From a virus (lineage: Duplodnaviria > Heunggongvirae > Uroviricota > Caudoviricetes), in IMG/VR virus record IMGVR_UViG_3300028840_008153, positions 99,143-163,142 of that record: a DNA stretch of 64,000 bases. One strand, given 5' to 3'. Shown piece by piece: positions 1 to 64,000 of the stretch. The notes under the pieces are model-generated. The model ran no database searches, was not told the origin of the DNA, and saw nothing but the letters and a program-made list of their open reading frames with translations. The translations under genes and the position numbers were made by a program. Numbering within the stretch: position 1 is the stretch's first letter; each line of letters opens with the position of its first letter.

Positions 1-829
1 CGTCCGGCCACTGCGGCTCCATGGGCTCAACCTTCTGGCGGATGGTGTGAAGGTCCTTGTAGCCGTGCCAGATGTCGTCCTCCTGCGTGTACTGCTCCAC
101 GTTGTCGAAGTCGTGTTCGTAGGGCTTTTCATCGAGGAATTCGTAGACTTTGGCCATCGTGGTCTTCGGCGCGACGGTGAGTTTCTCGTACTCCACGAAG
201 TGGATGCGGTTGCCAAAGCCCCTGCGCGTGGCGTCCCGAATCATGTTGAAGGCGGCGCCCAGCGGCTGGTCGGGCTGGCACCAGACCTCACAACGCCCGT
301 CCACGGTCTGGAAGCGCCCCGGATTCTGCATCTCGCCGGGGATGGGACGAATATCCTTGTTCTTGCGATAGAGTTTCTCGAAGCTGGACAGGATGTCGCG
401 CACGTCACGCACGGGTGCAAGGATCTTGATTCGGCGTCCCAGCAGCCTCTCAGCCATCTCGATCTGTGCCGGCCAGCCACGAGACTTGTCGAAGACCACT
501 GGAAAGCGGGAGTTGTGAAAATACCCATTGAGCAGCCCACGGAGCGCCGTCACCTTCACTTCCTCATCGTAGGCGGCTCGGAACTCGGACTGGTGCTCCC
601 ACTGGTTGCGCAGCATCGTCAGCATGCCAATGATGCCGCTGGTGGGCGTGACGTCGAAACGGTGGTTCTGCGCGAGGATGTTGACGAACAGCGTCGAGCC
701 CGCGCGCGGCAGCCCGGACACGAAGTGGATGATCTTGTCCTTGCCCGTCCACGATTCGGAACCCGGATGCCGGGCCTTCTTCGGCTTGCCCTTCTGCCGG
801 GGTTGCAACACGCCGCTGCTCTTGACCAT
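1..829 (-). CDS. Sulfotransferase-family protein (partial; gene continues past left window edge)
   Basis: Reverse-complement translation from ATG at 829..827 gives MVKSSGVLQPRQKGKPKKARHPGSESWTGKDKIIHFVSGLPRAGSTLFVNILAQ... with a PAPS-binding P-loop (GLPRAGST); AGGAG RBS 7 nt upstream. The plus-strand ORF 47..874 is its antisense shadow. Not in the ORF track because it runs off the window edge. Confidence 0.6.
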   Translation of the reverse strand, partial: MVKSSGVLQPRQKGKPKKARHPGSESWTGKDKIIHFVSGLPRAGSTLFVNILAQNHRFDVTPTSGIIGMLTMLRNQWEHQSEFRAAYDEEVKVTALRGLLNGYFHNSRFPVVFDKSRGWPAQIEMAERLLGRRIKILAPVRDVRDILSSFEKLYRKNKDIRPIPGEMQNPGRFQTVDGRCEVWCQPDQPLGAAFNMIRDATRRGFGNRIHFVEYEKLTVAPKTTMAKVYEFLDEKPYEHDFDNVEQYTQEDDIWHGYKDLHTIRQKVEPMEPQWPD

Positions 830-967
830 GAGATTGCTCCTGAGTTGCCGGGAGGATATCAGTACACCCGATAATGATAGAGCAAATCTATGAGAGCGTC
901 AATGCGCATTCACGAAGAAAAGCCCGCGCGGGGCGGGCTTCCTTGTGAAGTGAAACGGCGTTGAGAA

Positions 968-1240
968 TCAGGCGCTTGAGGACGACCCGACGCCCAGCTC
1001 TTCCTTGACGCGCGTCTCGACGTCCTCCATCGAGATCGTGCCGTTCAGATCGTCGTAGGCCGCGCCTTCGTAGATGGTGAGCGGCTGCGGCATCTCCCTC
1101 ACGAACGCCCTGATGAGTTTGCGCTGCGGCAGGCACACGACGCGTGTGACCGTGACGGAGCTGAGGTTTCGCACCTGCTGCTGGCGGACCACGATGTCCG
1201 CGCCGCCGGGAATATCGATTTGGCCATTGTTCGAAGCCAT
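968..1240 (-). CDS. Hypothetical protein (90 aa)
   Basis: ORF with AAGGAG RBS directly upstream of the ATG; lies between the tail-fibre gene and the sulfotransferase. Confidence 0.45.
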   Translation of the reverse strand: MASNNGQIDIPGGADIVVRQQQVRNLSSVTVTRVVCLPQRKLIRAFVREMPQPLTIYEGAAYDDLNGTISMEDVETRVKEELGVGSSSSA

Positions 1241-1256
1241 GGTTCTTCTCCTTACG

Positions 1257-4055
1257 TCAGTTAACGTCCTCCCCGACGCCCACCCACTGAGCCACTGCGC
1301 CCCAGTTGATGCTTGTGGCCGCCTCGCCCGTTACACGGACTTCGAGGTTGTTCCCGTTTTCACTGACTTCCAGCTGCCAGTTCTGCTCATCACCACCCGA
1401 AGACGAGGAGGAGCTTCCGCACGTCTCCATGGTGGGCACTTCGCACGCGCCCACGACCACGCTGTCCGAGCCGTCACGATAGGCCGTGATTTCCCGGGTG
1501 AATCCGCGCCGATGGACGCCCCCGTCCTCATTTCCAATGACCATCAGTCGCATGTGGACGGCCGAACCCGCCGTGATGGGAATGCTCATCAGCAGCGTCT
1601 CGGTCGCGTCGGTCGTCTTCGCGTTGCCCGTCATGCGGTGATAGCCGCGTTCGGCCGTGTACGTGCCGCCCGCGCCATCCTGGAAGGCCAGACTGTTGTG
1701 GGCCAGTTCGCCGTCCTTGGCCGCCGTGGTGCGCCGCCCCATGGCGATGGCCGCAAGGCCACTGGCCGTGTTGTTGTCGCCGCCGACCACCGTGCCATAC
1801 GCGCCACTGACCGTGTTGGACACGCCGCCCAGCACGGAGCCGCCCGCCGCCGTGATCGAGACGTTCTTGCCCAGCCCGGAGGCATTCGTGCCGGCCGTCG
1901 AGACGTAGCCGATGCGCGCCACGATCACCGCGTTGAGACCGTAGTTCTTGATCTGGCTGCCGAACGACTGCGAGTTGATGCCGTTGTCGATACGCACTCC
2001 GGTGCTGATAATCGCGCCCGTCGTGTCGTTGATCGTGCCCGTGCGGTTGACGATCGTTCCCATGGCCACTGAGCTGACGGCGTGCCCCGTGTTGGAGTAG
2101 GCCGTGTAACAGTAGTAGCCCACAGCAACGGAGTTGGTCGCGTTCGCCTGCGACCAGAGGCCGTCGGCAAAGTTGTAGTCGGACGTGTAGACGCCGCCCT
2201 GGCCCCGCCCCGCGTAGCACGCGAAGCCCGTGGCCACGTTGCGCGAGCTTCCGTTGTTGGTCTTGCAGTAGTAGCCCATGGCGACCCCCCACGTGTAGGA
2301 GTCGTTGTACATGCCCATGGCCACCGACTTCGTGTAGCCGTCACCCGTGTAATTGTAGTTGCCGATCGCACAGGAGTCGTTGGCGAAAGCGTCGTTCCCA
2401 CGACCGACGGCCGAGTTGTAGCCGCCTTTACATTCGTTCTGCCGCCCGAAGGCCACGCCGCTGTATTCGACCGTGTTGTAGGAGCCAACGGCCACGCCGT
2501 GTCGCGCCGTGGACCCGTAGGTCTTGATGTAGTTGCCCACACCAAACGCCGCGCTCCACGGGTTGTAAGACCTGTTCTTGAACCCAACAGCGATCATGCG
2601 GTCGCCGTTGTAATTGATCGTGTTCTCAGCGCCGAACGCCAGACAGTAGTCGCCACCGTAGATCTTGTTGCGGCGCCCGACAGCCACGCAACCCCAACTG
2701 GTCGGGCTCTCCAGGCCGTTGATGTAGTTGTCCACGCCTATCGCAGAGGAGTTCGTGCAATAGCCGTAGATTTTGTTGGAGATGCCGAAGGCGGCATTGC
2801 GACCCGAGTCGGAGTCTCCCCGCTTGGCCGTCACGTAGTTCCAGTTGCCAAAAGCGAGATTACGCTCACCGGTGCTGGTGGTGTTTACGTAACCGACGGA
2901 GCCACAATAGTTTTCGTAGGCGTAGCAGAAAGACCCGAAAGTGAATGCCCCGGTGTCGTACGCCTTGCCGTAACGGCCGACCGTGATTGATTTACCGCCT
3001 GTGGCGTTGTTTCCGTTGCCGGCGGCAAAATCGTACCCGGTCGCAGAATTGGCCGTGTTGCCGTAACCAAAGGCGCTTGAGTAGTTGCCTCCCGCCCCGC
3101 CAGCCTGGTTGTTGACGCCAAACGTGCTGGAGCCGCCGCCCTTGGAACGGTTGCCACGATTTGCAAAGCCGGGCCCGAAGCCCGTACCCACAGCCACCGA
3201 CGAATAACCTGAAGCCTCGCTCTGCCCGCCCATCGCCACGGCGTACGTGCCGGAGGCAACCTGGTCGGCGTACTGGATGCGCGCCTGGATATCCAACGCA
3301 TAGGTGCCGCGCGCATCGCCGGGAATCTGTGTCTCGGTCGGGAAGTCGTACCCGCCGGAAGAGGACGATGACGAGGAAGAGAGCGGCAGCGGTGACGCGG
3401 GTCGGGCCAGCAGTGCGTTCACGCCGGTGCGGCGAAGCAGCAGGTTGGTGGGATTGACGGCAAGCGGCTTGTTGGTGCCGTCAAGGATCGTGCCCTGCTC
3501 TGTCTGCTCGGTATCGGCCAGAACCACGGTGCCAAGCTGCGAAAGCGTGGCAGGCGTGTCCGACCCGCCGGGACCGGTCGCTCCGGTTGTGCCGGTAACG
3601 CCCGTAACGCCTGTGACCCCAGCGCCTCCTGCCGATCCTGTTACTCCGGTAACGCCTGTCACGCCCTGAGAGCCGGCTGGCCCTGTTGCTCCGGTGACGC
3701 CGTTGGGCCCTATGGGTCCATTGGCTCCGGTGACACCTGTTACACCAAGGGAGCCCGCTGAGCCTGTCGCCCCGGTGACACCCGTCACGCCAAGGGAACC
3801 AGCTGGCCCCGTCGCTCCGGTAACGCCGTCCGTGCCTGCTGGGCCTGTCGCGCCCGTCACGCCGTCTGTTCCGGCAGAGCCCGTAACACCAGTAACGCCC
3901 GTAGCTCCCGTGACGCCCGTAACACCCGTGACGCCAAGCCCTCCCGCCGTAACGTCGACCTTGCGCGCGGCGTCGCTATTGTCAACTGGCGCGGGCAGCC
4001 CCTTCAAACGGTTGCCCTGCATGTCGATCGGGTTGAACATCGGCGTGTCGGCCAT
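1257..4055 (-). CDS. Tail fibre-like protein with a collagen-like (G-X-Y) domain and YadA/Hep_Hag-like head repeats
   Basis: 932 aa. N-terminus [35 protein letters not shown] resembles phage tail-fibre N-termini. It has a roughly 120-residue run of [10 protein letters not shown]... collagen triplets and a poly-Ser linker. The C-terminal about 600 aa is full of recurring NxVAxG/SVAMG/AFG motifs like trimeric-autotransporter head repeats. Confidence 0.65.
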
Positions 4056-4068
4056 GGAAGTATCTCCG

Positions 4069-4347
4069 TCAATCCGGCGCTTCAGTACCGTCCGTTGCGA
4101 TGACCCTGATCGAATCCGTTGGCGGAGCCGGCGTCAGCGTCAACCGTATGCTCGTGCTGTTGGGCGTCTGCTTCTCCATCTGGAAGGCCACGACATCGTT
4201 CGAGGACTGAAGCAGATCCAGACACCGCACACAGACATCCTCGGTGGAGAAGCCCAGATCGAGATCGAAGACCGTGTTGATGCCGTCTCCGATAGTCTGA
4301 TCCACTTTCGCCATTGCTTCTCTCCCGATTTCGGAACTGATTCCCAA
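4069..4347 (-). CDS. Small tail-fibre-associated structural protein (92 aa)
   Basis: Shares a DG(I/T)xTVF(D/V)(L/I)DxGF N-terminal motif and a (I/T)(R/T)LTLTPAP C-terminal motif with the adjacent 4363..4827 gene; paralogous pair immediately upstream of the fibre gene. Confidence 0.5.
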
Positions 4348-4362
4348 ATGCCTCGCCGCGCG

Positions 4363-4827
4363 TTATGGCGGGAAGACAAACGCGGCAACCCGTCCTGTTG
4401 CGGGCGCCGGAGTCAGCGTCAACGTGATCTGCGTTGGGCCCGGAGAAGCCAAGTCCTTGTCGAAGAAGAAGATGGGCCCGCCGCCGAAGTTGTCGAACAG
4501 GTAAACCTGCGCGTTTTCCGTCGCAAAGCCCGCGTCGATCACGAACACCGTGCTGGTGCCGTCGCCGAGCGTGGTCGTGAAGTAGTCACCGCCTGACCCG
4601 CCGCCACCAAAGCCTGTGGTCGTGACCAGAATCCGGTTGGTGAGCAGATCGTGGATGTATTCGTCGTGAATCTCCTTCAGCGCCGCCAGGTAAAGCTCCG
4701 TCTCCAGCGCGCCGGGAACCACGATGCTCTCATTGGTGTTGACGATCATGCCGTTGGGCGGGATGTACGGAAGGCGCCTGGTCTCTACCAGGTTCTTGAC
4801 CCGCGTCAGCATTCGCTCGTTGGGCAT
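4363..4827 (-). CDS. Small tail-fibre-associated structural protein (154 aa), paralogue of 4069..4347
   Basis: Track ORF begins at TTG 4833; the ATG at 4827 has a perfect AGGAGG RBS 6 nt upstream. GGGGSGG linker; C-terminal ITLTLTPAPATG motif. Confidence 0.5.
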   Translation of the reverse strand: MPNERMLTRVKNLVETRRLPYIPPNGMIVNTNESIVVPGALETELYLAALKEIHDEYIHDLLTNRILVTTTGFGGGGSGGDYFTTTLGDGTSTVFVIDAGFATENAQVYLFDNFGGGPIFFFDKDLASPGPTQITLTLTPAPATGRVAAFVFPP

Positions 4828-4956
4828 CGTCAACCTCCTGTGAACATGAATCTAGCCGCCACGATGACGAATGCAATAGCTCCCAGCAGCAGAAGCAGCA
4901 TGCCGAGCGCCAGTAGGATGATCAGCGCCCCGTTCGTGTTGCCTTCCTTGTTCACC

Positions 4957-5904
4957 TCAGTCTTCCATGGGCAGCGGATACGTTTCCCCGTCCTCGGCTA
5001 TCTCCGCCGGCCCTGTTGGCCCGGGCTCGTGCGTAGGCCGGGGCGGAGCGTTGTCGGGCGCGCCGGCCTTGCCGGGTATCGGACTCAGGAAAGGCTCATC
5101 CGCCCTGCGGCCCTCGGCCTGCGGACGCTGAGTGTAGCCTAAGGAAGCCAATCTGTCACGCGTCAGCTTCACCACTTCCTTCAGCGGCTTCGACAGATTC
5201 CCCGGCGTCTTCAGCGTCTCCAGAAAGTAGTGGGTCAGGGCTCCGCACGGGCGCCCGTTCACGTACGTGTCCGCGCTTGTCTGGTTGCTTTTGCAGCCAC
5301 TTACGAACCCCACCTCTAATCGCCCACACACGACCGCCCGGGGAGCGGGAGCTATGGATCGACTCAGACATGTGCGCTTCCTCCACTCGATGTCCACGGG
5401 CGTCGGGTACATCCTGGGGATCATGTCAGGCGCGTTGGGTACGGGCATGGCTCGGGTCAGATCGCCTGAGTGGCAGGAGTCGTTGACCCACGAGAAGAAG
5501 CAGCCCTTCGGGATGCGGCCGAACATGCGCACGAAGTCCTTGTCCGTGAGCATGTGGTTGAGGTCCCACTGAAAGTCAACGGGACACACGGCTTCGAGCA
5601 TTCCGTCGATCTCGTGGGCGTAGTCACGTGTTGGATACTGCACGCCATGGCCGGAGAAGTGGAAGAACACGCGAGCGCCCTTCCTCACCTTGACCAGCCA
5701 GTCGATGCGCTCCTTGATGGCCTGCGTGGTAGCTCGTTCGTCCACGAGCAGACGGATGTTCTCGGGGCTGAACCCGAAGACCTCCACCAGGGCCTCAGCC
5801 ATGTCGGAGACGTCGTTGACGCAGCCGGCCAGCGGAGCACCGGGGTAGCGATTGATCCCTACGAGGAGGGCTTTTTCTTCTCGTCTGAGTCCTTTGTCGC
5901 ACAT
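4957..5904 (-). CDS. Caspase-like peptidase (C14 family; metacaspase/orthocaspase-like)
   Basis: ALLVGINRYPGAPLAGCVNDV...FFHFSGHG (catalytic His) ... WVNDSCHSG (catalytic Cys): canonical caspase His-Cys dyad context. Confidence 0.65.
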   Translation of the reverse strand: MCDKGLRREEKALLVGINRYPGAPLAGCVNDVSDMAEALVEVFGFSPENIRLLVDERATTQAIKERIDWLVKVRKGARVFFHFSGHGVQYPTRDYAHEIDGMLEAVCPVDFQWDLNHMLTDKDFVRMFGRIPKGCFFSWVNDSCHSGDLTRAMPVPNAPDMIPRMYPTPVDIEWRKRTCLSRSIAPAPRAVVCGRLEVGFVSGCKSNQTSADTYVNGRPCGALTHYFLETLKTPGNLSKPLKEVVKLTRDRLASLGYTQRPQAEGRRADEPFLSPIPGKAGAPDNAPPRPTHEPGPTGPAEIAEDGETYPLPMED

Positions 5905-8900
5905 GACAGTTTTCTCCGTAGTGCTCGTTTCCTAAGAATAGCACCTGACTTGGCCAACGGGTAGTCATGATGCAGCGAGATGAAAGCCGGGTTGCGGTAT
6001 GCGCCGCTGGGGAACTTCTCCATGGCGGAGATGCGTGCCAGGCGCCCCTTCCAGTCCTCAGCCTCGTCCATCATCTGCCTGCGGGTGGCGTCGTCGAAGC
6101 CACCGCCCACCTTGCCCACGATCGGGCCCGTTGGGCTGAGACTGTAGTCAAAGCCGCCAGCGGCACCCTCGTACTTGCCCTTACCTGGGAAGACGTTCTG
6201 AATCCAGACATCATGCTCGGGCCGTGGCTTGACCTTGATCGCGCGTCCGGGCCTGGCAGCGGGCCACGCCACGACGCCCTCGTAGGTTGCGGGGTGTTCG
6301 CCGGACACGATGCGCTCATAGAGGGCCTTCTGCTCTTCAGGCGTCCGTGCGGTCTCAGGCAGCCGGAACTGACGATCCGGCAGGTGCTTCATCAGCTCCT
6401 GCAGCTTCTGCATGCGCTCCTCGCCGGTCAGCGTGCCGGGCTCAATCGGCGTCTTGCCCCAGCGCACCACGTCGAAGAGCATGTTCCTCATCTGGACATT
6501 CTGTGCCTTCTGCTTCTCCAGCGAGTTGGATAGCGCTGCGTTGAGTATGCCGCCCAGCTCCTGTACCGGTACTGCCTTGCCTTCACGTTCCCCGTACACC
6601 TCGCCACGGACGATCGTCCCTTGTAACTCCTTGGGAATATCGACCTTCGCCCCGCCAGGACCGAAGATCTTGTAGGTATAAAGGATCGGCCGTCCCGTCT
6701 TGGAGATTCGGTAGGAGAGGGCTTCGATTCGATCACCCAAGAGATGATACAGCGCGCTGGCGCCATCCACTTTCTCCTGAATCATGTAGTTGGGGTCAAA
6801 CAGCTTCTCCACCTTGTCGGCGGGCACCACGCCATACTTCAGCTTCTTGATGCCCACCTCTTCAGGCTTTCCCTTGAGCAGCTTGGCCGCGCTCACCGGC
6901 GTGGTGTTGATCATCAGCCACGCGCCGCCCTGCTGCTTGCGCTGACGGGCGCCTGCCGCGCTCGGCGGCCCGGACATGCGCACCATCGTGTAGAACTCAG
7001 GGAAGCGTTTGTGCGTGACCACGAACTGGATCTTGTCGCGTTCGGCCTTGGTCACGATGACCGAGCCGTAATCATGCTTCTTGACCGTGCCCTTGCCGTA
7101 GCCTTCCTCGATGTTGCCCTCGAACTCAGCGTACTGCCCACGATGAAGCGGCTGCTGGTAGAGCATGATCTTCTTACCAGGCTCGGGCAGCTCCTTGCGT
7201 GTGGCCCACGAGTAGAGCGAAGGCTCTCCGCCTTCCCTGCCCAACCTGACGTCGTAGTGGGGGCCGGCCTTCTGCGCCAGATGACGCTGCACGACCCATT
7301 TGAGGACCTCGCCGTGAGGGATCTGCCTGGGATCGCCAAAGCGTTTGGGATCGGGCAGGCCCGGAGCATAGTCCGCTTCGCCCTTCTTCAGTAGCTTGTA
7401 ACCTCCATAACTGGCAACAGGAACGCCAACCGCAGCCAGTGCGGTGAGCAGCTTGTTGCGCCGTATGGCGCCCAAGAGCCCCTGCTGCTTCTTCCAGTGG
7501 CCGTGCAACAACCTCTCGGCAAGCTCGGTATTCTCGGGTGTTAGGCCGTGCCCCGCGCGTTCGGCGAACTCTCGCAGACTCGCCACGCTCTTGCGCGCAA
7601 ACTCTGGATCACCCTCGGGCACATCAAAAAGCGCCAAAAGCGGCGCTATTCGGCCGGCCACGTCTTTCTGGCTGGAAGGGATCTGCAGCCCAACCTGTTT
7701 CCCCTTGGAGAAAAGCTCTGTGCCAAGGGGCACGTCCGTCAGCTTGCTCTTCTTCCAGTTGGCAAGATCCATGTCGGCGACTGCCTCGCCATATATCTGA
7801 CCGCGCGGGTCATTTCCACGGAAGAACTCCTTACCCATCTGGTAGAAGTCAGGCTCGACGTTTGTGAGATGCTGCGCCTTGAAGTAAGGCAGAGCCGCTT
7901 TCTTCTCGATTGTTGGTAATCCTGTGATCTTCTCAGCCAATTCCCATAGGAAATCCTGAGACTTTGGTAATTCCGTGTCATCCCATAGCAGCTCTGCGGC
8001 CTTTCTTATCTCCAGACCACGATTGGCCTCTTCGCTCGACTCCTTGAGCACTTCGAGGAACTGCGTGATGAGCTGCTGTTTGGTCTCGGAGAGGTTGGAC
8101 ATGTACTGGTCGGCGCCCGTGTCCTTCTCCACCATGCCCCAGCGTTGCATTAAGCCCCGCTTGGGGTTGGAGAAGTAGCGTCTGACCTTCACAACACGCT
8201 CTTCTTCAGGCAGGTGAGCGTGGCTTCCGTGCCGGACCGCTCGCCCTGTCATCTGATCGAGCCTGGACTGGTTCCAGTGCGGCTCCATAAGCTGCATGAG
8301 CTTGGTGCCTTTGAGGTCCAAACCCTCCGAGCCGGCGCCTGATACCAGTAAGATCTTCACATTGCCGGAGTTGTAATCCTCCACGATCTCACGGCGCTCG
8401 CTGTCCTTCAATCCGCCCGTGAACACGTGATGTGGAACGCCCTTCTTCTCCAACGCCTCGGCCAGCGGTAAGATACCGGATTGCAGGTAGTTGGAGTACA
8501 CCACGGCCTTGAAGTTGGGATCGCTCTCCAGCCCCTTGTAAAGGTCGCCCAGCATGCGCCTTAGCTTGGGAGAGTGCGCAACCGCCGAGCCCTTCATCGT
8601 CTCGTCGAAGGGCATGGGATTGTTGGACAGCTGGCGCACGGCCGAGAGGAATGCGTTGAGCTGGGCGGACTCGGCTTTGCTGGGTGGCAGGTTCTTCTTC
8701 ACCTTGTAGGCCAGCCCGACGTCCTCATTGAGGAACGCCTCATACATCGCCGTCTGCTCAGGCGTCATCTCGACTTCGATGTCTTCCTCTTCGACACGTG
8801 GGAAGTCGCCTTCGAGCGGATGGTAGTCAACACGGCCCTTGACGAGCCGTTTCAGCTCCTGCTGGTTCCTAAGGCGCTCCACCATTCCGGGCTTAACGCC

Positions 8901-9497
8901 GTGCCAAGTCTTCTGCCACCACGTGGGCCTTACCTCTACATTCTCCACGAACTTGTCACGGAAGGATTTATGAGATCCAGGCGGGTTTCGCCCCTGTGCC
9001 AGCACCTTGAGCATGGGCACGAACTCACTGGGATCGTTGCGCACGGGCGTGCCGGTGAGGAACATGACCTTGCCGTGGGCCTTTGTCGGGAGCTTGCTGA
9101 CTTTCGTGCCTGGCCGACCCATCCGATGTGCCTCATCGAAGACGGTTAGACCGGCCTGTGGCAAACCTTTGCTCACAGCCTTGTTATAAGACCGCACATC
9201 GTAGTCTGGTGCGCCCTCTGGCTGGTCGGTGAACTTCGACAGCTCCTTGCGGTAGTTCTCACGAAGCGCAGCAGGCACCACAACTGCTTTGGGGCCCTCG
9301 GTTTGCTCGCCTGCGGCGATGCTGGAGAGCGTCTTGCCCGATCCCAAGGCGTGATAGGCCAGAAGTGCAGGCTGTTGCTCCATCTTGGCAACAACACGCT
9401 CCTGCTGAGGCTGCATTTCCACCTCAGGCTTCAATGCGGCCTTCTTGGCTCTCTGCTTGGCGATCTTGATCAGGCCCATTTCGGAACCCATTCCCAA
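5859..9497 (-). CDS. SNF2-family helicase fused to a LigD-like 3'-phosphoesterase plus ATP-dependent ligase (nucleotidyltransferase) domain
   Basis: 1212 aa. N-terminus: GSGKT (motif I), DEAHR (II), LTGTPVRND (III), QMTGRAVRHGSH (VI). Middle: HYDVRLGREGGEPSLYSWATRKELP (LigD phosphoesterase HYDLR...SWAVPKG signature). C-terminus: KVDG (ligase motif I), YEGVVAW (IV), AIKVKPRP (V). Confidence 0.7.
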   Translation of the reverse strand: MGMGSEMGLIKIAKQRAKKAALKPEVEMQPQQERVVAKMEQQPALLAYHALGSGKTLSSIAAGEQTEGPKAVVVPAALRENYRKELSKFTDQPEGAPDYDVRSYNKAVSKGLPQAGLTVFDEAHRMGRPGTKVSKLPTKAHGKVMFLTGTPVRNDPSEFVPMLKVLAQGRNPPGSHKSFRDKFVENVEVRPTWWQKTWHGVKPGMVERLRNQQELKRLVKGRVDYHPLEGDFPRVEEEDIEVEMTPEQTAMYEAFLNEDVGLAYKVKKNLPPSKAESAQLNAFLSAVRQLSNNPMPFDETMKGSAVAHSPKLRRMLGDLYKGLESDPNFKAVVYSNYLQSGILPLAEALEKKGVPHHVFTGGLKDSERREIVEDYNSGNVKILLVSGAGSEGLDLKGTKLMQLMEPHWNQSRLDQMTGRAVRHGSHAHLPEEERVVKVRRYFSNPKRGLMQRWGMVEKDTGADQYMSNLSETKQQLITQFLEVLKESSEEANRGLEIRKAAELLWDDTELPKSQDFLWELAEKITGLPTIEKKAALPYFKAQHLTNVEPDFYQMGKEFFRGNDPRGQIYGEAVADMDLANWKKSKLTDVPLGTELFSKGKQVGLQIPSSQKDVAGRIAPLLALFDVPEGDPEFARKSVASLREFAERAGHGLTPENTELAERLLHGHWKKQQGLLGAIRRNKLLTALAAVGVPVASYGGYKLLKKGEADYAPGLPDPKRFGDPRQIPHGEVLKWVVQRHLAQKAGPHYDVRLGREGGEPSLYSWATRKELPEPGKKIMLYQQPLHRGQYAEFEGNIEEGYGKGTVKKHDYGSVIVTKAERDKIQFVVTHKRFPEFYTMVRMSGPPSAAGARQRKQQGGAWLMINTTPVSAAKLLKGKPEEVGIKKLKYGVVPADKVEKLFDPNYMIQEKVDGASALYHLLGDRIEALSYRISKTGRPILYTYKIFGPGGAKVDIPKELQGTIVRGEVYGEREGKAVPVQELGGILNAALSNSLEKQKAQNVQMRNMLFDVVRWGKTPIEPGTLTGEERMQKLQELMKHLPDRQFRLPETARTPEEQKALYERIVSGEHPATYEGVVAWPAARPGRAIKVKPRPEHDVWIQNVFPGKGKYEGAAGGFDYSLSPTGPIVGKVGGGFDDATRRQMMDEAEDWKGRLARISAMEKFPSGAYRNPAFISLHHDYPLAKSGAILRKRALRRKLSCATKDSDEKKKPSS

Positions 9498-9499
9498 AT

Positions 9500-9709
9500 C
9501 TAGGGCGCCCGGTCAGGTTTGAAGGCTGCAATGCGCCGGCCAAGGATGTCAGAGTACCTCGTCATGGCGGCGCGCTGCTCCTTCATGCGCTCCTGCTCGT
9601 CCTTTGGCAGCGTGGGAAAGATGTCGCCGCCCATGAACGCCTCCAGCCTCTTCGTCTTCTCATCCAACTGGCGTTTCTCTTCAACCACTCGCTCTTGATA
9701 CGGTTGCAT
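9500..9709 (-). CDS. Hypothetical coiled-coil protein (about 69 aa)
   Basis: Track ORF trimmed to the ATG with a G-rich RBS (MQPYQERVVEEKRQLDEK...). Confidence 0.4.
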   Translation of the reverse strand: MQPYQERVVEEKRQLDEKTKRLEAFMGGDIFPTLPKDEQERMKEQRAAMTRYSDILGRRIAAFKPDRAP

Positions 9710-9736
9710 GTCCCCACCCCCTGAATAGTGCACGGT

Positions 9737-10030
9737 TCAGCCGTCGTCTTCCTCCCACTCGGGGATCTCCACGACCTGACCTGCCAACTCGTGCGTGCAG
9801 TCGTCACAGAAATGCATCTTGCCGTCCCTGATGAAGCTGTGACAGCGTTTGTCTCCCGGTTTGTCCCCGTACCTCACCAGCAGGCTGGGATTGCACGTGG
9901 GCTTGTCCAGATCGCCGTTGAACTCCCAGCATGGTCCGGGGCCGCCTGTCTTGATCTGATGGTTGTCCTTGCAGCCGGGGCACCAGAACAGGAAGCGCTC
10001 GTTGTTCACGAATGCGTGGAACTTAGCCAT
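9737..10030 (-). CDS. Cys-rich zinc-finger-like small protein (97 aa)
   Basis: CPGC...C...C...H...CDDC pattern. Confidence 0.5.
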   Translation of the reverse strand: MAKFHAFVNNERFLFWCPGCKDNHQIKTGGPGPCWEFNGDLDKPTCNPSLLVRYGDKPGDKRCHSFIRDGKMHFCDDCTHELAGQVVEIPEWEEDDG

Positions 10031-10208
10031 TGGGCTCGTCCAGGTCTTCCACGGCCAGAACCAGGTGCAGCTTCACGTTCTGGCTCTTCAGCTCAAGAAA
10101 GCGCTTGTACTCCTCCCTGATCTCCTTCACGGCCATCTTGAAGGCGCCAATGTCGGTATGCTCCGCGCGCTGCTGGTCGTCGATGACAACACGTTTGTGT
10201 CTGGGCAT
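10023..10208 (-). CDS. Hypothetical small protein (about 61 aa)
   Basis: Track ORF 10023..10313 trimmed to MPRHKRVVIDD... so it does not overlap the upstream gene. Confidence 0.35.
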   Translation of the reverse strand: MPRHKRVVIDDQQRAEHTDIGAFKMAVKEIREEYKRFLELKSQNVKLHLVLAVEDLDEPNG

Positions 10209-10432
10209 CTCACATCTCCTGTCTGCCTTTTCTATGCTTCGTGTGCAGATGCGCGTCGTCGTGCACTTCCCTGCTGGCCTTCTTGGCCCACACCTGCGTG
10301 ACTGTCCAAACACCGTCCTTTAGCGTGACCTGCTTTCCCTTCTTGGCAAAGATCGCCGGTATCCAGCTGACCTGAATCCACTCTCCACGTTCAGACGGCC
10401 GCCTCAGCTCGCACTGTCTGTGATAGGCGGGC

Positions 10433-11056
10433 TCACTCAGCCCTCCCGTCAATAAGCCAGTGATCCTCGGGCCGCTTGTTGATCGTGACCTTCTCGGCGT
10501 GGTCCACCTTCGCATTGAGAGCTTTCATGATGGCCTCCGGGCCACGGGGTTTCACGTGAGGCGCCTGATCAACCGCGTTGTCGATGATAATGATTCTGGC
10601 CCCCGGCTTCAATAGGCGAGAAAGCTCTTTGGTGGTGGCCTCGAAAAGGGCGTCGTCGGTGATGTGCTGGAACACGAGACAGCCCCACAGCAGATCCATC
10701 GAATTGTCGTGGTTGAGCAGCTTCGGGGGCCACGCGGCCGTGATGGCCGTCACGTTGGGAAAAGCGCCCCTGACATGCTCAAGCATGCTCTCCAGCATGT
10801 CCACGGCCCACACGTGGCCGCAGCTGGCCGAAAGGATGGACAGGAAGCGTCCGTAGCCACACCCGAAATCAAGGGCATCGGGGAAGTAGGCGCCCATGCC
10901 CACACGGTCCCAGTAGAGCTGCTCGATACGCTGCCCCTGGCGGTTGTGGTCCTCGCCCCTGCGGCCCACGTAGGACGGGCCCTGGCGGGCCATCTTGGCC
11001 TCCCAGAACTGACGGGTCTTGAGCCACTTGTTTTCGAGTACGCCTATGGCCTCCAT
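10433..11056 (-). CDS. Class I SAM-dependent methyltransferase
   Basis: LDFGCGYGRF (motif I) ... ARIIIID; real start MEAIG at 11056 with GAGGAGG RBS. The first 99 codons of track ORF 10433..11353 are Arg-rich read-through inside the upstream GT9 gene. Confidence 0.6.
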   Translation of the reverse strand: MEAIGVLENKWLKTRQFWEAKMARQGPSYVGRRGEDHNRQGQRIEQLYWDRVGMGAYFPDALDFGCGYGRFLSILSASCGHVWAVDMLESMLEHVRGAFPNVTAITAAWPPKLLNHDNSMDLLWGCLVFQHITDDALFEATTKELSRLLKPGARIIIIDNAVDQAPHVKPRGPEAIMKALNAKVDHAEKVTINKRPEDHWLIDGRAE

Positions 11057-11853
11057 CGTCGCAGTGCCTCCTCGGTTTTCAGGGCGATCAGATCGGGGTT
11101 GGGCTGCCATCCTTCCTCCAGCACGATACACGGGGTTCGGAACGGATTCCAAAAGCTCTCGTAGCGCTTTTTGTTGGTGCCCCTGATGGCGCTGTACCAC
11201 TGCTTGTCGGTCCACACGACATGGGGCGTGCAGCACAGGCTGGCCAGGTGCATGGGGCCGCTGGAGGGGCCGATGACCACGCCGGTTGCGGCCATCAGAT
11301 CCACGAGCTTGTCCAGCGGCAGGTTTCGCCTGTCGATGGCGCCCATGGGACACTCGGCCTGGGTGCCTATGGCGGCCACCGTGAGCCCTCTCTCAACGAG
11401 CTTCTCGATGACCATCTCGGCATGCACCGGATGCCATGCGTGGGACTTTCTTTTATTTATCGGCTGCCTGACGTGCACAAGCACGTCGAAGCGCTTGTCC
11501 GGGGGCACCTTTCGGCCGTCTCCGAAGGCAAGGAAATACTGTGCCTCGATGGGGACCAGCCCCTCGGGCACGAGACTGTGCGTGTTGCCGTTGATGAGGC
11601 GGTCCACGAGCCCGTTCACCTGCAGCCGATCGCGCCTGTTGACGTCCTCGGTTCGCCAGCAGTCCTTGGTGCCGTTGAGCGTGACGGGGACGTAGACATC
11701 GGCGAAATCACTGTAGAGGGGAGCGTGGCCCGGAGGGCCCAGAACGGTGATGTGCTCGTACTTTCCACGGCGGGCCTTGTCACGTACGTGGGCCTGCCAG
11801 GACATGAGTTCCCAGCCGAATTCCCCCACCCATGGTCCGGCAATCAGATCCAT
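11044..11853 (-). CDS. Glycosyltransferase family 9 (heptosyltransferase-like)
   Basis: GPSSGPMHLASL matches the GT9 NDSGPMHLAAA motif. Confidence 0.6.
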   Translation of the reverse strand: MDLIAGPWVGEFGWELMSWQAHVRDKARRGKYEHITVLGPPGHAPLYSDFADVYVPVTLNGTKDCWRTEDVNRRDRLQVNGLVDRLINGNTHSLVPEGLVPIEAQYFLAFGDGRKVPPDKRFDVLVHVRQPINKRKSHAWHPVHAEMVIEKLVERGLTVAAIGTQAECPMGAIDRRNLPLDKLVDLMAATGVVIGPSSGPMHLASLCCTPHVVWTDKQWYSAIRGTNKKRYESFWNPFRTPCIVLEEGWQPNPDLIALKTEEALRRWRP

Positions 11854-11857
11854 TATT

Positions 11858-12235
11858 TCAACCTGAAACGGCGGGCAAAACGCTGGACGAAACGGAGGCC
11901 ATGATGGACTGCAAATCCTCCTCCGTTTGAGGCTTTCTGAAGATGCGACTGGAGACCTTCTTGTAGAAGCTCGTATGAAGCTCCGAAGGCCGCTTCAGGA
12001 CCGACCAGACGATCATGGGCACGTCGACCCGCTGAAGGGCTTCTTGCAACCCCTCGCAGTCGAAGGCGTTAATGATGTCTGCGATCATGAAATCGTAGGT
12101 GTTCATCTTCAGACGCCTGCGCAGCACGGGCACGGTGGTGGCATAGTCCACCTCGGCCTTCCGCACGTGCTTTTCCAGGAACTCGCCCACCTTCTTGGCG
12201 AACACCAGGTTGGAATCGATTATCAGGATGCGCAT
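11858..12235 (-). CDS. CheY-like receiver-domain protein
   Basis: MRILIIDSN...YDFMIADI...VPMIVWS receiver signature; ATG overlaps the upstream stop (TAATG). Confidence 0.55.
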   Translation of the reverse strand: MRILIIDSNLVFAKKVGEFLEKHVRKAEVDYATTVPVLRRRLKMNTYDFMIADIINAFDCEGLQEALQRVDVPMIVWSVLKRPSELHTSFYKKVSSRIFRKPQTEEDLQSIMASVSSSVLPAVSG

Positions 12236-12585
12236 TACGGTGCCCCTCTGTGCTTCTCCATGCACTCCTGCCGGGTGATGTAGATGGTGCCGAACCCGGC
12301 AACGGTTTCCCTCAAATCTCCCACTTGGTCCTGCGCTTCCCTGATCTGCGTGAACGCACGGTCCAGTCCGTTGTCGTGGGCCGTGGTGCGTTCGGTCCTC
12401 TCGGTCTCAATGCGGGCATACAGCCCCTGTGTACGTTCACCGAGCTTCCTGTCAAGATCAGTGACCTGCTTGCGCAGATCCTTGATGGCGCCCCAGGCGA
12501 TGCCCCACAGCACGGCCACGAGAGAGCCGATGATGCCGAGGAGCGCACCAGCCACCCACAGAAACGTGGTCATGTCAACGTTCAT
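12235..12585 (-). CDS. Membrane-anchored coiled-coil protein (116 aa)
   Basis: N-terminal TM helix (FLWVAGALLGIIGSLVAVLWGIAWGAI) followed by coiled-coil. Confidence 0.45.
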   Translation of the reverse strand: MNVDMTTFLWVAGALLGIIGSLVAVLWGIAWGAIKDLRKQVTDLDRKLGERTQGLYARIETERTERTTAHDNGLDRAFTQIREAQDQVGDLRETVAGFGTIYITRQECMEKHRGAP

Positions 12586-12597
12586 GAAGACCTCCTA

Positions 12598-14469
12598 CTA
12601 GCCTGCGGGGGCCATCTGCGACAGCACCTGTTGCTGCCCGATAGAGGCCGCCTGTTGTCGTACGTCTGAGAGTTTCTGCATGACGAGCGCGTGAAGCGTC
12701 TCGTTGGTCTTCTTGATGTTGAGCAACTCGGAGCGTCGCACCGGGTAAGGCGCGTTGACCAGCTGCATGGCAATGTTCTCGGCCTGAGCCATCATGTCCT
12801 GCGGGGTCACGCCGGGACCCTGTACGCCCGGGGCGCCTCCACCCATGGGAGGCATGGGTCCGGCCGGAGCCCCAGCCGGCGGAGCGCCTGCAGGGGCGGT
12901 CTGCATGGGCGGTCCACCTGGCGCACCTGGGGGTGCGATGCCTGCGGAGCCCTGCTGCATGGCCGCGTGAAGCTCCTGCTTCTGCGCCTGGTCCTCAGCG
13001 AACTCCTGCATGACCTGCTGAGAGTATTCCTCCTCCTCGAACATTCGGCGGATCTCTTCACGGAAATTGATGCCGAAGGGGGCGTAAGCCGTCTGGCGGC
13101 TGATCATGTGGCCTGAAGCCAGCTGAAGCTGAATCTGCTTCTTCTCAAGGTCGTCGGCCAGCGTCACTGGCTGGAGCTTGAGTTTGACCTGCTCCCAATT
13201 GAGCAGGCTGGAAAGATTGTTGGCAAGCCACTGAAGCAGACGATCGAGTCCATGAACAAGATGGACCCACGTCCGCTCGAAGAGACGCAGCGCCACGGGC
13301 ATGGCCTGGATCGTCAGGCTGCCACGGTAAAGCTCGGCCGGCACGCCCTGCGCGTTGAGGAACTCGTCCATTCCCGATGTGATAAGTTCTTGTGGCGAAA
13401 GGGACTTACCGTCTGCCGAGAGCATCTCCATCCTGACCGGGAAGGGTAGCGCATGAAGCGATGTCGGGTCGCGCCTGTGCTTCTTGAACATCTCCATGAC
13501 GCGGTTGTTGAACATGCCCAGATTCATGTGGAGAAGCGGATCGGCCTCTCGTGAGGTGCCCGGAGCCGGCGTCACCACGCGGAAGGGCACGATGTAATCC
13601 ATGGCGATGGCTTCGTTGTAGCGCTTGAGCACCTGAATGTACCACGCCTGCCTGAAATTGGACAGGATGAGCGGAATGCCCCAGCCTGCGGTGCGGATGC
13701 CGGAGGGCGCGAAGTCCTTCATGTGGAAAAGCACGCCCTGGTTGAAGCGAAACATCTCGTTCTTCTTGACGGCCTCGACGACTTCCCACGGCGTGTCTTC
13801 GAGATAGAAGCGGTTGCCCTTCTTGATGAAGCTCTTGACGCGCTCGGGGATCTCCCACATGTACTCGGTGCGGTCCGTGACTTCGTTGTGGATCGTGCGG
13901 ATCTCGTGAACGTTCCAGTGCTTGAGCTTGATCTTGTCCTCAGCCACGGACGTGCGATCGACACGCTTGAATTCGCCCTTGTGTTTGCACTTCTCATTGG
14001 GGCATGTGCCGTGAAAACCCCAGTTGTCCCATTTCCACTCCACGCGCTTGATGGGGTACTCGGACTGGCATGCCTGGCAGCGCAGGTGGCGGCGGAAGGG
14101 AACCTGAAGTGAAATGACCTCGTTGCCGTAGGTCATGAAGTTGTCGCCGGCACGGGCCAGTTCGCCTACGACGCCCATCTCCTCAAGGGTTTCCTCGTAC
14201 TTCTCCTTCTCGTTGTCGGAGGCGTCGTGGATCTCGACCTTCGTCAGGAAGTAGCGCACGACACGCTGAGCGGCCGTGCGATAGATGCCCCACGAGATCC
14301 AGACAAACTCGGCCCAGCGCATGACATCGTAGAGGCTGCGCGGCATCTGCGTGGACGAGTAGTCGAGGAAGGGGTCGGGAAACGTCTCGGCAAACCGGTT
14401 GAACTTGGCGGTGTTGTCGCCGGTCGTGGTCAACGGGAAGGCAGGAAACGACGCGAGTTGGGAGGACAT
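12598..14469 (-). CDS. Large virion-associated protein, possibly portal (623 aa) with an internal Zn-ribbon and a Q/G/P/A-rich C-terminal tail
   Basis: Its size, its place beside a scaffold-like gene and its low-complexity C-terminus (GAPGGPPMQTAPAGAPPAGAPAGPMPPMGGGAPGVQGPG) fit a portal. CQAC...CPNEKCKHKG zinc ribbon. The portal assignment is inference only. Confidence 0.45.
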   Translation of the reverse strand: MSSQLASFPAFPLTTTGDNTAKFNRFAETFPDPFLDYSSTQMPRSLYDVMRWAEFVWISWGIYRTAAQRVVRYFLTKVEIHDASDNEKEKYEETLEEMGVVGELARAGDNFMTYGNEVISLQVPFRRHLRCQACQSEYPIKRVEWKWDNWGFHGTCPNEKCKHKGEFKRVDRTSVAEDKIKLKHWNVHEIRTIHNEVTDRTEYMWEIPERVKSFIKKGNRFYLEDTPWEVVEAVKKNEMFRFNQGVLFHMKDFAPSGIRTAGWGIPLILSNFRQAWYIQVLKRYNEAIAMDYIVPFRVVTPAPGTSREADPLLHMNLGMFNNRVMEMFKKHRRDPTSLHALPFPVRMEMLSADGKSLSPQELITSGMDEFLNAQGVPAELYRGSLTIQAMPVALRLFERTWVHLVHGLDRLLQWLANNLSSLLNWEQVKLKLQPVTLADDLEKKQIQLQLASGHMISRQTAYAPFGINFREEIRRMFEEEEYSQQVMQEFAEDQAQKQELHAAMQQGSAGIAPPGAPGGPPMQTAPAGAPPAGAPAGPMPPMGGGAPGVQGPGVTPQDMMAQAENIAMQLVNAPYPVRRSELLNIKKTNETLHALVMQKLSDVRQQAASIGQQQVLSQMAPAG

Positions 14470-14473
14470 TCAG

Positions 14474-14671
14474 CTATTCCCCTGATTTGGGTTCAGGCTT
14501 GTGTTCCTCGGACAGCGTCGGCGGCGCACTTTTGAGGCTGACGATGTCCGCAGCCGATTTGGCTCTGGCGCAGTCAGTACACAGCGCGCGGACATCATAC
14601 ACCACGGACGCGACATTGCCACAGCGATCACAGCGTGAAACGCCGGGCTTCAGTTCACCCGTTTTCTCCAT
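14474..14671 (-). CDS. Small zinc-ribbon protein (about 65 aa)
   Basis: MEKTGELKPGVSRCDRCGN...CTDCARAK; AAGGAGAG RBS 5 nt upstream. Preferred over track ORF 14474..15034, which is Arg-rich and overlaps the 393-aa gene. Confidence 0.35.
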   Translation of the reverse strand: MEKTGELKPGVSRCDRCGNVASVVYDVRALCTDCARAKSAADIVSLKSAPPTLSEEHKPEPKSGE

Positions 14672-15836
14672 CGGACTCTCCTTGCAGCGCCTTCGTGGCG
14701 TCCTTGTCGATGAGGTAGATGTTGAACGCCGTCTGCTCATCGGGCATCTTGAAGTTGAGTGCCGAGTAGCACACGTAGGTCTTTCCGTGCCACTGGATCT
14801 CCACGGGCGTCTCGTTGTCACCCGGAGGCTCGTAGAAGAGCCCCTCAGCGTCGTGCTGAACCATGACCAGCTTGATGCCTTCCTTGAAGACCACGTTGTA
14901 CGCCACGGCCAACGAGCCCATGGCACTCTTGAATCGTACCTTGATTTTGGCCTTTCGCATAGGCCGCGCTTCCAGGTTCGCGTAGGCCGACTGCGGGGCG
15001 CTCTCGGCGTCCTTGGTGTTCTGAAACGTCTCATCGGCGGGCGCGGGCTTCACGGGAGCGTCTTCCATCTGCGGGGTCAGAAGCGGAGGCGGCACATTGT
15101 CCTTCTCGGAGGTGCGGCGCTGCACGGTGTAGCTGCTCAAACGCTCGGGCCCCGGAGTGGCGTCGGGCTCCTTGTCCAAGTCGGCAGGCTTCTCGACCAC
15201 GGGCTCGTACGCCTTGATCTCGGCCTTGGGCTTCGGTGGCTCCACGACCGCACAGGTGGAACTTTGCTGCACAGGTTGAGTCTCCGCCTCAGCCACCGGG
15301 GCGCTCGCCCCGGCCTGAGACGGAGCGGCAGGAGCAGGTGTGGGGGGGATAGACCCACTCTCGCCGGATTTGGGAACCGGTTCCGAATTCTGGGGCGGAA
15401 GCGCCACGGACTCCTCCACCGCAGGCTGCGAGTCGTCCTGAATCACGAACGGCAGCCCGGTGGTCGCCTGTCCAACCGCGTTGTCCACGGCAGGGCTTTC
15501 TTCAACACGATGGTAGGTGGGTGCCACGGGCGCGGCCACAGGCTTGCCCAAAGTGGTGGGATCAACCTGTTTGCCGGCGCGTGCCGCCTCGGTGGCCTTG
15601 GCCACAGCCTCCTTGTCGAGATGAACGACACGCTGCTGGCCTGAGCCGTCGATCTCAACGATGTTCTGTTCAAGCGGCTTGTTCACGTCGAAGACGGTGC
15701 CGGAGTGCTCCCGGCCGCGCTCGGCGGCGCGCGGAAGGATCGTGCCCTTCTTGCCCATCACGTTGCCTTGACGGTAGATGGTATCGTCAGACATTATGGC
15801 TTCCTCCAACAATCGAGTGTAGCTTGCCTCAAACAA
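14655..15836 (-). CDS. Pro/Ala/Glu-rich protein (scaffold- or internal-virion-like) with a C-terminal beta-rich domain
   Basis: 393 aa. A long low-complexity P/A/E/Q stretch is followed by KIKVRFKSAMGSLAVAYNVVFKEGIKLVMVQHD... Confidence 0.5.
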   Translation of the reverse strand: MFEASYTRLLEEAIMSDDTIYRQGNVMGKKGTILPRAAERGREHSGTVFDVNKPLEQNIVEIDGSGQQRVVHLDKEAVAKATEAARAGKQVDPTTLGKPVAAPVAPTYHRVEESPAVDNAVGQATTGLPFVIQDDSQPAVEESVALPPQNSEPVPKSGESGSIPPTPAPAAPSQAGASAPVAEAETQPVQQSSTCAVVEPPKPKAEIKAYEPVVEKPADLDKEPDATPGPERLSSYTVQRRTSEKDNVPPPLLTPQMEDAPVKPAPADETFQNTKDAESAPQSAYANLEARPMRKAKIKVRFKSAMGSLAVAYNVVFKEGIKLVMVQHDAEGLFYEPPGDNETPVEIQWHGKTYVCYSALNFKMPDEQTAFNIYLIDKDATKALQGESDGENG

Positions 15837-15919
15837 TGCGTCAATGCGGCGGTTCGCTGATAGCTAAAAAAAGGGCGAATGGACGGGCTCCCGAGGGAGC
15901 CCGCCCACTGGCAGTTTCT

Positions 15920-17254
15920 TCAGCTGCCGCTCGAAGCATGCATCACCTGCGCTTCGGGCACCTCGACGCCGGGAGCGCTCTTGATGGCCGCCACCCTCTC
16001 CCTGAACAGCTGGGAGCGCCGTTGCAGCGCCATGCGCGCGCATACGTGCGGGAGATCAATGTTCACGCCCGGAGACTCGTACATCAGATTGTCCTCCAGG
16101 TTGGTGACACGTTGAATCCGGCACATGAGCGCACCCATATGCACGTACGGCTCGGCGTTGCCTACCGCCACATCGACATCGAGGGCGGTCACGCCGTTTA
16201 TGTCCTGCGAAGTGGTCAGTGCGGCCACGTACTTCATGGCTTGCACGGACCCCTGTGGAAGCGGGGGCTCCTCCGTGAAAGGCATACCGGCGGCCAACGC
16301 CACGGCCCGCCGATCCTCCCACTTCCAGAAGGCACGCAGCTTCTCAAGCGTGGTGCCTTCAGGCGCCGGCGTGAACAGCGCCTGTTTTGCCCGCATGGGG
16401 ACCTCCTCCCCGGATGCAAAGGCGGGCATGAGGTCAATCCGCAATCGAACCCCGAAGATGCGAAAGACGAACTCCTCGACCGATTCCTGGATCGCGTCCA
16501 GCTCGAACAGGTCTTCACAGCCGTTGTCATGCGAGAACTCAACGGCCAGAACCGAACCGGTTTCCTTGAGGAAACCGCTCACGATCCCTTGTTGTGAGGG
16601 CGGGCCCGACTTCGTATGGAACACTCGGGCCCTGCCACGATCAGGAGCGCTCAGGCCCGACACGCCTTCCACGTGCCATTCCTGGCGCTTGAAGATGTTT
16701 TCGACCAATTCTCGGAGATGCGTGCCTTCTCTGAGTTCCAGGCAATACTTCTTGCGAGGAACCAGAAACGGAGGCGGCATGATCTCCTCGTCCCCGAATC
16801 GGTTGAAGCCGGTCTGCTCCTCAACCGAATCATCGAGCATCTGCAGGCCCCAGCGGCACAACTGCCGGTCGGCCAGAGCCCTTTCATGCTTTATCGATGT
16901 CACCAGCGTAACCTCCTTCTGCGGGTTATCGCTGACAATGTCCCGAAACTCCCCGGAGGGGCGGGAGCCGGGCACCGACTCTCTGTAGTAGAACGTCTTC
17001 GGGCCGCGCGTGCGTTGGAACCAGTTGTCGCCACCCACATGCACGCGACCGTCAAAGAAGACAGCCGGGGAGGAGATGAGGTACGCGGGGAGGGCGTCCT
17101 TCACCTCGATCTCCTTCTTCTTGAGGAACCTGTACGTCCGGGTTTTGTGTCCCCGATAGATGGCCATCACTCGGAGATCTCCCAGAGGCATGAACTCCTC
17201 ACATACCTTTCCCTGGCGGTGAAACCAGCCAACCAGGGCCCCATCCCTGCTCAT
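15920..17254 (-). CDS. Hypothetical protein (about 444 aa)
   Basis: Track ORF starts at GTG 17353; an internal ATG (MSRDGALVGW...) has a GCGGAG RBS. Confidence 0.5.
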   Translation of the reverse strand: MSRDGALVGWFHRQGKVCEEFMPLGDLRVMAIYRGHKTRTYRFLKKKEIEVKDALPAYLISSPAVFFDGRVHVGGDNWFQRTRGPKTFYYRESVPGSRPSGEFRDIVSDNPQKEVTLVTSIKHERALADRQLCRWGLQMLDDSVEEQTGFNRFGDEEIMPPPFLVPRKKYCLELREGTHLRELVENIFKRQEWHVEGVSGLSAPDRGRARVFHTKSGPPSQQGIVSGFLKETGSVLAVEFSHDNGCEDLFELDAIQESVEEFVFRIFGVRLRIDLMPAFASGEEVPMRAKQALFTPAPEGTTLEKLRAFWKWEDRRAVALAAGMPFTEEPPLPQGSVQAMKYVAALTTSQDINGVTALDVDVAVGNAEPYVHMGALMCRIQRVTNLEDNLMYESPGVNIDLPHVCARMALQRRSQLFRERVAAIKSAPGVEVPEAQVMHASSGS

Positions 17255-17503
17255 GTTCTCCGCTTTGGCGCGGAGGTTCGTCAAAAGAGCACTCGGCTTC
17301 AATTTACTTCCCTCTCTTTCGTGTTGACTTCGTCTATTCAGTTGTCCCCCCACGAGTGCTTGCGTTCTGCCACTACGAGTGCTCGCTCTGGACTCCTTCC
17401 AAGAGCTAAACCATGGTCCACCTCCTTTCGTCGGTGAGATTGATGTGAAATGGCCGATATCAGCTACAGTTCAACGTATTTTAACGCGCAACGGCCCGGC
17501 GAT

Positions 17504-17893
17504 TTAGGAGGGCTCGAACGTAGGGTTCTTCACCGGGCGCAGCGTGTAGAAGCTGCCATCGGCCATGACGGGCTCCTCGCCCACGGGCCGTAATGGAAGC
17601 AGTTTCCCGTCAGGCAGTTCGAGAATGAACACCTGGCGGGGCATGTGGAGCTTGCAGGGTTTGCCGTCAACGAACACCCAGCACCAGCCCTTCTCCACGC
17701 GATCGAGCACCTCGTAGAGGCGCTTTTGCATGGCCTCAATGCTGCCGACAGTGTAGTGCTCGGGCGTGCCTGCAGAGCTGTCGGGCACCACGATGAAGTG
17801 GCAGCCCTCCTGGCTGGGCGGAGCCGGCGGCGCGGGCGCGGGTTCCGGCGCCTGCTCAGCTGGAGTCGCTTGCGGAGGTTTTTGATCGCTCAT
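17504..17893 (-). CDS. Hypothetical protein (129 aa)
   Basis: ORF with a Pro/Ala-rich N-terminus. Confidence 0.4.
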   Translation of the reverse strand: MSDQKPPQATPAEQAPEPAPAPPAPPSQEGCHFIVVPDSSAGTPEHYTVGSIEAMQKRLYEVLDRVEKGWCWVFVDGKPCKLHMPRQVFILELPDGKLLPLRPVGEEPVMADGSFYTLRPVKNPTFEPS

Positions 17894-18362
17894 TGTGTTC
17901 CCCTATGTTTCCGAACAGATCCTTGTACTGCGACAGATCGGTGCCGTGGGCCAGCAACACGGGGGGCGCGACCTCCCGATCCTCCGGGTGCATTCTGAAA
18001 CCTTCAGGGACCGGGAAGACGCCGGCCATGACGAATGCCTTTCGCCTTCCATCGCCGTCCCGCATCGTGGAGTCCCACGTGGGTGAAGTCGCTCCCTCCT
18101 TGAGGGGGAGCGGCTTCAGCTTCTTCGATTGCTTCTGTGCGTCCTCTTCCTCTTCAAACAGGCGCCGCCTCTCCTCAGCGAAGTCGATGTCGCTCAGGTC
18201 GGCAGGCAGCGCCGCGTGGGGCTTCTGGTAGACAACCAGACAGTCCGCATTGTGAGAGAAGGAGACGGACTCGATGAAGAAGCCCGTCTGCTCGACCCAC
18301 TCGTTGATGCGATCGTCCAGCGGCTGGTTGGGGTCCCATTTGAAGAGCTTGACGTGTCTCAT
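17856..18362 (-). CDS. Hypothetical protein (168 aa)
   Basis: ORF in operon context. Confidence 0.4.
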   Translation of the reverse strand: MRHVKLFKWDPNQPLDDRINEWVEQTGFFIESVSFSHNADCLVVYQKPHAALPADLSDIDFAEERRRLFEEEEDAQKQSKKLKPLPLKEGATSPTWDSTMRDGDGRRKAFVMAGVFPVPEGFRMHPEDREVAPPVLLAHGTDLSQYKDLFGNIGEHNERSKTSASDSS

Positions 18363-18661
18363 GCCGTAAGCGGGTCCTCTTCTGCGGGAGTCGCCTGCAC
18401 GGGAGGGGCGTCACCCTGTTCGATGGGCGGCACCACGCGGGCCGAGCGGTCCTGAAGCTGGGGCTTGCCCGTCTTGCCGCTGACCTTCAGGATACTGACG
18501 CCGTGCGTCAGGCCGTCCTTGTTCAGCGTCTGGAGAACGCCCGCCGTGGCCTCATTGCCCTTGCCGTAGAAGATCAGGTCCAGCTCAAGGACACGCGCCT
18601 TGCCGTCAAACTTGACGTTCTCCACCTCTAGATCGGAAGGTAGAGTCAGTTTCATCTTCAT
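18359..18661 (-). CDS. Hypothetical protein (100 aa)
   Basis: ORF with ATGA-type overlap to the downstream gene. Confidence 0.4.
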   Translation of the reverse strand: MKMKLTLPSDLEVENVKFDGKARVLELDLIFYGKGNEATAGVLQTLNKDGLTHGVSILKVSGKTGKPQLQDRSARVVPPIEQGDAPPVQATPAEEDPLTA

Positions 18662-19604
18662 GCCTTTGCATCTCCATTAACGCCTCTTCCTCGATGACCG
18701 CATGAACGCCGGCCTGATCGTAAGCACAGGCGCCGCATGCGTTGGCAAAGCGCAGGGCCGGTACAAGGTCCTCCCCGCCCGCCAGTTTGAAAGCCAGTCC
18801 CGCCAGGAACGAATCGCCGCAGCCCGTGGGATCGCCCATCTCCCGGGCGCGTACGGGGATGCTGTAGCGCTGGTCGTAGAACCAGCCGTCCCCGTCCTTG
18901 TGCCAGTAGCCGTAGCAGCCGCGCGCCCCGGCGGTAACCACTACCAGGCGGGACAGCGCCCCGCCCGGCGCCGGGGTCCTTGCGCCGTGTACGCCACCGG
19001 CAGCGTGGAACTCACTCATGTTGGGCGTGAGAATGTCCACGTCGCCGTAGCGGGAGAAGTCCTTGCCCTTGGGGTCCACGATCACGCCCCACTCGCAGGT
19101 GCGGTGTTCGCACGCCCGCAGCCGGGACATCAACTGGGACGTCACGATGCCCTTGCCGTAATCGGAGACCACGATCATGTCCACCTTCGGGCCTTTCTCG
19201 ATCTCCTTGAGAAAGATGTCCACCTCTTCGGGCTCGGCGTTCTGCAGTCTTTCCTGGTCCACACGAACGATATGACGCCCCCGCTTCGTGAGGTAGCGGG
19301 TCTTCATGGTGGTCTGGCGCCGGTTCCGTTTCACGAAAACGACCTCGGTGTCGGGCGCGCGGGTGATCTTCTGGCTGAGCGTTCCGGCCTCTTCATCCGT
19401 GCCCGTGGCACTGAGCAGCAGCACGCGCGCTCCGAGCGACACGAGGTTGTTGGCCACGTTCGCAGCGCCGCCGGCCTTCATCTCCGTTCCAATGGGACGG
19501 ATCTTCAGGGCGGTTTCGTCCTCCGGGGAGATGCCGACCACCTCGCATGTCACGTGGCGGTCGAGCATCACATCCCCGACAACGACTACGAACGGGCGGT
19601 GCAT
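18606..19604 (-). CDS. D-glycero-beta-D-manno-heptose-7-phosphate kinase-like (PfkB family, RfaE/HldE domain I)
   Basis: Real start MHRPFVVVVGDVMLDRHV...ISPEDE...GGAANVANNLVSLGA... matches the HldE kinase-domain N-terminus. C-terminal DPTGCGDSF is the PfkB anion hole. The upstream 120 codons of track ORF 18606..19964 are Arg-rich read-through. TGATG overlap with the upstream gene. Confidence 0.7.
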   Translation of the reverse strand: MHRPFVVVVGDVMLDRHVTCEVVGISPEDETALKIRPIGTEMKAGGAANVANNLVSLGARVLLLSATGTDEEAGTLSQKITRAPDTEVVFVKRNRRQTTMKTRYLTKRGRHIVRVDQERLQNAEPEEVDIFLKEIEKGPKVDMIVVSDYGKGIVTSQLMSRLRACEHRTCEWGVIVDPKGKDFSRYGDVDILTPNMSEFHAAGGVHGARTPAPGGALSRLVVVTAGARGCYGYWHKDGDGWFYDQRYSIPVRAREMGDPTGCGDSFLAGLAFKLAGGEDLVPALRFANACGACAYDQAGVHAVIEEEALMEMQRHEDETDSTFRSRGGERQV

Positions 19605-20206
19605 CACATGTTCTCCACGATCCCCAGCGCGGCGTTGCCCAGCACCTGAACCTCCTCCTCGGGAGGCATCACCTCGAACTCCACGTACCGGCTGAGCTGC
19701 TCGACGTTCTTGGTCGTGGCGTTCATGTTCTTCGGGCGCATCAGTCCCTTCATGCCGGAGACGGTGAACACGTCCAGCGCCTCGGCCACGGCCATGTTCT
19801 TGGACTGCAGGGCCAGCGGGTCCAGCACGGGCACCAGCCAGTGCCGCGTCACGTAGAAGCGGCGCTTGGCCCGGTTGCAGAACTGCTGGGCGTGCATCCA
19901 CTGCCTGAACCAGGGAAAGCTCTCGCTGTCCATGATGTTCAGGACGAAGTTCCACACGTTGCACTGGCCAATCACGGGCTCCTCGAAGTAGACGTGTATC
20001 CCACGCGTCTCCTTGGGCTTGCCCTTCATGTGGTCCTCGGCCCCGAAGGCACGCATGAGATCCGTGTTAACCTCCGCGTACTCGTAGACGGGGCCCAAGG
20101 CGAAGAGAACGTAGCCGTCCCGACGGAGTTCCTCCATCGAGGCGGCTGCGTCCGTCTTGGGGTCCTTGAGTGGACTGAAATCAGAAGGAAGTTCGGGTCC
20201 GTCCAT
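19604..20206 (-). CDS. Hypothetical protein (about 200 aa)
   Basis: Trimmed to the MMDGPELPSDF start that overlaps the upstream stop. Confidence 0.4.
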   Translation of the reverse strand: MDGPELPSDFSPLKDPKTDAAASMEELRRDGYVLFALGPVYEYAEVNTDLMRAFGAEDHMKGKPKETRGIHVYFEEPVIGQCNVWNFVLNIMDSESFPWFRQWMHAQQFCNRAKRRFYVTRHWLVPVLDPLALQSKNMAVAEALDVFTVSGMKGLMRPKNMNATTKNVEQLSRYVEFEVMPPEEEVQVLGNAALGIVENM

Positions 20207-20811
20207 CATTCCCCCAGTAACATTGCCACGCCCATGGACAGCCTGGCCCAATCCGCTGCGGTCGCGCCCTTCGCCCCGGGGAAAGCCATATTGAGCGGTT
20301 TCTGAAGCCGAGCCAACACCAACAGCGGGTCACAGTTCTCCTCGGCCGTCGAGCTGACGAGCAGGTCGATCGGATCGAAGATCTTGGGCGCGTTCTTCGG
20401 GTCCTCGTAGATCAACGGGAAGTGCGTCATTCTGGACGTGATGATCCAGTTGCATGCTCCCAGTGTGGCGTTCCTGTCGATGTACTCCATTCGGGACAGC
20501 ACGGCCATAATGCCGGCACGCACCACGAAGATGCGTTTGTAGTTGGACAGGATCGTCAGCACGGGGCGACCGGGCCAGCCCGCTGCTCCCTTGTCCGAGA
20601 TATGGCCCTCAAGCTCGAACAGGTGGAAACCGGTGATCTTGCCGGTCAGCGGCTTGTCTTTGGCCTCAACGGCCTGCTTCTCCACGGCCTTGTTCATCCA
20701 ATCCTGTATCTTCACAGGATCTTTGTAGCTGGCGGGGGGAGTGGGCGTGGGACAGTAGCTCTCCCAATCCTCCCGTGTGTCTGTCGTGAAACCAACGTAA
20801 GCGGTTTTCAC
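20206..20811 (-). CDS. Hypothetical protein (201 aa)
   Basis: ORF in an overlapping operon. Confidence 0.45.
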   Translation of the reverse strand: MKTAYVGFTTDTREDWESYCPTPTPPASYKDPVKIQDWMNKAVEKQAVEAKDKPLTGKITGFHLFELEGHISDKGAAGWPGRPVLTILSNYKRIFVVRAGIMAVLSRMEYIDRNATLGACNWIITSRMTHFPLIYEDPKNAPKIFDPIDLLVSSTAEENCDPLLVLARLQKPLNMAFPGAKGATAADWARLSMGVAMLLGE

Positions 20812-21950
20812 TTCTTTTCCTCCTGGCCAACGGCAATGGTGTCGCTGCCAATGACCATGTGTGGCTTTTCATCAAGGACGGTGAGCGCCACCGCACAGCG
20901 GGGCAGGTCACCGTAGATCTTCTCGTCGAAGTCTTCGCTGACATCGCCCAGGATGACAGCGACCTGGTTTTCGTAGGCCCACTGATACAAACGCGCGGTG
21001 GCCTTGATCTTGACGTGCCGTTTGTCGCGCAGCCGCTCGTCCGTCTCCCACAGCTTGTCGGCATCCTCGACCAGGAGCATCACGGCATGCTCCTTGTCCA
21101 CGACCGGCTGCAGCACCTCTTCGAGATGCTTCATGTTCTCGGCCTTGCCGACCCACCATTTGGCGGCCATGACCGTGGGGTTACGCGGCTGATCGGGCTT
21201 CTCCTCGGTGCTGAGGTAGAAGGGATGCCCGAAGTTCTCCTTCATGTGGTGCATGGCGCACAACTGCAGGGCCCCACGCACCGCCTCCTTCTTGCCGTGC
21301 AGCACGATCATGTTGCCGATGTTGAAGGGCTTCTCCTCGAACAGCGCCCGCAGCGAGTGACACGGAAGGGCGATGCCCTTCTTCCCGACTCGCTTCTCGA
21401 TCTGCCTGATCTTGGCGTTCCGCTTCTTCTTCTCGGCGGCGTAGTGGGCAATGCGGTCCTGCAGGAACGGCATGCAGGTATTGAGGAGCTTGCCGCGCAG
21501 CGTGCCCACGTCAAAACCCTGCGACATGGCCGAAGCCCGCAGGTGATCGGACAGCTGCTGGATCAGCTCGTTGTTCAGCTCCTCCACGGTCATCAGCTCG
21601 TTCATGGCCCAGTAGAGCAGCTGCCATGAGGCGTGGATCGTGGTGGCGCACAGCGTAGCACGCGGGTCCTTCTCCATGATCTCGGAGAGTTTCTTGGCGT
21701 TGGCTTCGATGCGGGCCTTGACTTCTTTCTGGCGCTGGAGGGCCTGCTTCTCCAGCGCTTCCTGGTCATCTTCCCCCGGTGGCTTGACGGCTTTCTCCGT
21801 GTTAATGGGTTTGCCGTCCTCTCCCAGGATGGGAGAGTCGCCTGCCTCCTCCTTGAGCTTCTTTATCTTGTCGAGCATGCCCAGCCCTTCGGCCTGGACG
21901 GCCCGCTCAAGCGGAGTGAGTTCTTCCGGGGGGATCTGACCAGCCAGCAT
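20808..21950 (-). CDS. Hypothetical protein (380 aa), largely alpha-helical
   Basis: ORF with ATGA overlap to the downstream gene. Confidence 0.45.
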   Translation of the reverse strand: MLAGQIPPEELTPLERAVQAEGLGMLDKIKKLKEEAGDSPILGEDGKPINTEKAVKPPGEDDQEALEKQALQRQKEVKARIEANAKKLSEIMEKDPRATLCATTIHASWQLLYWAMNELMTVEELNNELIQQLSDHLRASAMSQGFDVGTLRGKLLNTCMPFLQDRIAHYAAEKKKRNAKIRQIEKRVGKKGIALPCHSLRALFEEKPFNIGNMIVLHGKKEAVRGALQLCAMHHMKENFGHPFYLSTEEKPDQPRNPTVMAAKWWVGKAENMKHLEEVLQPVVDKEHAVMLLVEDADKLWETDERLRDKRHVKIKATARLYQWAYENQVAVILGDVSEDFDEKIYGDLPRCAVALTVLDEKPHMVIGSDTIAVGQEEKK

Positions 21951-21953
21951 GAT

Positions 21954-22436
21954 TTACTCCTTCACCAGGTCGGTTTCAATCTTATTCTCCGTCACGACGT
22001 CCAAAAGCCAGAGGGCGTCGGCCTGGTTGTCGTCCTTGATGTCCTGCTCCGGCCATTTGGCCCTGGCCGCAGCAAGAACCAGCTCCTTCTTCGCGTTGCC
22101 CTTTCCAGTGGCGCGCTTCTTGATCGTGCCCACCGGGATGCCCTGGTACGGAATGGCGTTGTCCTCGCAGAACGAGGTCAGCACGGCCACGATGCCGCCG
22201 TAGATGTGTGCCGCGTCAACGCCCTTGTGGTTTCGCACCTCCTCGAAGTAGACCTCCTTGAACTGCGAGAGGGTGTGCGCCTCCTCGATCTTCTTCTTCA
22301 GCCGAAGGAAGCGCATCCCGCCTCCCTCGAACCGCCCGCCCTTGAGATTCCACGTCCCTGAAACCAGCGTACCGGAGCGGTCGCGTATGGCGAAGCCGCA
22401 CTTGGTTCCGGGGTCTATGGCGAGAATTGCATTCAC
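21954..22436 (-). CDS. RuvC-like Holliday-junction resolvase
   Basis: MNAILAIDPGTKCGFAI (RuvC motif I) ... DQADALWL (catalytic Asp). Confidence 0.7.
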   Translation of the reverse strand: MNAILAIDPGTKCGFAIRDRSGTLVSGTWNLKGGRFEGGGMRFLRLKKKIEEAHTLSQFKEVYFEEVRNHKGVDAAHIYGGIVAVLTSFCEDNAIPYQGIPVGTIKKRATGKGNAKKELVLAAARAKWPEQDIKDDNQADALWLLDVVTENKIETDLVKE

Positions 22437-22437
22437 G

Positions 22438-22737
22438 TTAACCTCTTTCGTTTATGACAGCGGCCACTAACTGATGCCACTTCAACCATTTGGCCCGAGA
22501 ATGCTCCGCGCGCTTCAACCATACACGCGTCCGTTCCAGCTGCCCCTCGTAGCTTTCTCGTGTTCCTTGTTCCAAAAGAGAAAGGTTATCACTCGTAGTC
22601 TTCAGTCTCTTGGTTGCCTTTTCTAGGTTCGCCGCACAGTGCTCAAGAAGCGTTTTCCAACTGGGCTCCCTTCCAGCCTCTTTACCGCACTGAGGGCAGA
22701 AAGGAGAAGTAAGTTCATTTCCACAACACTCAGTCAT
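22438..22737 (-). CDS. Zinc-ribbon protein (about 99 aa)
   Basis: MTECCGNELTSPFCPQCGKEAG...; the N-terminal 49 codons of the track ORF are Arg-rich. Confidence 0.4.
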   Translation of the reverse strand: MTECCGNELTSPFCPQCGKEAGREPSWKTLLEHCAANLEKATKRLKTTSDNLSLLEQGTRESYEGQLERTRVWLKRAEHSRAKWLKWHQLVAAVINERG

Positions 22738-22908
22738 GACTTGTCCCTCGGTTCGATCTTCATAGGAGGCACCTTGCTTTGCATGTCCTCCAACTCCGCG
22801 CGCACGCCAAGATCGTCGGCGAGCCTGAACATGGTACTGACCACCAGGGGGTCGCACTTCCCGGGCGACTTGAAGTCCCTCCAAAGAATGAGAGCGAGAG
22901 CCACTTCC

Positions 22909-23601
22909 TCACGCCACGCCTGGGTTCTCTCGGGCACCGCGCAATCGCTCCAATAGATAATGAGTGAGCAAACAGTCGACCGCCGCGTCGTGCGCGGCGT
23001 CCTTGTCGATGCCCGAAAGCTCCTTGAGCTTGTACTGGGCGTAGCAGTAACGGTCCAACGACCAGTAGACGCCCCTGGCCCTGACATTGCTGACCCACTT
23101 GCCGAAGCTGCGAAGCGTGTCATTGAGACGGAAGGTCATGCCCAACTGGATGGCTTTGACCAGCATCCCGGTATCGAGGATCTCGTTCTCCCCGAACTTG
23201 AAGGGGCGCTCGGCTCGACCGCACTCCCGCTCGAACAGCGGAGCGTCGAAGGCCATCATGTTGTGGCCCACGAACATGGCGCCGGCCTTCTGCCAATCCT
23301 CGAACAGCTCCACGATCCTGTGGACGATCTCCTTGAACGGCACGCCCTCGGCCATGGTCTTCTTCACGTCGATGCCATGGACCTTGAAGGCACCCTCGGG
23401 GATGTTCAGATCAGGACCGTGATTGACGAGGAAGCTGTAGCTCTTCAGGACCTTGCGGCCCTCCACGTGACAGAACCCGTACTGCAGGATGCGGCTTGAG
23501 CCGATCTGGGTTCCATTCGTCTCCGTGTCGAACACCATGTAGGTGTCAGGGAGCTTGGCCCTAGGGCAGCGCTTCGCCATTTCCGTCAGCAGTCGGTCCA
23601 T
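22909..23601 (-). CDS. DEDDh 3'-5' exonuclease (DnaQ/epsilon-like)
   Basis: MVFDTETNG (Exo I), HNMMAFDAPLF (Exo II), HDAAVDC (Exo III); real start MDRLLTEM. Confidence 0.7.
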   Translation of the reverse strand: MDRLLTEMAKRCPRAKLPDTYMVFDTETNGTQIGSSRILQYGFCHVEGRKVLKSYSFLVNHGPDLNIPEGAFKVHGIDVKKTMAEGVPFKEIVHRIVELFEDWQKAGAMFVGHNMMAFDAPLFERECGRAERPFKFGENEILDTGMLVKAIQLGMTFRLNDTLRSFGKWVSNVRARGVYWSLDRYCYAQYKLKELSGIDKDAAHDAAVDCLLTHYLLERLRGARENPGVA

Positions 23602-23611
23602 GACCAGCCTC

Positions 23612-24031
23612 TCAGTCTCGCTTGGTGAAAAACTTCTCGATCTCGTCGAGGTCGTATGTGGGCAAATCAACATCAGTCCGGGTCTTTGGCCTCGCGTCCG
23701 CCGCCCACGACCACAGCTGCCCCAGCAGCGTGGTGGTGAGCGCTTCACAGATCAGAAGCGACGCCGGCTTGTGGGTGGTCACCCAATCCCGAATCGCCGC
23801 CCTGCTCAGTTCCTTATTGGGGTGGTTCCCGTCCAGAATCGCCGTGGTGAGTTGACCCAGCGCGCCTGCAGCCTCAATCAGCTGCTCACGCTTGACGTGC
23901 TGGTCTCCTTCGAACTCGTCGAAAGATTCCAGCGCGACCTTGATGGCGCGCGGCAGCGCATACACCAGGTCCCGTTCGGGCGCGTAGAAGCGCCGATCGT
24001 GCCCGTCCCGTTGGCGAATCTGGATCGTCAT
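23612..24031 (-). CDS. Hypothetical protein (about 139 aa)
   Basis: Trimmed to MTIQIRQRD...; ATGA overlap with the upstream gene. Confidence 0.4.
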   Translation of the reverse strand: MTIQIRQRDGHDRRFYAPERDLVYALPRAIKVALESFDEFEGDQHVKREQLIEAAGALGQLTTAILDGNHPNKELSRAAIRDWVTTHKPASLLICEALTTTLLGQLWSWAADARPKTRTDVDLPTYDLDEIEKFFTKRD

Positions 24032-24924
24032 GTCGTCGTCTCCATCATGGCACGACGGCTGGCCTTGCGGCGTTCGCACAACACGCAGATCTTGCCCTTC
24101 GGCCACTGCTCGAAGAATGAGACCCGCTTGCACATCGGACACTCCACCTTGGCATAGGCCAGTGGGTGCGTCGCCAGTATGCAGCCGTTGTCGCCTCCGC
24201 TCTCGTAACCCCTGCTGCAATCGTTGCAGGGAAAATCATAGTTTGCCGGGCACTTCTTGCGTGGGCCGGCCTCTGGCACCTTGCGGTCATTCCTCAGCGT
24301 CCGGTTGTGCCGGATGATGCTGGACGCCGGATGTATCTCCTCCAGCCGGGCGCCTTTGGGGCTGAATTGAACCTCGCCCACCAGACACGCCTGCACCAGT
24401 TCACCGGGATACACCTTCTTGTAACGTGGCCAGCCTATTTCCTTTGCAAGAACGCCCGTGGCGTACTTGTAAGGCACCTGCTGACTGAAGGATAGCCCGG
24501 CAAAGCTGCCGCTCAAGATACGAAAGAACAGTAGCAGACTGGACTTACCGCTTCGCAGGGGCCGGCCGTTGCAACACTGCTCGATCTGCAGGCCCACCCA
24601 CTCCTTGGCGTCGCATTTGACGGTGTTCATGGGCTGCGATCCCGAGCGGAAATTCTCGTAATTCGCTGCCACACGCCAGTTTATGCTTCTCATGCGCATG
24701 CGATCGATCCAAGCGTTGCAGTGCATCGCCACAGCCAGCGACACTATCGTCCCGTGTTGCTTCTTCAACTTCAGGGCGTAGATGGCCGCCTGCACGTATT
24801 CGTTCATCATCTGCGGTGTGAAGCGCTCGTCGGACAGGAGCACCTGGTTGGCGCCCTCGCTGACGAGGATGTACCTCCGCAGCACGGGATTGACCGAAAA
24901 CTTGAACTGCTTAGGTGGCGGCAT
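24028..24924 (-). CDS. Hypothetical protein (298 aa) with a Cys-rich C-terminus; weak rolling-circle-Rep-like motifs
   Basis: VAMHCNAW and VPYKYATGV resemble HUH/Y motifs only loosely. The C-terminus has several CxxC pairs. Confidence 0.45.
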   Translation of the reverse strand: MPPPKQFKFSVNPVLRRYILVSEGANQVLLSDERFTPQMMNEYVQAAIYALKLKKQHGTIVSLAVAMHCNAWIDRMRMRSINWRVAANYENFRSGSQPMNTVKCDAKEWVGLQIEQCCNGRPLRSGKSSLLLFFRILSGSFAGLSFSQQVPYKYATGVLAKEIGWPRYKKVYPGELVQACLVGEVQFSPKGARLEEIHPASSIIRHNRTLRNDRKVPEAGPRKKCPANYDFPCNDCSRGYESGGDNGCILATHPLAYAKVECPMCKRVSFFEQWPKGKICVLCERRKASRRAMMETTT

Positions 24925-25867
24925 TCGCCTTACTTCTCCTGTGCATTTGAATTATGCGATCGTGGAAGTCTTGAACAGTAGGCTTCCACGACGTATCTAT
25001 CTGAGGCAGAACAGTGAACTCCCCTCGTGCGGCCTCAAGCACAGCTTCTTCAAGCTCGTTGAGTCGCACCAGATGAGGAACGTAGATGTTCGGCAGCGAG
25101 GGGAGCGCATTGTGCACCATGGTGATCGGATGACAACCGTAGGCCAGAGCCTTAAGGATCTCCGTGGGGACCACGCCACCACGAAGGTCCGTGATGCGGG
25201 GGGCCGGCAGGAAGTATTTCAGCATGCTCCACTGTTGCGCGCCGTCCCCGGAGTAGGAAATGGCATAGTCTCTAACCCTTCCCGGCAGTCGATCCTTGTC
25301 CACACGATCGTGGTAGTAGACGGCCAGCTTGTCGTCCAGACCCGCACCTTTCAGCACCTTGGCGGCGTGGTCGACCAACGCGAAGTCACGGTCCAGTAGG
25401 TTGTTCAGCACTAACCCGATGTCCCGGCCGCGCTCCTCAGCCAACGGAAGCGTGGGCACGGGCCGCCAGCAGAAGCGCGACGGGATCATCGAGGTCATGT
25501 TCTTCAGGAAGGTCTGGCAGTTCGACACGAACGCGTCGATGCCAAGCTCCGGCAACGACAGCGTGTTCGAGTAGAGCGAGTAGACATCGTCAAACGTGAA
25601 GGAGGCGACAAGCACCCACGGTCTGCCGCCGATGCGAAGGCGGTGCGAGATGTAGGCATCCAGCGACTCCAGCACGACGACGATATCCGGCTGGTACTTC
25701 TCGGGGTCCAACTCGTCCAGCTGCTTCTGGGAGTCGCTGTCCACGAGCGTGGCCGTGGTCTGATCAACCTGCGTGGCCGGGAAGCAGGCCAGCAGTTCCT
25801 CGGCCAGCGTGTCTCCTACCCGCTCGCTTGAATACAGGATCAAAGTTTCCATACGGCCCATCCCCAT
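24911..25867 (-). CDS. Glycosyltransferase (GT-B, group-1-like)
   Basis: C-terminal GGVVPTEILKALAYGCHPI resembles the GT4 E..G...lEAmAcG.PvI motif. Confidence 0.45.
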   Translation of the reverse strand: MGMGRMETLILYSSERVGDTLAEELLACFPATQVDQTTATLVDSDSQKQLDELDPEKYQPDIVVVLESLDAYISHRLRIGGRPWVLVASFTFDDVYSLYSNTLSLPELGIDAFVSNCQTFLKNMTSMIPSRFCWRPVPTLPLAEERGRDIGLVLNNLLDRDFALVDHAAKVLKGAGLDDKLAVYYHDRVDKDRLPGRVRDYAISYSGDGAQQWSMLKYFLPAPRITDLRGGVVPTEILKALAYGCHPITMVHNALPSLPNIYVPHLVRLNELEEAVLEAARGEFTVLPQIDTSWKPTVQDFHDRIIQMHRRSKANAAT

Positions 25868-25943
25868 GGGTCAACTCTGTCAAAGTTCTAGCATACTATA
25901 TTGGTGGGACTGATACGGCAAGTGGAAATTTCGGAATCAATTC

Positions 25944-26993
25944 CTATTCCTCTTCCTCTTCTTCCTCCTCGTCTTCATATTCCTCCTCGTCCTCCTCCTC
26001 GGCCTGGAGCGCGGCCTTGTCCGGCTCCCACGGCTTGACGCCCCGCATGCTGCGGCGGTTGGCCTCGCAGGTCTGGCGAAGATTGACGATGATCTCACGG
26101 ATCTCCTTGTCCATGGGCATGAGAGGCAGTTGCTCACGATAGAGGGCCTTCAACACCTTCAGGTTCTTCATCTTGGAGAACATGATGAGCGCGCGCTCGG
26201 CACGAAAGTACATGGACCGCCGCAGCTCCGCGTCCTTCTCGTCCTTGCACTTCAGGATGAAGTCACGCAGCGCGATGGCCGCCGTGTCCGTGCTCTTGTC
26301 GTTGATCATGCCCGACGCCAGGATCTCGATGAACTCGTCGAGACGCTGCCGCTTGATCTTCCGACTGTAGTAACCGCGCACCAGCACGATGATCAGAGGA
26401 ACCTTGCGAAGCATGCTGCGGCCCTGCTGGCTCTCGTAGATCTTGTTCATGACATGGATGACGCCGTCCCGCAGCTTGTCGGCAATCGCCGTCAGCTCGT
26501 TGGGCGAGAGCTTCAGGTGAAGCCCGTAGCCGAATCGCGCGAAGCCGTTGACCACGCCGGCCTCCACGTTGGAGCGCACCCACTCGTACCCGGCCAGCTT
26601 CAGCACGTCGTAGGGCGAGCGCGGGACCACCTTGTCCACGTATGCCTGGTGCTCCAACGGCTCGTTGAAGGTCACCTGCATGCGGACGGTGCACCCGCTG
26701 TTGAAGATGGCCCAGAGACGGTTCTGCCCGTCCACCAGAACGGACTCGGGAGAGAAGGCGATGCCCTGGTGTGTCGTCTTCCAGTTGTTCTCTTTCATGT
26801 CCCGCTCGTAGCGAGCAATGTCGCCGGGTTTCAGCGACCGGTTGTGGGTATTGCCTTCCAGCCACTTGGCCGCCGTGTTCGGCGTGATCTTGAAGATGCG
26901 GGTCACCTGCTTGCCACCAAGAATGTTGGAGCGGTCGGCCTTGGCAAGCTGCTTCACGACTACACGGGCACACTTCGGAAGTTCGTTGGGCAT
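25944..26993 (-). CDS. ParB/sulfiredoxin-fold (DGQHR/DndB-like) protein with a poly-acidic C-terminal tail
   Basis: SVLVDGQNRLWAI matches the ParB-nuclease/DGQHR core; the C-terminus is EEEDEEEYEDEEEEEEEE. Confidence 0.55.
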   Translation of the reverse strand: MPNELPKCARVVVKQLAKADRSNILGGKQVTRIFKITPNTAAKWLEGNTHNRSLKPGDIARYERDMKENNWKTTHQGIAFSPESVLVDGQNRLWAIFNSGCTVRMQVTFNEPLEHQAYVDKVVPRSPYDVLKLAGYEWVRSNVEAGVVNGFARFGYGLHLKLSPNELTAIADKLRDGVIHVMNKIYESQQGRSMLRKVPLIIVLVRGYYSRKIKRQRLDEFIEILASGMINDKSTDTAAIALRDFILKCKDEKDAELRRSMYFRAERALIMFSKMKNLKVLKALYREQLPLMPMDKEIREIIVNLRQTCEANRRSMRGVKPWEPDKAALQAEEEDEEEYEDEEEEEEEE

Positions 26994-27007
26994 GGTGTTT
27001 CTCCAAA

Positions 27008-27042
27008 AGAAAGGGCGGCCCGAAGGCCGCCCTCTTTGATGC
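27008..27042 (-). terminator. Rho-independent terminator (minus strand)
   Basis: Minus strand reads GAGGGCGGCC-ttcg-GGCCGCCCT followed by TTCTTTTGG, just downstream of the 27056 stop. Confidence 0.5.
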
Positions 27043-27055
27043 GAAGCAAAAGTCT

Positions 27056-27643
27056 TTACTCTTCTTTGGGAGGCGGGCCGTCTCCGGTCAGCTCCCGGGC
27101 TTCCTGGATGAGACGATCCATCGCCTCGTCGTTTTGAAGGTCGCTACCGGCGTTGAATGACTTCTTCATCCGCGCGATCATGCTCACGAAACGCACGTAG
27201 TCCTCGCGCGGCCGGCGGGCCTGGAGCCTGCCGTACATGAGGACCTCAAAACGCTCCTTCAGCGCGTCCACGACACGCTGGGCCGTCTCGTAATCCCGGC
27301 AGCGTGCCAGCTCCGTGGCGCCGCACTGCCCCCCGCTCTCGCTGTCTTTCGGCGTCGGCCAGTAAAGAACCACCTGGTTCTTGATCTGCGTGAAGCCGGG
27401 CTCCACCTGTGGGTTGTCCACGAGGCTTTTGGTCACCGGCAGCTTCTCGGCCGTCACCGTCTCGCCGACCTCCAAGGAGGCAACCCCGCCCACAGTGGCG
27501 CCGGATTTCTCCTCCGTATGAGACCGCTCCGCGTGTTTGTGTAAACACGCGGTACACAACTTCTGCCGGACTTCCTGCTCCGGGCAGCGGGAGCAAACAG
27601 CAAGAGGCACGTCCTCAGCCCCACACCACGCACACCTTTCCAT
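27056..27643 (-). CDS. Zinc-binding protein (about 195 aa)
   Basis: MERCAWCGAEDVPLAVCSRCPEQEVRQKLCTACLHKH. Confidence 0.4.
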   Translation of the reverse strand: MERCAWCGAEDVPLAVCSRCPEQEVRQKLCTACLHKHAERSHTEEKSGATVGGVASLEVGETVTAEKLPVTKSLVDNPQVEPGFTQIKNQVVLYWPTPKDSESGGQCGATELARCRDYETAQRVVDALKERFEVLMYGRLQARRPREDYVRFVSMIARMKKSFNAGSDLQNDEAMDRLIQEARELTGDGPPPKEE

Positions 27644-27653
27644 TACACCCTCC

Positions 27654-28058
27654 TTATCTGACACGGTTCGTGAACCTCGTTTCGGCCCGGCTAACCTCGC
27701 CGCGTTCGGCACGAGCAAGTCGGGCTTCTGCAGCCTTCAGTTGTCGTTTAGCTTCCCGCTTCTCAGCGGCAAGCTCTCTCTCCTCACACTTCTTGTTGCG
27801 CTGTTTGACGCGCTTGCTCTCGTCGATGACCTCCGCTTCCTTGGCCTCGAAGCGGACGATGGTCGCAACCCCGTACTTGGGAAAGGCGTTGGCCCACCAC
27901 GTGACCTGGGCGCGTGCCTGCCCGATCTTCGTGTACACCCGGGCCTTCAAAATGTCCTTGGACCAGCTGTCGCTGTAACCGCCGTATCCCTTTCGATGAA
28001 GGTACTTGCCGTCACGGCTGCGCACGAGATAGAACTGCAAGGTGTCTCCTGCCATCAT
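27654..28058 (-). CDS. Hypothetical protein (134 aa) with a basic coiled-coil C-terminus
   Basis: ORF. Confidence 0.4.
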   Translation of the reverse strand: MMAGDTLQFYLVRSRDGKYLHRKGYGGYSDSWSKDILKARVYTKIGQARAQVTWWANAFPKYGVATIVRFEAKEAEVIDESKRVKQRNKKCEERELAAEKREAKRQLKAAEARLARAERGEVSRAETRFTNRVR

Positions 28059-28303
28059 TCCTCCTGGAGTTTTTCGAGCATCTTGCGGTTGATATACTCC
28101 TCTTCAACAGCCTGGATGGCACGTGTCATGTGATCAATCACAAGACGCTCATCCGACATGGTGTATTTGCAGGAGAAAGTTCGATTGTTGTCGAAGGCGT
28201 ACCCGACATACTTGTCCCCCTCTTTGTAAACGAAGGCACAAACATGCCGCAAGTTCTCGCCTATGAAGACGCAGCACCAGGACGGCTTGACTCGTCTCAT
28301 CAC
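28055..28303 (-). CDS. Hypothetical protein (82 aa)
   Basis: ORF with ATGA overlap. Confidence 0.4.
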   Translation of the reverse strand: MMRRVKPSWCCVFIGENLRHVCAFVYKEGDKYVGYAFDNNRTFSCKYTMSDERLVIDHMTRAIQAVEEEYINRKMLEKLQEE

Positions 28304-28312
28304 TCCTCCTCG

Positions 28313-28645
28313 TCAGTTCCCGTACTTTGCTCGCAGGCGTGCCAGCTCAGCGCGCTCTTGCTGCTCTTTCCTGTTTAGTTCTCTGGCGTGTCTGGTGGCC
28401 GCAATCGAGGCGTCGATGGCCTTAACGTCAACGACGTGTACATGTTCTTCGGGGATGATCAGGATATCGCTCAGTCCCATCTCCCCTTCCAGCCGGCTGC
28501 GCTCGTCACGACCGTTGGGCCACACCGTCTTTTCCTCAACAGCCTCGATTGAGTCCGCCTCGACCCAATCAAAGCGCATGCCACAGCCGATCGAGTAGTC
28601 GCAGCCTCCGCCTGCCATTCTTTGACAAACCAAAAACCTCATCGA
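28313..28645 (-). CDS. Hypothetical protein (about 110 aa)
   Basis: Trimmed to MRFLVCQRMAGGGCDYSIGCG. Confidence 0.4.
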   Translation of the reverse strand, partial: SMRFLVCQRMAGGGCDYSIGCGMRFDWVEADSIEAVEEKTVWPNGRDERSRLEGEMGLSDILIIPEEHVHVVDVKAIDASIAATRHARELNRKEQQERAELARLRAKYGN

Positions 28646-29047
28646 GCCTCCTTGGTCCGAGCTTTCCCGCCGGGCTCGACAGGTGATCAATCCTGCCAAC
28701 CCCGACGGTACTAACCCGGTCTAAAGCGTAAATGGTGCTTGGGGCAGTCATTCCTGTCGCCTGCCAGCCGGTCCTTGCTGTAACCGGACCCCAAGCATGA
28801 AGAGGTGGGCACGGGTCGGGACTTTCCCCGGCAGCGTTCTCCTTTGACTCACCTAAGGGCGTTGCCTACACCGGACCCGACATTCCGGGGCGAACGGGTG
28901 TTCCCAACGGGCGTGCACTTCCCGTCAGGCCGCATGCGTAGTGATGTGGAGTCCTACATGTCCCCGGTCCTAGGGAATTTTGAATGACCGTGCCCCACAT
29001 CCGGGCCCGCGCGGGGAGTACACGTTCCGACGGGTCCCGGCAATCAC

Positions 29048-29758
29048 TTAAGGTGGAAGAAACCTGTCCAGATGCCCGGAGAACAGCACCGGCCACTTGG
29101 ACCGGCACTCCAGGTAAAGCGGCCTCATCATCTCGATCATCGAGGGGTGGGCCGCCGAATCCACGCGCAGCTCGAACACGTGCCGCCATTCCCGCACGTT
29201 GGCCGTCATCACGATCTCCGTCTTCAGACCGTTGGGCAGGCCATAACGGGCCTTCTGGGGCGCCCAGCCACGCTTAATCATGCGCTGGTAACGCTTCTCG
29301 TCCTCGAACAGACCCTGTGCCCAGTCCTCCAGCTCCTCGCGCTCAGAGTTGGTCCAATCGGGGTCCTGGTTGACATTGAAGAACGCGCCCAGGCTCTCGT
29401 ACTCTCCGGGTTCCACGCGCTCGCGCAGCCAACACGGAAGCACGAAGGTGCACTGGTTACCGAACTTCTTCCTGCTGTAGTTGCAATACCGCGTAGACTC
29501 CTGACAGTAGGCTGCCAACCTGTGGCGGACCAGCTCGTGTGTGACGCCTCGGTCACAAACGAACTTCACCGTTATGTTGGCGTGTTCGAGCACGGCGTGG
29601 TGTCCTCGCTCGATGATCATGCGGATGAACTCGACCGCCGTTTCCCGCGTGATGAGCCTACCCTCGCTTTTGTAGCACGTCCGGCCGGCCCGCTCGATCA
29701 GCTGGAGCAGGTCCGGGGTCGTATTGAGGATCTCGTGGCTGGGTTCAACTAGGATCAT
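29048..29758 (-). CDS. thyX: FAD-dependent thymidylate synthase ThyX
   Basis: THELVRHRLAAYCQESTRY is the ThyX RHRx7S signature. Real start MILVEPSHEIL with GAGGAAGAGA RBS; the upstream 60 codons of the track ORF are read-through. Confidence 0.8.
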   Translation of the reverse strand: MILVEPSHEILNTTPDLLQLIERAGRTCYKSEGRLITRETAVEFIRMIIERGHHAVLEHANITVKFVCDRGVTHELVRHRLAAYCQESTRYCNYSRKKFGNQCTFVLPCWLRERVEPGEYESLGAFFNVNQDPDWTNSEREELEDWAQGLFEDEKRYQRMIKRGWAPQKARYGLPNGLKTEIVMTANVREWRHVFELRVDSAAHPSMIEMMRPLYLECRSKWPVLFSGHLDRFLPP

Positions 29759-30053
29759 TCTCTTCCTCGGGTGGTTTGATGTTGTGAACCAGCTTGACCT
29801 CCATCTGGTCCCGAACCTCTTTCTCGGTGAAGCCTTGCGCGATGGCGTAGTGCATGAGAATGCACATGACGTCACCGATCTCCTCAAGATCGTTGCCCTT
29901 GCAGGTAAGTGCCTTGGCCATCTCCCCAACTTCTTCAACCAGATGTGTGAAGAGCCAGCCGGGCGCGAGCTTGATGCCCTCGTGCCGTCTTACATGCCTC
30001 CAGTTCTCGTTATGAGCACGCTCGATCCACTTCCATAGCTCCTCGAAGGTCAT
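29745..30053 (-). CDS. MazG-like nucleoside-triphosphate pyrophosphohydrolase
   Basis: MTFEELWKWIERAHNENW...EEVGEMAKA...EEIGDVMCIL (the two EExxE/D metal-binding helices). Confidence 0.65.
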   Translation of the reverse strand: MTFEELWKWIERAHNENWRHVRRHEGIKLAPGWLFTHLVEEVGEMAKALTCKGNDLEEIGDVMCILMHYAIAQGFTEKEVRDQMEVKLVHNIKPPEEENDPS

Positions 30054-30333
30054 CGCTCTCCTCTGGGTCTGCAAAGTCAAAAAGGGTGGTCTGGAACCCC
30101 TCACAATCGACGACGACAGGGTTTAACTTGATGAAGCCGCCGCCTGCGTAATCGCAGTCGACGTCGTCCCGATGCCTCCCGACACACGAGTAGGCGGCCT
30201 CGGCCGGCGCTCCGGCGTCGAGCCACTCCTGCACACTCGTCACACGTTTGCACACCGGACACACGAACCTCCACTTCTTCTTGTCCGGCCCGAATCTTCT
30301 TTCGCCGTCGGCGACCCACTCCTCGCGCGTCAT
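30010..30333 (-). CDS. Cys-rich zinc-ribbon protein (about 107 aa); may be the 3' half of a frameshifted gene
   Basis: MTREEWVADGERRFGPDKKKWRFVCPVCKR...; overlaps 30101..30598 out of frame (see findings). Confidence 0.35.
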   Translation of the reverse strand: MTREEWVADGERRFGPDKKKWRFVCPVCKRVTSVQEWLDAGAPAEAAYSCVGRHRDDVDCDYAGGGFIKLNPVVVDCEGFQTTLFDFADPEESDDLRGAMEVDRACS

Positions 30334-30598
30334 CTTTGATCTCCCCGAGAAAGAGCGTCTGCCTTGAGCCCTCACGCTCGGCCAGCTTCTTGGCCCGACT
30401 GATCCAAGAGTTCTGGGTCAGATTACAAGGACAAGGGTTGAACCACCTTCCCTGCCCACAGCCGAAAGGGATGTAATCGTGCGCCTGAATTCGGCGGCAG
30501 TCATTGTCCTGGCACTGGTAGACAGTGCGTCTCTCCCCAGAGACAAGTTCGACCCCAAGGAGCCTGTGGACCTCGTCCAGTATCTGTCCTTTGGTCAT
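30101..30598 (-). CDS. Cys-rich protein; only the first about 90 codons look genuine, the rest is Arg-rich
   Basis: MTKGQILDEVHRLLGVELVSGERRTVYQCQDNDCRRIQAHDYIPFGCGQGRWFNPCPCNL..., then the C-terminal 75 aa turn into RRRRKKIRAG...RRRL nonsense. GAGGAG RBS. Confidence 0.35.
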   Translation of the reverse strand: MTKGQILDEVHRLLGVELVSGERRTVYQCQDNDCRRIQAHDYIPFGCGQGRWFNPCPCNLTQNSWISRAKKLAEREGSRQTLFLGEIKDDARGVGRRRRKKIRAGQEEVEVRVSGVQTCDECAGVARRRSAGRGRLLVCREASGRRRLRLRRRRLHQVKPCRRRL

Positions 30599-30887
30599 GC
30601 AATCTCCTCTGGTGACCTCTTTCGGGGCGTGCTGTTACGCCAAAGGCTCCAAGGACGCGATTGCATCAAGCCCTCATAGCCCGCATGGGCAGCGACTATG
30701 AACACGAAATGCCCCACAGCTCCGCCCCGTGAGGTAGCAGAGCCTATCCTGGCAGCCAGGTCCGGGTGCCCATTACCTTCCCGGAACTCGGCGTTGAACC
30801 GGACAGTGCCTTATAGGTCTTCGCTGCCCGGACTGCCTCGCCACTCATTAAGGATGGCTGCCTCCAAGCCCACCACCCCGAAAGAGA

Positions 30888-30998
30888 TCAGAAATTGTGC
30901 AAGTTGCCGAGCTGCCTCCTTGGGCTGAGAAGACAACACCCTGAAGCCGTCACGAGTGTGAGAGCCAGCAAAACAATCAACACCACTTTGCGGATCAT
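30888..30998 (-). CDS. Candidate 36-aa lipoprotein (signal peptide plus lipobox only)
   Basis: MIRKVVLIVLLALTLVTASGCCLLSPRRQLGNLHNF; GAGGG RBS 7 nt upstream; starts 4 nt after the 31002 stop. Not in the track (under 60 aa). Confidence 0.3.
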   Translation of the reverse strand: MIRKVVLIVLLALTLVTASGCCLLSPRRQLGNLHNF

Positions 30999-31001
30999 GA
31001 G

Positions 31002-31268
31002 TTATCCCTCGGTGATCAGCTCGGCGAAGACCGGGGTGTTCTCCCCCACCCAAGCGCCTTGGGTGTTGAAGGAGAAGAACGCCTCCGCGTCCTCTTGCGT
31101 CATGCCATCTCGCTCCATCAGGATCTGGATGCACTTGTCCTTGTCGTAAAGAGCGAGGGACTTGGAGAACTGTCGCGCGATCCCTATGAGTGCGTCCTCA
31201 AAGCCGTCCGCAAAGAGGGCCCTGTCGTTCTCGAACTTCAGTTGCTCCAAGATCTCCTCGCGTGTCAT
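31002..31268 (-). CDS. Hypothetical protein (88 aa)
   Basis: ORF with ATGA overlap to the VWA gene. Confidence 0.45.
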   Translation of the reverse strand: MTREEILEQLKFENDRALFADGFEDALIGIARQFSKSLALYDKDKCIQILMERDGMTQEDAEAFFSFNTQGAWVGENTPVFAELITEG

Positions 31269-32005
31269 GCCTTTCCCTTCGATTTGGTCCTGCCGGTCTT
31301 GGTGTGCTTGGACGTTCTGACCACGGCGCTGCTCAAAGAGTCGCCCTTGGTTGTGTTCTCACCCTCCTGCTGCTCCTGCTGGGTGAAGTAGTTGTAGTCG
31401 GCCGAGCAGGGGATGCCTCTCGTGCCACGCAACCGCCTCATCCCGTCGGAGACGCCCTTGAAAGCAGCGTTCACACCCTGGCCCGTAGGACCAAAGTTCA
31501 TCGCGTTGGCGGCCTGCACGCCGATCTTGCCGCCCTCGGCGAAGGCGTCCACGTTGGCACCCAGAAAGATCACATGCCAGTTGTACTTCTCCTTCTGGTG
31601 CTCAATCATGTCGTGCACCTGCTGGCGGTTGTGCTCCTTCGAGCTGTTCTCGTGACCGTCGGTCATGATCACCAGCACGACCTTGCCCGGACGCTCCTTC
31701 TCGTCCATTTTCTCCAGTCGCGCGCCGGTGTCCAGAATTGCCTTTGCCGTGGCGTCGAGCAGCGCCGTCATGCCGCCAGGCCGGTAGCTCTCCCGGGTCA
31801 GCCCATCCACCTTCTCCAACGGCTTGCCCGTGAAGGCGAAGCTGTAGGCCGTGTCGAAGAACACCAGCGACATCAACGCCTCGCCCGGCGCCTTCAACTG
31901 CTCCTGCAGAAAGGTGTTGAAACCGCCAATCACGTCGTCCACGACGGCGCCCATGGAACCGGACTTGTCGAGAACAACGGTTATGTCAGTAAGATCTTCT
32001 CTCAT
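31265..32005 (-). CDS. von Willebrand factor type A (VWA) domain protein
   Basis: ITVVLDKSGSMG (MIDAS DxSxS) ... GGMTALLDA ... VVLVIMTDGHEN. Confidence 0.7.
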   Translation of the reverse strand: MREDLTDITVVLDKSGSMGAVVDDVIGGFNTFLQEQLKAPGEALMSLVFFDTAYSFAFTGKPLEKVDGLTRESYRPGGMTALLDATAKAILDTGARLEKMDEKERPGKVVLVIMTDGHENSSKEHNRQQVHDMIEHQKEKYNWHVIFLGANVDAFAEGGKIGVQAANAMNFGPTGQGVNAAFKGVSDGMRRLRGTRGIPCSADYNYFTQQEQQEGENTTKGDSLSSAVVRTSKHTKTGRTKSKGKA

Positions 32006-32232
32006 TTCTCCTCCACCAATTCGTAGTCATCCGAGGCGTCGGTCTCACCTGTCGTACAGGTGAAGCAAAGACCGGTGCCCGCGTACCTCCAGGCTGGTTG
32101 GCCGCACACCTGGCACTTGCGCTTCCGCCGGGCGAGCTTTCGGTAGTGCTCCACCGAATGCTCACCCTTTATGTCCTTGTGTTTTTCCGCCGCCTGCTCC
32201 GGCGTCAGGTACTGCCCGAAGTTCGGCATCAT
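32002..32232 (-). CDS. Small zinc-finger protein (76 aa)
   Basis: CQVCGQ...CFTC; ATGA overlap with VWA. Confidence 0.4.
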   Translation of the reverse strand: MMPNFGQYLTPEQAAEKHKDIKGEHSVEHYRKLARRKRKCQVCGQPAWRYAGTGLCFTCTTGETDASDDYELVEEK

Positions 32233-32572
32233 CCTCCTTTCCGATCAGGATCAGCTCGACTTCCGCCCGCAGCTCCTTGTCGGGGCTCTCGAAGTCCTCT
32301 GGTTCTGGACACCTGCGCATGTAAAACCTCGGACAGTCGATTTGCGAAGGGGGGAGAGAAGCCGCATAATTCCATTTGTTGGCTTCAGGATCGAACAGTT
32401 TGGCGATTGCGTGGCTCTGAGAGTCCATGACAGAATTGCGCTTGATATCGATCTTCACGCGGACATGAAGATTCCCCTGCTCACACGAGTGATCGATCTG
32501 CCACAGCGCGGCGTACCAGAGGTTCTGGTCGCCCCTCCACGCCTTCTTCTTCAGGTTCGTCCATTTGGTCAT
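32162..32572 (-). CDS. Hypothetical protein (about 136 aa)
   Basis: Trimmed to MTKWTNLKKKAW...; ATGA overlap with the upstream gene. Confidence 0.4.
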   Translation of the reverse strand: MTKWTNLKKKAWRGDQNLWYAALWQIDHSCEQGNLHVRVKIDIKRNSVMDSQSHAIAKLFDPEANKWNYAASLPPSQIDCPRFYMRRCPEPEDFESPDKELRAEVELILIGKEDDAELRAVPDAGAGGGKTQGHKG

Positions 32573-32964
32573 GATTGCACCCCGATCGGGCAGCGGCAGC
32601 ATCCGTCCGGCAGCTTGCGAGCCGCCAGCCATTCGAGATGCCCGTCCAAATCCTCATTCGAGCAGGGAAGAATGATCCCGTCGGAGCAGAGCCCGAAATG
32701 CTCCATCATGCCCCGGGGCATCGTCAACCCCTCCACGCGCTCATTGGCCACGGTCAACCGAGCAGGACCGAACATGGGGTGGCCTCCCAAACGTACCACG
32801 GTATCCGCCGCCTGGCAGTCCCGACAACACTGCTCGTTCGTGCTGCGAAGGCGCGCCGGGAACTTCGGCAGCGGCATCACGGCCCGTGGTTGAATCTGGC
32901 CCTCCTGCGCCAGTTTTGAACAGACCGGACAGGGTGTTCTCGTCAATCCGTCAAAAGCTCTCAT
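32569..32964 (-). CDS. Cys-rich protein (131 aa)
   Basis: CPVC...CCRDC...CCRC. Confidence 0.4.
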   Translation of the reverse strand: MRAFDGLTRTPCPVCSKLAQEGQIQPRAVMPLPKFPARLRSTNEQCCRDCQAADTVVRLGGHPMFGPARLTVANERVEGLTMPRGMMEHFGLCSDGIILPCSNEDLDGHLEWLAARKLPDGCCRCPIGVQS

Positions 32965-33335
32965 TGAATCCTCCTAGCCTTCAGTCCCACAAGGCGAACC
33001 TTGATGGGATGGCCTTTGTGCATGATTTTGCAGTAGGCTTCCTTGTGAGGAATGCTCGTTGGGTGCGAGTGGTCCTGGTACGGCGTGCTGAACTCCCGCA
33101 GCCGCACCGTCACGCGCGTGTGTTGGCCGTTGGGCCACTCGATCTCCAGCTTCTCGTCGTCCTTGAGGTCGACGCCGCCGAGCCGATCGTAGTAACACCA
33201 GTTCGAATACTCCGTGATTTTGAGAAAACGGCCTTTGGGTTTAACGGCCAATGCCTCCGGGCCTCCATGAATTGGGTTCTTCCAGATCGTACTTCTCACC
33301 GAGCCACTCCACGAACTCCTCGGGTGACTCCTCAT
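32961..33335 (-). CDS. Hypothetical protein; start uncertain
   Basis: ORF overlaps the upstream gene by 95 nt; the real start is probably downstream (TTG/GTG). Confidence 0.35.
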   Translation of the reverse strand: MRSHPRSSWSGSVRSTIWKNPIHGGPEALAVKPKGRFLKITEYSNWCYYDRLGGVDLKDDEKLEIEWPNGQHTRVTVRLREFSTPYQDHSHPTSIPHKEAYCKIMHKGHPIKVRLVGLKARRIQ

Positions 33336-33465
33336 TGTTGAACGCCTGCAGCATCCGGGGATCGTCCGGCCCGAAGCCGGCGTCCTCCCAGGAGATGCCC
33401 CACCGCTTCTTGAAGCGGAGCTTCACCGATGCGCTATACTCCCGGTAGGTCTGGAAAAGTGTCAC
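33241..33465 (-). CDS. Hypothetical acidic protein (74 aa)
   Basis: ORF. Confidence 0.35.
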   Translation of the reverse strand: MTLFQTYREYSASVKLRFKKRWGISWEDAGFGPDDPRMLQAFNNEESPEEFVEWLGEKYDLEEPNSWRPGGIGR

Positions 33466-33808
33466 GAATGTGCTCCTTCATGTTCTCCTCCATGTACTTC
33501 TGGAGCGCCTTCGAGAGCTTACGTAGCGGCCAGGTTCGCCGAGTCCACCCGTGCGGGACCTCCGCCTCCTCTCCAATGACGCCGAGCAGCTGCTTCGCCG
33601 AACCAAAGTCAAATTCAACGCCGAGCGCGACGAGGTTGCGTGCCTTGCCGGGAATGGTGTGGAACTCTTCCAACCGGTTTAGCAGCTTGAGAAGATCGTG
33701 AAGCTCGCCCAGATTCAAGGGCCAGCCGCTGAGGAGGTTCTGACGAAGCTCCTTGTACAGAGCCGGCGCCTCCCTGTCATCCAGTGTGTACGTGAACGGT
33801 GGAACCAT
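33434..33808 (-). CDS. Hypothetical protein (124 aa)
   Basis: ORF. Confidence 0.4.
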   Translation of the reverse strand: MVPPFTYTLDDREAPALYKELRQNLLSGWPLNLGELHDLLKLLNRLEEFHTIPGKARNLVALGVEFDFGSAKQLLGVIGEEAEVPHGWTRRTWPLRKLSKALQKYMEENMKEHIRDTFPDLPGV

Positions 33809-33816
33809 GACTCCTC

Positions 33817-34023
33817 CTACGTAGTGAAAAACAGCTCTCCCGGCGCGTAGAATTTGTTTGAGACCTTGCGGTCCACCAGGCCAAACTGGTATCGGGGATC
33901 ATCCAGCAGCTTCAGGTAGTGCTTCACGTCATAACGCTCTCTGTCTGTCAGCGTCGAAGGTTCTTCCAGCAGTTTCCTCAAACCCTTTTTGAAGAGTTCC
34001 CGGTAGGCTCCTGGGATCGGCAT
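33817..34023 (-). CDS. Hypothetical protein (68 aa)
   Basis: ORF. Confidence 0.3.
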   Translation of the reverse strand: MPIPGAYRELFKKGLRKLLEEPSTLTDRERYDVKHYLKLLDDPRYQFGLVDRKVSNKFYAPGELFFTT

Positions 34024-34327
34024 TCTGTAGCTCCCTTATCTGAGATTCCGAGTGCCTGCGGACCGCCGAGCGCACCATGGAGGTGGGCACCATGAACTTG
34101 CGTGCCAGCCAGCGAATGACTTCGTGCGCGTGACGATTCGTCAAAAACAGCTCCCGGCGGCTAATTGGGAGCTTTCCGTCTCGCCCGTCGGGCCCGGTCA
34201 GAAACAGCTCGTCGAAGTAATCGCAAAGCTCGTGATACTCCCGAGCCATCATCTCCAGCCGTCGCACCTCCTCATCCGGCACGCAGGGCGCGTTGAGGTA
34301 CATCGCGTAGAAGTCATCGTCGGTCAT
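33929..34327 (-). CDS. Hypothetical protein (about 132 aa)
   Basis: Trimmed to MTDDDFYAMYLNAPCVPDEEV. Confidence 0.35.
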   Translation of the reverse strand: MTDDDFYAMYLNAPCVPDEEVRRLEMMAREYHELCDYFDELFLTGPDGRDGKLPISRRELFLTNRHAHEVIRWLARKFMVPTSMVRSAVRRHSESQIRELQNADPRSLPGTLQKGFEETAGRTFDADRQRAL

Positions 34328-34488
34328 GACTCCTCCTCCATGTACTGCTTGAGCCACTGGCGGTAAGACTGCACGCCGTACACGAGAAGCGCCACGAAAG
34401 CGAGCGGGACGCCAACCATCCACTCCAAAAAACCGTCCGGGTCGAAAAGCCAGAACAGAAGCAGAAACACTCCCGCAAGAATCAGCAT
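34324..34488 (-). CDS. Small membrane protein (54 aa), paralogue of 38608..38727
   Basis: MLILAGVFLLLFWLF...LLVYGVQSYRQWLKQYMEEES; its C-terminus aligns with LIHYGIKWYKRWLDKYIEE of the 39-aa protein beyond array 2. Confidence 0.4.
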   Translation of the reverse strand: MLILAGVFLLLFWLFDPDGFLEWMVGVPLAFVALLVYGVQSYRQWLKQYMEEES

Positions 34489-34591
34489 CGTAGCCTCTCT
34501 CCCATAGCTAACGAAAAACGAAGCACTGCCCGGCACCGAAGTGCCGGGCAGCGCGCCCAAGTTCACAAGTAAGGACGCCGCCTTCTGGCAA

Positions 34592-35210
34592 GGCCCACCC
34601 GCAAGCGCGTGGAGGCACCGTCCGTATCCGATCGATCTCAGAATCGATCACCGGCTCACCCGCAAGCGCGTGGAGGGGCCCTCGGGATCGCTGCGATGCA
34701 GCGGCCCACCCGCAAGCGCGTAGAGGTACCTACTCGGCCATGGCTGACGCGAATTCCTCTGAGGGCCCACCCGCAAGCGCGTGGAGGTACCTTGAGGGGG
34801 GGGCTGTCCTCACGGCCATCACGTACGACCCACCCGCAAGCGCGTGGAGGTACCCTGGTGCTGAAGTGGGTCGGAACTCCCACCCGCAAGCGCGTGGAGG
34901 TACCCTGGTGCTGAAGTGGGTCGGAACTCGGGACACGGGCCCACCCGCAAGCGCGTGGAGGTACCGGGCTATATTTTTTTTCAGACGGTGAAGTAGCACG
35001 GCCCACCCGCAAGCGCGTGGAGGTACCCAGATGTCTCCCCACTCGTAAGTGTGAGGCTCCGGCCCACCCGCAAGCGCGTGGAGGTACCGCTCTCAGTCCA
35101 GATCAGCCCACTATTCTTGGGGGCCCACCCGCAAGCGCGTGGAGGTACCACTTCTGTGGCGCCGGTTTTGGCTTTTGGGATGGGCCCACCCGCAAGCGCG
35201 TGGAGGTACC
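34592..35210. CRISPR. CRISPR-like array 1: 11 repeats of 28 nt (GGCCCACCCGCAAGCGCGTGGAGGTACC), spacers mostly 33 nt
   Basis: Repeat starts read directly at 34592, 34653, 34703, 34764, 34826, 34876, 34937, 35000, 35061, 35122 and 35183. The two leftmost repeats are degenerate, so the trailer is at the low-coordinate end. The repeat can fold as CCAC-CCGC-AAGC-GCG-TGG. Spacers are unique except spacer 5, a 22-nt prefix copy of spacer 6. Confidence 0.8.
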
Positions 35211-35320
35211 TCTATGACAAAATGACATGGTTTGGGTGGTCAGCTCATGGAGCTTGGTGATTACTGGAGCAGTCCCTCCAGCCTGGCGCTCACCCCGGGC
35301 GCGAAGCCATGCCATTGGTA
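35211..35320. other. Leader-like flank shared by both arrays (copy 1)
   Basis: About 85 nt, GGTCAGCTCATGGAGCTTGGTGATTACTGGAGCAGTCCCTCCAGCCTGGCGCTCACCCCGGGCGC, is nearly identical at 38463..38540. It contains the hairpin CTGGAG-cagtcc-CTCCAG. Confidence 0.5.
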
Positions 35321-35321
35321 A

Positions 35322-36044
35322 TCAACTGAACTTCTTGATGATCTTCGCCAGCTCTTTCACGCTGGTGCGAACCACCTGACGCATGTTGTGTCCTACACAC
35401 TCCGCCAGAAGATACCTTGCATCGTTCGGGTCCTCCAGGACGTTGATGATGCGAAGATACTTCGGCTGCCGCGTCTTGGGACGCCGCTCATGGGGAGGGA
35501 TCTCTCCCCGTTCGGGACGGTCATAGTCGAAGATCACCTTGGCCTCTTCGGCTGTGACCTTGCTGAAGTTCTTCTCGACGGCCGTGTTCTTCTTGATCAC
35601 GACTGTCGTGGCGTCGGCATTGATGCGCTTCTGCGTTTCTTCGGGCAGCCTCAGGAAAAGATCCGTGGTCACCCATTCCTTCTCGAACGCGACCTTGCTC
35701 ATCACGCCCGCGCCGTACGCGTGGATCTTGGTGAAAAGGCCGTACGAAATGCCAGAACCAGCAACCACTTCGTTGTAGAACTCCTCCACCTGGTGGTCGG
35801 CGAGCTGGCCGATCTTCTTCTTGTGTTTCAGAAGCACCTTGCGCATGCCGGCTTTGTAGGCGACCTTGAGCTTCTCGATCTCCTTGCCGACAGCCTCGCA
35901 CAGCTTCTCAAACTCAGCCTCAGGAAGACCGGAGCCCCCCAGTCCCGGAGGAATTCGTCGAGGGGGCTTGCATGCTGGACTAATCCGTGCCATCCGTTGC
36001 CTCCTTTTTCCTTTTTCCGTAGCTGCTGACAGAGTCCACGACAT
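35322..36044 (-). CDS. Uncharacterised protein (240 aa, or 223 aa from the alternative start at 35993) encoded between the two arrays
   Basis: The alternative start MARISPACKPP (ATG 35993) has an AAGGAGG RBS at 7 nt spacing and overlaps the 575-aa gene's stop by 14 nt. No recognisable family; a Gly-rich segment VVAGSGISYGLFTKIHAYGAG. Confidence 0.5.
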   Translation of the reverse strand: MSWTLSAATEKGKRRQRMARISPACKPPRRIPPGLGGSGLPEAEFEKLCEAVGKEIEKLKVAYKAGMRKVLLKHKKKIGQLADHQVEEFYNEVVAGSGISYGLFTKIHAYGAGVMSKVAFEKEWVTTDLFLRLPEETQKRINADATTVVIKKNTAVEKNFSKVTAEEAKVIFDYDRPERGEIPPHERRPKTRQPKYLRIINVLEDPNDARYLLAECVGHNMRQVVRTSVKELAKIIKKFS

Positions 36045-37707
36045 CCGTGGAAATCTCCTTCATCAGATCCTGCAGCTTGACCAAACGCTGCTCTTCCCCT
36101 TCGGCAACCTCCTTCCGTTTGAGCTTGATCTGGGCCTCCTCTTCTTCCTCCGACAGGTTTCGGGCCTTGATTTCATCGACGGCGTCGGCCGTCTTTTTCT
36201 TCTTTTCCTCCTTCCACGTGCAGGGCCCGCTGTACGCGATGTAGAATTTCCGGCAGCGCTGGTGCAAGGCTTCATCAAAGAAGGCCCACTGGAAAGGCTC
36301 GATGCCTTCCAGTCGCTCCTCAGGCGTGTTTGGCCCGGGAAGCGCGAACAGGCTGAGGTTGCCGCAGGCCCAAGGCTTCAGCCTTCTTACGATGTTCCGC
36401 GCCAAAATCCTGATTTCCTGCTCCACCACCTTCGCCCTGCGGACGGATAGGTCCTGCAACTGCGCTCGCCATTTGGTTGCTGCCCGGCTGCGTCCATCGA
36501 CGGACTGTATGAGGTCCTTCAGCTTGTTCTTTCTCTGCCGAAGGTCCTTCAACCGGCGAACCGTGTTGTTCAGCGGAATGTGGTACATGCGCCACTTGTC
36601 CGCCTTTTCCTTGGCGCGCGTCTTCTTCTCGACAGCGACGTGCACGAGGAAGTCCAGCCCCTCATACTTGTTCTCGCCGGGAACCTCCTTGATGTACACG
36701 TACGCGCTGCGCTTGTGCTTCTGGGCCTGCCGTTGAACGGGGGGCCGAACGTAGGACACGTCCAAGAAGAGCCGGTCTTTTCGATCCAGCCGCAAGCAGG
36801 CGCACTGGTACTCCCAAGCAAGTTGCTCGACGACCTTGACCTTGCCGGTCTTCTTGTTCTTCTGCAGCTTCGGAGCCGGCTGCGGCATGAAGTGGTTGAA
36901 CACGCTGGCGGAGACGTCATCCAGCTTTTTCACCTCCGTCTTCGTCTTCCCGTTCTGCCCCATTTCAAACGGTCCTTTTGTGAGCAACCGAATGGGCGTG
37001 TCCGTGTGTGGCTCGATATTGAGTGAGAACCCCCACTTCTCCAGAATGCCGTCTTCATCGTCCTCCTCACGCTCCTTGAAGGGAACGAACTCCCGCCGGG
37101 TCTCATAACCCATGATCTTCAGCGTCGAGTGCTCCATCAAAGGAAGCGCCCTTTCCATGGAGACATGAAGAATGTCCCTGGAAATGCCCCTGCGCGGGTC
37201 CTTCGTCGTGAGCGCCGCCTTCACGTCTGAGCGCATGCAGTCCCAAACGGAAGCCTTGAAGCGGAAGGGATGATGCTTGTCGTGAGCGAATTCCTCCATC
37301 ATGGCCGCCCACTCGCCGTGAAGGCCGTAGTAGGTCACGTTGGGGTTGAAGTCCGTCCCCCGCGTCACGAGCGCCAGGAACTGCTCGATCCGCTCCCTGT
37401 CAAGCTCCGCGCGAATGTCACCGTCCTTCGTGAAGTGAAGTCTGCCCCCTAAACGAAGGCAGGCACCCCCGATGTCCACGAGCCGCTGGAGCATGAAACG
37501 GTAAGCCTGCAACATCCTGATGACCCGTTGTCTCTCCTCGAAGGTCTCGCAAACGACCCTGAAGGAGTGGCAGCACTGAAGCCAATCTTCCTGGCCGGGT
37601 TTGTTCAACGCGCCCGGCTTCCGGCCGTCGCCTCGAACCCCGCGCTTCCCTTTTTTCTTGGTCTTCTTCTTGGTTTTCTCTGCGGCCTTTTTCAGTAGCA
37701 CGGCCAT
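35980..37707 (-). CDS. Uncharacterised 575-aa basic protein between the arrays; candidate nucleic-acid-binding effector
   Basis: Real ATG at 37707 (MAVLLKKAAEKTKKKTKKKGKRG...) with AAAGGAGG RBS; the track ORF starts at GTG 37734. Lys-rich N-terminus, scattered Cys clusters (QCAC, WACGN, CRK...GPC), and a C-terminal TADAVDEIKARNL that weakly resembles a RuvC-III (DADxNAAxNI) motif. Confidence 0.6.
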   Translation of the reverse strand: MAVLLKKAAEKTKKKTKKKGKRGVRGDGRKPGALNKPGQEDWLQCCHSFRVVCETFEERQRVIRMLQAYRFMLQRLVDIGGACLRLGGRLHFTKDGDIRAELDRERIEQFLALVTRGTDFNPNVTYYGLHGEWAAMMEEFAHDKHHPFRFKASVWDCMRSDVKAALTTKDPRRGISRDILHVSMERALPLMEHSTLKIMGYETRREFVPFKEREEDDEDGILEKWGFSLNIEPHTDTPIRLLTKGPFEMGQNGKTKTEVKKLDDVSASVFNHFMPQPAPKLQKNKKTGKVKVVEQLAWEYQCACLRLDRKDRLFLDVSYVRPPVQRQAQKHKRSAYVYIKEVPGENKYEGLDFLVHVAVEKKTRAKEKADKWRMYHIPLNNTVRRLKDLRQRKNKLKDLIQSVDGRSRAATKWRAQLQDLSVRRAKVVEQEIRILARNIVRRLKPWACGNLSLFALPGPNTPEERLEGIEPFQWAFFDEALHQRCRKFYIAYSGPCTWKEEKKKKTADAVDEIKARNLSEEEEEAQIKLKRKEVAEGEEQRLVKLQDLMKEISTDVVDSVSSYGKRKKEATDGTD

Positions 37708-37818
37708 GTGGCCTCCTTTCAAAGCGCCTCCCACGGGAGGCTCAGGTCATGGACCCTGACGATTGCCGGAGCTTCCGGCATAACGCTCGCCCTAAGCGCA
37801 AACACGAATGACGAGATC

Positions 37819-38462
37819 GGCCCATCCCCACACGTATGGGGCAGCCTCAAAATCAAAGCGGTAAACTGCCGTCCCCATCGGCCCACCCCCAACTGAAAAA
37901 GGAGAACGGAACGGGTCCATCCCTACGCGTATGGGGCAGCCGCCAGCAACATCCTGCGCCACAGCCCTTGACTCGGCCCATCCCTACGCGTATGAGGCAG
38001 CCGCATGGAAATGCGTGGGCAAGTTGACGGATGAGGGCCCATCCCCACTGACACCATCTCAGACGCGCTGCGGCCCATCCCCATGCGCGTGGGGCAGTCG
38101 CGCAACTGCCGAACTGCTGAATCTACGTAGCGGGCCCATCCCGCGTGTATGGGGAAGCCTGGGACCGCGCTGAAGACCCGGCTACCGGGCGGGCCCATCC
38201 CCACGCGTACGGGGCAGCCCCCCCCTCGGGCAGTATCCGTGCTCCTCGGTCCACGGCCCATCCCCGCGCGTATGGGGCAGCCAACGAGGTACTGCTGGGG
38301 CAGGTGCAGGCCCTGGGCCCATCTCCACGCGTATAGGGCAGCGGCACAGACAATGGGAGGATAGCCATGAAAGAGGGCCCATCCCCACGCGTATGGGCAG
38401 CCCGGACATACTCGCAGACCGCAGGATGCACGCCGGGCCCATAAGCCAATATGACACAGGTG
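37819..38462. CRISPR. CRISPR-like array 2: about 10 degenerate repeats of 28 nt (GGCCCATCCCCACGCGTATGGGGCAGCC), spacers 32-36 nt
   Basis: Repeat starts at 37819, 37914, 37975, 38072, 38133, 38192, 38255, 38316 and 38375. Heavily mutated units sit at 37880 and 38036, with a truncated remnant at 38435. Repeat hairpin is CCCCA-cgcgta-TGGGG. It shares the 5' GGCCCAYCC with the array-1 repeat. The array looks decaying, with 1-3 mismatches per repeat. Confidence 0.7.
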
Positions 38463-38540
38463 GGGATGGTCAGCTCATGGAGCTTGGTGATTACTGGAGC
38501 AGTCCCTCCAGCCTGGCGCTCACCCCGGGCGCAAAACCGT
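38463..38540. other. Leader-like flank shared by both arrays (copy 2)
   Basis: Near-identical to 35228..35315. Confidence 0.5.
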
Positions 38541-38607
38541 GTCATAGAAATTGGCTGTACTTTATTTTAACGCAAACGCGCGGAGAAATTAGGGGGCGCC
38601 GGTAGGG

Positions 38608-38727
38608 TTATTCCTCTATGTACTTGTCGAGCCAGCGCTTGTACCACTTGATGCCGTAGTGGATGAGGGCAACAAGCCCGATTCCTGAGAGCAACACCAG
38701 CGTGGCCATGCCTGCAACGGTAATCAT
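38608..38727 (-). CDS. Small membrane protein (39 aa), paralogue of 34324..34488
   Basis: MITVAGMATLVLLSGIGLVALIHYGIKWYKRWLDKYIEE; AGGAGG RBS 5 nt upstream. Not in the track (under 60 aa). Confidence 0.45.
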   Translation of the reverse strand: MITVAGMATLVLLSGIGLVALIHYGIKWYKRWLDKYIEE

Positions 38728-38736
38728 CGCATCCTC

Positions 38737-38958
38737 CTAGCCTACGGCCTCCTGAAACGCCTCCATCACCTCCGGGCGCAAGCACCAGAAGTGAACACGA
38801 ATCCACGGCCCCTTCTTGCTGCCCGCATAGAAGTAGCGGGGAAAGGGGTACTCATCGTTGGCAGGCGCCCTCCAATACCATGTCGTCATCCCGTTCTTGG
38901 TGCGAACGAGGATGGCATCGTTCTCCCGCCACACAGTTACGCTCAAGCCGTCGTTCAT
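38737..38958 (-). CDS. Hypothetical protein (about 73 aa)
   Basis: Trimmed to MNDGLSVTVWRENDAILVRTKNGMTTWYWR...; the upstream part of the track ORF is low-complexity. Confidence 0.4.
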   Translation of the reverse strand: MNDGLSVTVWRENDAILVRTKNGMTTWYWRAPANDEYPFPRYFYAGSKKGPWIRVHFWCLRPEVMEAFQEAVG

Positions 38959-39031
38959 TTGATCGCTCTCAAAAGAAAGGGGAGCCCGAGGGCTCCCCAA
39001 TCTTACCGGTGCTGGCCTTTCCACCCTACTC

Positions 39032-39523
39032 TCATTCGATCTGCCGGTGTCTGTAGTCGACGAATCCGGTGGAGGCGCCGATGAAGAACGCGCCGGTAAT
39101 GCCGGCGACCTCATCGTTCAACGTCTTCCACTCAGGATGGCGCTTGAAGAGGGCGTCCAATTCTTCCAAGAGAATGCGCGCAGCCTTTTTGCAAATCAGT
39201 CGTAAGGCTTTCTTTTCGTCTCCCGGCAGCTCGTCATCGATCAGCTTCTGGAGTTCTGGTAAAGCTGAGATGAAGCCCCCTTCCTTATATTCAGTAACAC
39301 TGGCAGCGATCTTCTCCACGATGTTTTTGACCGCTGCTGCTTCCTCCTCGGTCGGATTCGCCGTCGAGAGCCACGTGAGCGTAGCAACCGACCCTGCCTC
39401 CTTTGCGAGCTTTTTGCGGCCCTCTACAGTCTCCCATGGTTTCTCGCCGCCGCCGAAACAGCCCGTCATCATTAGCAGCAGCAAACAGATACCCCCTGCG
39501 GATGTGACCCTGAAGGTCATCAT
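39032..39523 (-). CDS. Lipoprotein (163 aa)
   Basis: Signal peptide plus lipobox MMTFRVTSAGGICLLLLMMTGC. Confidence 0.5.
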   Translation of the reverse strand: MMTFRVTSAGGICLLLLMMTGCFGGGEKPWETVEGRKKLAKEAGSVATLTWLSTANPTEEEAAAVKNIVEKIAASVTEYKEGGFISALPELQKLIDDELPGDEKKALRLICKKAARILLEELDALFKRHPEWKTLNDEVAGITGAFFIGASTGFVDYRHRQIE

Positions 39524-39879
39524 GGCTTCTCCTCCTTAGCGGTTTCTCTTTTGCGCTTTGCCCTCTGCCGGATGAGGCCCAAATCGATCGGGTCCTCCGG
39601 CCAGAAGAAGCGCAGACCCTTACCATTCTTCACTAAGTACGCCGGGATCTCAACAGAGAAATTCAGGGTTGACCGGCCCTCCTGATGGGGATTTGGCAAC
39701 TCTGGAAGGTGTTCGCTGGCCCGGTCATACAGGATCTCGTAGCAGTCCGCGCAGTAGACTTCCAGGCGATGGCCGGGAATCGTGATGATCGCCCAGAGCC
39801 ACCCTTCCGGCTCGGAGCGCAACTGGCACAGGCGGCATTGGGAACTGATGTTCCGTGAGACCTGGATCTCAAGCCTCAT
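39520..39879 (-). CDS. Hypothetical Cys-containing protein (about 119 aa)
   Basis: Trimmed to MRLEIQVSRNISSQCRLCQ...; the N-terminal 77 codons of the track ORF are Ser/Arg-rich. Confidence 0.35.
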   Translation of the reverse strand: MRLEIQVSRNISSQCRLCQLRSEPEGWLWAIITIPGHRLEVYCADCYEILYDRASEHLPELPNPHQEGRSTLNFSVEIPAYLVKNGKGLRFFWPEDPIDLGLIRQRAKRKRETAKEEKP

Positions 39880-40231
39880 GCTCTCGTTGATAACGTCCTT
39901 CTCTGCGGGCAATTTCAGCCACCTCCCGAAGAGCGATGATGATGCGGGGCTCACTGCCCCGCCGGATGAAAGGCACCGTCTCCCCGTGGCCGGGAAGCGC
40001 ATATTGGATCTGCACGCGGTTCGTGCTCGGCGACCAGTTGATGACGTACTCGTCCCGCCTGAACTGGTAGCCATGCTCCACCCGCAGGATCTCAATGCCG
40101 GCCGACTCACACAGCTGCCGGATCTGGGGCATGATGCGAGCCGCGCGATCCTTGCGCTTGCGTTTGTAGAGCTTTCGGACCTTGCGAGCGGTCTTCCAGT
40201 ATTCAGACATCGGAATCGGTTCCGAAATCAC
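39869..40231 (-). CDS. Hypothetical basic protein (120 aa)
   Basis: ORF. Confidence 0.4.
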   Translation of the reverse strand: MISEPIPMSEYWKTARKVRKLYKRKRKDRAARIMPQIRQLCESAGIEILRVEHGYQFRRDEYVINWSPSTNRVQIQYALPGHGETVPFIRRGSEPRIIIALREVAEIARREGRYQREHEA

Positions 40232-40455
40232 CTGAAGAGCTTCCGAAGCAGCCGCACGATCTCCCCCTCATGAGGGAATCTACCCTCTTCTCGCTTCGAC
40301 CACACGACCTTCTCGTTGACAACGACCTCGAAGCGGCCCTTGCCGACGTCCTCCGTGGAGCACTTGATGCCCAAATACTTCTCGATTTCCCCGGCGACCC
40401 GCCGGGCATTGGGCTCGCCCCCTCACATCAGGCAGAACTTGATGCTGATTTGCAT
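40228..40455 (-). CDS. SelW/Rdx-family selenoprotein (75 aa) with in-frame TGA (Sec) at codon 11
   Basis: Minus-strand translation is MQISIKFCLM-U-GGEPNARRVAGEIEKYLGIKCSTEDVGKGRFEVVVNEKVVWSKREEGRFPHEGEIVRLLRKLFR. CLMU is the CxxU redox motif and GRFEVxVN...SK...GRFP is the Rdx-family core. AGGAGA RBS 6 nt upstream of the ATG at 40455. The TGA sits at 40425..40423. A SECIS-like hairpin CCCGGCG-GGU-CGCCGGG begins 17 nt downstream of the UGA. Missing from the ORF track because of the internal TGA. Confidence 0.6.
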
Positions 40456-40721
40456 TTACGTCTCCTGTCGGGAAACTCGGCACGAAAATCCTCGTCCGGC
40501 GGCTCGTACTCCAGTGTGCCGTCGCTGGCCGCATACCAGTATCCCAAATCCAGTATGTCAAAGCCAGTGTCCAGTTCCCCGTAGGTTTCCTTGTGCTCGT
40601 CCAGATCGAACTTGAGGATGGTGACCTCCATCGCCTCCTGAATCTCGTGCAGGTTCAAAGGCAGCCCGATCTCGTTGATCTCGAAGTCTCCGTTGGAGGA
40701 GTGTACGACCATTTCCGCCAT
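40428..40721 (-). CDS. Hypothetical acidic protein (97 aa)
   Basis: ORF; overlaps the selenoprotein start by 28 nt. Confidence 0.4.
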   Translation of the reverse strand: MAEMVVHSSNGDFEINEIGLPLNLHEIQEAMEVTILKFDLDEHKETYGELDTGFDILDLGYWYAASDGTLEYEPPDEDFRAEFPDRRRKCKSASSSA

Positions 40722-40956
40722 AAGAACTCCTGATTAATGAGCCGTGCGGGCACTCGATTAGCCATGGCCCGCTATCGAAGGACGCTTTCGGGCCTACGTC
40801 TACCGGCCCAGCCCCTCGGAAGGGGGAGAACTCCGGGGACCTTCACCCTAGGCGCAACCCTTCTCGTATATCACGGATTTGTCGCCGGCTTTAAGAGGGA
40901 GGGACGCTCGCGTCGGAGGCCGCCCCTCGCAGCCTGACGTGCCCGCACAGCTCAAC

Positions 40957-41619
40957 TCACTTGTTTCCATGCTTCTTGAGCCAGTCTTCCGTGGCTTTCC
41001 CCGGCGGGGGAAGCCACGGATCTTTAGGGTCCGGCTTCACCTCTTTCTTCTCAGCCTTCTTTGGCTCCGGTGCAGGCTCCGGCACGGGCGCCGGAGCAGG
41101 CGCTGGTTCGGGAGCCGCTGGAAGCAGTTCCCTGATGTTCTTGACGGTTACGGCCATCTCCTTGGGGAGCTTTACGGCCTCGCCCTTCACCCGAATGATC
41201 TGCGGCTCCTTCGTCTTCGGATCGAGCATCACCACGAAGGTGCTGACGCTGGGCGATGGTACAGGTTCCCTTGGAAGGGAAACCACAGGTGTCGGCTGGC
41301 TGGCGATGGCCGCCGCCAGCGTGGTGTGAAGCTGCTCCTGCTGAACTTTTGCTTCACGCTGTCCGTCCACCACTCCGGCTCCGTAGCCCCAACGCCAGCC
41401 GAAGAACAGGGCCAGGCCCACGGTCAGAAAACAGCCCAGCCAAGTCAGAATCAGGATCTGGGCCAGGTGTGCCCCTCGCATGTTCGAGATCTGAAGCGGC
41501 CCCGGGCGCTTGATGGCGTCGATCCGGTCCAGGACGGCCTGCGGCACCGTTGGTTTAACGTCTGCAGTCGACGGTGCTTCCGGCTGGACGTTGGTGGAAC
41601 CCTCTGCGCTTTGCACCAT
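40957..41619 (-). CDS. Membrane protein with a Pro-rich C-terminal region (about 220 aa)
   Basis: Real start near MVQSAEG...; TM helix AQILILTWLGCFLTVGLALFFGW; PEPAPAPAPVPEPAPEPKK. The first roughly 167 codons of the track ORF are Ser/Arg/Thr-rich read-through. Confidence 0.4.
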   Translation of the reverse strand: MVQSAEGSTNVQPEAPSTADVKPTVPQAVLDRIDAIKRPGPLQISNMRGAHLAQILILTWLGCFLTVGLALFFGWRWGYGAGVVDGQREAKVQQEQLHTTLAAAIASQPTPVVSLPREPVPSPSVSTFVVMLDPKTKEPQIIRVKGEAVKLPKEMAVTVKNIRELLPAAPEPAPAPAPVPEPAPEPKKAEKKEVKPDPKDPWLPPPGKATEDWLKKHGNK

Positions 41620-42271
41620 TCGGCCTGATTCCTTTCCAAAACTTGTGGAAAGGCAGTCCCTGTTGCCGGACCGCCTCCCCAAGCAATGTGTCGCCCCCAT
41701 TATGCTCCAAGCGCGGGTCGGGCCAATCCAAAAGCTCCTGCACGTCGCGTCGAAGCCACCAGTAGCTTCCCTGAGCAAACTCCACGATGGGTCTGGTTCC
41801 GCGCATCTTGGGCGGCAGCCCCTTATACCAGCTCGACTGCTTGATGAACTCCATCTGCCCCGGCAAGTAATCGACGAACCAGGGCTGGCCCACGTAGCAG
41901 ATGTTCTCGTTCTCACGGGCCTCGATGTACTCTCGCATTTGGTCGAACCACTTGGTGCCGTTGTCCTGCAGTTCGAGGCGTGAGTCGTCGTCAAACCAGA
42001 CGACCCACTTCTGGTTCGTGAGCTTGCTGAACATCCGCCGCATCGCCACGTACTTGTGCGTATTGCCCGGCTCATGGACGTAGCGCGTGTTGTTCGACGG
42101 GTTTCGACAGAACTGCTCAATGATCTTGAGGGACTCTGCTCCCGGCTCGTTGAGCCAGAGCAGCGCCTGGGTAACTTCAGGCTTGTGTGTCAGGATTCCC
42201 AGAACGTGCCGGTGAAGGTCGGGGTAGTCGCCGTACACCAGCGCGTGAATCTTCACTTCCTCTGGTTTCAT
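41555..42271 (-). CDS. Glycosyltransferase-like protein with a DxD motif
   Basis: Real start MKPEEVKIHALVYG...; WVVWFDDDS (DxD); overlap with the upstream stop. Confidence 0.45.
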   Translation of the reverse strand: MKPEEVKIHALVYGDYPDLHRHVLGILTHKPEVTQALLWLNEPGAESLKIIEQFCRNPSNNTRYVHEPGNTHKYVAMRRMFSKLTNQKWVVWFDDDSRLELQDNGTKWFDQMREYIEARENENICYVGQPWFVDYLPGQMEFIKQSSWYKGLPPKMRGTRPIVEFAQGSYWWLRRDVQELLDWPDPRLEHNGGDTLLGEAVRQQGLPFHKFWKGIRPNGAKRRGFHQRPAGSTVDCRR

Positions 42272-42819
42272 TAAAAGTCCTTCCATCCAGCGGCCCACTG
42301 CTTGCGCTCCACAGTCAGCCACTGCGCCGTAATGGCCTTGGAGAACCGAACATGAAGCAGCGCGCAAAGCGCATCGGCCTCCCATGTCGTGCAGTGACAT
42401 CCGATGTGCCACGACGTCGCGCAGGCCCCGGAGTCGGTGAGCAGAAAACCATTGTTCTTGACCAGGTCCACCACCTGCTTGCGCATGGACCCGCCGATCA
42501 TGGCGTTGTGCTTGCGTACGCCCTCAACGGCGTTCGGGGTGTTCTTCAGCTGCTGTACGGCCTCCTTGACGGTGTCCTCCCCCGCCTCGGTCTTGCCGCG
42601 CACGTCCACCATCCAGCAGCAGATGTGAGGAAAGACGTGAGGAAGCGACGACAGCCTGGAAACCACTTTCTGGCACTCCATGGCTGCCGCCCCAATGGCC
42701 TGCTGCCGCGCCTGGGCCTGTTCGGGGTCCATGGGGCCTTCGTTCGGCCCTTCAGCCAGCACGCCATTATACTTCTCCATGGCAGCCAGCAGCTGACGTT
42801 TGGCTTCCTCAACTGTCAT
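42271..42819 (-). CDS. Hypothetical protein (about 182 aa)
   Basis: Trimmed to MMTVEEAKRQLLAAMEKYNG. Confidence 0.4.
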   Translation of the reverse strand: MTVEEAKRQLLAAMEKYNGVLAEGPNEGPMDPEQAQARQQAIGAAAMECQKVVSRLSSLPHVFPHICCWMVDVRGKTEAGEDTVKEAVQQLKNTPNAVEGVRKHNAMIGGSMRKQVVDLVKNNGFLLTDSGACATSWHIGCHCTTWEADALCALLHVRFSKAITAQWLTVERKQWAAGWKDF

Positions 42820-43102
42820 CATCTTCGTCGTCTTCCTCGTCATCGTCCCAGCCGTCGTCTTCCTCGTCCTCGTCTTCGTAGGCGTTATAGTCCTCGTAAC
42901 AAGGGTTGCAGAGGGGCTTGCCGTCCCCATCGAAGCCCCACTCTTCGTCTTTGCACCGCTTCAGAAGCTCCTGCTGAGCTTTCATGGACGTCTCGTTTTC
43001 GTCATCTCCACTTGTTTCCAGGGTATCCGAGCACGCCTCGCAGGATATCCTGGCCACGAACCTCGGAAAGACTTCCATCGCACGTTTGAAACTGGGCATC
43101 AC
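42809..43102 (-). CDS. Acidic Cys-containing protein (97 aa)
   Basis: C-terminal DEDEEDDGWDDDEEDDEDDDS. Confidence 0.4.
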   Translation of the reverse strand: MMPSFKRAMEVFPRFVARISCEACSDTLETSGDDENETSMKAQQELLKRCKDEEWGFDGDGKPLCNPCYEDYNAYEDEDEEDDGWDDDEEDDEDDDS

Positions 43103-43398
43103 GTGCCTCCAAACGGATTCTTCTTCACTCCAGATTGCCCCATCGCACGGCGACGGCGCACGGCGTCGTAATCATCCATGGTTGCCTCTCCCCGGGCAAC
43201 CTGGCTTTGTGCGTAGGCGTCATCCATGCGGTTCAGCAGTTTCCTGACCTCGCACAGCATCGCCCACTGCTGGTTCGGGTGCAGTTGCTTTCGAAAGATG
43301 TCCTCCTCAAACATCAGCGTCCCGCCGTTCATGATGTCCCGGCCGTTGACCGTGACATCGGCGCCGTGCAGCTCAACCATCAGCTCCAGAATCTTCAT
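43099..43398 (-). CDS. Hypothetical protein (about 99 aa)
   Basis: Trimmed to MKILELMVELHGADVTVNGRD...; preceded by a 300-nt intergenic region. Confidence 0.4.
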   Translation of the reverse strand: MKILELMVELHGADVTVNGRDIMNGGTLMFEEDIFRKQLHPNQQWAMLCEVRKLLNRMDDAYAQSQVARGEATMDDYDAVRRRRAMGQSGVKKNPFGGT

Positions 43399-43707
43399 CG
43401 CCAGTTCTCCCGATAGATAAAAGGCGGTACGCCCCCGGCGGGTACGTACCTTTTCAAACGCGGGGTAAACGGCCTCTCGGCCAGGAAAAGGAAAGACACA
43501 AGCCCGAGGATGGAAAGGTCTCTGGAGCGCGGTGTCCGCGCTGCGCTTGTCTGCCCCTTCTGGCTTTCGCCGGGGCAGGAACGAACCCACGCCACATTGG
43601 CATTCGCTCCGGGGCCGGGCGGGCACCGGAGAGAGCGCGAAGCAGCGTGCGTCGTTCGAGCATGTAGGGACCTCCCAGAGTTCCAGAGCCATTATCGGGC
43701 TGACCGA

Positions 43708-44268
43708 TCATGGGTCAACCTTCTTCGGTTCGGGAAGGGAGGTCAGGAAGGGTAACGGGTTCTGTTCGCACTCCACCGAAATGCCGGAGTGCTCAAGGAA
43801 CTCGTTCACCGCTTCATCGGGGTCCTTCGGCATAGGTTCATGAACCATGACCAGCTCCCAATCATCAACCACCTGGAGCTTGAGCTGCTCCCAACACGCC
43901 TGCTCGGTGGCGCCGATGATCAGATCATTGAGGCCGTGCGGGCCGCCGTCCAGGCGCATGATCCAGACGTCGACCTTCTTCGGGCCCACGGTCAGAATCG
44001 AGCCCAGCCGCCTCATGCCGTTGTTGACGAGGCAGTAGAGCGGCTCGTAGAAGATGGGCGTGATGCCCCGGGTGCGCGTGCGGTCGAGTATCGTACGGAA
44101 AGCCCGCAGGTCCAGAATGGTCTGACCCACGGCCTTCACGATGTTGACGCGCTCGGGCGTCGAAGCCTTGTTGGAGCTGATAAGAGCTGCCTGAGACAGG
44201 TCTTTGTTCTTGTTGTTTCCCGCGCGTGGCCTTCTGGTCTTGTTCTTGGAGCCCTTCGGTCTTCCCAC
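43708..44268 (-). CDS. AT-hook-containing protein (about 186 aa, GTG start)
   Basis: No in-frame ATG downstream of the upstream stop; GTG at 44268 with a GGAAG RBS gives (M)GRPKGSKNKTRRPRAGNNKNKD... The GRP core fits an AT-hook. Confidence 0.4.
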   Translation of the reverse strand: MGRPKGSKNKTRRPRAGNNKNKDLSQAALISSNKASTPERVNIVKAVGQTILDLRAFRTILDRTRTRGITPIFYEPLYCLVNNGMRRLGSILTVGPKKVDVWIMRLDGGPHGLNDLIIGATEQACWEQLKLQVVDDWELVMVHEPMPKDPDEAVNEFLEHSGISVECEQNPLPFLTSLPEPKKVDP

Positions 44269-44270
44269 TA

Positions 44271-44522
44271 CTAGGCTTCCCTCCGTATGGGATCGTATTT
44301 CGCCTGTGGACAGCCGTAGTTGTCCAGAAACTGGTCGATGGCGATCTTGCCGTCCGGTCCGAACAGCGTGTGCACGCCGTAAATGCCGCGTTGGCAGCGC
44401 CTGGAAATGATCTCCAGGGCCTTGATGATGGCGTCGGTCTCGTCCCGGCACTCGAAGAAGGACTGGGACTCAACGCCTTCAGCCTGATTGGACAGCTTCA
44501 GTCTATACGAGCGGGATGCCAT
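44271..44522 (-). CDS. Hypothetical protein (83 aa)
   Basis: ORF. Confidence 0.4.
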   Translation of the reverse strand: MASRSYRLKLSNQAEGVESQSFFECRDETDAIIKALEIISRRCQRGIYGVHTLFGPDGKIAIDQFLDNYGCPQAKYDPIRREA

Positions 44523-45000
44523 CGGGCCTCACCTCCACGAAATCACGAACGTCCATTAGTTGACGCCCTGATTCTACCAGACGATAGGAATCTTGTGGAT
44601 CGTCCGGCGTGGAAGCCTCGATGACGGTAGTCTCGATGGCTTGGGTCCAAAAACGATGTGCAGTGTACGGTTCGAGTGTCACGACCGTTCCGGGGTACAT
44701 GATGAAGCCTTTGGGCTCCAGAAAATCGACTGTACCCTCGAAGGGAGTCTTGCGCCCGGGCCGTGGAACGTAAATCTGCAGGAACATCGTTCCACGCGTC
44801 ACGTAGAACGTCTCATTCTTCTGGACGTGGTAGTGGATCGAGCAGGCGTCCACGCCCAAGCTCTCCCGGCAGGGGAGAAGCGTCAACGTCTTGCAGGCGT
44901 ATCCGTTCTCAAAGCAGTCGTGCAGCACACTGCAAATGCAGATCTCGTAGCCCCAGGTTTTCGGAATGAGTTCCGGTTTTCGGAATAGGAATCCGGGCAT
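44503..45000 (-). CDS. Cupin-fold protein
   Basis: ACSIHYHVQKNETFYV...GTVVTLEPYTAHRF metal-binding cupin motifs; trimmed to MPGFLFRKPEL. Confidence 0.5.
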   Translation of the reverse strand: MPGFLFRKPELIPKTWGYEICICSVLHDCFENGYACKTLTLLPCRESLGVDACSIHYHVQKNETFYVTRGTMFLQIYVPRPGRKTPFEGTVDFLEPKGFIMYPGTVVTLEPYTAHRFWTQAIETTVIEASTPDDPQDSYRLVESGRQLMDVRDFVEVRPDGIPLV

Positions 45001-45944
45001 TACGTACTGTCCCTCTTTTCCCAATAGGCTTTAAGCTCTCGGACCCCCTCTTCGTGGAGCCCCCACAGTTCGGCGAACTCCGCCGGCACGTTGGTCCAGA
45101 TCACCTTGAAGTCCCGGTTGACAAACTGGTCGGCCGTGATGACCAGCCGCCCCCGGGACTTCTTTCTCGCAATGCCAAGCTGTCGTCGCCTGAACCACCA
45201 CGCCGCAGCGACCGTCTCGGTGCAGCTGAAGGCCATGTCAAACTCCGCCTTGTGGTTCTGCTCAAGACGGTTGAGTTCGTCAGCCTCGGCGCTTAGCTCG
45301 CGCGTCTCTCCGTTCTCGCGCAGGTGGTTCAGCTCCTCCTGCACGTTGAAGTCAAACAGCGCGTCGTATTTGCAGCCCACCAGTTTGTGCGCCGTCTTTG
45401 CCGCCCGCTCGCACTCGTACTCTTCCATGTGCTTGGGCCGCAGGAAGATCATACGGTCCGCACGAGCGTGAAGAGGATGACGCTCAACCACGCCCTCGCT
45501 GATGGCTTCAACAAGCCTGACAGTGGAAGGATCGTAGATGGGAACGATCGAAGCGGCGTGGCATTCGCCCTTGGCGGGGCCGTGAACGACGATCCCGGCG
45601 TGCTTGAAGCAACCGGGAATCGCCACGTTCGAGAACCAGTAGCCTTTCTTGGTGGCGAGCATGACGTCCCCGGGCTGGAGACGCTTGCACACGTTCAGAA
45701 GGGTCTCAATCTCAACGCTGTAATCGTGGTGGGTCCACGAACATGTCGGGAGAGGCAGGAACCCGAGATAGACCTGCCAGTAGAACTTGACGTCGCCCAG
45801 CCAGAAGGCAAGACGGCGCCAGGCCCGATGGAACCGATAGGAAAGCGTGTTCGGATCGGCGTCGCTCGTACCCCTGCTGATCCAGAGGAACCAGAGCAGC
45901 ACCAATACGGCGACGCCGGCCCCCCACAGCAACACGTTATCCAT
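45000..45944 (-). CDS. Membrane-anchored protein with a possible permuted papain-like (YiiX/PPPDE-like) His...Cys domain
   Basis: N-terminal TM helix; CFKHAGIVVHG region. The papain-like assignment is weak. Confidence 0.45.
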   Translation of the reverse strand: MDNVLLWGAGVAVLVLLWFLWISRGTSDADPNTLSYRFHRAWRRLAFWLGDVKFYWQVYLGFLPLPTCSWTHHDYSVEIETLLNVCKRLQPGDVMLATKKGYWFSNVAIPGCFKHAGIVVHGPAKGECHAASIVPIYDPSTVRLVEAISEGVVERHPLHARADRMIFLRPKHMEEYECERAAKTAHKLVGCKYDALFDFNVQEELNHLRENGETRELSAEADELNRLEQNHKAEFDMAFSCTETVAAAWWFRRRQLGIARKKSRGRLVITADQFVNRDFKVIWTNVPAEFAELWGLHEEGVRELKAYWEKRDST

Positions 45945-46137
45945 GGCTCAACCCTCGGCTAGTTTTGGTGTGCCGACCACCTCCCTGTTTGTCACGTCCT
46001 TGCAACTGCCGTGGCTTTCGTCTTCCGTCTCGCCTTTCTCGGCCAGCATTTTGGCCTCTTCGGAGTTGTCGGCGCGCACCCAATAGGTGGCCGTGTACGT
46101 GCGGGATTCTACCACTGGGACCTCCCAGAGGGGTAGT

Positions 46138-46707
46138 TCATTCTTCAGGGGTTTGGGGCCTCCTGTGCATTGCCTGGTTGACGTCGCTCATGTACCTGCT
46201 GACGACCAGCAAGGCTTCCTGTCGGCTGAAGCCAACTCCCACGAGCTGCTCCTGGTAGCACTTCGCCGTCTGTGCCATGGCCGTGAACATGTCCTTCGAG
46301 TCGGCCAGCACCGAGTATGTCAGCGTGAACAGCGCGTTGGTTGACTCGATCTGGGCCTGTACGGCGTTGGCCGCCTGCTCCATGTCATCGGGAGGCGCTT
46401 CGCCCTCAACCCCCACGAAATTCTGCTCGCCTGCGGACTGGACTACCGTGAAGCGCTCGTTCTTCTCGTCCACGGGCTGGACTTCGAGATCGTCGCGCAG
46501 CCAGATGCCCTCCGTGAGCTTCCTGAACCGGGCAGGGTCGTTGTTGAATTCGGAGATCCGGTTTCGAACCTGTACGTCAGTGTCGACCGAAGGGTCGACA
46601 TCAAAAACCTTGCAGACGCCTTCGGGGTTGAGGCCCCGATCGTAGGCATGGGCGGGAAGCCCTTCGAGGCCGTACACGGACACGCGGGGGGTTTGATCAA
46701 CGGGCAT
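46138..46707 (-). CDS. Hypothetical protein (about 189 aa)
   Basis: Trimmed to MPVDQTPRVSVYG... with an AAAGGAGAAA RBS. Confidence 0.5.
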   Translation of the reverse strand: MPVDQTPRVSVYGLEGLPAHAYDRGLNPEGVCKVFDVDPSVDTDVQVRNRISEFNNDPARFRKLTEGIWLRDDLEVQPVDEKNERFTVVQSAGEQNFVGVEGEAPPDDMEQAANAVQAQIESTNALFTLTYSVLADSKDMFTAMAQTAKCYQEQLVGVGFSRQEALLVVSRYMSDVNQAMHRRPQTPEE

Positions 46708-46768
46708 GAGTTTCTCCTTTGTTATCGGTTGTACTGATAACCTAAGAGAAACTTTGGGAAAGTCAAGG

Positions 46769-47008
46769 TCAATCGTCGGGAGCCGGCGGGCACTCATTGA
46801 CGGCGATGCTGCGGTTGGCGTCAGCAACCGCGCTCAGGACATGGCGGATCGCCACCGTGGTGTCGGCGCTCTGCGGACAGTTCATCAGAATGGTCCGTGC
46901 CAGCTCCCTGCCTGCGGCGCGGATCTTCTTGAATTTCGGAAGCGCTTCCGGCGTGGGCTTGTGGTAGACAAAGTAATTGTCGAGATCTTCCAGCGTGAAA
47001 CCCGGCAT
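46769..47008 (-). CDS. Hypothetical protein (79 aa)
   Basis: ORF. Confidence 0.35.
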   Translation of the reverse strand: MPGFTLEDLDNYFVYHKPTPEALPKFKKIRAAGRELARTILMNCPQSADTTVAIRHVLSAVADANRSIAVNECPPAPDD

Positions 47009-47018
47009 TGCCCTCTCC

Positions 47019-47924
47019 TTAAAGTGGGGTGGACTCCTTCAAAGCTCCCTGAAACATGTGCTGCGCCACGAACGCAGCCTGTTCCGGCGCGTTTGAGAGC
47101 GCGCAAAATACCACGGGCGCTCCGCAACTGATAGGTCTCGTGTCCGTCTTTTTGCCCGGATGTGGTGCCCAGACTTTGTAGCAGGCCAGCGTTGGGGTCT
47201 TGAAGATCGCCGCCCACAACGTCATGCCGGTCGCCCCACCCACGTACACATTCGCCTGGTTAATGATCGCCAGACTCTTCATGGGATTCAGGTTCTCGTG
47301 CCAGAGCGGGTAGACACCATCTGGCGTCCCCATGCGCTCGGCGGACTCCTTCGTGCCGACGATCACCGTAGGCACGGCGCAGCCCAACTTGAAGCAGACG
47401 GTATGCCACCACTGGGGTGACTGATTGCGGTAAGTATCGTAGCCCGCGTCGAACAGTGGGCTGACGACGGCGAAGGGCCGGGGCACCTTATACTTGTCCA
47501 GCAGCTCGTTGGCCCGAGCCGTCGCGTCCGGCGTTGGCTGGATCTTGGGGTCCACGGTGCGATGCTTCATGAGCCACAGCCATATGCGCCACATCGTGAC
47601 GTGGTAGAGCCGCTGGCCCTCGGGCGCAGGCAGCTGTTCTTCGAGCTTGGTCACGGTGATCAGGTCGTCAGCAATGCCGTCAAACAGCCACGTGCCGGGC
47701 AGATACCGGGAAGCCTCAGTGCCCGGCCTCATTGAATCCTCGTAGACGGTGAGCTTCCGTGCCGGGTTCTTGTGGCGCCAATCAGCGAGCCACAAATAGG
47801 CCGCAGCCCGGTCACCCATGCGAAATGCCTGCCCGTACCAGAAGGCTCCGGGCGGCGGGAACCGGCGCGCCATGTCGAACCACGCCGGGTTCAATGTTCG
47901 ATTGCCCAAGCGGGTGCGGAGCAC
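47019..47924 (-). CDS. Glycosyltransferase, GT9-like (low confidence)
   Basis: NQANVYVGGATGMTLWAAIF region resembles the GT9 C-terminal donor-binding segment. Confidence 0.45.
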   Translation of the reverse strand: MLRTRLGNRTLNPAWFDMARRFPPPGAFWYGQAFRMGDRAAAYLWLADWRHKNPARKLTVYEDSMRPGTEASRYLPGTWLFDGIADDLITVTKLEEQLPAPEGQRLYHVTMWRIWLWLMKHRTVDPKIQPTPDATARANELLDKYKVPRPFAVVSPLFDAGYDTYRNQSPQWWHTVCFKLGCAVPTVIVGTKESAERMGTPDGVYPLWHENLNPMKSLAIINQANVYVGGATGMTLWAAIFKTPTLACYKVWAPHPGKKTDTRPISCGAPVVFCALSNAPEQAAFVAQHMFQGALKESTPL

Positions 47925-47933
47925 AACGATCTC

Positions 47934-48638
47934 CTATACTGAGGCTTTCAGGCTCTGCCAGAGGCCGGAGGTAGGGCCGAATGCGTACGTCAGGATGTTC
48001 GGCTGCCCGTCGAGCTGGCCTCGAATGGTGTCCTCGACGGGCCCGTGCCGAATCAATGTGTGCTGGCGGAAAAGGGCCCGCAGCGAGGCCGGGCAGAAGT
48101 AATGCAGATGCTCGCCCGGCCGATAATGTCGCCAATCAAGGTTGTGCGGAAAGGTCGTGGGTCTGGCGGGAGTCGACACAATGATGTGGATGCTGCGGGC
48201 CGCAAGGTCTTTGATCGGGGCGAGGTCATCGAAGTGTTCGAGCGAGTCAAAGAGCGTGACCACGTCCCAAAGCCCCTGGTCGAGGGTCACTTCCTTGACG
48301 CCGTACTTCTCGCCGCAGCCATGAACGTCATAGCCGTAGGCAGCAAAGCCGGCCTTCTTGGCGGTGTGGATGAAGGAGCCGTTGCCGTATCCCACGTCCA
48401 ACAACCGCTTTCCCTCGGCGAACGCCTGGACGAAGCCCAGGCGCAGATGCGACATGCGCTGCACGTCCTCGCCGTAGCTGTCGTACCGCTCGGCTACGTA
48501 CTGCGCGTTGTACGCCTTTCTGATTTCCAGCGGGTCCTGCCATATGTGCGCGCACTTCTGACAGGTGAGCAAGCGATCGGAGCCGTTGCGCTGGCCGGCC
48601 TCCAATGGTTCTGTGTCGCAGATGGGGCAGTTTGACAT
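47934..48638 (-). CDS. Class I SAM-dependent methyltransferase with an N-terminal Zn-ribbon
   Basis: CPICD...CQKCAH; LLDVGYGNGSF (motif I). Confidence 0.6.
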   Translation of the reverse strand: MSNCPICDTEPLEAGQRNGSDRLLTCQKCAHIWQDPLEIRKAYNAQYVAERYDSYGEDVQRMSHLRLGFVQAFAEGKRLLDVGYGNGSFIHTAKKAGFAAYGYDVHGCGEKYGVKEVTLDQGLWDVVTLFDSLEHFDDLAPIKDLAARSIHIIVSTPARPTTFPHNLDWRHYRPGEHLHYFCPASLRALFRQHTLIRHGPVEDTIRGQLDGQPNILTYAFGPTSGLWQSLKASV

Positions 48639-48715
48639 GCGGGCTCCTTCATCGACCTGACCAATACCTGAGACTGAAGTTTTACCTCGAATTGGGCCAA
48701 ATAGGTAGTCAGAAA

Positions 48716-49402
48716 TCAGGGTTCGTCGTCGCGTTTAGCCCAAGCGTCGTGCCCACACTTCAAGAACAGGGCGTCGTCCGTCTCCACGATAAGGTCCAAC
48801 AGCTCCTTCTGCAGCCCGTGGCCGGCGTCACCGATTGCCTCTGCCAGCAGCTTGGACTCCCCCAGATACTTCGCCAGGAAGGCATCGGGAGCGTCGTCCA
48901 TTTCCCGCAGGTTGTCGATGCGGTCGATGAGTTTGATGAGCTTCGCCTCCCTCGGAGCCTCCGCCGCGTGGTCCCGGTCTAACTCCTTGCGCTCCGCCCG
49001 AGGCAGATCCCCTCGCTGCTTCGAAGGGTTGGTCAGCCATCGAACAAGATCGCAGACCCTCGCTCCGAACGTCGAAGAGATCACATCAAGATCAACGTCC
49101 TCACAGTCCTCAACGGTGTCATGAAGCAACGCTGCAATACACATGGTGATCGTGTGGTCCGGCAACATCATCACGCGGGAGCACACGCGGATCGGATGGG
49201 TCACGAACGGAGCCCCGCCGTACTTCCGAACCTGCCCGGCGTGGTGCTTGTGCGCGAAATTCAAAGCGGCGTACATGAGGTTCTCCTCCGGCTGCTTCTC
49301 AACACACTCCGGGCACGACACGTAGGCACGAACCGTTACTTCTTTGCCCACGTCGTTGGAAACTCGACTGCCGCAACGGAAACAGCGTACGTATGTGGCC
49401 AT
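48716..49402 (-). CDS. HD-domain (p)ppGpp hydrolase-like (SpoT/Mesh1-type) with an N-terminal Zn-ribbon
   Basis: CFRCG...CPEC; HKHH...AALLHDTVEDC (RelA/SpoT HD signature HDxxED). Confidence 0.65.
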   Translation of the reverse strand: MATYVRCFRCGSRVSNDVGKEVTVRAYVSCPECVEKQPEENLMYAALNFAHKHHAGQVRKYGGAPFVTHPIRVCSRVMMLPDHTITMCIAALLHDTVEDCEDVDLDVISSTFGARVCDLVRWLTNPSKQRGDLPRAERKELDRDHAAEAPREAKLIKLIDRIDNLREMDDAPDAFLAKYLGESKLLAEAIGDAGHGLQKELLDLIVETDDALFLKCGHDAWAKRDDEP

Positions 49403-49427
49403 AACCCCTCCATTTCGGAATCGGTTC

Positions 49428-50297
49428 CTATCTCTTGGCGATCCAGTACGGCCTGAACTTGAGGGGTACGCGGTACTGGCGCCCCCGGTAATTCACGCGC
49501 ACGAGCTGGCAGTTGATCGTATCGTTTGTCAAGAACGTGCCCTGGGGGTTGATGGGCAAGATACACTTTGCCCACCGGACGCCCTCATAGACACTCTTTA
49601 TTTGGCCTGTTGAGGAGAGCCGCAGTATCTTGCTCTGCTCCGAGGAGGCCACCAGCCAATCGCCACGAGGCAGCTGGACCGGACAGTGGATGAACTCGAA
49701 AGGCGGGCCGGCAAACGCCTGGACATTCTCCAGTTTCCTGTTCACAACGAGTATGGACCCCCGCTTCAGGTCCTTTCGCAGCTTGAACAGCGACAGCACC
49801 CAGCGGTCCTTGTCCAGCCGGTGCGCGTAGTTCACGTGCACCTGATGCTGGTCGGCCGTTTCGTGAATCCAGCCCCGGTTCTCTTCCCGCCTTTCAGCCA
49901 GCACGGGACCGAAGTCGGCGATCTTGCAGTTCCAGTAGAACCCGCCGGGGACCTTCTCGCCGTCCCACCCGATCTCGGTGACCTCATCAAATCCCGTGTT
50001 GGTCACCAGCAGTCCGTCCCCGGCAGGTTCCACGTAGTGAATGTCGTTGAACCACGAGAGCGACAGGCGCTTGCGCGGCTTGAACTCCAGATCCAGCTCC
50101 ATGATCTCGTAGAGGCCGCACACGAGATACCCGTCGGGGAGCGTGACCACGCTCATGGCACACGCCCCCCGCTCGGGGTTCTTCGGATTCCCCTGGATTG
50201 CCCAGTGCTTCAAAGGAAGGTGGATGATGTCCTGGTGTACCAGGGAATCCGAGAAGATGTGAAGCCTCGTCCGGTAATGCTCGCTGACAATGATCAC
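49428..50297 (-). CDS. Hypothetical protein (about 289 aa, GTG start)
   Basis: GTG at 50297 preceded by AAGGAG at 5 nt. The track ORF start at 50357 overlaps the upstream gene by 58 nt. Confidence 0.45.
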   Translation of the reverse strand: MIIVSEHYRTRLHIFSDSLVHQDIIHLPLKHWAIQGNPKNPERGACAMSVVTLPDGYLVCGLYEIMELDLEFKPRKRLSLSWFNDIHYVEPAGDGLLVTNTGFDEVTEIGWDGEKVPGGFYWNCKIADFGPVLAERREENRGWIHETADQHQVHVNYAHRLDKDRWVLSLFKLRKDLKRGSILVVNRKLENVQAFAGPPFEFIHCPVQLPRGDWLVASSEQSKILRLSSTGQIKSVYEGVRWAKCILPINPQGTFLTNDTINCQLVRVNYRGRQYRVPLKFRPYWIAKR

Positions 50298-50299
50298 GG

Positions 50300-50902
50300 C
50301 TACTCCTTGGAAAGGGCCAGATCGGCTAAGGGGAAGCGCGCCCCGCAATTGGTGCACATCACGACCTCATCCGTCGTGGAGCAGTCGTTCATCTCCGGCG
50401 GAACCCGGGAGGGCACCTCAGCGTCCTTGACCTCAAAGCCGTCGGGGTGCAAAGGTGAATTCGGGATGATCCTTTCACCGGTAACGAGCAGGGTCGCACC
50501 AACGACGAGCAGAGAAACCTCAGTGCAGGTTGGACAAGTATGACGCCACTGCGCCCATTTGTCCCGGCGCTCGGCCGCTGCCTTCTCGGTGAAGCTCTCC
50601 GGGTAGCGCTCCTTCAGTTTGTCGATGTTCTCCTTCATCGTCTTTTCCAGGTCGAAGCCGGTGGCGTTGGCCACCAGCGCGATGTACCACATCAGGTCAC
50701 CGATCTCCTCCCTGATGTTTGTTGAATCCAGCGGCTGCCCGTAAAAGACGTGTTTGTAGATCGCGCTCCACAGCTCGCCGGCCTCTTCCGAGATGCCCAT
50801 GGCCCCGTGGATCAGCCGGGCGTTATTGGTCAGCCGCCGGGCCACGTCCTTCGTGATCGGCGCCTCCGTCCGCGCCGCCAGGTCCTGGTATCTCTGGCTC
50901 AT
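50300..50902 (-). CDS. MazG-like NTP pyrophosphohydrolase with a C-terminal Zn-ribbon
   Basis: EEAGELWSAIYK ... EEIGDLMWYIA; CPTC...CTNCG. Confidence 0.65.
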   Translation of the reverse strand: MSQRYQDLAARTEAPITKDVARRLTNNARLIHGAMGISEEAGELWSAIYKHVFYGQPLDSTNIREEIGDLMWYIALVANATGFDLEKTMKENIDKLKERYPESFTEKAAAERRDKWAQWRHTCPTCTEVSLLVVGATLLVTGERIIPNSPLHPDGFEVKDAEVPSRVPPEMNDCSTTDEVVMCTNCGARFPLADLALSKE

Positions 50903-51182
50903 CCTTCCCTCCGTAAGCTGTGATGATGGTGCGGTTGTCCCCGCCTCTCAACAGGAGAACCCACTTGGCAAAGGGCATGCCCAGCGGGCACCGCGCCTTG
51001 ATCAAGTGATGCTCGTTGTACTTCTTGAGGCCCTCTTCATGCTCGGGCGCGCACTTGGGGCAATACGCGTAGCTGCCCACGAGAATGCCGCCGCTGTCAG
51101 GCTTGCCTTTATACTCCTCGTTGCAAAGATCGCACACGACGGAGTCTTCATGATCGATGACTGTCACTCGTCTCATGCTCAT
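50823..51182 (-). CDS. Cys-rich protein (about 119 aa)
   Basis: Trimmed to MSMRRVTVIDHEDSVVCDLCNEEYKGK...CPKC. Confidence 0.35.
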   Translation of the reverse strand: MSMRRVTVIDHEDSVVCDLCNEEYKGKPDSGGILVGSYAYCPKCAPEHEEGLKKYNEHHLIKARCPLGMPFAKWVLLLRGGDNRTIITAYGGKDEPEIPGPGGADGGADHEGRGPAADQ

Positions 51183-51190
51183 GACAGCTC

Positions 51191-51451
51191 CTATTTGTTG
51201 TACCAGACCACGTGCGTGGCCCAACTCGGCGGCGTCCTCTTGATCACCGTGATGTCCGACGGGAGGATCTCCGACCGGCTCTCGCCGGTATCGGTCGCCA
51301 GCCGTCCAAAGCCGTCGTAGTCGATGAAGTCGTGATCGCGCACGTACCCCAAAAACTCCTGCATGGGCATGTGATGCCCGCCGCAGGAGGAAACATCCTT
51401 CAGGTTTTCCGGCACTTCGGCCGGCCAATCGCATGTCGTGCCCATTACCAA
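51191..51451 (-). CDS. Hypothetical protein (86 aa)
   Basis: ORF. Confidence 0.35.
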   Translation of the reverse strand: MVMGTTCDWPAEVPENLKDVSSCGGHHMPMQEFLGYVRDHDFIDYDGFGRLATDTGESRSEILPSDITVIKRTPPSWATHVVWYNK

Positions 51452-51705
51452 ACCACCTCCCCCTTCGCGTCAGGTTTCCGGTCGTTCAGGTAGGCGTCGA
51501 AAGCCTCGATGAACTTGAGAGTCTTCTTGAAATGCTCGTCCGCTATCTGGATCTTGCGGTCGGGGTCGTCCGTCATCCAGAACCGGTTAGCGGCCTTTCG
51601 GGTCTTGTGGTGCAGAAGGCCAACGCCTTCCCGCACGCGAGGGTCGGTCTCGGTCGAGCCGCACCCCGCCAGTAACAGAACGCCAAGCCAAAGCCACCGC
51701 TTCAT
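51445..51705 (-). CDS. Lipoprotein (86 aa)
   Basis: MKRWLWLGVLLLAGCGS lipobox. Confidence 0.45.
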   Translation of the reverse strand: MKRWLWLGVLLLAGCGSTETDPRVREGVGLLHHKTRKAANRFWMTDDPDRKIQIADEHFKKTLKFIEAFDAYLNDRKPDAKGEVVW

Positions 51706-52190
51706 CAGTCGACGCTTCCCTCCATCAAGAAAATGGGTTGATCGCCCTTCTTGACCGCGTACTTGGGGACTTCAATCTGTACGCCGTCTGTAAGAAAGAG
51801 CCTGTATGCTCCGACGCTGGTGTTCTCAATACGCTTGATTACGCTGCCCGAAAGATCGTGTTCCCCCAGACACGCACGCAGCTCCCTGACCGTAGGCCCA
51901 CGAAGCCCGCCACGAACCCAGTAGTTATCGTCGTCTTCGTGCGTTTTCGTAGTCTTATCATGGATGAGCTTGAGGTCCTCCCAAACCTCCCGAAGCACGC
52001 GGAGCGCGTCCTGCGTAGGCGTATTGAGCCGGTCACACAGGCTGTCCACTTCCGCGTTCGTATACGGTTCCACGTCACCGAAATGTTCGGGCATTCGTGT
52101 ACGTGCTCCGTGAACTCCGTCATGATTCAGGATTTCTTCCTGCCAAAAATGCAGAGCCGCTAGCACGTTGGCTATATCTCTTTGTGTCAT
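51705..52190 (-). CDS. Hypothetical protein (161 aa)
   Basis: ORF with GAGGAGAAGG RBS. Confidence 0.4.
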   Translation of the reverse strand: MTQRDIANVLAALHFWQEEILNHDGVHGARTRMPEHFGDVEPYTNAEVDSLCDRLNTPTQDALRVLREVWEDLKLIHDKTTKTHEDDDNYWVRGGLRGPTVRELRACLGEHDLSGSVIKRIENTSVGAYRLFLTDGVQIEVPKYAVKKGDQPIFLMEGSVD

Positions 52191-52277
52191 GCCTTCTCCT
52201 CAAAACAGCCCTGACGCCGCCCCGGAGGGGATGGGTGGTACGGCGCCAGGGCGCTGCGAGCCATTAGGCCCGCAGGA

Positions 52278-53279
52278 TTATTTGGGTTTTTCGCCGAGAT
52301 GCATCAAGGGGATAGGGGCAGGACTACTCCCATTCAGGAAGTAGATCTTGGCTGCTGGATCTTTACCCATAGCCCCAAGAGCCTTAAGTGCTTCCAGCTG
52401 AAGAAAGGCCGGGTTCTGTGCGATGGCCTTGTTGATCTGAGTGATCTCATAAGCCTTCGCGTCCGCCAGGATCTTCTGCTTCTCGGCGGTCAGCGCGGCA
52501 GCGTCCTTGTCGGCCTCGGCCTTGGTGATGACCGCCTGCTTCTCAGCCTCGGCGGTCTTCACCTTCTTCTGCTGCTCCGTCTCGAACCGGCGCAGCTCAG
52601 CCTTCTCCTTCTCGGCCTCCTGGTCCCGTTTCTTCTTGGCCTCGACCCCCAATCGGATGGTCGCAGGCAGCTCGATGTTGCGAATCAGGACCGCCGTGAT
52701 GTCAAAACCGCGCGGGCCAACCTTCGTCTTCAACGTCTCAAGGATCGACGACTGAAGGTTGGTTTGCACCCGCTCAGTGAAGAAGTCCTCTGACTTCTCC
52801 ACGGCCTTTCCCTGTTCCCGCAACACGCTGCGCAGCGTCGGGACCAGATGGATGTTCAGAACGTCCTCGGCCGTGCCCGTCTCATTCAGGATCTGGGGCG
52901 TGGCGGTCATCTGGACGTTGTACTGGATGCTCACATCGAACTTCGTGAGCAGTTGATCCTTCGAAGGTACGGCCATCGTCTCTTTGTGCGTCTTCTGACG
53001 ACAGTCGTATTGAACCCAATCGAGCAGCGGGTTTTCCAGGTGAACCCCCGGCTTGCGGGGCTCGGGCTGGACGCTGCCGAAGAGCACGCCCACGCCCGAA
53101 TGCCCCGGCTCGATCGTGATCACGCACGCCAGAACAAACATCAGGGCAGTGAGCCCGGCAAAGGCAAACGTGGCCCACTTGCCCACGCGCTTCAGGTCCG
53201 CAGGATGGGTCAAAAACCACACCCCGGCAGCCAGAAGCGTCAGTATGGCAAAAACTACGGGAACACCAATGCTAATCAT
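52278..53279 (-). CDS. SPFH/band-7 (HflK/C-, prohibitin-like) membrane protein
   Basis: N-terminal TM helices, a band-7 core and a long Ala/Glu/Lys-rich coiled-coil C-terminus. Confidence 0.6.
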   Translation of the reverse strand: MISIGVPVVFAILTLLAAGVWFLTHPADLKRVGKWATFAFAGLTALMFVLACVITIEPGHSGVGVLFGSVQPEPRKPGVHLENPLLDWVQYDCRQKTHKETMAVPSKDQLLTKFDVSIQYNVQMTATPQILNETGTAEDVLNIHLVPTLRSVLREQGKAVEKSEDFFTERVQTNLQSSILETLKTKVGPRGFDITAVLIRNIELPATIRLGVEAKKKRDQEAEKEKAELRRFETEQQKKVKTAEAEKQAVITKAEADKDAAALTAEKQKILADAKAYEITQINKAIAQNPAFLQLEALKALGAMGKDPAAKIYFLNGSSPAPIPLMHLGEKPK

Positions 53280-53389
53280 TACTCCCTCCTCGCTGGAGCG
53301 GAAACGTTTACCGCCCAGACCCAAGTCCAGGCGCTTCGGTCTCGTTGATGCGCTGAGAGGCGCGTGGACTTGTGGTGGGAGAACGAATG

Positions 53390-53599
53390 TCAGGCGGGCT
53401 GGACGTTCGTGGCCTTCGGTCCCTTCTGGCTGTCGGCCACTTCAAACTGCACCTTCTGGCCTTCCGTCAGCGTCTTGCGCCCCTGTCCCTGAACCTGAAT
53501 GTCCGAATAGTGGACGAACAGGTCCTTTCCTCCGTCATCCGGCTTGATGAAGCCGAACCCCTTCTGGTCATCGAACCACTTCACTTCGCCTGCTTCCAT
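53390..53599 (-). CDS. cspA: Cold-shock protein (CspA family)
   Basis: [35 protein letters not shown] (RNP1/RNP2 motifs) with GAGGGGAA RBS. The rest of track ORF 53390..53866 is the 5'UTR. Confidence 0.8.
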
Positions 53600-53899
53600 C
53601 GTAGTTCCCCTCATATCTAAAAGTAAGCTGCCGCTGACCGGGCGCCGGAAAGGCGCCCGGTCAGGGCAAACGAAACGCGAATCGGCAAAAATGGCAGAGA
53701 TCGGCATTAGCGGTCTGAAGACTCCTATCGCGTTAGGCAGAGTCTCCCGATCCCGGGCTTTACCTCGGCTCATCACGAGCAGGCTACACACCTGCGCCGC
53801 TCCCCGAAGTCTCGTATTCAGACAGGAAACCACCCAGCGAGCCTCCCATCCTACGTGCATGGGCACCGGTTTTCGGGCCGGGCCCGTCCCTTCGTCGAT

Positions 53900-53924
53900 G
53901 ATGTAATCCCTGCCGCATCCGACC
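53900..53924 (-). promoter_or_regulatory. Copy of the dispersed promoter-like motif (GATGTAnTCCC-n5-GCATnCGGCC on plus; read on minus as GGCCGnATGC-n5-GGGAnTACATC)
   Basis: One of seven copies; sits about 300 nt upstream of the csp start. Confidence 0.3.
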
Positions 53925-53931
53925 CTCGCTG

Positions 53932-54123
53932 CTACCTGCTCGCGCGCCCGCGTACGCCTGCACGCGGCCCGCGCCCGAGGCCCCGGCCTTGACCGGTGCC
54001 TCTTCCCCGACCTGCTCCCCGGCCGCGTCCGCGTCCCGTGCCTGCCTTCTTATCGCAGGGTCCGAGATCACGTCCGGTCCGGGGCCCTTGGCCCAAGGGG
54101 CCAGTTCCATCACGGTTGGGCAT
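53932..54123 (-). CDS. Candidate Gly/Arg-rich (RGG-like) small protein (63 aa)
   Basis: Tandem GGAGG RBSs precede the ATG; [22 protein letters not shown]; lies downstream of a copy of the promoter-like motif. Confidence 0.35.
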
Positions 54124-54198
54124 GGCGCCCTCCTTTCTGCTCGCCTCCTTGGGTTACTCAGTGGCCGTCAAAAGAATTGCCGAGAGGTCACATTTTCA

Positions 54199-54225
54199 AG
54201 ATGTATTCCCAGCAGGCATACGGCC
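54199..54225 (-). promoter_or_regulatory. Copy of the dispersed promoter-like motif
   Basis: AGATGTATTCCCAGCAGGCATACGGCC; about 75 nt upstream (minus sense) of the RG-rich ORF RBS. Confidence 0.3.
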
Positions 54226-54299
54226 AAAGTGACGCTGTTGATAACGGTCAACATAAAGCCCCTCAAAGCCCCTCGGGGGTCTGGGCACACGTCGCATCC

Positions 54300-54527
54300 T
54301 TAACTCCATTCATCCGGGTTGTAGGTGACATGTCTCACCAACTCCCCACACTTGGGGCATTTCAGCACCAGAACGTGAGCCTTCCGAAAAAGTGCCGTGC
54401 CCAGTCCCTTCATGCTCACCAGAGTTTGCCCCGCTTTTTCCATCTGTTCATAAGGTGAGGGCAATGTCTGTTCGGCGACCGTCTCCCAACTGTGACGGCA
54501 CGCGAGCTTCAGCAGCCATCCCAGCAT
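54300..54527 (-). CDS. Small zinc-ribbon protein (75 aa)
   Basis: CPKCGEL. Confidence 0.35.
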   Translation of the reverse strand: MLGWLLKLACRHSWETVAEQTLPSPYEQMEKAGQTLVSMKGLGTALFRKAHVLVLKCPKCGELVRHVTYNPDEWS

Positions 54528-54604
54528 GGCGGTCTCCCTTCATCAGGCAAAAAGCGCCCAGTAGAACCACTTGATTGCGCCGATGAGCGCGCTCAAGAAG
54601 GGCA

Positions 54605-55087
54605 TCACACCTCCTTTCGTTCAGGCCCCAATTGGGGCTGCCCGACGGATTGCTGCGGCACCGCTGCCACAGCCGAAACCCCAAAAGCGACGCTCTGGCG
54701 GCTTTTCTCCTCGCACACCAGCCAGAGGAAGCAGTACACGCCCAGGTCACCCATGGTATCGCGCACGCTTTCGTTCACCGTCGCTCCGTGCTGCTTCAAA
54801 TGCCTCAAGCGCTTGATCTTGTCAGACATGCGAACCTCGATTGCGCTCAACGCGCCCATGCTCGGGTCCATGACCGGCGACTCGAACACGGACGAGCCGT
54901 AATCGAAGTTCTTGCGCAGCGCCGTGACCTTGGCCTTTTCGAACTGATGCCAGATCAGTCGCTGGTCCGGGCTCAGGCCCGCTGGCGCGGGCGCCGGGTT
55001 CAGGCCCCGAATCACGTCCTCCTCGGTAAGCGCAGGGCCCGTCGGCCCTGACGGTCCCGTTGGTCCGTCTATACCTGTCATCGACAT
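54605..55087 (-). CDS. Hypothetical protein (160 aa) with a short collagen-like N-terminus
   Basis: TGIDGPTGPSGPTGP. Confidence 0.4.
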   Translation of the reverse strand: MSMTGIDGPTGPSGPTGPALTEEDVIRGLNPAPAPAGLSPDQRLIWHQFEKAKVTALRKNFDYGSSVFESPVMDPSMGALSAIEVRMSDKIKRLRHLKQHGATVNESVRDTMGDLGVYCFLWLVCEEKSRQSVAFGVSAVAAVPQQSVGQPQLGPERKEV

Positions 55088-55089
55088 CG

Positions 55090-55896
55090 CTACATCTCCA
55101 GATGGAAGACCCCGAACGGTCTCGGAAGCGGAATGCTCTGCTTCTCCTTGCCGCTCATATCGGTAACCACCACGCCCTTCTCGTGCGTGATGATGTACCC
55201 GCCCTCGATCTGACGAATCCGCTTCACGAATTCGTACGGTAGCACGACCTCTTCGTTGACGACGAGGCCGGCCTTGGCGCCGTACACCTTCTTCTCGACA
55301 CGATCATCCCACTGGATGTCGTGCGGAAACTCGTATTTGACGGGCTCTCCCCAGCTCACATGGTCCGTGAAGGGCTTGAGCATGGGCGAGATACCCAACT
55401 TCATAAACGTCGGATGGAGTCGGCCCCATGGGCCCTTGTGGATGGAGTTGAAGCCGCCCAGCCGTTCCTCTGGCAGCGTGCGGCTCAACTGGTGGTTCAG
55501 CCAATCCGGCTCCCTCATGCGCGGCCGGAAGTTCTCTGGCTTGTCGTGGTGATCGACCAGCCACCAGTCCCACTTGATGTTTCCGTCAAGGTCCATGATG
55601 TAGACCACGTCGAGGCCGCCGGAGCCCGCCAGGATGTCCCCCTTGTACTCGCCGACCCAGTGCGCCGCATACACGTACGGCGAATAGATCTGCCGCTCCA
55701 AGGTCTTGCCGTCCAGGCTCCAGACCTGGTGGTCGCTGCGGCGGGTCAGAATGAGCTTGTCTTGGAATTCGCCCACGATGTGGACGAACCGAACCGGCGT
55801 TTTGGGCGAGTGGTCCGGGATCGTGCGTACGATCTTGCCGTTCTCGATTAGAGCTGCTTGACAGAGCGGCTCCTGGAAGGCCGTCCAAAACCTCAT
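55090..55896 (-). CDS. Hypothetical beta-rich protein (268 aa)
   Basis: ORF. Confidence 0.45.
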   Translation of the reverse strand: MRFWTAFQEPLCQAALIENGKIVRTIPDHSPKTPVRFVHIVGEFQDKLILTRRSDHQVWSLDGKTLERQIYSPYVYAAHWVGEYKGDILAGSGGLDVVYIMDLDGNIKWDWWLVDHHDKPENFRPRMREPDWLNHQLSRTLPEERLGGFNSIHKGPWGRLHPTFMKLGISPMLKPFTDHVSWGEPVKYEFPHDIQWDDRVEKKVYGAKAGLVVNEEVVLPYEFVKRIRQIEGGYIITHEKGVVVTDMSGKEKQSIPLPRPFGVFHLEM

Positions 55897-55994
55897 GTTG
55901 ACTCCTTAGAAGGTGGGGCGGCGGCGACTCTGGCGCTTTCTCTCAGGTCCATGGCCCAGTCGAGATGCGGCAATGCACACAACCGGCGCCCCAC

Positions 55995-56618
55995 CTATTT
56001 TCTTCCAATCGCTGCGAAGGAGGAGCACACGTCCACCTCCCTCTCCATGTACTCAACCTTGAAGCCGGCCATGAGCATGAGTCGGCCGAGCGTATCCGGT
56101 GTGGGCTGCCACAAATGCTCGTGGCGAACCCCCTCAAAGAGGTGCGGGTCCCACTTCGCATGGCCGGGAGCGGGCAAGTAGATAAACGTCACACCACCCG
56201 GCTTCAAGACCCGATAGAACTCCTCAAGCGCCTTCTCCGGGTCGTCCGCGTGCTCCAGGCAATGGCTGGAAAACACGTAATCCATCGACTCGTCTTCGTA
56301 TTTCGACAGGTCCGTCGCAGACCCGGAATCGGGCAGGCGGATGTCGACGGGGATAGCGCCAGGAAAAGGAAGGAACTCCGTACCATCGCAGGTCACGCCG
56401 CAAGGTCCCACGTCCAGGCCCTTGCCTTTGCAGAACTTCCGTGCGAGGCGGTAGATCCAGCGCATGCCGCTGCCCTTCATTGCTCTGTACGCCTCGGGGA
56501 ACAGCTCGTCACCAGGTTTCAGTCGAACGCGGTGCGTTATGTTCTTGATTTTCCCGTGAACGAAATCCTTCACGCGTCCTTCCTCTCTCGCACGTGCTGA
56601 TGGCCTCTCTTCAACCAT
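55995..56618 (-). CDS. Class I SAM-dependent methyltransferase
   Basis: GLDVGPCGVTCDG (motif I), DYVFSSHCLEH, LKPGG. Confidence 0.6.
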   Translation of the reverse strand: MVEERPSARAREEGRVKDFVHGKIKNITHRVRLKPGDELFPEAYRAMKGSGMRWIYRLARKFCKGKGLDVGPCGVTCDGTEFLPFPGAIPVDIRLPDSGSATDLSKYEDESMDYVFSSHCLEHADDPEKALEEFYRVLKPGGVTFIYLPAPGHAKWDPHLFEGVRHEHLWQPTPDTLGRLMLMAGFKVEYMEREVDVCSSFAAIGRK

Positions 56619-57475
56619 AACTGCAGGCTCTCGTACGGTGTCGCATACGGCGCCATGAGATGAAACCCGGACGTGGACGATACGTGCTCCGGGTCGGCGT
56701 AGGAATCAAACAGCCCGCTTACGCGCTCCCAGTTAGGAAGGTTCCCCCAGAACCACATCATGCACGGCGTGTCGAGCACGTCGGCCAGAATGCCCAGCCC
56801 GCTAGGGAACGCGAAGAAGTAATCAAGCCGCTGGATGACCCGAAACGTGAATCCGATTGGCTGATCAAGGAAGGCCACGGGGTCCTCGCCCATGGCCTGA
56901 AGGGCCGTATAGACCTCCTGCGTGCGATCGTCGTAGGGCGCCCCGATAATCACGAAGCGCGCGGTAGGCAGGTGCATCCTGACGCCCATGAGAAACTGGA
57001 CCCACTCCTTGACCTTCCAGAAGAGAATGTCCTCACGATGCTGGTAGGAGGAGCAGTAGACGCCAACCATCTGGCGCTCGTCACCGAGAATGGTCTTGAT
57101 GCGAGAGCCTGAAGAAAGCGTGGGCATGGACGGACCGTAATGATAGTCCGTGGGCTGATCCGGGTAGGCTTCGGACAAAGGCTTGCCAGACTCCAAATGC
57201 GTGTTGAGTGACAACACGTAGCGGCCGGAGTCCAGCTCGCTGAGTTTCGTGTCGGAGGGCAGCACTTCCTCGAAAGCCTTCCAGTACGGAAGGTCTTCCT
57301 CATAGCCCAAGTTTTCGATGTGGGGCAACAAGTCAACGAAGGGCTTGCTGCGATGCGGAAGATCATTGCAGATGGAGAAAGCCACGGGACGCTGCTTCGC
57401 CAGGGCCTTCACCTTGGAGTAGACCCAGGAGATGTCGCCGATCCCGGGCGGCACTACGAAATGAAGATCACGCAT
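56570..57475 (-). CDS. Glycosyltransferase family 9-like (heptosyltransferase-like)
   Basis: PPGIGDISW N-terminal motif and FPSGLGILADVLDTPCMMWF C-terminal region. Confidence 0.5.
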   Translation of the reverse strand: MRDLHFVVPPGIGDISWVYSKVKALAKQRPVAFSICNDLPHRSKPFVDLLPHIENLGYEEDLPYWKAFEEVLPSDTKLSELDSGRYVLSLNTHLESGKPLSEAYPDQPTDYHYGPSMPTLSSGSRIKTILGDERQMVGVYCSSYQHREDILFWKVKEWVQFLMGVRMHLPTARFVIIGAPYDDRTQEVYTALQAMGEDPVAFLDQPIGFTFRVIQRLDYFFAFPSGLGILADVLDTPCMMWFWGNLPNWERVSGLFDSYADPEHVSSTSGFHLMAPYATPYESLQLWLKRGHQHVRERKDA

Positions 57476-57939
57476 GGAGGCCCTCGGAAAGTTTGATCGT
57501 CAAAGAGTGGAGAGAAACGTGGTTTCTTCATTCATGGAGAAGATGTATTCCCTCCGGGCATACGATCAATACGCTGGCCGTCAAAAGGTAAGGAGAAACG
57601 GTTTCTTTTCCGAAAAAAGATGTATTCCCCTTGGGCATACGGCAATGTTGGTGAGCCGGCAAAAGATTGCTGAGACACATTTTGTCGGATGTAGTCCCGT
57701 AGCGGCATCCGGCTCGATCTCAAAGCGGGCCATCAAAAGACAGAGAGACTATTTTTACCGCTCCCGGAGCCTCCCGTCTAATGGGAGGAGGTGGAGTCGA
57801 ACCACCCGGTTCTTTTTATCAGAAAGATGTAATCCCTCCAGGCATATGGCCCTTTTTCAGGTTTGGTGGCCGGCAAAAGAACGCTGAGACGGGACATTTT
57901 GCAGATGTAGTCCCAGCAGGCATCCGGCCGATTTCAGTT
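57476..57939 (-). ncRNA. Repeat-rich non-coding region next to rsr; candidate Y-RNA-like (YrlA-type) RNA gene(s)
   Basis: No credible ORF. Five copies of an about 27-nt motif. Two 62-nt imperfect-palindrome hairpin elements (57651..57717 and 57866..57930). A tRNA-like T-arm plus acceptor fragment (GGTGG-TTCGACT-CCACC, 57745..57815). Immediately downstream of a Ro60 gene and a tRNA. Confidence 0.35.
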
Positions 57940-58016
57940 TGGTAGCGGGGGCAGGACTTGAACCTGCGACCTCCGGGTTATGAGCCCGACGAGCTGCCTA
58001 ACTGCTCCACCCCGCA
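57940..58016 (-). tRNA. tRNA-Met (anticodon CAT), initiator-type
   Basis: Minus-strand sequence TGCGGGGTGGAGCAGTTAGGCAGCTCGTCGGGCTCATAACCCGGAGGTCGCAGGTTCAAGTCCTGCCCCCGCTACCA. It has three G-C pairs at the base of the anticodon stem, an A11:U24 pair and an unpaired 1:72 position (U·U), with CCA encoded. About 85% identical to E. coli tRNA-fMet. Confidence 0.85.
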
Positions 58017-58058
58017 CCAATGGCGGACCGGCGATTATAGCGCCGGCCCGCCGTTTCT

Positions 58059-59783
58059 TCAAACCTCCACCGCCTCGATTTCGCCAACCCACTTCGCCGG
58101 GCTCAACCCATCCTTGGCGAACATGGAAACGACGTCGAACACGGTGTCCGAGAACCCGCCGACCTGCAGGATGCTGGGATCGCCAGCGCCCTTCACCTGC
58201 GTGGTCGAGTACGGCGTGATGTCGAGACACACCAGCTTCGCCTGCTTGTTGTGGCGTTTGAACCTCTGCCACGCCTTCTGAAGCTCGGTGCCGCGCCGGC
58301 CGCCATACGGGTGGGTACTGTCAATCCAGCTCTCGTAGTCCGAGACCAGGATCACGGTGTCCGCCGGGATGTTGTTGTCGTTGAGGTGATTCACCGTCAA
58401 CGAACAGTTCGTCCCGCCCGAAGGCAGCTCCGACAGGATGCGGGCGTTTGTCATGACCGTATCCCGTGGGTTGAGCCTTGGGTACTCGGACATGGTCGTC
58501 TGGTTGCCAAAGTAGTAGGCGCGCTGCTGCACGCGCCGACCGGGGAGCGCAAGATGATCACTGAACGGGATCACCTGGGCTTCCGGGTTCTTGCGCAAGA
58601 TCGCCGCCGCCATCAACGCCGCCACGTGGACACAGCTCGTCTTCGTGGAGTGGCCTCTCGGCCCCCGGCTCTGAGTGACCGGGCTGTGCATGCTCCCTGA
58701 GATATCAGGGAACACGAACACTCGGCCCTCGATTGCCGGCACGTTCTCGATGGCGACTTCCATCGCCTGTTCAAGCGCGGCCTGAACGGACTGCGGGATC
58801 TCCGGGTTGAGGTTCAGGTAGGCGGTCAGCAACTGGTACGGAAACTGACGGGCCTTCGTGATCTCTTCCCGGTTCTGCAGCCGATTCTCGACCTTCTGGC
58901 GCAGCTCCGCGTTTCCCAACACCCCGTACTTCAGGAAGTTGTTGAGGTTCATGCGCGTGAACTGCCACCTGCCGTTCCGGGCCAGGATCTTCCATTCGGC
59001 CTCGCCGATGCCGACGCCGTCGAGCATCTGGAAGGGCACATCGGGGATCGTCACGTCCTTCACGCCCGCCTTGTGCGCGGTCTTCCAGTTCTCGTATTCC
59101 TTCACCATCTCCGGCAGCTTGTCCGGCTCGTACCGGCGCGTGACCTTCTTGCCCGTAGCGGCAGGCTCCACGCGCTCCTTCCAACCGTCTGGGCCGACCG
59201 GGTCGAAACCCAACAGGTAGCCAAACAGCGCCTCCTTCTGAGGCGTGTTTGGGCTTGGGTGGGCAAGCCGGATCACATCCACGAGAGACGGATCGTTGCC
59301 GACCGAGCCCCGGAAGATGGTCTCCGGGCGGGTGCGATCGAACCAGCGCTGGATCGAGCGCCGCTGCGAAGAAGCCAGCGACTTGCGCCCGAAGACGCCC
59401 GAGCGGACGAACTGCGCGAAGTTGCGCAGCATCTTCGCGTTGTCGATCACCCGATCGAACACCTTGTCGGCCAGGTCACGAGGAGCCTTGCCCAGCGAGA
59501 GGCTCGCCGCCAGGAAGGCCGGCATGTCCTTCATGAGCCCCTTCTCACGGGCGTAGATGGCCAGCTTGGCGATGAACATGTCGTCGACATGCGCGAGCGT
59601 CGACTTGACCGTGTCCAGTTGCCCCTTGGCGGAGACGTAATACGTGTCACCGAAGCATCCGGTGACCGCGTACTGCGCCAAAAGCTCCTTGGGGCCCCGG
59701 CTGTACGCCCGGCCTCCGGCCTCGTTGACGGCATCCGTTTCCGGTGCCTGAGTGTGCGTGCTGAAAAGGCTTTTGTTAGCCAT
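58059..59783 (-). CDS. rsr: Ro60/Rsr orthologue (TROVE plus VWA domains)
   Basis: N-terminal TROVE (…GGRAYSRGPKELLAQYAVTGCFGDTYY…) and C-terminal VWA with the MIDAS motif VFVFPDISGSMHSP; GGGGAGGG RBS. Confidence 0.8.
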   Translation of the reverse strand: MANKSLFSTHTQAPETDAVNEAGGRAYSRGPKELLAQYAVTGCFGDTYYVSAKGQLDTVKSTLAHVDDMFIAKLAIYAREKGLMKDMPAFLAASLSLGKAPRDLADKVFDRVIDNAKMLRNFAQFVRSGVFGRKSLASSQRRSIQRWFDRTRPETIFRGSVGNDPSLVDVIRLAHPSPNTPQKEALFGYLLGFDPVGPDGWKERVEPAATGKKVTRRYEPDKLPEMVKEYENWKTAHKAGVKDVTIPDVPFQMLDGVGIGEAEWKILARNGRWQFTRMNLNNFLKYGVLGNAELRQKVENRLQNREEITKARQFPYQLLTAYLNLNPEIPQSVQAALEQAMEVAIENVPAIEGRVFVFPDISGSMHSPVTQSRGPRGHSTKTSCVHVAALMAAAILRKNPEAQVIPFSDHLALPGRRVQQRAYYFGNQTTMSEYPRLNPRDTVMTNARILSELPSGGTNCSLTVNHLNDNNIPADTVILVSDYESWIDSTHPYGGRRGTELQKAWQRFKRHNKQAKLVCLDITPYSTTQVKGAGDPSILQVGGFSDTVFDVVSMFAKDGLSPAKWVGEIEAVEV

Positions 59784-59875
59784 GGAAAGACCCTCCCCTG
59801 CTCCGTCAAATGGTTACGGACCAGCCCACCAGTCGGACTGGTAAAGTTACTCCGAATCTTCAGGAAAAGCAAAAG

Positions 59876-60118
59876 TCACGGAGTGGTTTTCGTGGTGGTT
59901 GCTTGGCGCCGAAACCGGGTGGGGCCATGCGTGGATTTGCATTTGGGGCACTTGCCGATCAGGTATTTCTGCGCCGGTCGCTTACCCGGGTCGACAATCG
60001 GGAGGTTGCATTTGCGGCAGTGAACGACCTTCTTCACCTGACACCGTCCTTCTTCATCCAAACCTCCATTGTGCGTGGAACACCACCAGAGCGCGTAGTT
60101 GATTTGACAATGGCTCAA
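59876..60118 (-). CDS. Zinc-ribbon protein (about 79 aa, TTG start)
   Basis: TTG preceded by GGGAGAA; SHCQINYALWWCSTHNGG...HCRKCN...CPKCKSTHG. The N-terminal part of the track ORF overlaps the upstream gene. Confidence 0.3.
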   Translation of the reverse strand: MSHCQINYALWWCSTHNGGLDEEGRCQVKKVVHCRKCNLPIVDPGKRPAQKYLIGKCPKCKSTHGPTRFRRQATTTKTTP

Positions 60119-60516
60119 ATGGTTCTCCCATACATCGTCATGTTGGCCTCGGCCCACATGGCCGAGTGGTCCTCGTAGATTTCCTGGTCTTCTCGCCAAA
60201 GCCTCCAAGCCGTGATCGTGTCCTTGATGAAATCAAGGTTCTCGATCAGATCCTCGGAGCCAAACCCGTCCTCCTGCAAAATGCGGGAGTACAGCCGCTC
60301 GTAGTAATCCACGAACCGAAAGGCGATCTTCGAGCGCAGCGCGTCGTTCTCGATGGGAACGCTCAAATCAACCCACCCCCAGTGGTCCGATGCCCAAATC
60401 TTTGACCCACGATCGGGGTCGGTGTGGAGCCAGTCCACTTCCGGGTCAAGTGGAATCGGCGGTGTTAGCGACAGGGTCTTTGGCATCTTCCGTGCTCTCT
60501 TCCTCTTCTTCGTCAA
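60115..60516 (-). CDS. Hypothetical protein (133 aa)
   Basis: ORF. Confidence 0.4.
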   Translation of the reverse strand: MTKKRKRARKMPKTLSLTPPIPLDPEVDWLHTDPDRGSKIWASDHWGWVDLSVPIENDALRSKIAFRFVDYYERLYSRILQEDGFGSEDLIENLDFIKDTITAWRLWREDQEIYEDHSAMWAEANMTMYGRTI

Positions 60517-61129
60517 CCAGCTTTTCGGCCTGCTCGTCGTACCACTCGCGCACCGTGCTAACGAGATCCTCCCATTCAGTCAGATAGATGTCCAGACTTT
60601 TGAGAGGCTCCTCCTCGCCCAGCCAGTGCACGCAATCGTCCTTCTCGTACACGCAGGACGGTGCGAAAGCCGGGTGGTGCGTAGCCAGAATGACCTGAAT
60701 GCCTTTGCTCGTGAGGTAGCTGAATGCGCCGGCCGCTTCGCCGGCCATGGCCACATCGAGCCCCGCTTCGGGCTCGTCTATCATCAGCGTGTCGCCGGGC
60801 GTGACGGCCAGCGCCTTGAGGCTGGCCTGAAAGAGCAAGCTGTTTGCTTCCCCGTGAGACAAGCTCTTCAGCCGCGTTATCGCCTCCGACCGGCTTTCGA
60901 CCGACCGGATGTCCCATCTCGTGGAGTAGTGAAAGATCTTGCCCGGACTCGGGGCCGCCGTCTTCACCACCGTACAGTCCTTGCAGGACTTGATGGCTTC
61001 CAACAGCAGCGTTTTGCCCGACCCAACGTCGCCAAGGACGACGTTGAGGCCGGGCGTGAAGTCTATCGTTTTCCAGGGATATCGAATGAGCTTGTTGTGT
61101 GTTCCGCAGAACTCAACACGATCGATCAT
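60446..61129 (-). CDS. AAA/ABC-type ATPase
   Basis: Walker A GDVGSGKT; Walker B LMIDEPEAGLD. Confidence 0.55.
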   Translation of the reverse strand: MIDRVEFCGTHNKLIRYPWKTIDFTPGLNVVLGDVGSGKTLLLEAIKSCKDCTVVKTAAPSPGKIFHYSTRWDIRSVESRSEAITRLKSLSHGEANSLLFQASLKALAVTPGDTLMIDEPEAGLDVAMAGEAAGAFSYLTSKGIQVILATHHPAFAPSCVYEKDDCVHWLGEEEPLKSLDIYLTEWEDLVSTVREWYDEQAEKLVDEEEEESTEDAKDPVANTADST

Positions 61130-61509
61130 GCTTCCTCGAATTCTTCTCCTTCCGAGAGGTCCTTAACTCCCTCCGGTATTTCCACCACAGCACCCTCAAG
61201 GTCCTTCGCCAGGTCCTCAATCTGCCTGCGTGTGGTTGTGAATTGATACTGCCGCTGGTAGCGCCCAATGCATCCGGTGATTTCGTAGACCTGGATATCG
61301 ACGCTCATGAACATCGGGCACGATTCGATGGTCTCGGCGAAGATCCGGTATTTGGGCACAACGCGAGCCTCGACTTCGGAACCCATTCCGAACTCTCCCA
61401 ATCCGCACCGACGCCAACGCCCCGAGGGCACCGCCGGCTGTTCCAAAAATCGGCGAATCCTGTTCATCTGCACATTGCCGCGCGCAATATCTAAAAGCAA
61501 GGTGCGCAC
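61126..61509 (-). CDS. Hypothetical protein (127 aa)
   Basis: ATGA overlap with the ATPase gene. Confidence 0.4.
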   Translation of the reverse strand: MRTLLLDIARGNVQMNRIRRFLEQPAVPSGRWRRCGLGEFGMGSEVEARVVPKYRIFAETIESCPMFMSVDIQVYEITGCIGRYQRQYQFTTTRRQIEDLAKDLEGAVVEIPEGVKDLSEGEEFEEA

Positions 61510-61744
61510 GGACGACTCCTAAAAGTGCCCGTCCGAGCGGTTGCCGCCGCCCGGACGGGCCGATCGGAGGATCGAGATGAAGGATCACTGCCAGGAGGAC
61601 AGCTCCCTCTGCGGTTGTTACTAGGGCAAAATGAAACCAGGTGCGAGTCGACGAACCTGGCGAGACCAACCCTGCAATAGGCGACCGACCGCAGCGCGTT
61701 GCATCTGGCCTCTCACAGAATTCTAAATGTTCCGAGGCAGGAAA

Positions 61745-62425
61745 TCAAGCCTGCTGTTGAGCAGCGACTGATCTTTTCAAAAAGGCCGCGCCGCCGCTGT
61801 CACGGCTGTGCCACCTGTAACCCCCCTCACGACAAAGGGATGGTCCATAGGCAACCATGACCGCCAACAGTTGCGGGCGAAGAGCGTAGGGATGCGGGTC
61901 CTTCGCACACGCCCTGAAGGTTTCGTTCAGGACCTTCGCTGGCAAACTGAGGGATTTGAAGTTTGCGTTGAGCACCGACCTTGCGCTCGAAAGTTGGAGG
62001 GAGAGGCGTGGGAAGTGTCGACGCACCTGTTCCGCAAAAGCCGCATTGCCTTCATCCACAAGCGTTTGAAGATTCATGAACAGGCTGTACTCGTATGCGT
62101 ACTGTCCTAAGCCGGCTATGTACGTGAACTTGTGACTGCCCCACCATTGCTCGATGTGGTTTCTCAGCCGGGAGCTTGACAGGCTCACTTCCCTCTCCGA
62201 AAGCTCCCGACCCAACGTATCGAAAATGCTCTGGAAGTCATGCCGCTCTCCCTGACGCTCAATCAAAGTCAGGAATTCGGCACACCCCTCGTTGAAACAC
62301 CTGAGAAGATCCTGGTGAGTGTCCTCGCACAAATGCGCCGGAAGCCATCGATGCCGATGCTGAACACGATACTGACTCTCCAGCCAAGCAAGCCTGAATA
62401 TAACCTCTGCAGTCTTTGGGTTCAT
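61745..62425 (-). CDS. Hypothetical protein (about 226 aa)
   Basis: Trimmed to MNPKTAEVIFRLAWL...; ATGA overlap with the upstream gene. Confidence 0.4.
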   Translation of the reverse strand: MNPKTAEVIFRLAWLESQYRVQHRHRWLPAHLCEDTHQDLLRCFNEGCAEFLTLIERQGERHDFQSIFDTLGRELSEREVSLSSSRLRNHIEQWWGSHKFTYIAGLGQYAYEYSLFMNLQTLVDEGNAAFAEQVRRHFPRLSLQLSSARSVLNANFKSLSLPAKVLNETFRACAKDPHPYALRPQLLAVMVAYGPSLCREGGYRWHSRDSGGAAFLKRSVAAQQQA

Positions 62426-63174
62426 GGTGTCTCCAAAGCGTTTTCCACACGTTTCCACCGGGACCCGTGTGGCTGGAAGCCTACGATTACCGTGCGCTCG
62501 GCAAAAGCGCAGGTCCTGCACGTAGAACAATTCTCGCATCCCCGCTGCGCAGCACAGACGAGGACCATCTTGTTTCGAGGTGTATAAGAAACCGGCGGTG
62601 TCTGCCTGCTTATAAGCGTAACTACCGGCCCCACCCCAAGTTCTGAAAGTTCATCAGCTTCGGCCATCGTGTTGGCCGACAGGTTGACAACAAATCCATT
62701 GTCATTGGCGTACTTCACGGCCTCACGGTTCTCCCTGACGGACATGGGTTTGTGAGTATACGTGAAGCCCCTTCTACCGGCATTGGCTTCGACCAGCTGC
62801 TCCAACTGCCGCCGATCGATACGATCCCCCACGCCCGGGAGATCTCCGGCTTGATTATGGCGCCACAGCGTGCCGGGCGCCAGCTTTCTTATGCCCTCAA
62901 GGAAGGCTTCCCAGCAAGAGCCCATTCGGCCGGTAGTCACATTGCGCCAGTGGAGTCCCAGATAGCTGAGATCTGAGTAGCACCCTTTACCGCGCAATGG
63001 ACAAGCAACCGGACAGGTCCATTTGGGACTGATGGAGACCGGGATAGGCCCGGTCTTCATGTTCTTGGATCGCAGCGTCAGGTGGTAGGCCATCCCGCGC
63101 TGGCTGGAGGTGTGATAATCGTGTGCATTTCGATCACAGGAACCTCCCGATAGGTAGAAAGGCAGCAGGCGCAA
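62422..63174 (-). CDS. Hypothetical Cys-rich protein (about 220-250 aa)
   Basis: ORF with several CxxC pairs; start uncertain (M28 or M39). Confidence 0.4.
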   Translation of the reverse strand: MRLLPFYLSGGSCDRNAHDYHTSSQRGMAYHLTLRSKNMKTGPIPVSISPKWTCPVACPLRGKGCYSDLSYLGLHWRNVTTGRMGSCWEAFLEGIRKLAPGTLWRHNQAGDLPGVGDRIDRRQLEQLVEANAGRRGFTYTHKPMSVRENREAVKYANDNGFVVNLSANTMAEADELSELGVGPVVTLISRQTPPVSYTPRNKMVLVCAAQRGCENCSTCRTCAFAERTVIVGFQPHGSRWKRVENALETP

Positions 63175-63231
63175 GGGGCCTGTAGAATATCAACGGAGCA
63201 GAGAAAATCAGTCCTATCTGATTTTAACCCA

Positions 63232-63741
63232 TTATACGCCTGTATTTAGCGGGTCAGGAAGGACCAGGTTGAGATCGATGTGGTCGACCGGTCCCACTGC
63301 CTGCTGGGTGGTATGGACGTCACAGGAGCGAAACCACTCCTCCGGGTGGATCGGGTCCACGTTCTCGGCCATGCGCTCGATAGCCTCACGGAGAGCAGTA
63401 TCCTCCCCGGCCCGCTCCAAACAGACCTCCTTGGACGTGGGCACCACATGGACCTCCCGCAGAAACTCCTTTGGCCAGTACCAGCTATCCCGATCTCGTC
63501 GTTTAAGGTTGGTCGCGTCCAAAATGACCCGGTCGTGCCCGGACAGAAACAAGCTGCGAACCATGACCTTGGTCGTGGCCCACACGAAGCCCTCGGCCTG
63601 CCGGACAAACGGCTGCCCTGTCAAAGCCAGTCGGACGCTGTCCGGGCATACGATCGGCCAATGGTATCGACTGCGTAAGAGGTTTGCTATAGTAGACTTG
63701 CCGCTTCTAGGTAAGCCCACCATCATGACAAGAACGCGCAT
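63232..63741 (-). CDS. P-loop kinase (AAA_33/polynucleotide-kinase-like)
   Basis: MRVLVMMVGLPRSGKST (Walker A) ... VILDATNLKRRDR. The upstream 74 codons of the track ORF are Cys/Arg/Ser-rich read-through. Confidence 0.55.
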   Translation of the reverse strand: MRVLVMMVGLPRSGKSTIANLLRSRYHWPIVCPDSVRLALTGQPFVRQAEGFVWATTKVMVRSLFLSGHDRVILDATNLKRRDRDSWYWPKEFLREVHVVPTSKEVCLERAGEDTALREAIERMAENVDPIHPEEWFRSCDVHTTQQAVGPVDHIDLNLVLPDPLNTGV

Positions 63742-64000
63742 TTTGCCTCCTCCAAACGAACTCGGGCCGAGCGCCTTTCGGCACCCAGCCCGAGTCAATC
63801 CCCCCACGAGATTAAATGGTGCGACCACGATTTGGTAGGTTTGGTCACGGAGGAAGCGAGAATCGTGGCCGCTCCACCGTGTGCATCTTTCTGTTCTCTT
63901 ACTACAACAATGCACGTGGGCACGCAACTGAAAACTACTCCAACAGCTCCACGAAGGTGTCAATGCCGTCCTTTTTCGTACATGCCATCCACGCCTTGAA

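What the first reader, a model, noticed from the sequence alone, without database searches (positions are those of the whole stretch)
57476..59783. Ro60 (rsr) next to an initiator tRNA and a repeat-rich structured RNA region, resembling an rsr-YrlA (bacterial Y RNA) module
Rsr (58059..59783) is followed 43 nt downstream by tRNA-Met(CAT). After that comes 460 nt without credible ORFs.

- One element, 57745..57815 on the minus strand, is a tRNA-like T-arm (GGTGG-TTCGACT-CCACC) plus acceptor-like strand, then a CCTCCC-ATTAGAC-GGGAGG hairpin.
- Two elements are 62-nt imperfect palindromic hairpins: GAGCCGGCAAAAGATTGCTGAGACACATTTTGTCGGATGTAGTCCCGTAGCGGCATCCGGCTC, and its relative at 57866..57930.

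Bacterial and phage Y RNAs (YrlA) are encoded beside rsr and contain a tRNA-like module. This looks like such a locus, possibly with several Y-like RNAs.
Basis: partly seen in the sequence, partly recalled or inferred. Interest (0 to 1): 0.75.

Follow-up and report, generated by a model that had tools for sequence, protein, structure and literature searches.

The report
Phage Ro60 gene with Y-RNA array
A large phage carries a Ro60 (Rsr) RNA-binding protein gene followed by an initiator tRNA and five tandem Y-RNA-like genes, with a sixth 3.3 kb further on; this is a new and unusually rich example of a known protein-RNA partnership, not a new kind of system.

Summary
ORF 58059..59783(-) is a Ro60/Rsr homologue. 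It is followed by an initiator-type tRNA-Met and 464 nt with no credible gene.

That gap holds five tandem minus-strand units, not three. A sixth lies at 54161..54227. All share one plan: closing stem, AUGCC / UUUUG internal loop, a second stem with invariant GGGA/UCUC including a G-U pair, then UACAUC.
- U1, U3 and U6 are short hairpins that resemble YrlB.
- U4 and U5 carry only a small extra hairpin.
- U2 carries that hairpin plus a T arm, an acceptor-like hairpin and a 3-bp stub where the D arm would be.

A model built from three units recovers the other three. A motif-only scan of public genomes and metagenomes returned 66 loci. In 47 of them an Rsr homologue ends 11-647 nt upstream on the same strand. 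Pairing across 76 distinct homologues is 95%, with 16 of 19 pairs covarying. Canonical Rfam YrlA sits beside such hairpins in two bacterial loci.

No unit reaches an Rfam gathering score, and U2 gets no YrlA match. Phage Ro60 with Y-like RNAs is already described. Verdict: new member of a known kind. Expression and Rsr binding are untested.

The parts
58059..59783 (-). rsr: Ro60/Rsr homologue, 574 aa (TROVE ring plus vWA domain)
   Evidence: Pfam vWA_Ro60 and TROVE, PHROG 850, NCBIfam Rsr over full length, PDB Ro60/Rsr chains. About 5180 homologues at E<=1e-30; the closest bacterial ones are about 49% identical.
58021..58063 (-). GC-rich hairpin (CGGCGGGCCGGCG-CUAUAAU-CGCCGGUCCGCC) overlapping a sigma-70-like promoter TTGAAG-17-TATAAT, just after the rsr stop and about 18 nt before the tRNA
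   Evidence: Promoter scan scored 10 of 12, but found 1 site where 1.5 are expected, so the count is not significant. The hairpin was seen. It is absent from relative L126, where the tRNA starts about 12 nt after the stop.
57940..58016 (-). Initiator-type tRNA-Met(CAT) with encoded CCA
   Evidence: ARAGORN and Rfam tRNA at 60.5 bits. U1xU72 mismatch, A11:U24 and GGG/CCC anticodon stem read from the sequence. Same position in L126.
57864..57934 (-). U1: short hairpin Y-like RNA (YrlB-like). Stem GGCCGG/CCGGCC, loop AUGCC / UUCUUUUG, stem with GGGA/UCUC, apical ACAU/AUGU.
   Evidence: Rfam YrlB 26.9 bits, E 0.005. Fold -26.5 kcal/mol, z -2.66. R1 94.6 bits. Orthologue in L126 at 68.3 bits.
57724..57856 (-). 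U2: Y stem (GGGCCAU/AUGGCCC 57846-57852 / 57727-57733; GGAGGGAUU/AGUCUCUCU 57831-57839 / 57742-57750) enclosing a V hairpin (57810-57824), T arm (57790-57806), acceptor-like hairpin (57770-57788) and a 3-bp CCG-GGAG-CGG hairpin (57758-57767)
   Evidence: R1 33.2 bits, E 3.6e-7. With the two Y stems enforced, the fold yields all four inner hairpins at -47.6 kcal/mol against an MFE of -48.8. Rfam tRNA 23.2 bits for the T arm and neighbourhood; no Rfam YrlA hit at E<10. Bacterial units with V+T+AS and no D arm exist.
57650..57720 (-). U3: short hairpin Y-like RNA, a paralogue of U1
   Evidence: R1 73.9 bits. Fold -22.7 kcal/mol, z -2.37.
57572..57649 (-). U4: Y stem plus a small V-type hairpin (UCUUUUU/GAAAAGA) and nothing else
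   Evidence: Not used to build the model, yet recovered by R1 at 29.5-35.2 bits. Same fold plan.
57491..57572 (-). U5: Y stem plus a V-type hairpin (UCUUC/GAAGA). Closing stem GAUCGU/ACGAUC carries two compensatory pairs relative to U6.
   Evidence: Not used to build the model, yet recovered by R1 at 37-40.9 bits. Folds.
54159..54230 (-). U6: distal sixth hairpin unit, 3.3 kb downstream on the same strand, between a 75-aa ORF and a DUF5320 ORF
   Evidence: Motif match. Fold -24.8 kcal/mol, z -3.17. R1 88.9 bits. Rfam YrlB 29.8 bits, E 7e-4, the only Rfam hit at E<=1 in 53550..54350.
56570..57475 (-). Next gene downstream of the array, 301 aa, no recognisable family. Its start lies 20 nt after U5 and no terminator intervenes.
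   Evidence: No Pfam, PHROG, NCBIfam or PDB sequence match. No minus-strand terminator-like site between 57476 and 58058.

Best explanation
This is a phage-encoded Ro60 (Rsr) / Y-RNA module. The phage makes Rsr and a family of six paralogous small RNAs.

Each RNA presents the same Rsr-binding platform. The 5' and 3' ends pair into a 5-7 bp stem. An asymmetric internal loop follows (AUGCC opposite ~8-10 nt ending in UUUUG; CUUUG in U5). Then comes an 8-9 bp stem with an invariant G-C, G-U, G-C, A-U core.

The distal end differs between units and is inferred to be the effector or partner end:
- a plain hairpin in U1, U3 and U6;
- a V-type hairpin in U4 and U5;
- a tRNA-like T arm plus acceptor-like hairpin in U2.

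Inferred mechanism, by analogy with Deinococcus, Salmonella and Thermus phage phiLo:
- The five tandem units are transcribed with the initiator tRNA, either from rsr read-through or from the promoter-like site at 58034..58062, as one precursor.
- That precursor is cut out by tRNA-processing and other RNases.
- The mature RNAs bind phage Rsr.
- The RNPs tether Rsr to host exoribonucleases such as PNPase, or gate its central cavity, redirecting structured-RNA decay or repair during infection.

Shown here: the sequence family, its structure by covariation, its strand, and its tight linkage to rsr. Inferred: expression, processing, Rsr binding and the partner nuclease.
For: - Rsr identity.
- Six motif copies on one strand against 0 expected.
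- All units fold to one plan.
- Model R1, built from U1, U3 and U6 only, recovers U5, U4 and U2 (37-41, 29.5-35 and 33 bits). Nothing else in the 64 kb has E below 0.1.
- Paralogue covariation: 92% of cells paired, 10 of 19 pairs changed on both sides, slid controls 34-53%.
- Homologue covariation: 76 distinct sequences, 95.4% paired, 16 of 19 pairs changed on both sides, slid controls 37-51%, 0 of 500 shuffles reach the observed values.
- G-U is kept at one pair in 72 of 76 sequences. On the opposite strand it would be an A-C mismatch, so the signal is RNA-level and strand-specific. The reverse strand of U6 scores 7.4 bits against 88.9.
- Linkage: the motif-only scans found Rsr immediately upstream on the same strand in 47 of 66 loci; 13 of the other 19 have under 1.1 kb of upstream sequence.
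- Rfam YrlB is the best non-tRNA hit at U1 and U6. Canonical YrlA lies next to R1-type hairpins in L133 and L150.
- Synteny rsr, tRNA-fMet, Y unit is conserved in the 66% relative.
- Literature: Y RNAs lie within 4 kb of rsr on the same strand, several occur per species, one is tRNA-like, and Yrn2-tRNAAsp-Yrn1 is made as one precursor (PMC4201824). Phage phiLo Ro60 binds two phage Y-like RNAs and host PNPase (PMC12135203).
Against: - No unit reaches an Rfam gathering score: YrlB 27-30 bits against 97, YrlA 20 against 69. U2 gets no YrlA hit at all.
- The published GNCGAAN0-1G motif is not matched exactly. The units have GCCGGAUG, GCCGUAUG, AUCGUAUG or GCCAUAUG.
- U2 lacks the near-invariant YrlA D arm.
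- U4 and U5 fold no better than shuffles (z about -1).
- The MFE of U2 is a different fold, 1.2 kcal/mol better than the Y-type fold.
- Covariation was counted on model-fitted alignments, which leans towards the structure.
- The closest phage Rsr relatives (Mx1, L002-L005) show no R1 or YrlA hit within 3 kb.
- There are no expression or binding data.
Confidence: 0.82

Rival explanations
1. The units are cis-acting parts of mRNAs, such as rsr 3'-UTR stabilisers, processing sites or Rsr autoregulatory operators, rather than free small RNAs.
For: In the bacterial loci the first hairpin starts a median of 55 nt after the rsr stop. No terminator or convincing conserved promoter delimits the units. 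The array runs straight into the next gene.
Against: In the window, U1 is separated from rsr by a complete tRNA. Five copies stand in tandem. U6 lies 3.8 kb from rsr, in front of unrelated genes. Known Y RNAs are themselves cut from polycistronic precursors (PMC4201824), so this location does not tell the two readings apart.
Confidence: 0.1
2. The repeats act at the DNA level, as protein-binding iterons, att or recombination sites, or a small selfish palindromic repeat (REP/MITE-like).
For: They are imperfect palindromes repeated in tandem. Assemblies of the related phage break about 170 nt past rsr.
Against: The copies are only about 68% identical, yet they keep pairing through compensatory changes. 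An invariant G-U pair and other G-U pairs make sense only on the minus-strand RNA. The reverse strand scores near zero with R1. The orientation relative to rsr is the same in 47 of the 48 loci with an Rsr match. No copies occur elsewhere in the 64 kb.
Confidence: 0.03
3. U2, and by extension the array, is a decayed tRNA gene cluster. On this reading U2 is a D-arm-less tRNA or pseudogene whose GGAGGGA pairs with UCCUCCC as an acceptor stem.
For: Rfam tRNA scores 23.2 bits (E 0.006 in the small search) with acceptor, anticodon-like arm and T arm. The MFE fold uses GGAGG:CCUCC.
Against: The score is below tRNA's gathering score of 29 and ARAGORN does not call it. There is no D arm and no CCA. The same GGAGGGA is the conserved stem-2 strand of all six units and pairs with AGUCUCUCU as in its paralogues. 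The other five units have no T arm. Bacterial relatives show the same Y stem + V + T + AS layout.
Confidence: 0.05

Closest known systems
Salmonella / Mycobacterium YrlA and YrlB (Rfam RF02553, RF02565; Chen et al. 2014, PMC4201824)
   Same: Both are encoded next to rsr on the same strand and have several Y RNAs per locus. The ends pair into a stem. There is an AUGC / ..UUG internal loop, a GGGA-type second stem and a YUAY element. One member carries V, T and acceptor-like arms, and others are plain long hairpins.
   Different: All scores fall below the gathering thresholds. The CGAA of the GNCGAAN0-1G motif is CGGA, CGUA or CAUA here, and the change is compensated in the paired partner. U2 has a 3-bp stub in place of the near-invariant D arm. 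There are six copies. An initiator tRNA sits between rsr and the array. No rtcBA genes are adjacent.
Deinococcus radiodurans Yrn1 / Yrn2 locus
   Same: Several Y RNAs and a tRNA lie in one polycistronic unit beside rsr. One Y RNA has a T arm but no full D arm (PMC4201824).
   Different: The Deinococcus RNAs lie upstream of rsr, and their Ro-binding helix resembles the metazoan one. The orientation of the tRNA-like module also differs.
Thermus phage phiLo Ro60 with Yrl1 / Yrl2 (PMC12135203; PDB 9KOP, 9L5Y)
   Same: A phage-encoded Ro60 with adjacent phage-encoded Y-like RNAs. It is the best PDB sequence match to this Rsr (8.7e-15). Its RNP binds host PNPase.
   Different: phiLo has two RNAs, placed upstream of the gene. 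Here there are six, placed downstream, and one has a tRNA-like module. The proteins are only distantly related.
R1-type hairpins 3' of rsr in Acidobacteriota, Planctomycetota and Verrucomicrobiota MAGs
   Same: Same motif, same fold and same position relative to rsr. Tandem arrays also occur, for example five units in L133. Architectures are graded from plain hairpin to full YrlA.
   Different: Most bacterial copies keep CGAAUGC, with A-U as the last pair of the closing stem in 70 of 76 sequences. The phage copies have G-C or U-A at that pair.

Membership tests
Bacterial/phage Y RNA (operational definition of Chen et al. 2014) | Encoded within about 4 kb of a Ro60/Rsr gene on the same strand | tested here: met
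   U1-U5 lie 125-570 nt and U6 about 3.8 kb downstream of rsr, all on the minus strand. The definition is quoted.
Bacterial/phage Y RNA (operational definition of Chen et al. 2014) | 5' and 3' ends pair into a stem that carries the Ro-binding sequence on its 5' strand | tested here: met
   Predicted in all six units. The closing helix is 94-99% paired, with 6 of 7 pairs covarying.
Bacterial/phage Y RNA (operational definition of Chen et al. 2014) | GNCGAAN0-1G motif near the 5' end | tested here: not met
   The units read GCCGGAUG (U1, U3), GCCGUAUG (U4, U6), AUCGUAUG (U5) and GCCAUAUG (U2), so each has one or two substitutions. Bacterial relatives of the same model mostly read CCGAAUG. The changed base is the last pair of the closing stem and its partner changes with it.
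Bacterial/phage Y RNA (operational definition of Chen et al. 2014) | Bound and stabilised by Ro60/Rsr | not testable with these tools
   Needs co-immunoprecipitation or EMSA.
YrlA (Rfam RF02553) | Score at or above the gathering score (69 bits) | tested here: not met
   U1 scores 20 bits with the tRNA-like part deleted. U2 gets no hit at E<10, even when searched alone.
YrlA (Rfam RF02553) | T arm with a tRNA-like T loop | tested here: met
   U2 has GGUGG-UUCGACU-CCACC at 57790..57806(-).
YrlA (Rfam RF02553) | Acceptor-like stem-loop (AS) between the T and D arms, and a V hairpin upstream of T after YUAY | tested here: met
   AS is CCUCCC-AUUAGAC-GGGAGG at 57770..57788. V is UUCU-GAUAAAA-AGAA at 57810..57824, after UUAC. 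The layout is described.
YrlA (Rfam RF02553) | Near-invariant D arm (GCUC-A..GGUA-GAGC) | tested here: not met
   U2 has only CCG-GGAG-CGG at 57758..57767. Compare the consensus. Relatives without a D arm exist in L151, L132, L147 and L171.
YrlB (Rfam RF02565) | Score at or above the gathering score (97 bits) | tested here: not met
   U1 scores 26.9 bits (E 0.005) and U6 29.8 bits (E 7e-4). Both are full-length alignments to the model with the same helices. The published search with YrlB found relatives only in Salmonella.
Ro60/Rsr protein | TROVE (HEAT-repeat ring) plus C-terminal vWA domain | tested here: met
   Pfam TROVE at 50 bits and vWA_Ro60 at 54.9 bits, both above cut-off. Full-length alignment to NCBIfam Rsr and to PHROG 850.
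Bacterial initiator tRNA | 1x72 mismatch, three G-C pairs in the anticodon stem, A11:U24, CAU anticodon | tested here: met
   Read from 57940..58016(-): U1xU72, G29-31:C39-41, A11:U24, CAU. The list of features comes from textbook knowledge.

The most novel reading that the evidence does not exclude
The short hairpin units (U1, U3, U6 and their 70+ bacterial relatives immediately 3' of rsr) are a widespread, strongly covarying Y-RNA class that no Rfam model captures at its threshold. This phage has expanded it into a six-member set with graded partner modules: plain hairpin, V only, and V+T+AS. The set is punctuated by an initiator tRNA, so host tRNA-processing enzymes would mature it, letting one phage Rsr assemble several different RNPs. 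In addition, U2 may toggle between the Y-type fold and a D-arm-less tRNA-like fold that differ by about 1 kcal/mol.
Probability: 0.3. Interest if true: 0.55.

Novelty: new member of a known kind. Interest (0 to 1): 0.4.

Why it matters
Ro60/Y-RNA particles are conserved from bacteria to humans, and their functions are still poorly defined. Phage versions have only just begun to be studied; phiLo has two Y-like RNAs.

This locus offers a compact natural series: one Rsr with six RNAs that share the binding platform but differ at the partner end. That series could be used to ask what the variable module recruits.

The work also shows that a short hairpin Y-RNA type, invisible to Rfam at curated thresholds, sits directly 3' of rsr across Acidobacteriota, Planctomycetota, Verrucomicrobiota and phages. 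That gives about 76 distinct sequences as a seed for a proper family model.

It does not change the concept of what Ro60 / Y-RNA modules are.

Tried and rejected
- The Rfam gathering scan of the whole window found only the tRNA.
- MAFFT alignment of five units (A1) was structurally out of register on the 3' side, so it was not used for a model.
- A seventh motif-like site at 53880..53925(-) (GGAUGCGGCAGGGAUUACAUC) does not fold (z +1.7) and R1 does not find it. It was rejected.
- A weak R1 hit at 12375..12430(-) (13.9 bits, E 0.12) was treated as noise.
Only L042 and L071 held real units.
- The nearest phage Rsr loci (Mx1 L001, L002-L005) gave no R1 or YrlA hits within 3 kb.
- Contigs of the 66% relative end about 170 nt after rsr, so U2-U5 have no orthologues to compare.
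- Other contigs that carry the identical Rsr are the same phage (99.99-100% identical over the aligned stretch), so they add no variation.
- The 301-aa gene after the array could not be identified.
- The promoter and terminator scans were no better than shuffles.
- The review PMC10870794 is not held.
Full report
**Setting.** The window has about 60% GC, and the ORFs taken as genes here lie on the minus strand. It is phage DNA. It encodes a tail-fibre protein and a helicase-ligase fusion, and many ORFs hit PHROG families. The exact Rsr protein occurs on a metagenomic contig of 198.5 kb. The nearest cultured relative of the Rsr gene is Myxococcus phage Mx1, at 41% protein identity.

**The observation.**
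- ORF 58059..59783(-) is a Ro60/Rsr homologue. It hits Pfam vWA_Ro60 and TROVE above cut-off, PHROG 850, NCBIfam Rsr over its full length but far below the equivalog cut-off, and solved Ro60/Rsr structures.
- tRNA-Met(CAT) starts 42 nt downstream, at 57940..58016(-). It has a U1xU72 mismatch, A11:U24 and a GGG/CCC anticodon stem. By textbook criteria it is an initiator tRNA.
- 57476..57939 has no credible gene. The one long ORF there is antisense and matches no family.

Read on the minus strand, the gap holds five tandem units, U1 to U5. Each has 5' ..ATGCC-N4-5-GGGA-N-TACATC.. and 3' ..TTTTG (CTTTG in U5), followed by the complement of its own first bases. The 5' motif occurs six times in the window, all on the minus strand, against 0.00 in shuffles. 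The sixth copy, U6 at 54161..54227, lies 3.3 kb further downstream.

**Common fold.** All six fold to the same plan:
- a closing stem of 5-7 bp;
- an asymmetric internal loop, AUGCC opposite ~8-10 nt ending in UUUUG (CUUUG in U5);
- a second stem of 8-9 bp whose core G-C, G-U, G-C, A-U never varies;
- UACAUC;
- a variable distal part.

**Distal parts.**
- U1, U3 and U6 end in a 4-bp ACAU/AUGU hairpin.
- U4 and U5 end in a small UCUU../..AAGA hairpin followed by AACC.
- U2 has that same hairpin (the 'V' arm), then a T arm with a UUCGACU loop, a 6-bp acceptor-like hairpin and a 3-bp CCG-GGAG-CGG hairpin.

With only the two Y stems enforced, the four inner hairpins of U2 appear on their own at -47.6 kcal/mol. 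That is 1.2 kcal/mol above the unconstrained optimum, which instead pairs GGAGG with CCUCC.

**Is the family real?** A covariance model, R1, was built from U1, U3 and U6 only. It recovers U5 (37-41 bits), U4 (29.5-35 bits) and U2 (33 bits). Nothing else in the 64 kb has an E-value below 0.1. Across the six paralogues plus one orthologue, 92% of cells pair and 10 of 19 pairs change on both sides. Sliding the partner by 1-3 columns drops pairing to 34-53%.

**Is it tied to Rsr?** I scanned public genomes and metagenomes with the DNA motif alone (GCCGNATGC-N4-7-GGGANTACATC-N20-50-TTTTG). This returned 21 and 45 loci.
- tblastn with the window's Rsr then found a homologue in 48 of them.
- In 47 of those it ends 11-647 nt (median 55) upstream of the motif, on the same strand.
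- Of the 18 loci without an Rsr hit, 13 have less than 1.1 kb of upstream sequence.
- The genomes are Acidobacteriota (Bryobacterales, Pyrinomonadaceae, Blastocatellia), Planctomycetota, Verrucomicrobiota and a few others. The ~49%-identical bacterial Rsr homologues that carry a source name come from some of the same groups (Pyrinomonadaceae, Planctomycetota).

R1 finds 101 units in these loci, 76 of them distinct.
- 95.4% of cells pair, and 16 of 19 pairs change on both sides.
- Slid controls give 37-51% pairing, and no shuffle reaches the observed values.
- This alignment is fitted to the model, which leans towards the structure. The slid controls and the range of pair types (for example GC, AU, GU, CG and UA at one position) still make the two outer helices convincing.
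- One pair is G-U in 72 of 76 sequences and in all seven phage sequences. On the other strand this would be a conserved A-C mismatch, so the constraint acts on minus-strand RNA, not on DNA.

**Link to described Y RNAs.**
- The only non-tRNA Rfam hits with E-values below 0.01 are YrlB at U1 (26.9 bits, E 0.005) and at U6 (29.8 bits, E 7e-4). Both are full-length alignments using the same helices. YrlA also matches U1 at 20 bits.
- The Rfam YrlA consensus reads stem, AUGCu, uggGgaa, CUA ... aAaAcUuG, stem, which is the plan described above.
- In Verrucomicrobia loci L133 and L150, canonical YrlA passes its gathering score right next to an R1-type hairpin.
- L133 carries five tandem units after rsr: one hairpin, two YrlA units above the gathering score, and two YrlA-like units below it at 57.7 and 38.4 bits.
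- Long R1 hits show a graded series. L151 has V+T+AS without a D arm, and L132, L147 and L171 have T+AS without a D arm. L160 has a full YrlA with the GCUC..GAGC D arm.
- U2 belongs to the group without a D arm, which explains why Rfam YrlA does not see it.

Chen et al. 2014 define candidates as lying within 4 kb of rsr on the same strand. They describe the V, T, AS and D arms and the YUAY element. They find at least two Y RNAs per species, one tRNA-like and one a long hairpin. They also show that Deinococcus Yrn2, tRNA-Asp and Yrn1 come from one precursor. Phage Ro60 with adjacent Y-like RNAs is known from mycobacteriophages and others. For Thermus phage phiLo the particle binds host PNPase. 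Jumbo-phage surveys list TROVE proteins with a tRNA-like partner among RNA-repair functions.

**Departures from the described families.**
- No unit reaches an Rfam gathering score.
- The GNCGAAN0-1G motif is not matched exactly. The first A, which is the last pair of the closing stem and is A-U in 70 of 76 relatives, is G-C or U-A in the phage.
- U2 lacks the near-invariant D arm.
- The array lies downstream of rsr with an initiator tRNA in between. The 66%-identical relative L126 keeps that order (rsr, tRNA-fMet, Y unit), but both of its assemblies stop there.

**How it most likely works.** No minus-strand terminator-like site lies between rsr and the next gene. A promoter-like TTGAAG-17-TATAAT overlaps the rsr stop, but it is not conserved in L126 and is not significant by count. 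I infer one precursor, running rsr-tRNA-U1..U5 or tRNA-U1..U5. The tRNA 5' and 3' processing enzymes and other RNases would release the units, as in Deinococcus. In several other loci tRNAs and Y-like units alternate directly (L183/L184, L176, L141, L071), which fits tRNA-punctuated processing. The shared platform would bind phage Rsr. The different distal modules would recruit or exclude different partners, with host PNPase the precedent. All of this paragraph is inference. Expression, ends, binding and partners are untested.

**Rivals.**
- A DNA-level repeat is contradicted by the conserved G-U pair, by the strand asymmetry of R1 scores and by the fixed orientation relative to rsr.
- A purely cis-acting rsr 3'-UTR element does not fit the intervening tRNA, the five tandem copies or the distal U6.
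- A decayed tRNA could describe only U2, and it conflicts with the pairing that U2 shares with its five paralogues.

**Verdict.** This is a new, copy-rich phage member of the known Ro60 / Y-RNA kind, and it comes with a well-supported hairpin subfamily that current Rfam thresholds miss. Interest is moderate.

Noticed in passing
L042:197-319(-) and L042:405-482(-) (IMG/VR contig; Rsr homologue ends at 575): Two rearranged Y modules sit beside two ordinary ones. One is a 123-nt tRNA-shaped RNA with a 7-bp acceptor stem, canonical D and T arms and an encoded CCA (Rfam tRNA 50.7 bits). Its anticodon-arm position carries CGGAUGCUGGUAGGAGUACAUCC. The other looks circularly permuted: the 3' strand comes first, a UUCG loop closes the normally open stem, and the 5' strand follows.
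   Followed up: partly
L183:6445-7479, L184, L185; L071:2101-2752; L176:4543-4777: tRNA genes and R1-type Y-like units alternate head to tail, for example tRNA-Glu, Y, tRNA-Tyr, Y. No Rsr homologue lies on the fetched stretch, with up to 6.7 kb available upstream. L071 also carries a tmRNA and an initiator-type tRNA-Met upstream of its units.
   Followed up: partly
L131, L151, L135, L161 (Bryobacterales and Acidobacteriota MAGs, metagenome): The bacterial rsr / Y-RNA loci sit directly beside very large tRNA gene arrays: 26 tRNAs in L131 and 22 in L151 within 8 kb.
   Followed up: no
window 53932..54123(-) and 53390..53599(-): Right after U6 comes a 63-aa Gly/Arg-rich ORF that matches DUF5320 (43 bits, cut-off 27) and was not called in the public contig. 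A CspA/CspE-type cold-shock protein gene follows (Pfam CSD 3e-28). The 700 nt between the called genes is otherwise unannotated.
   Followed up: partly
window 58021..58063(-): A 12-bp GC-rich hairpin has TATAAT as part of its 7-nt loop (CUAUAAU), which coincides with the -10 box of a 10/12 sigma-70-like promoter overlapping the rsr stop codon. It is absent from relative L126.
   Followed up: partly
window 57770..57839(-), inside U2: GGAGGGA, the 5' strand of stem 2, can pair with AGUCUCUCU (the Y fold) or perfectly with UCCUCCC (a tRNA-like acceptor). The two folds differ by about 1.2 kcal/mol, so this may be a switch or a coincidence.
   Followed up: partly
L126:9741-9915 and L127:1959-2127: Two independent assemblies of the 66%-identical relative both end about 170 nt after rsr, just past the first Y unit. 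A Logan contig of the window's own phage ends 89 nt after rsr. The likely cause is assembly breaking at the repeats.
   Followed up: no
window 53880..53925(-) and 12375..12430(-): Two weak look-alikes. GGAUGCGGCAGGGAUUACAUC after the DUF5320 ORF does not fold (z +1.7). GGGGCUGUAUGCC..ACGGCCC scores 13.9 bits with R1 (E 0.12).
   Followed up: partly
window 55995..56618(-), 63232..63963(-), 62422..63174(-), 60446..61129(-): Neighbouring genes include a class I SAM methyltransferase, a P-loop kinase of the AAA_33 / polynucleotide-kinase type, DUF7227 and an AAA_21 ATPase. The DUF7227 and AAA_21 genes keep their order in the 66% relative. No RtcB or RtcA was seen among the ten ORFs scanned beside rsr.
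   Followed up: partly
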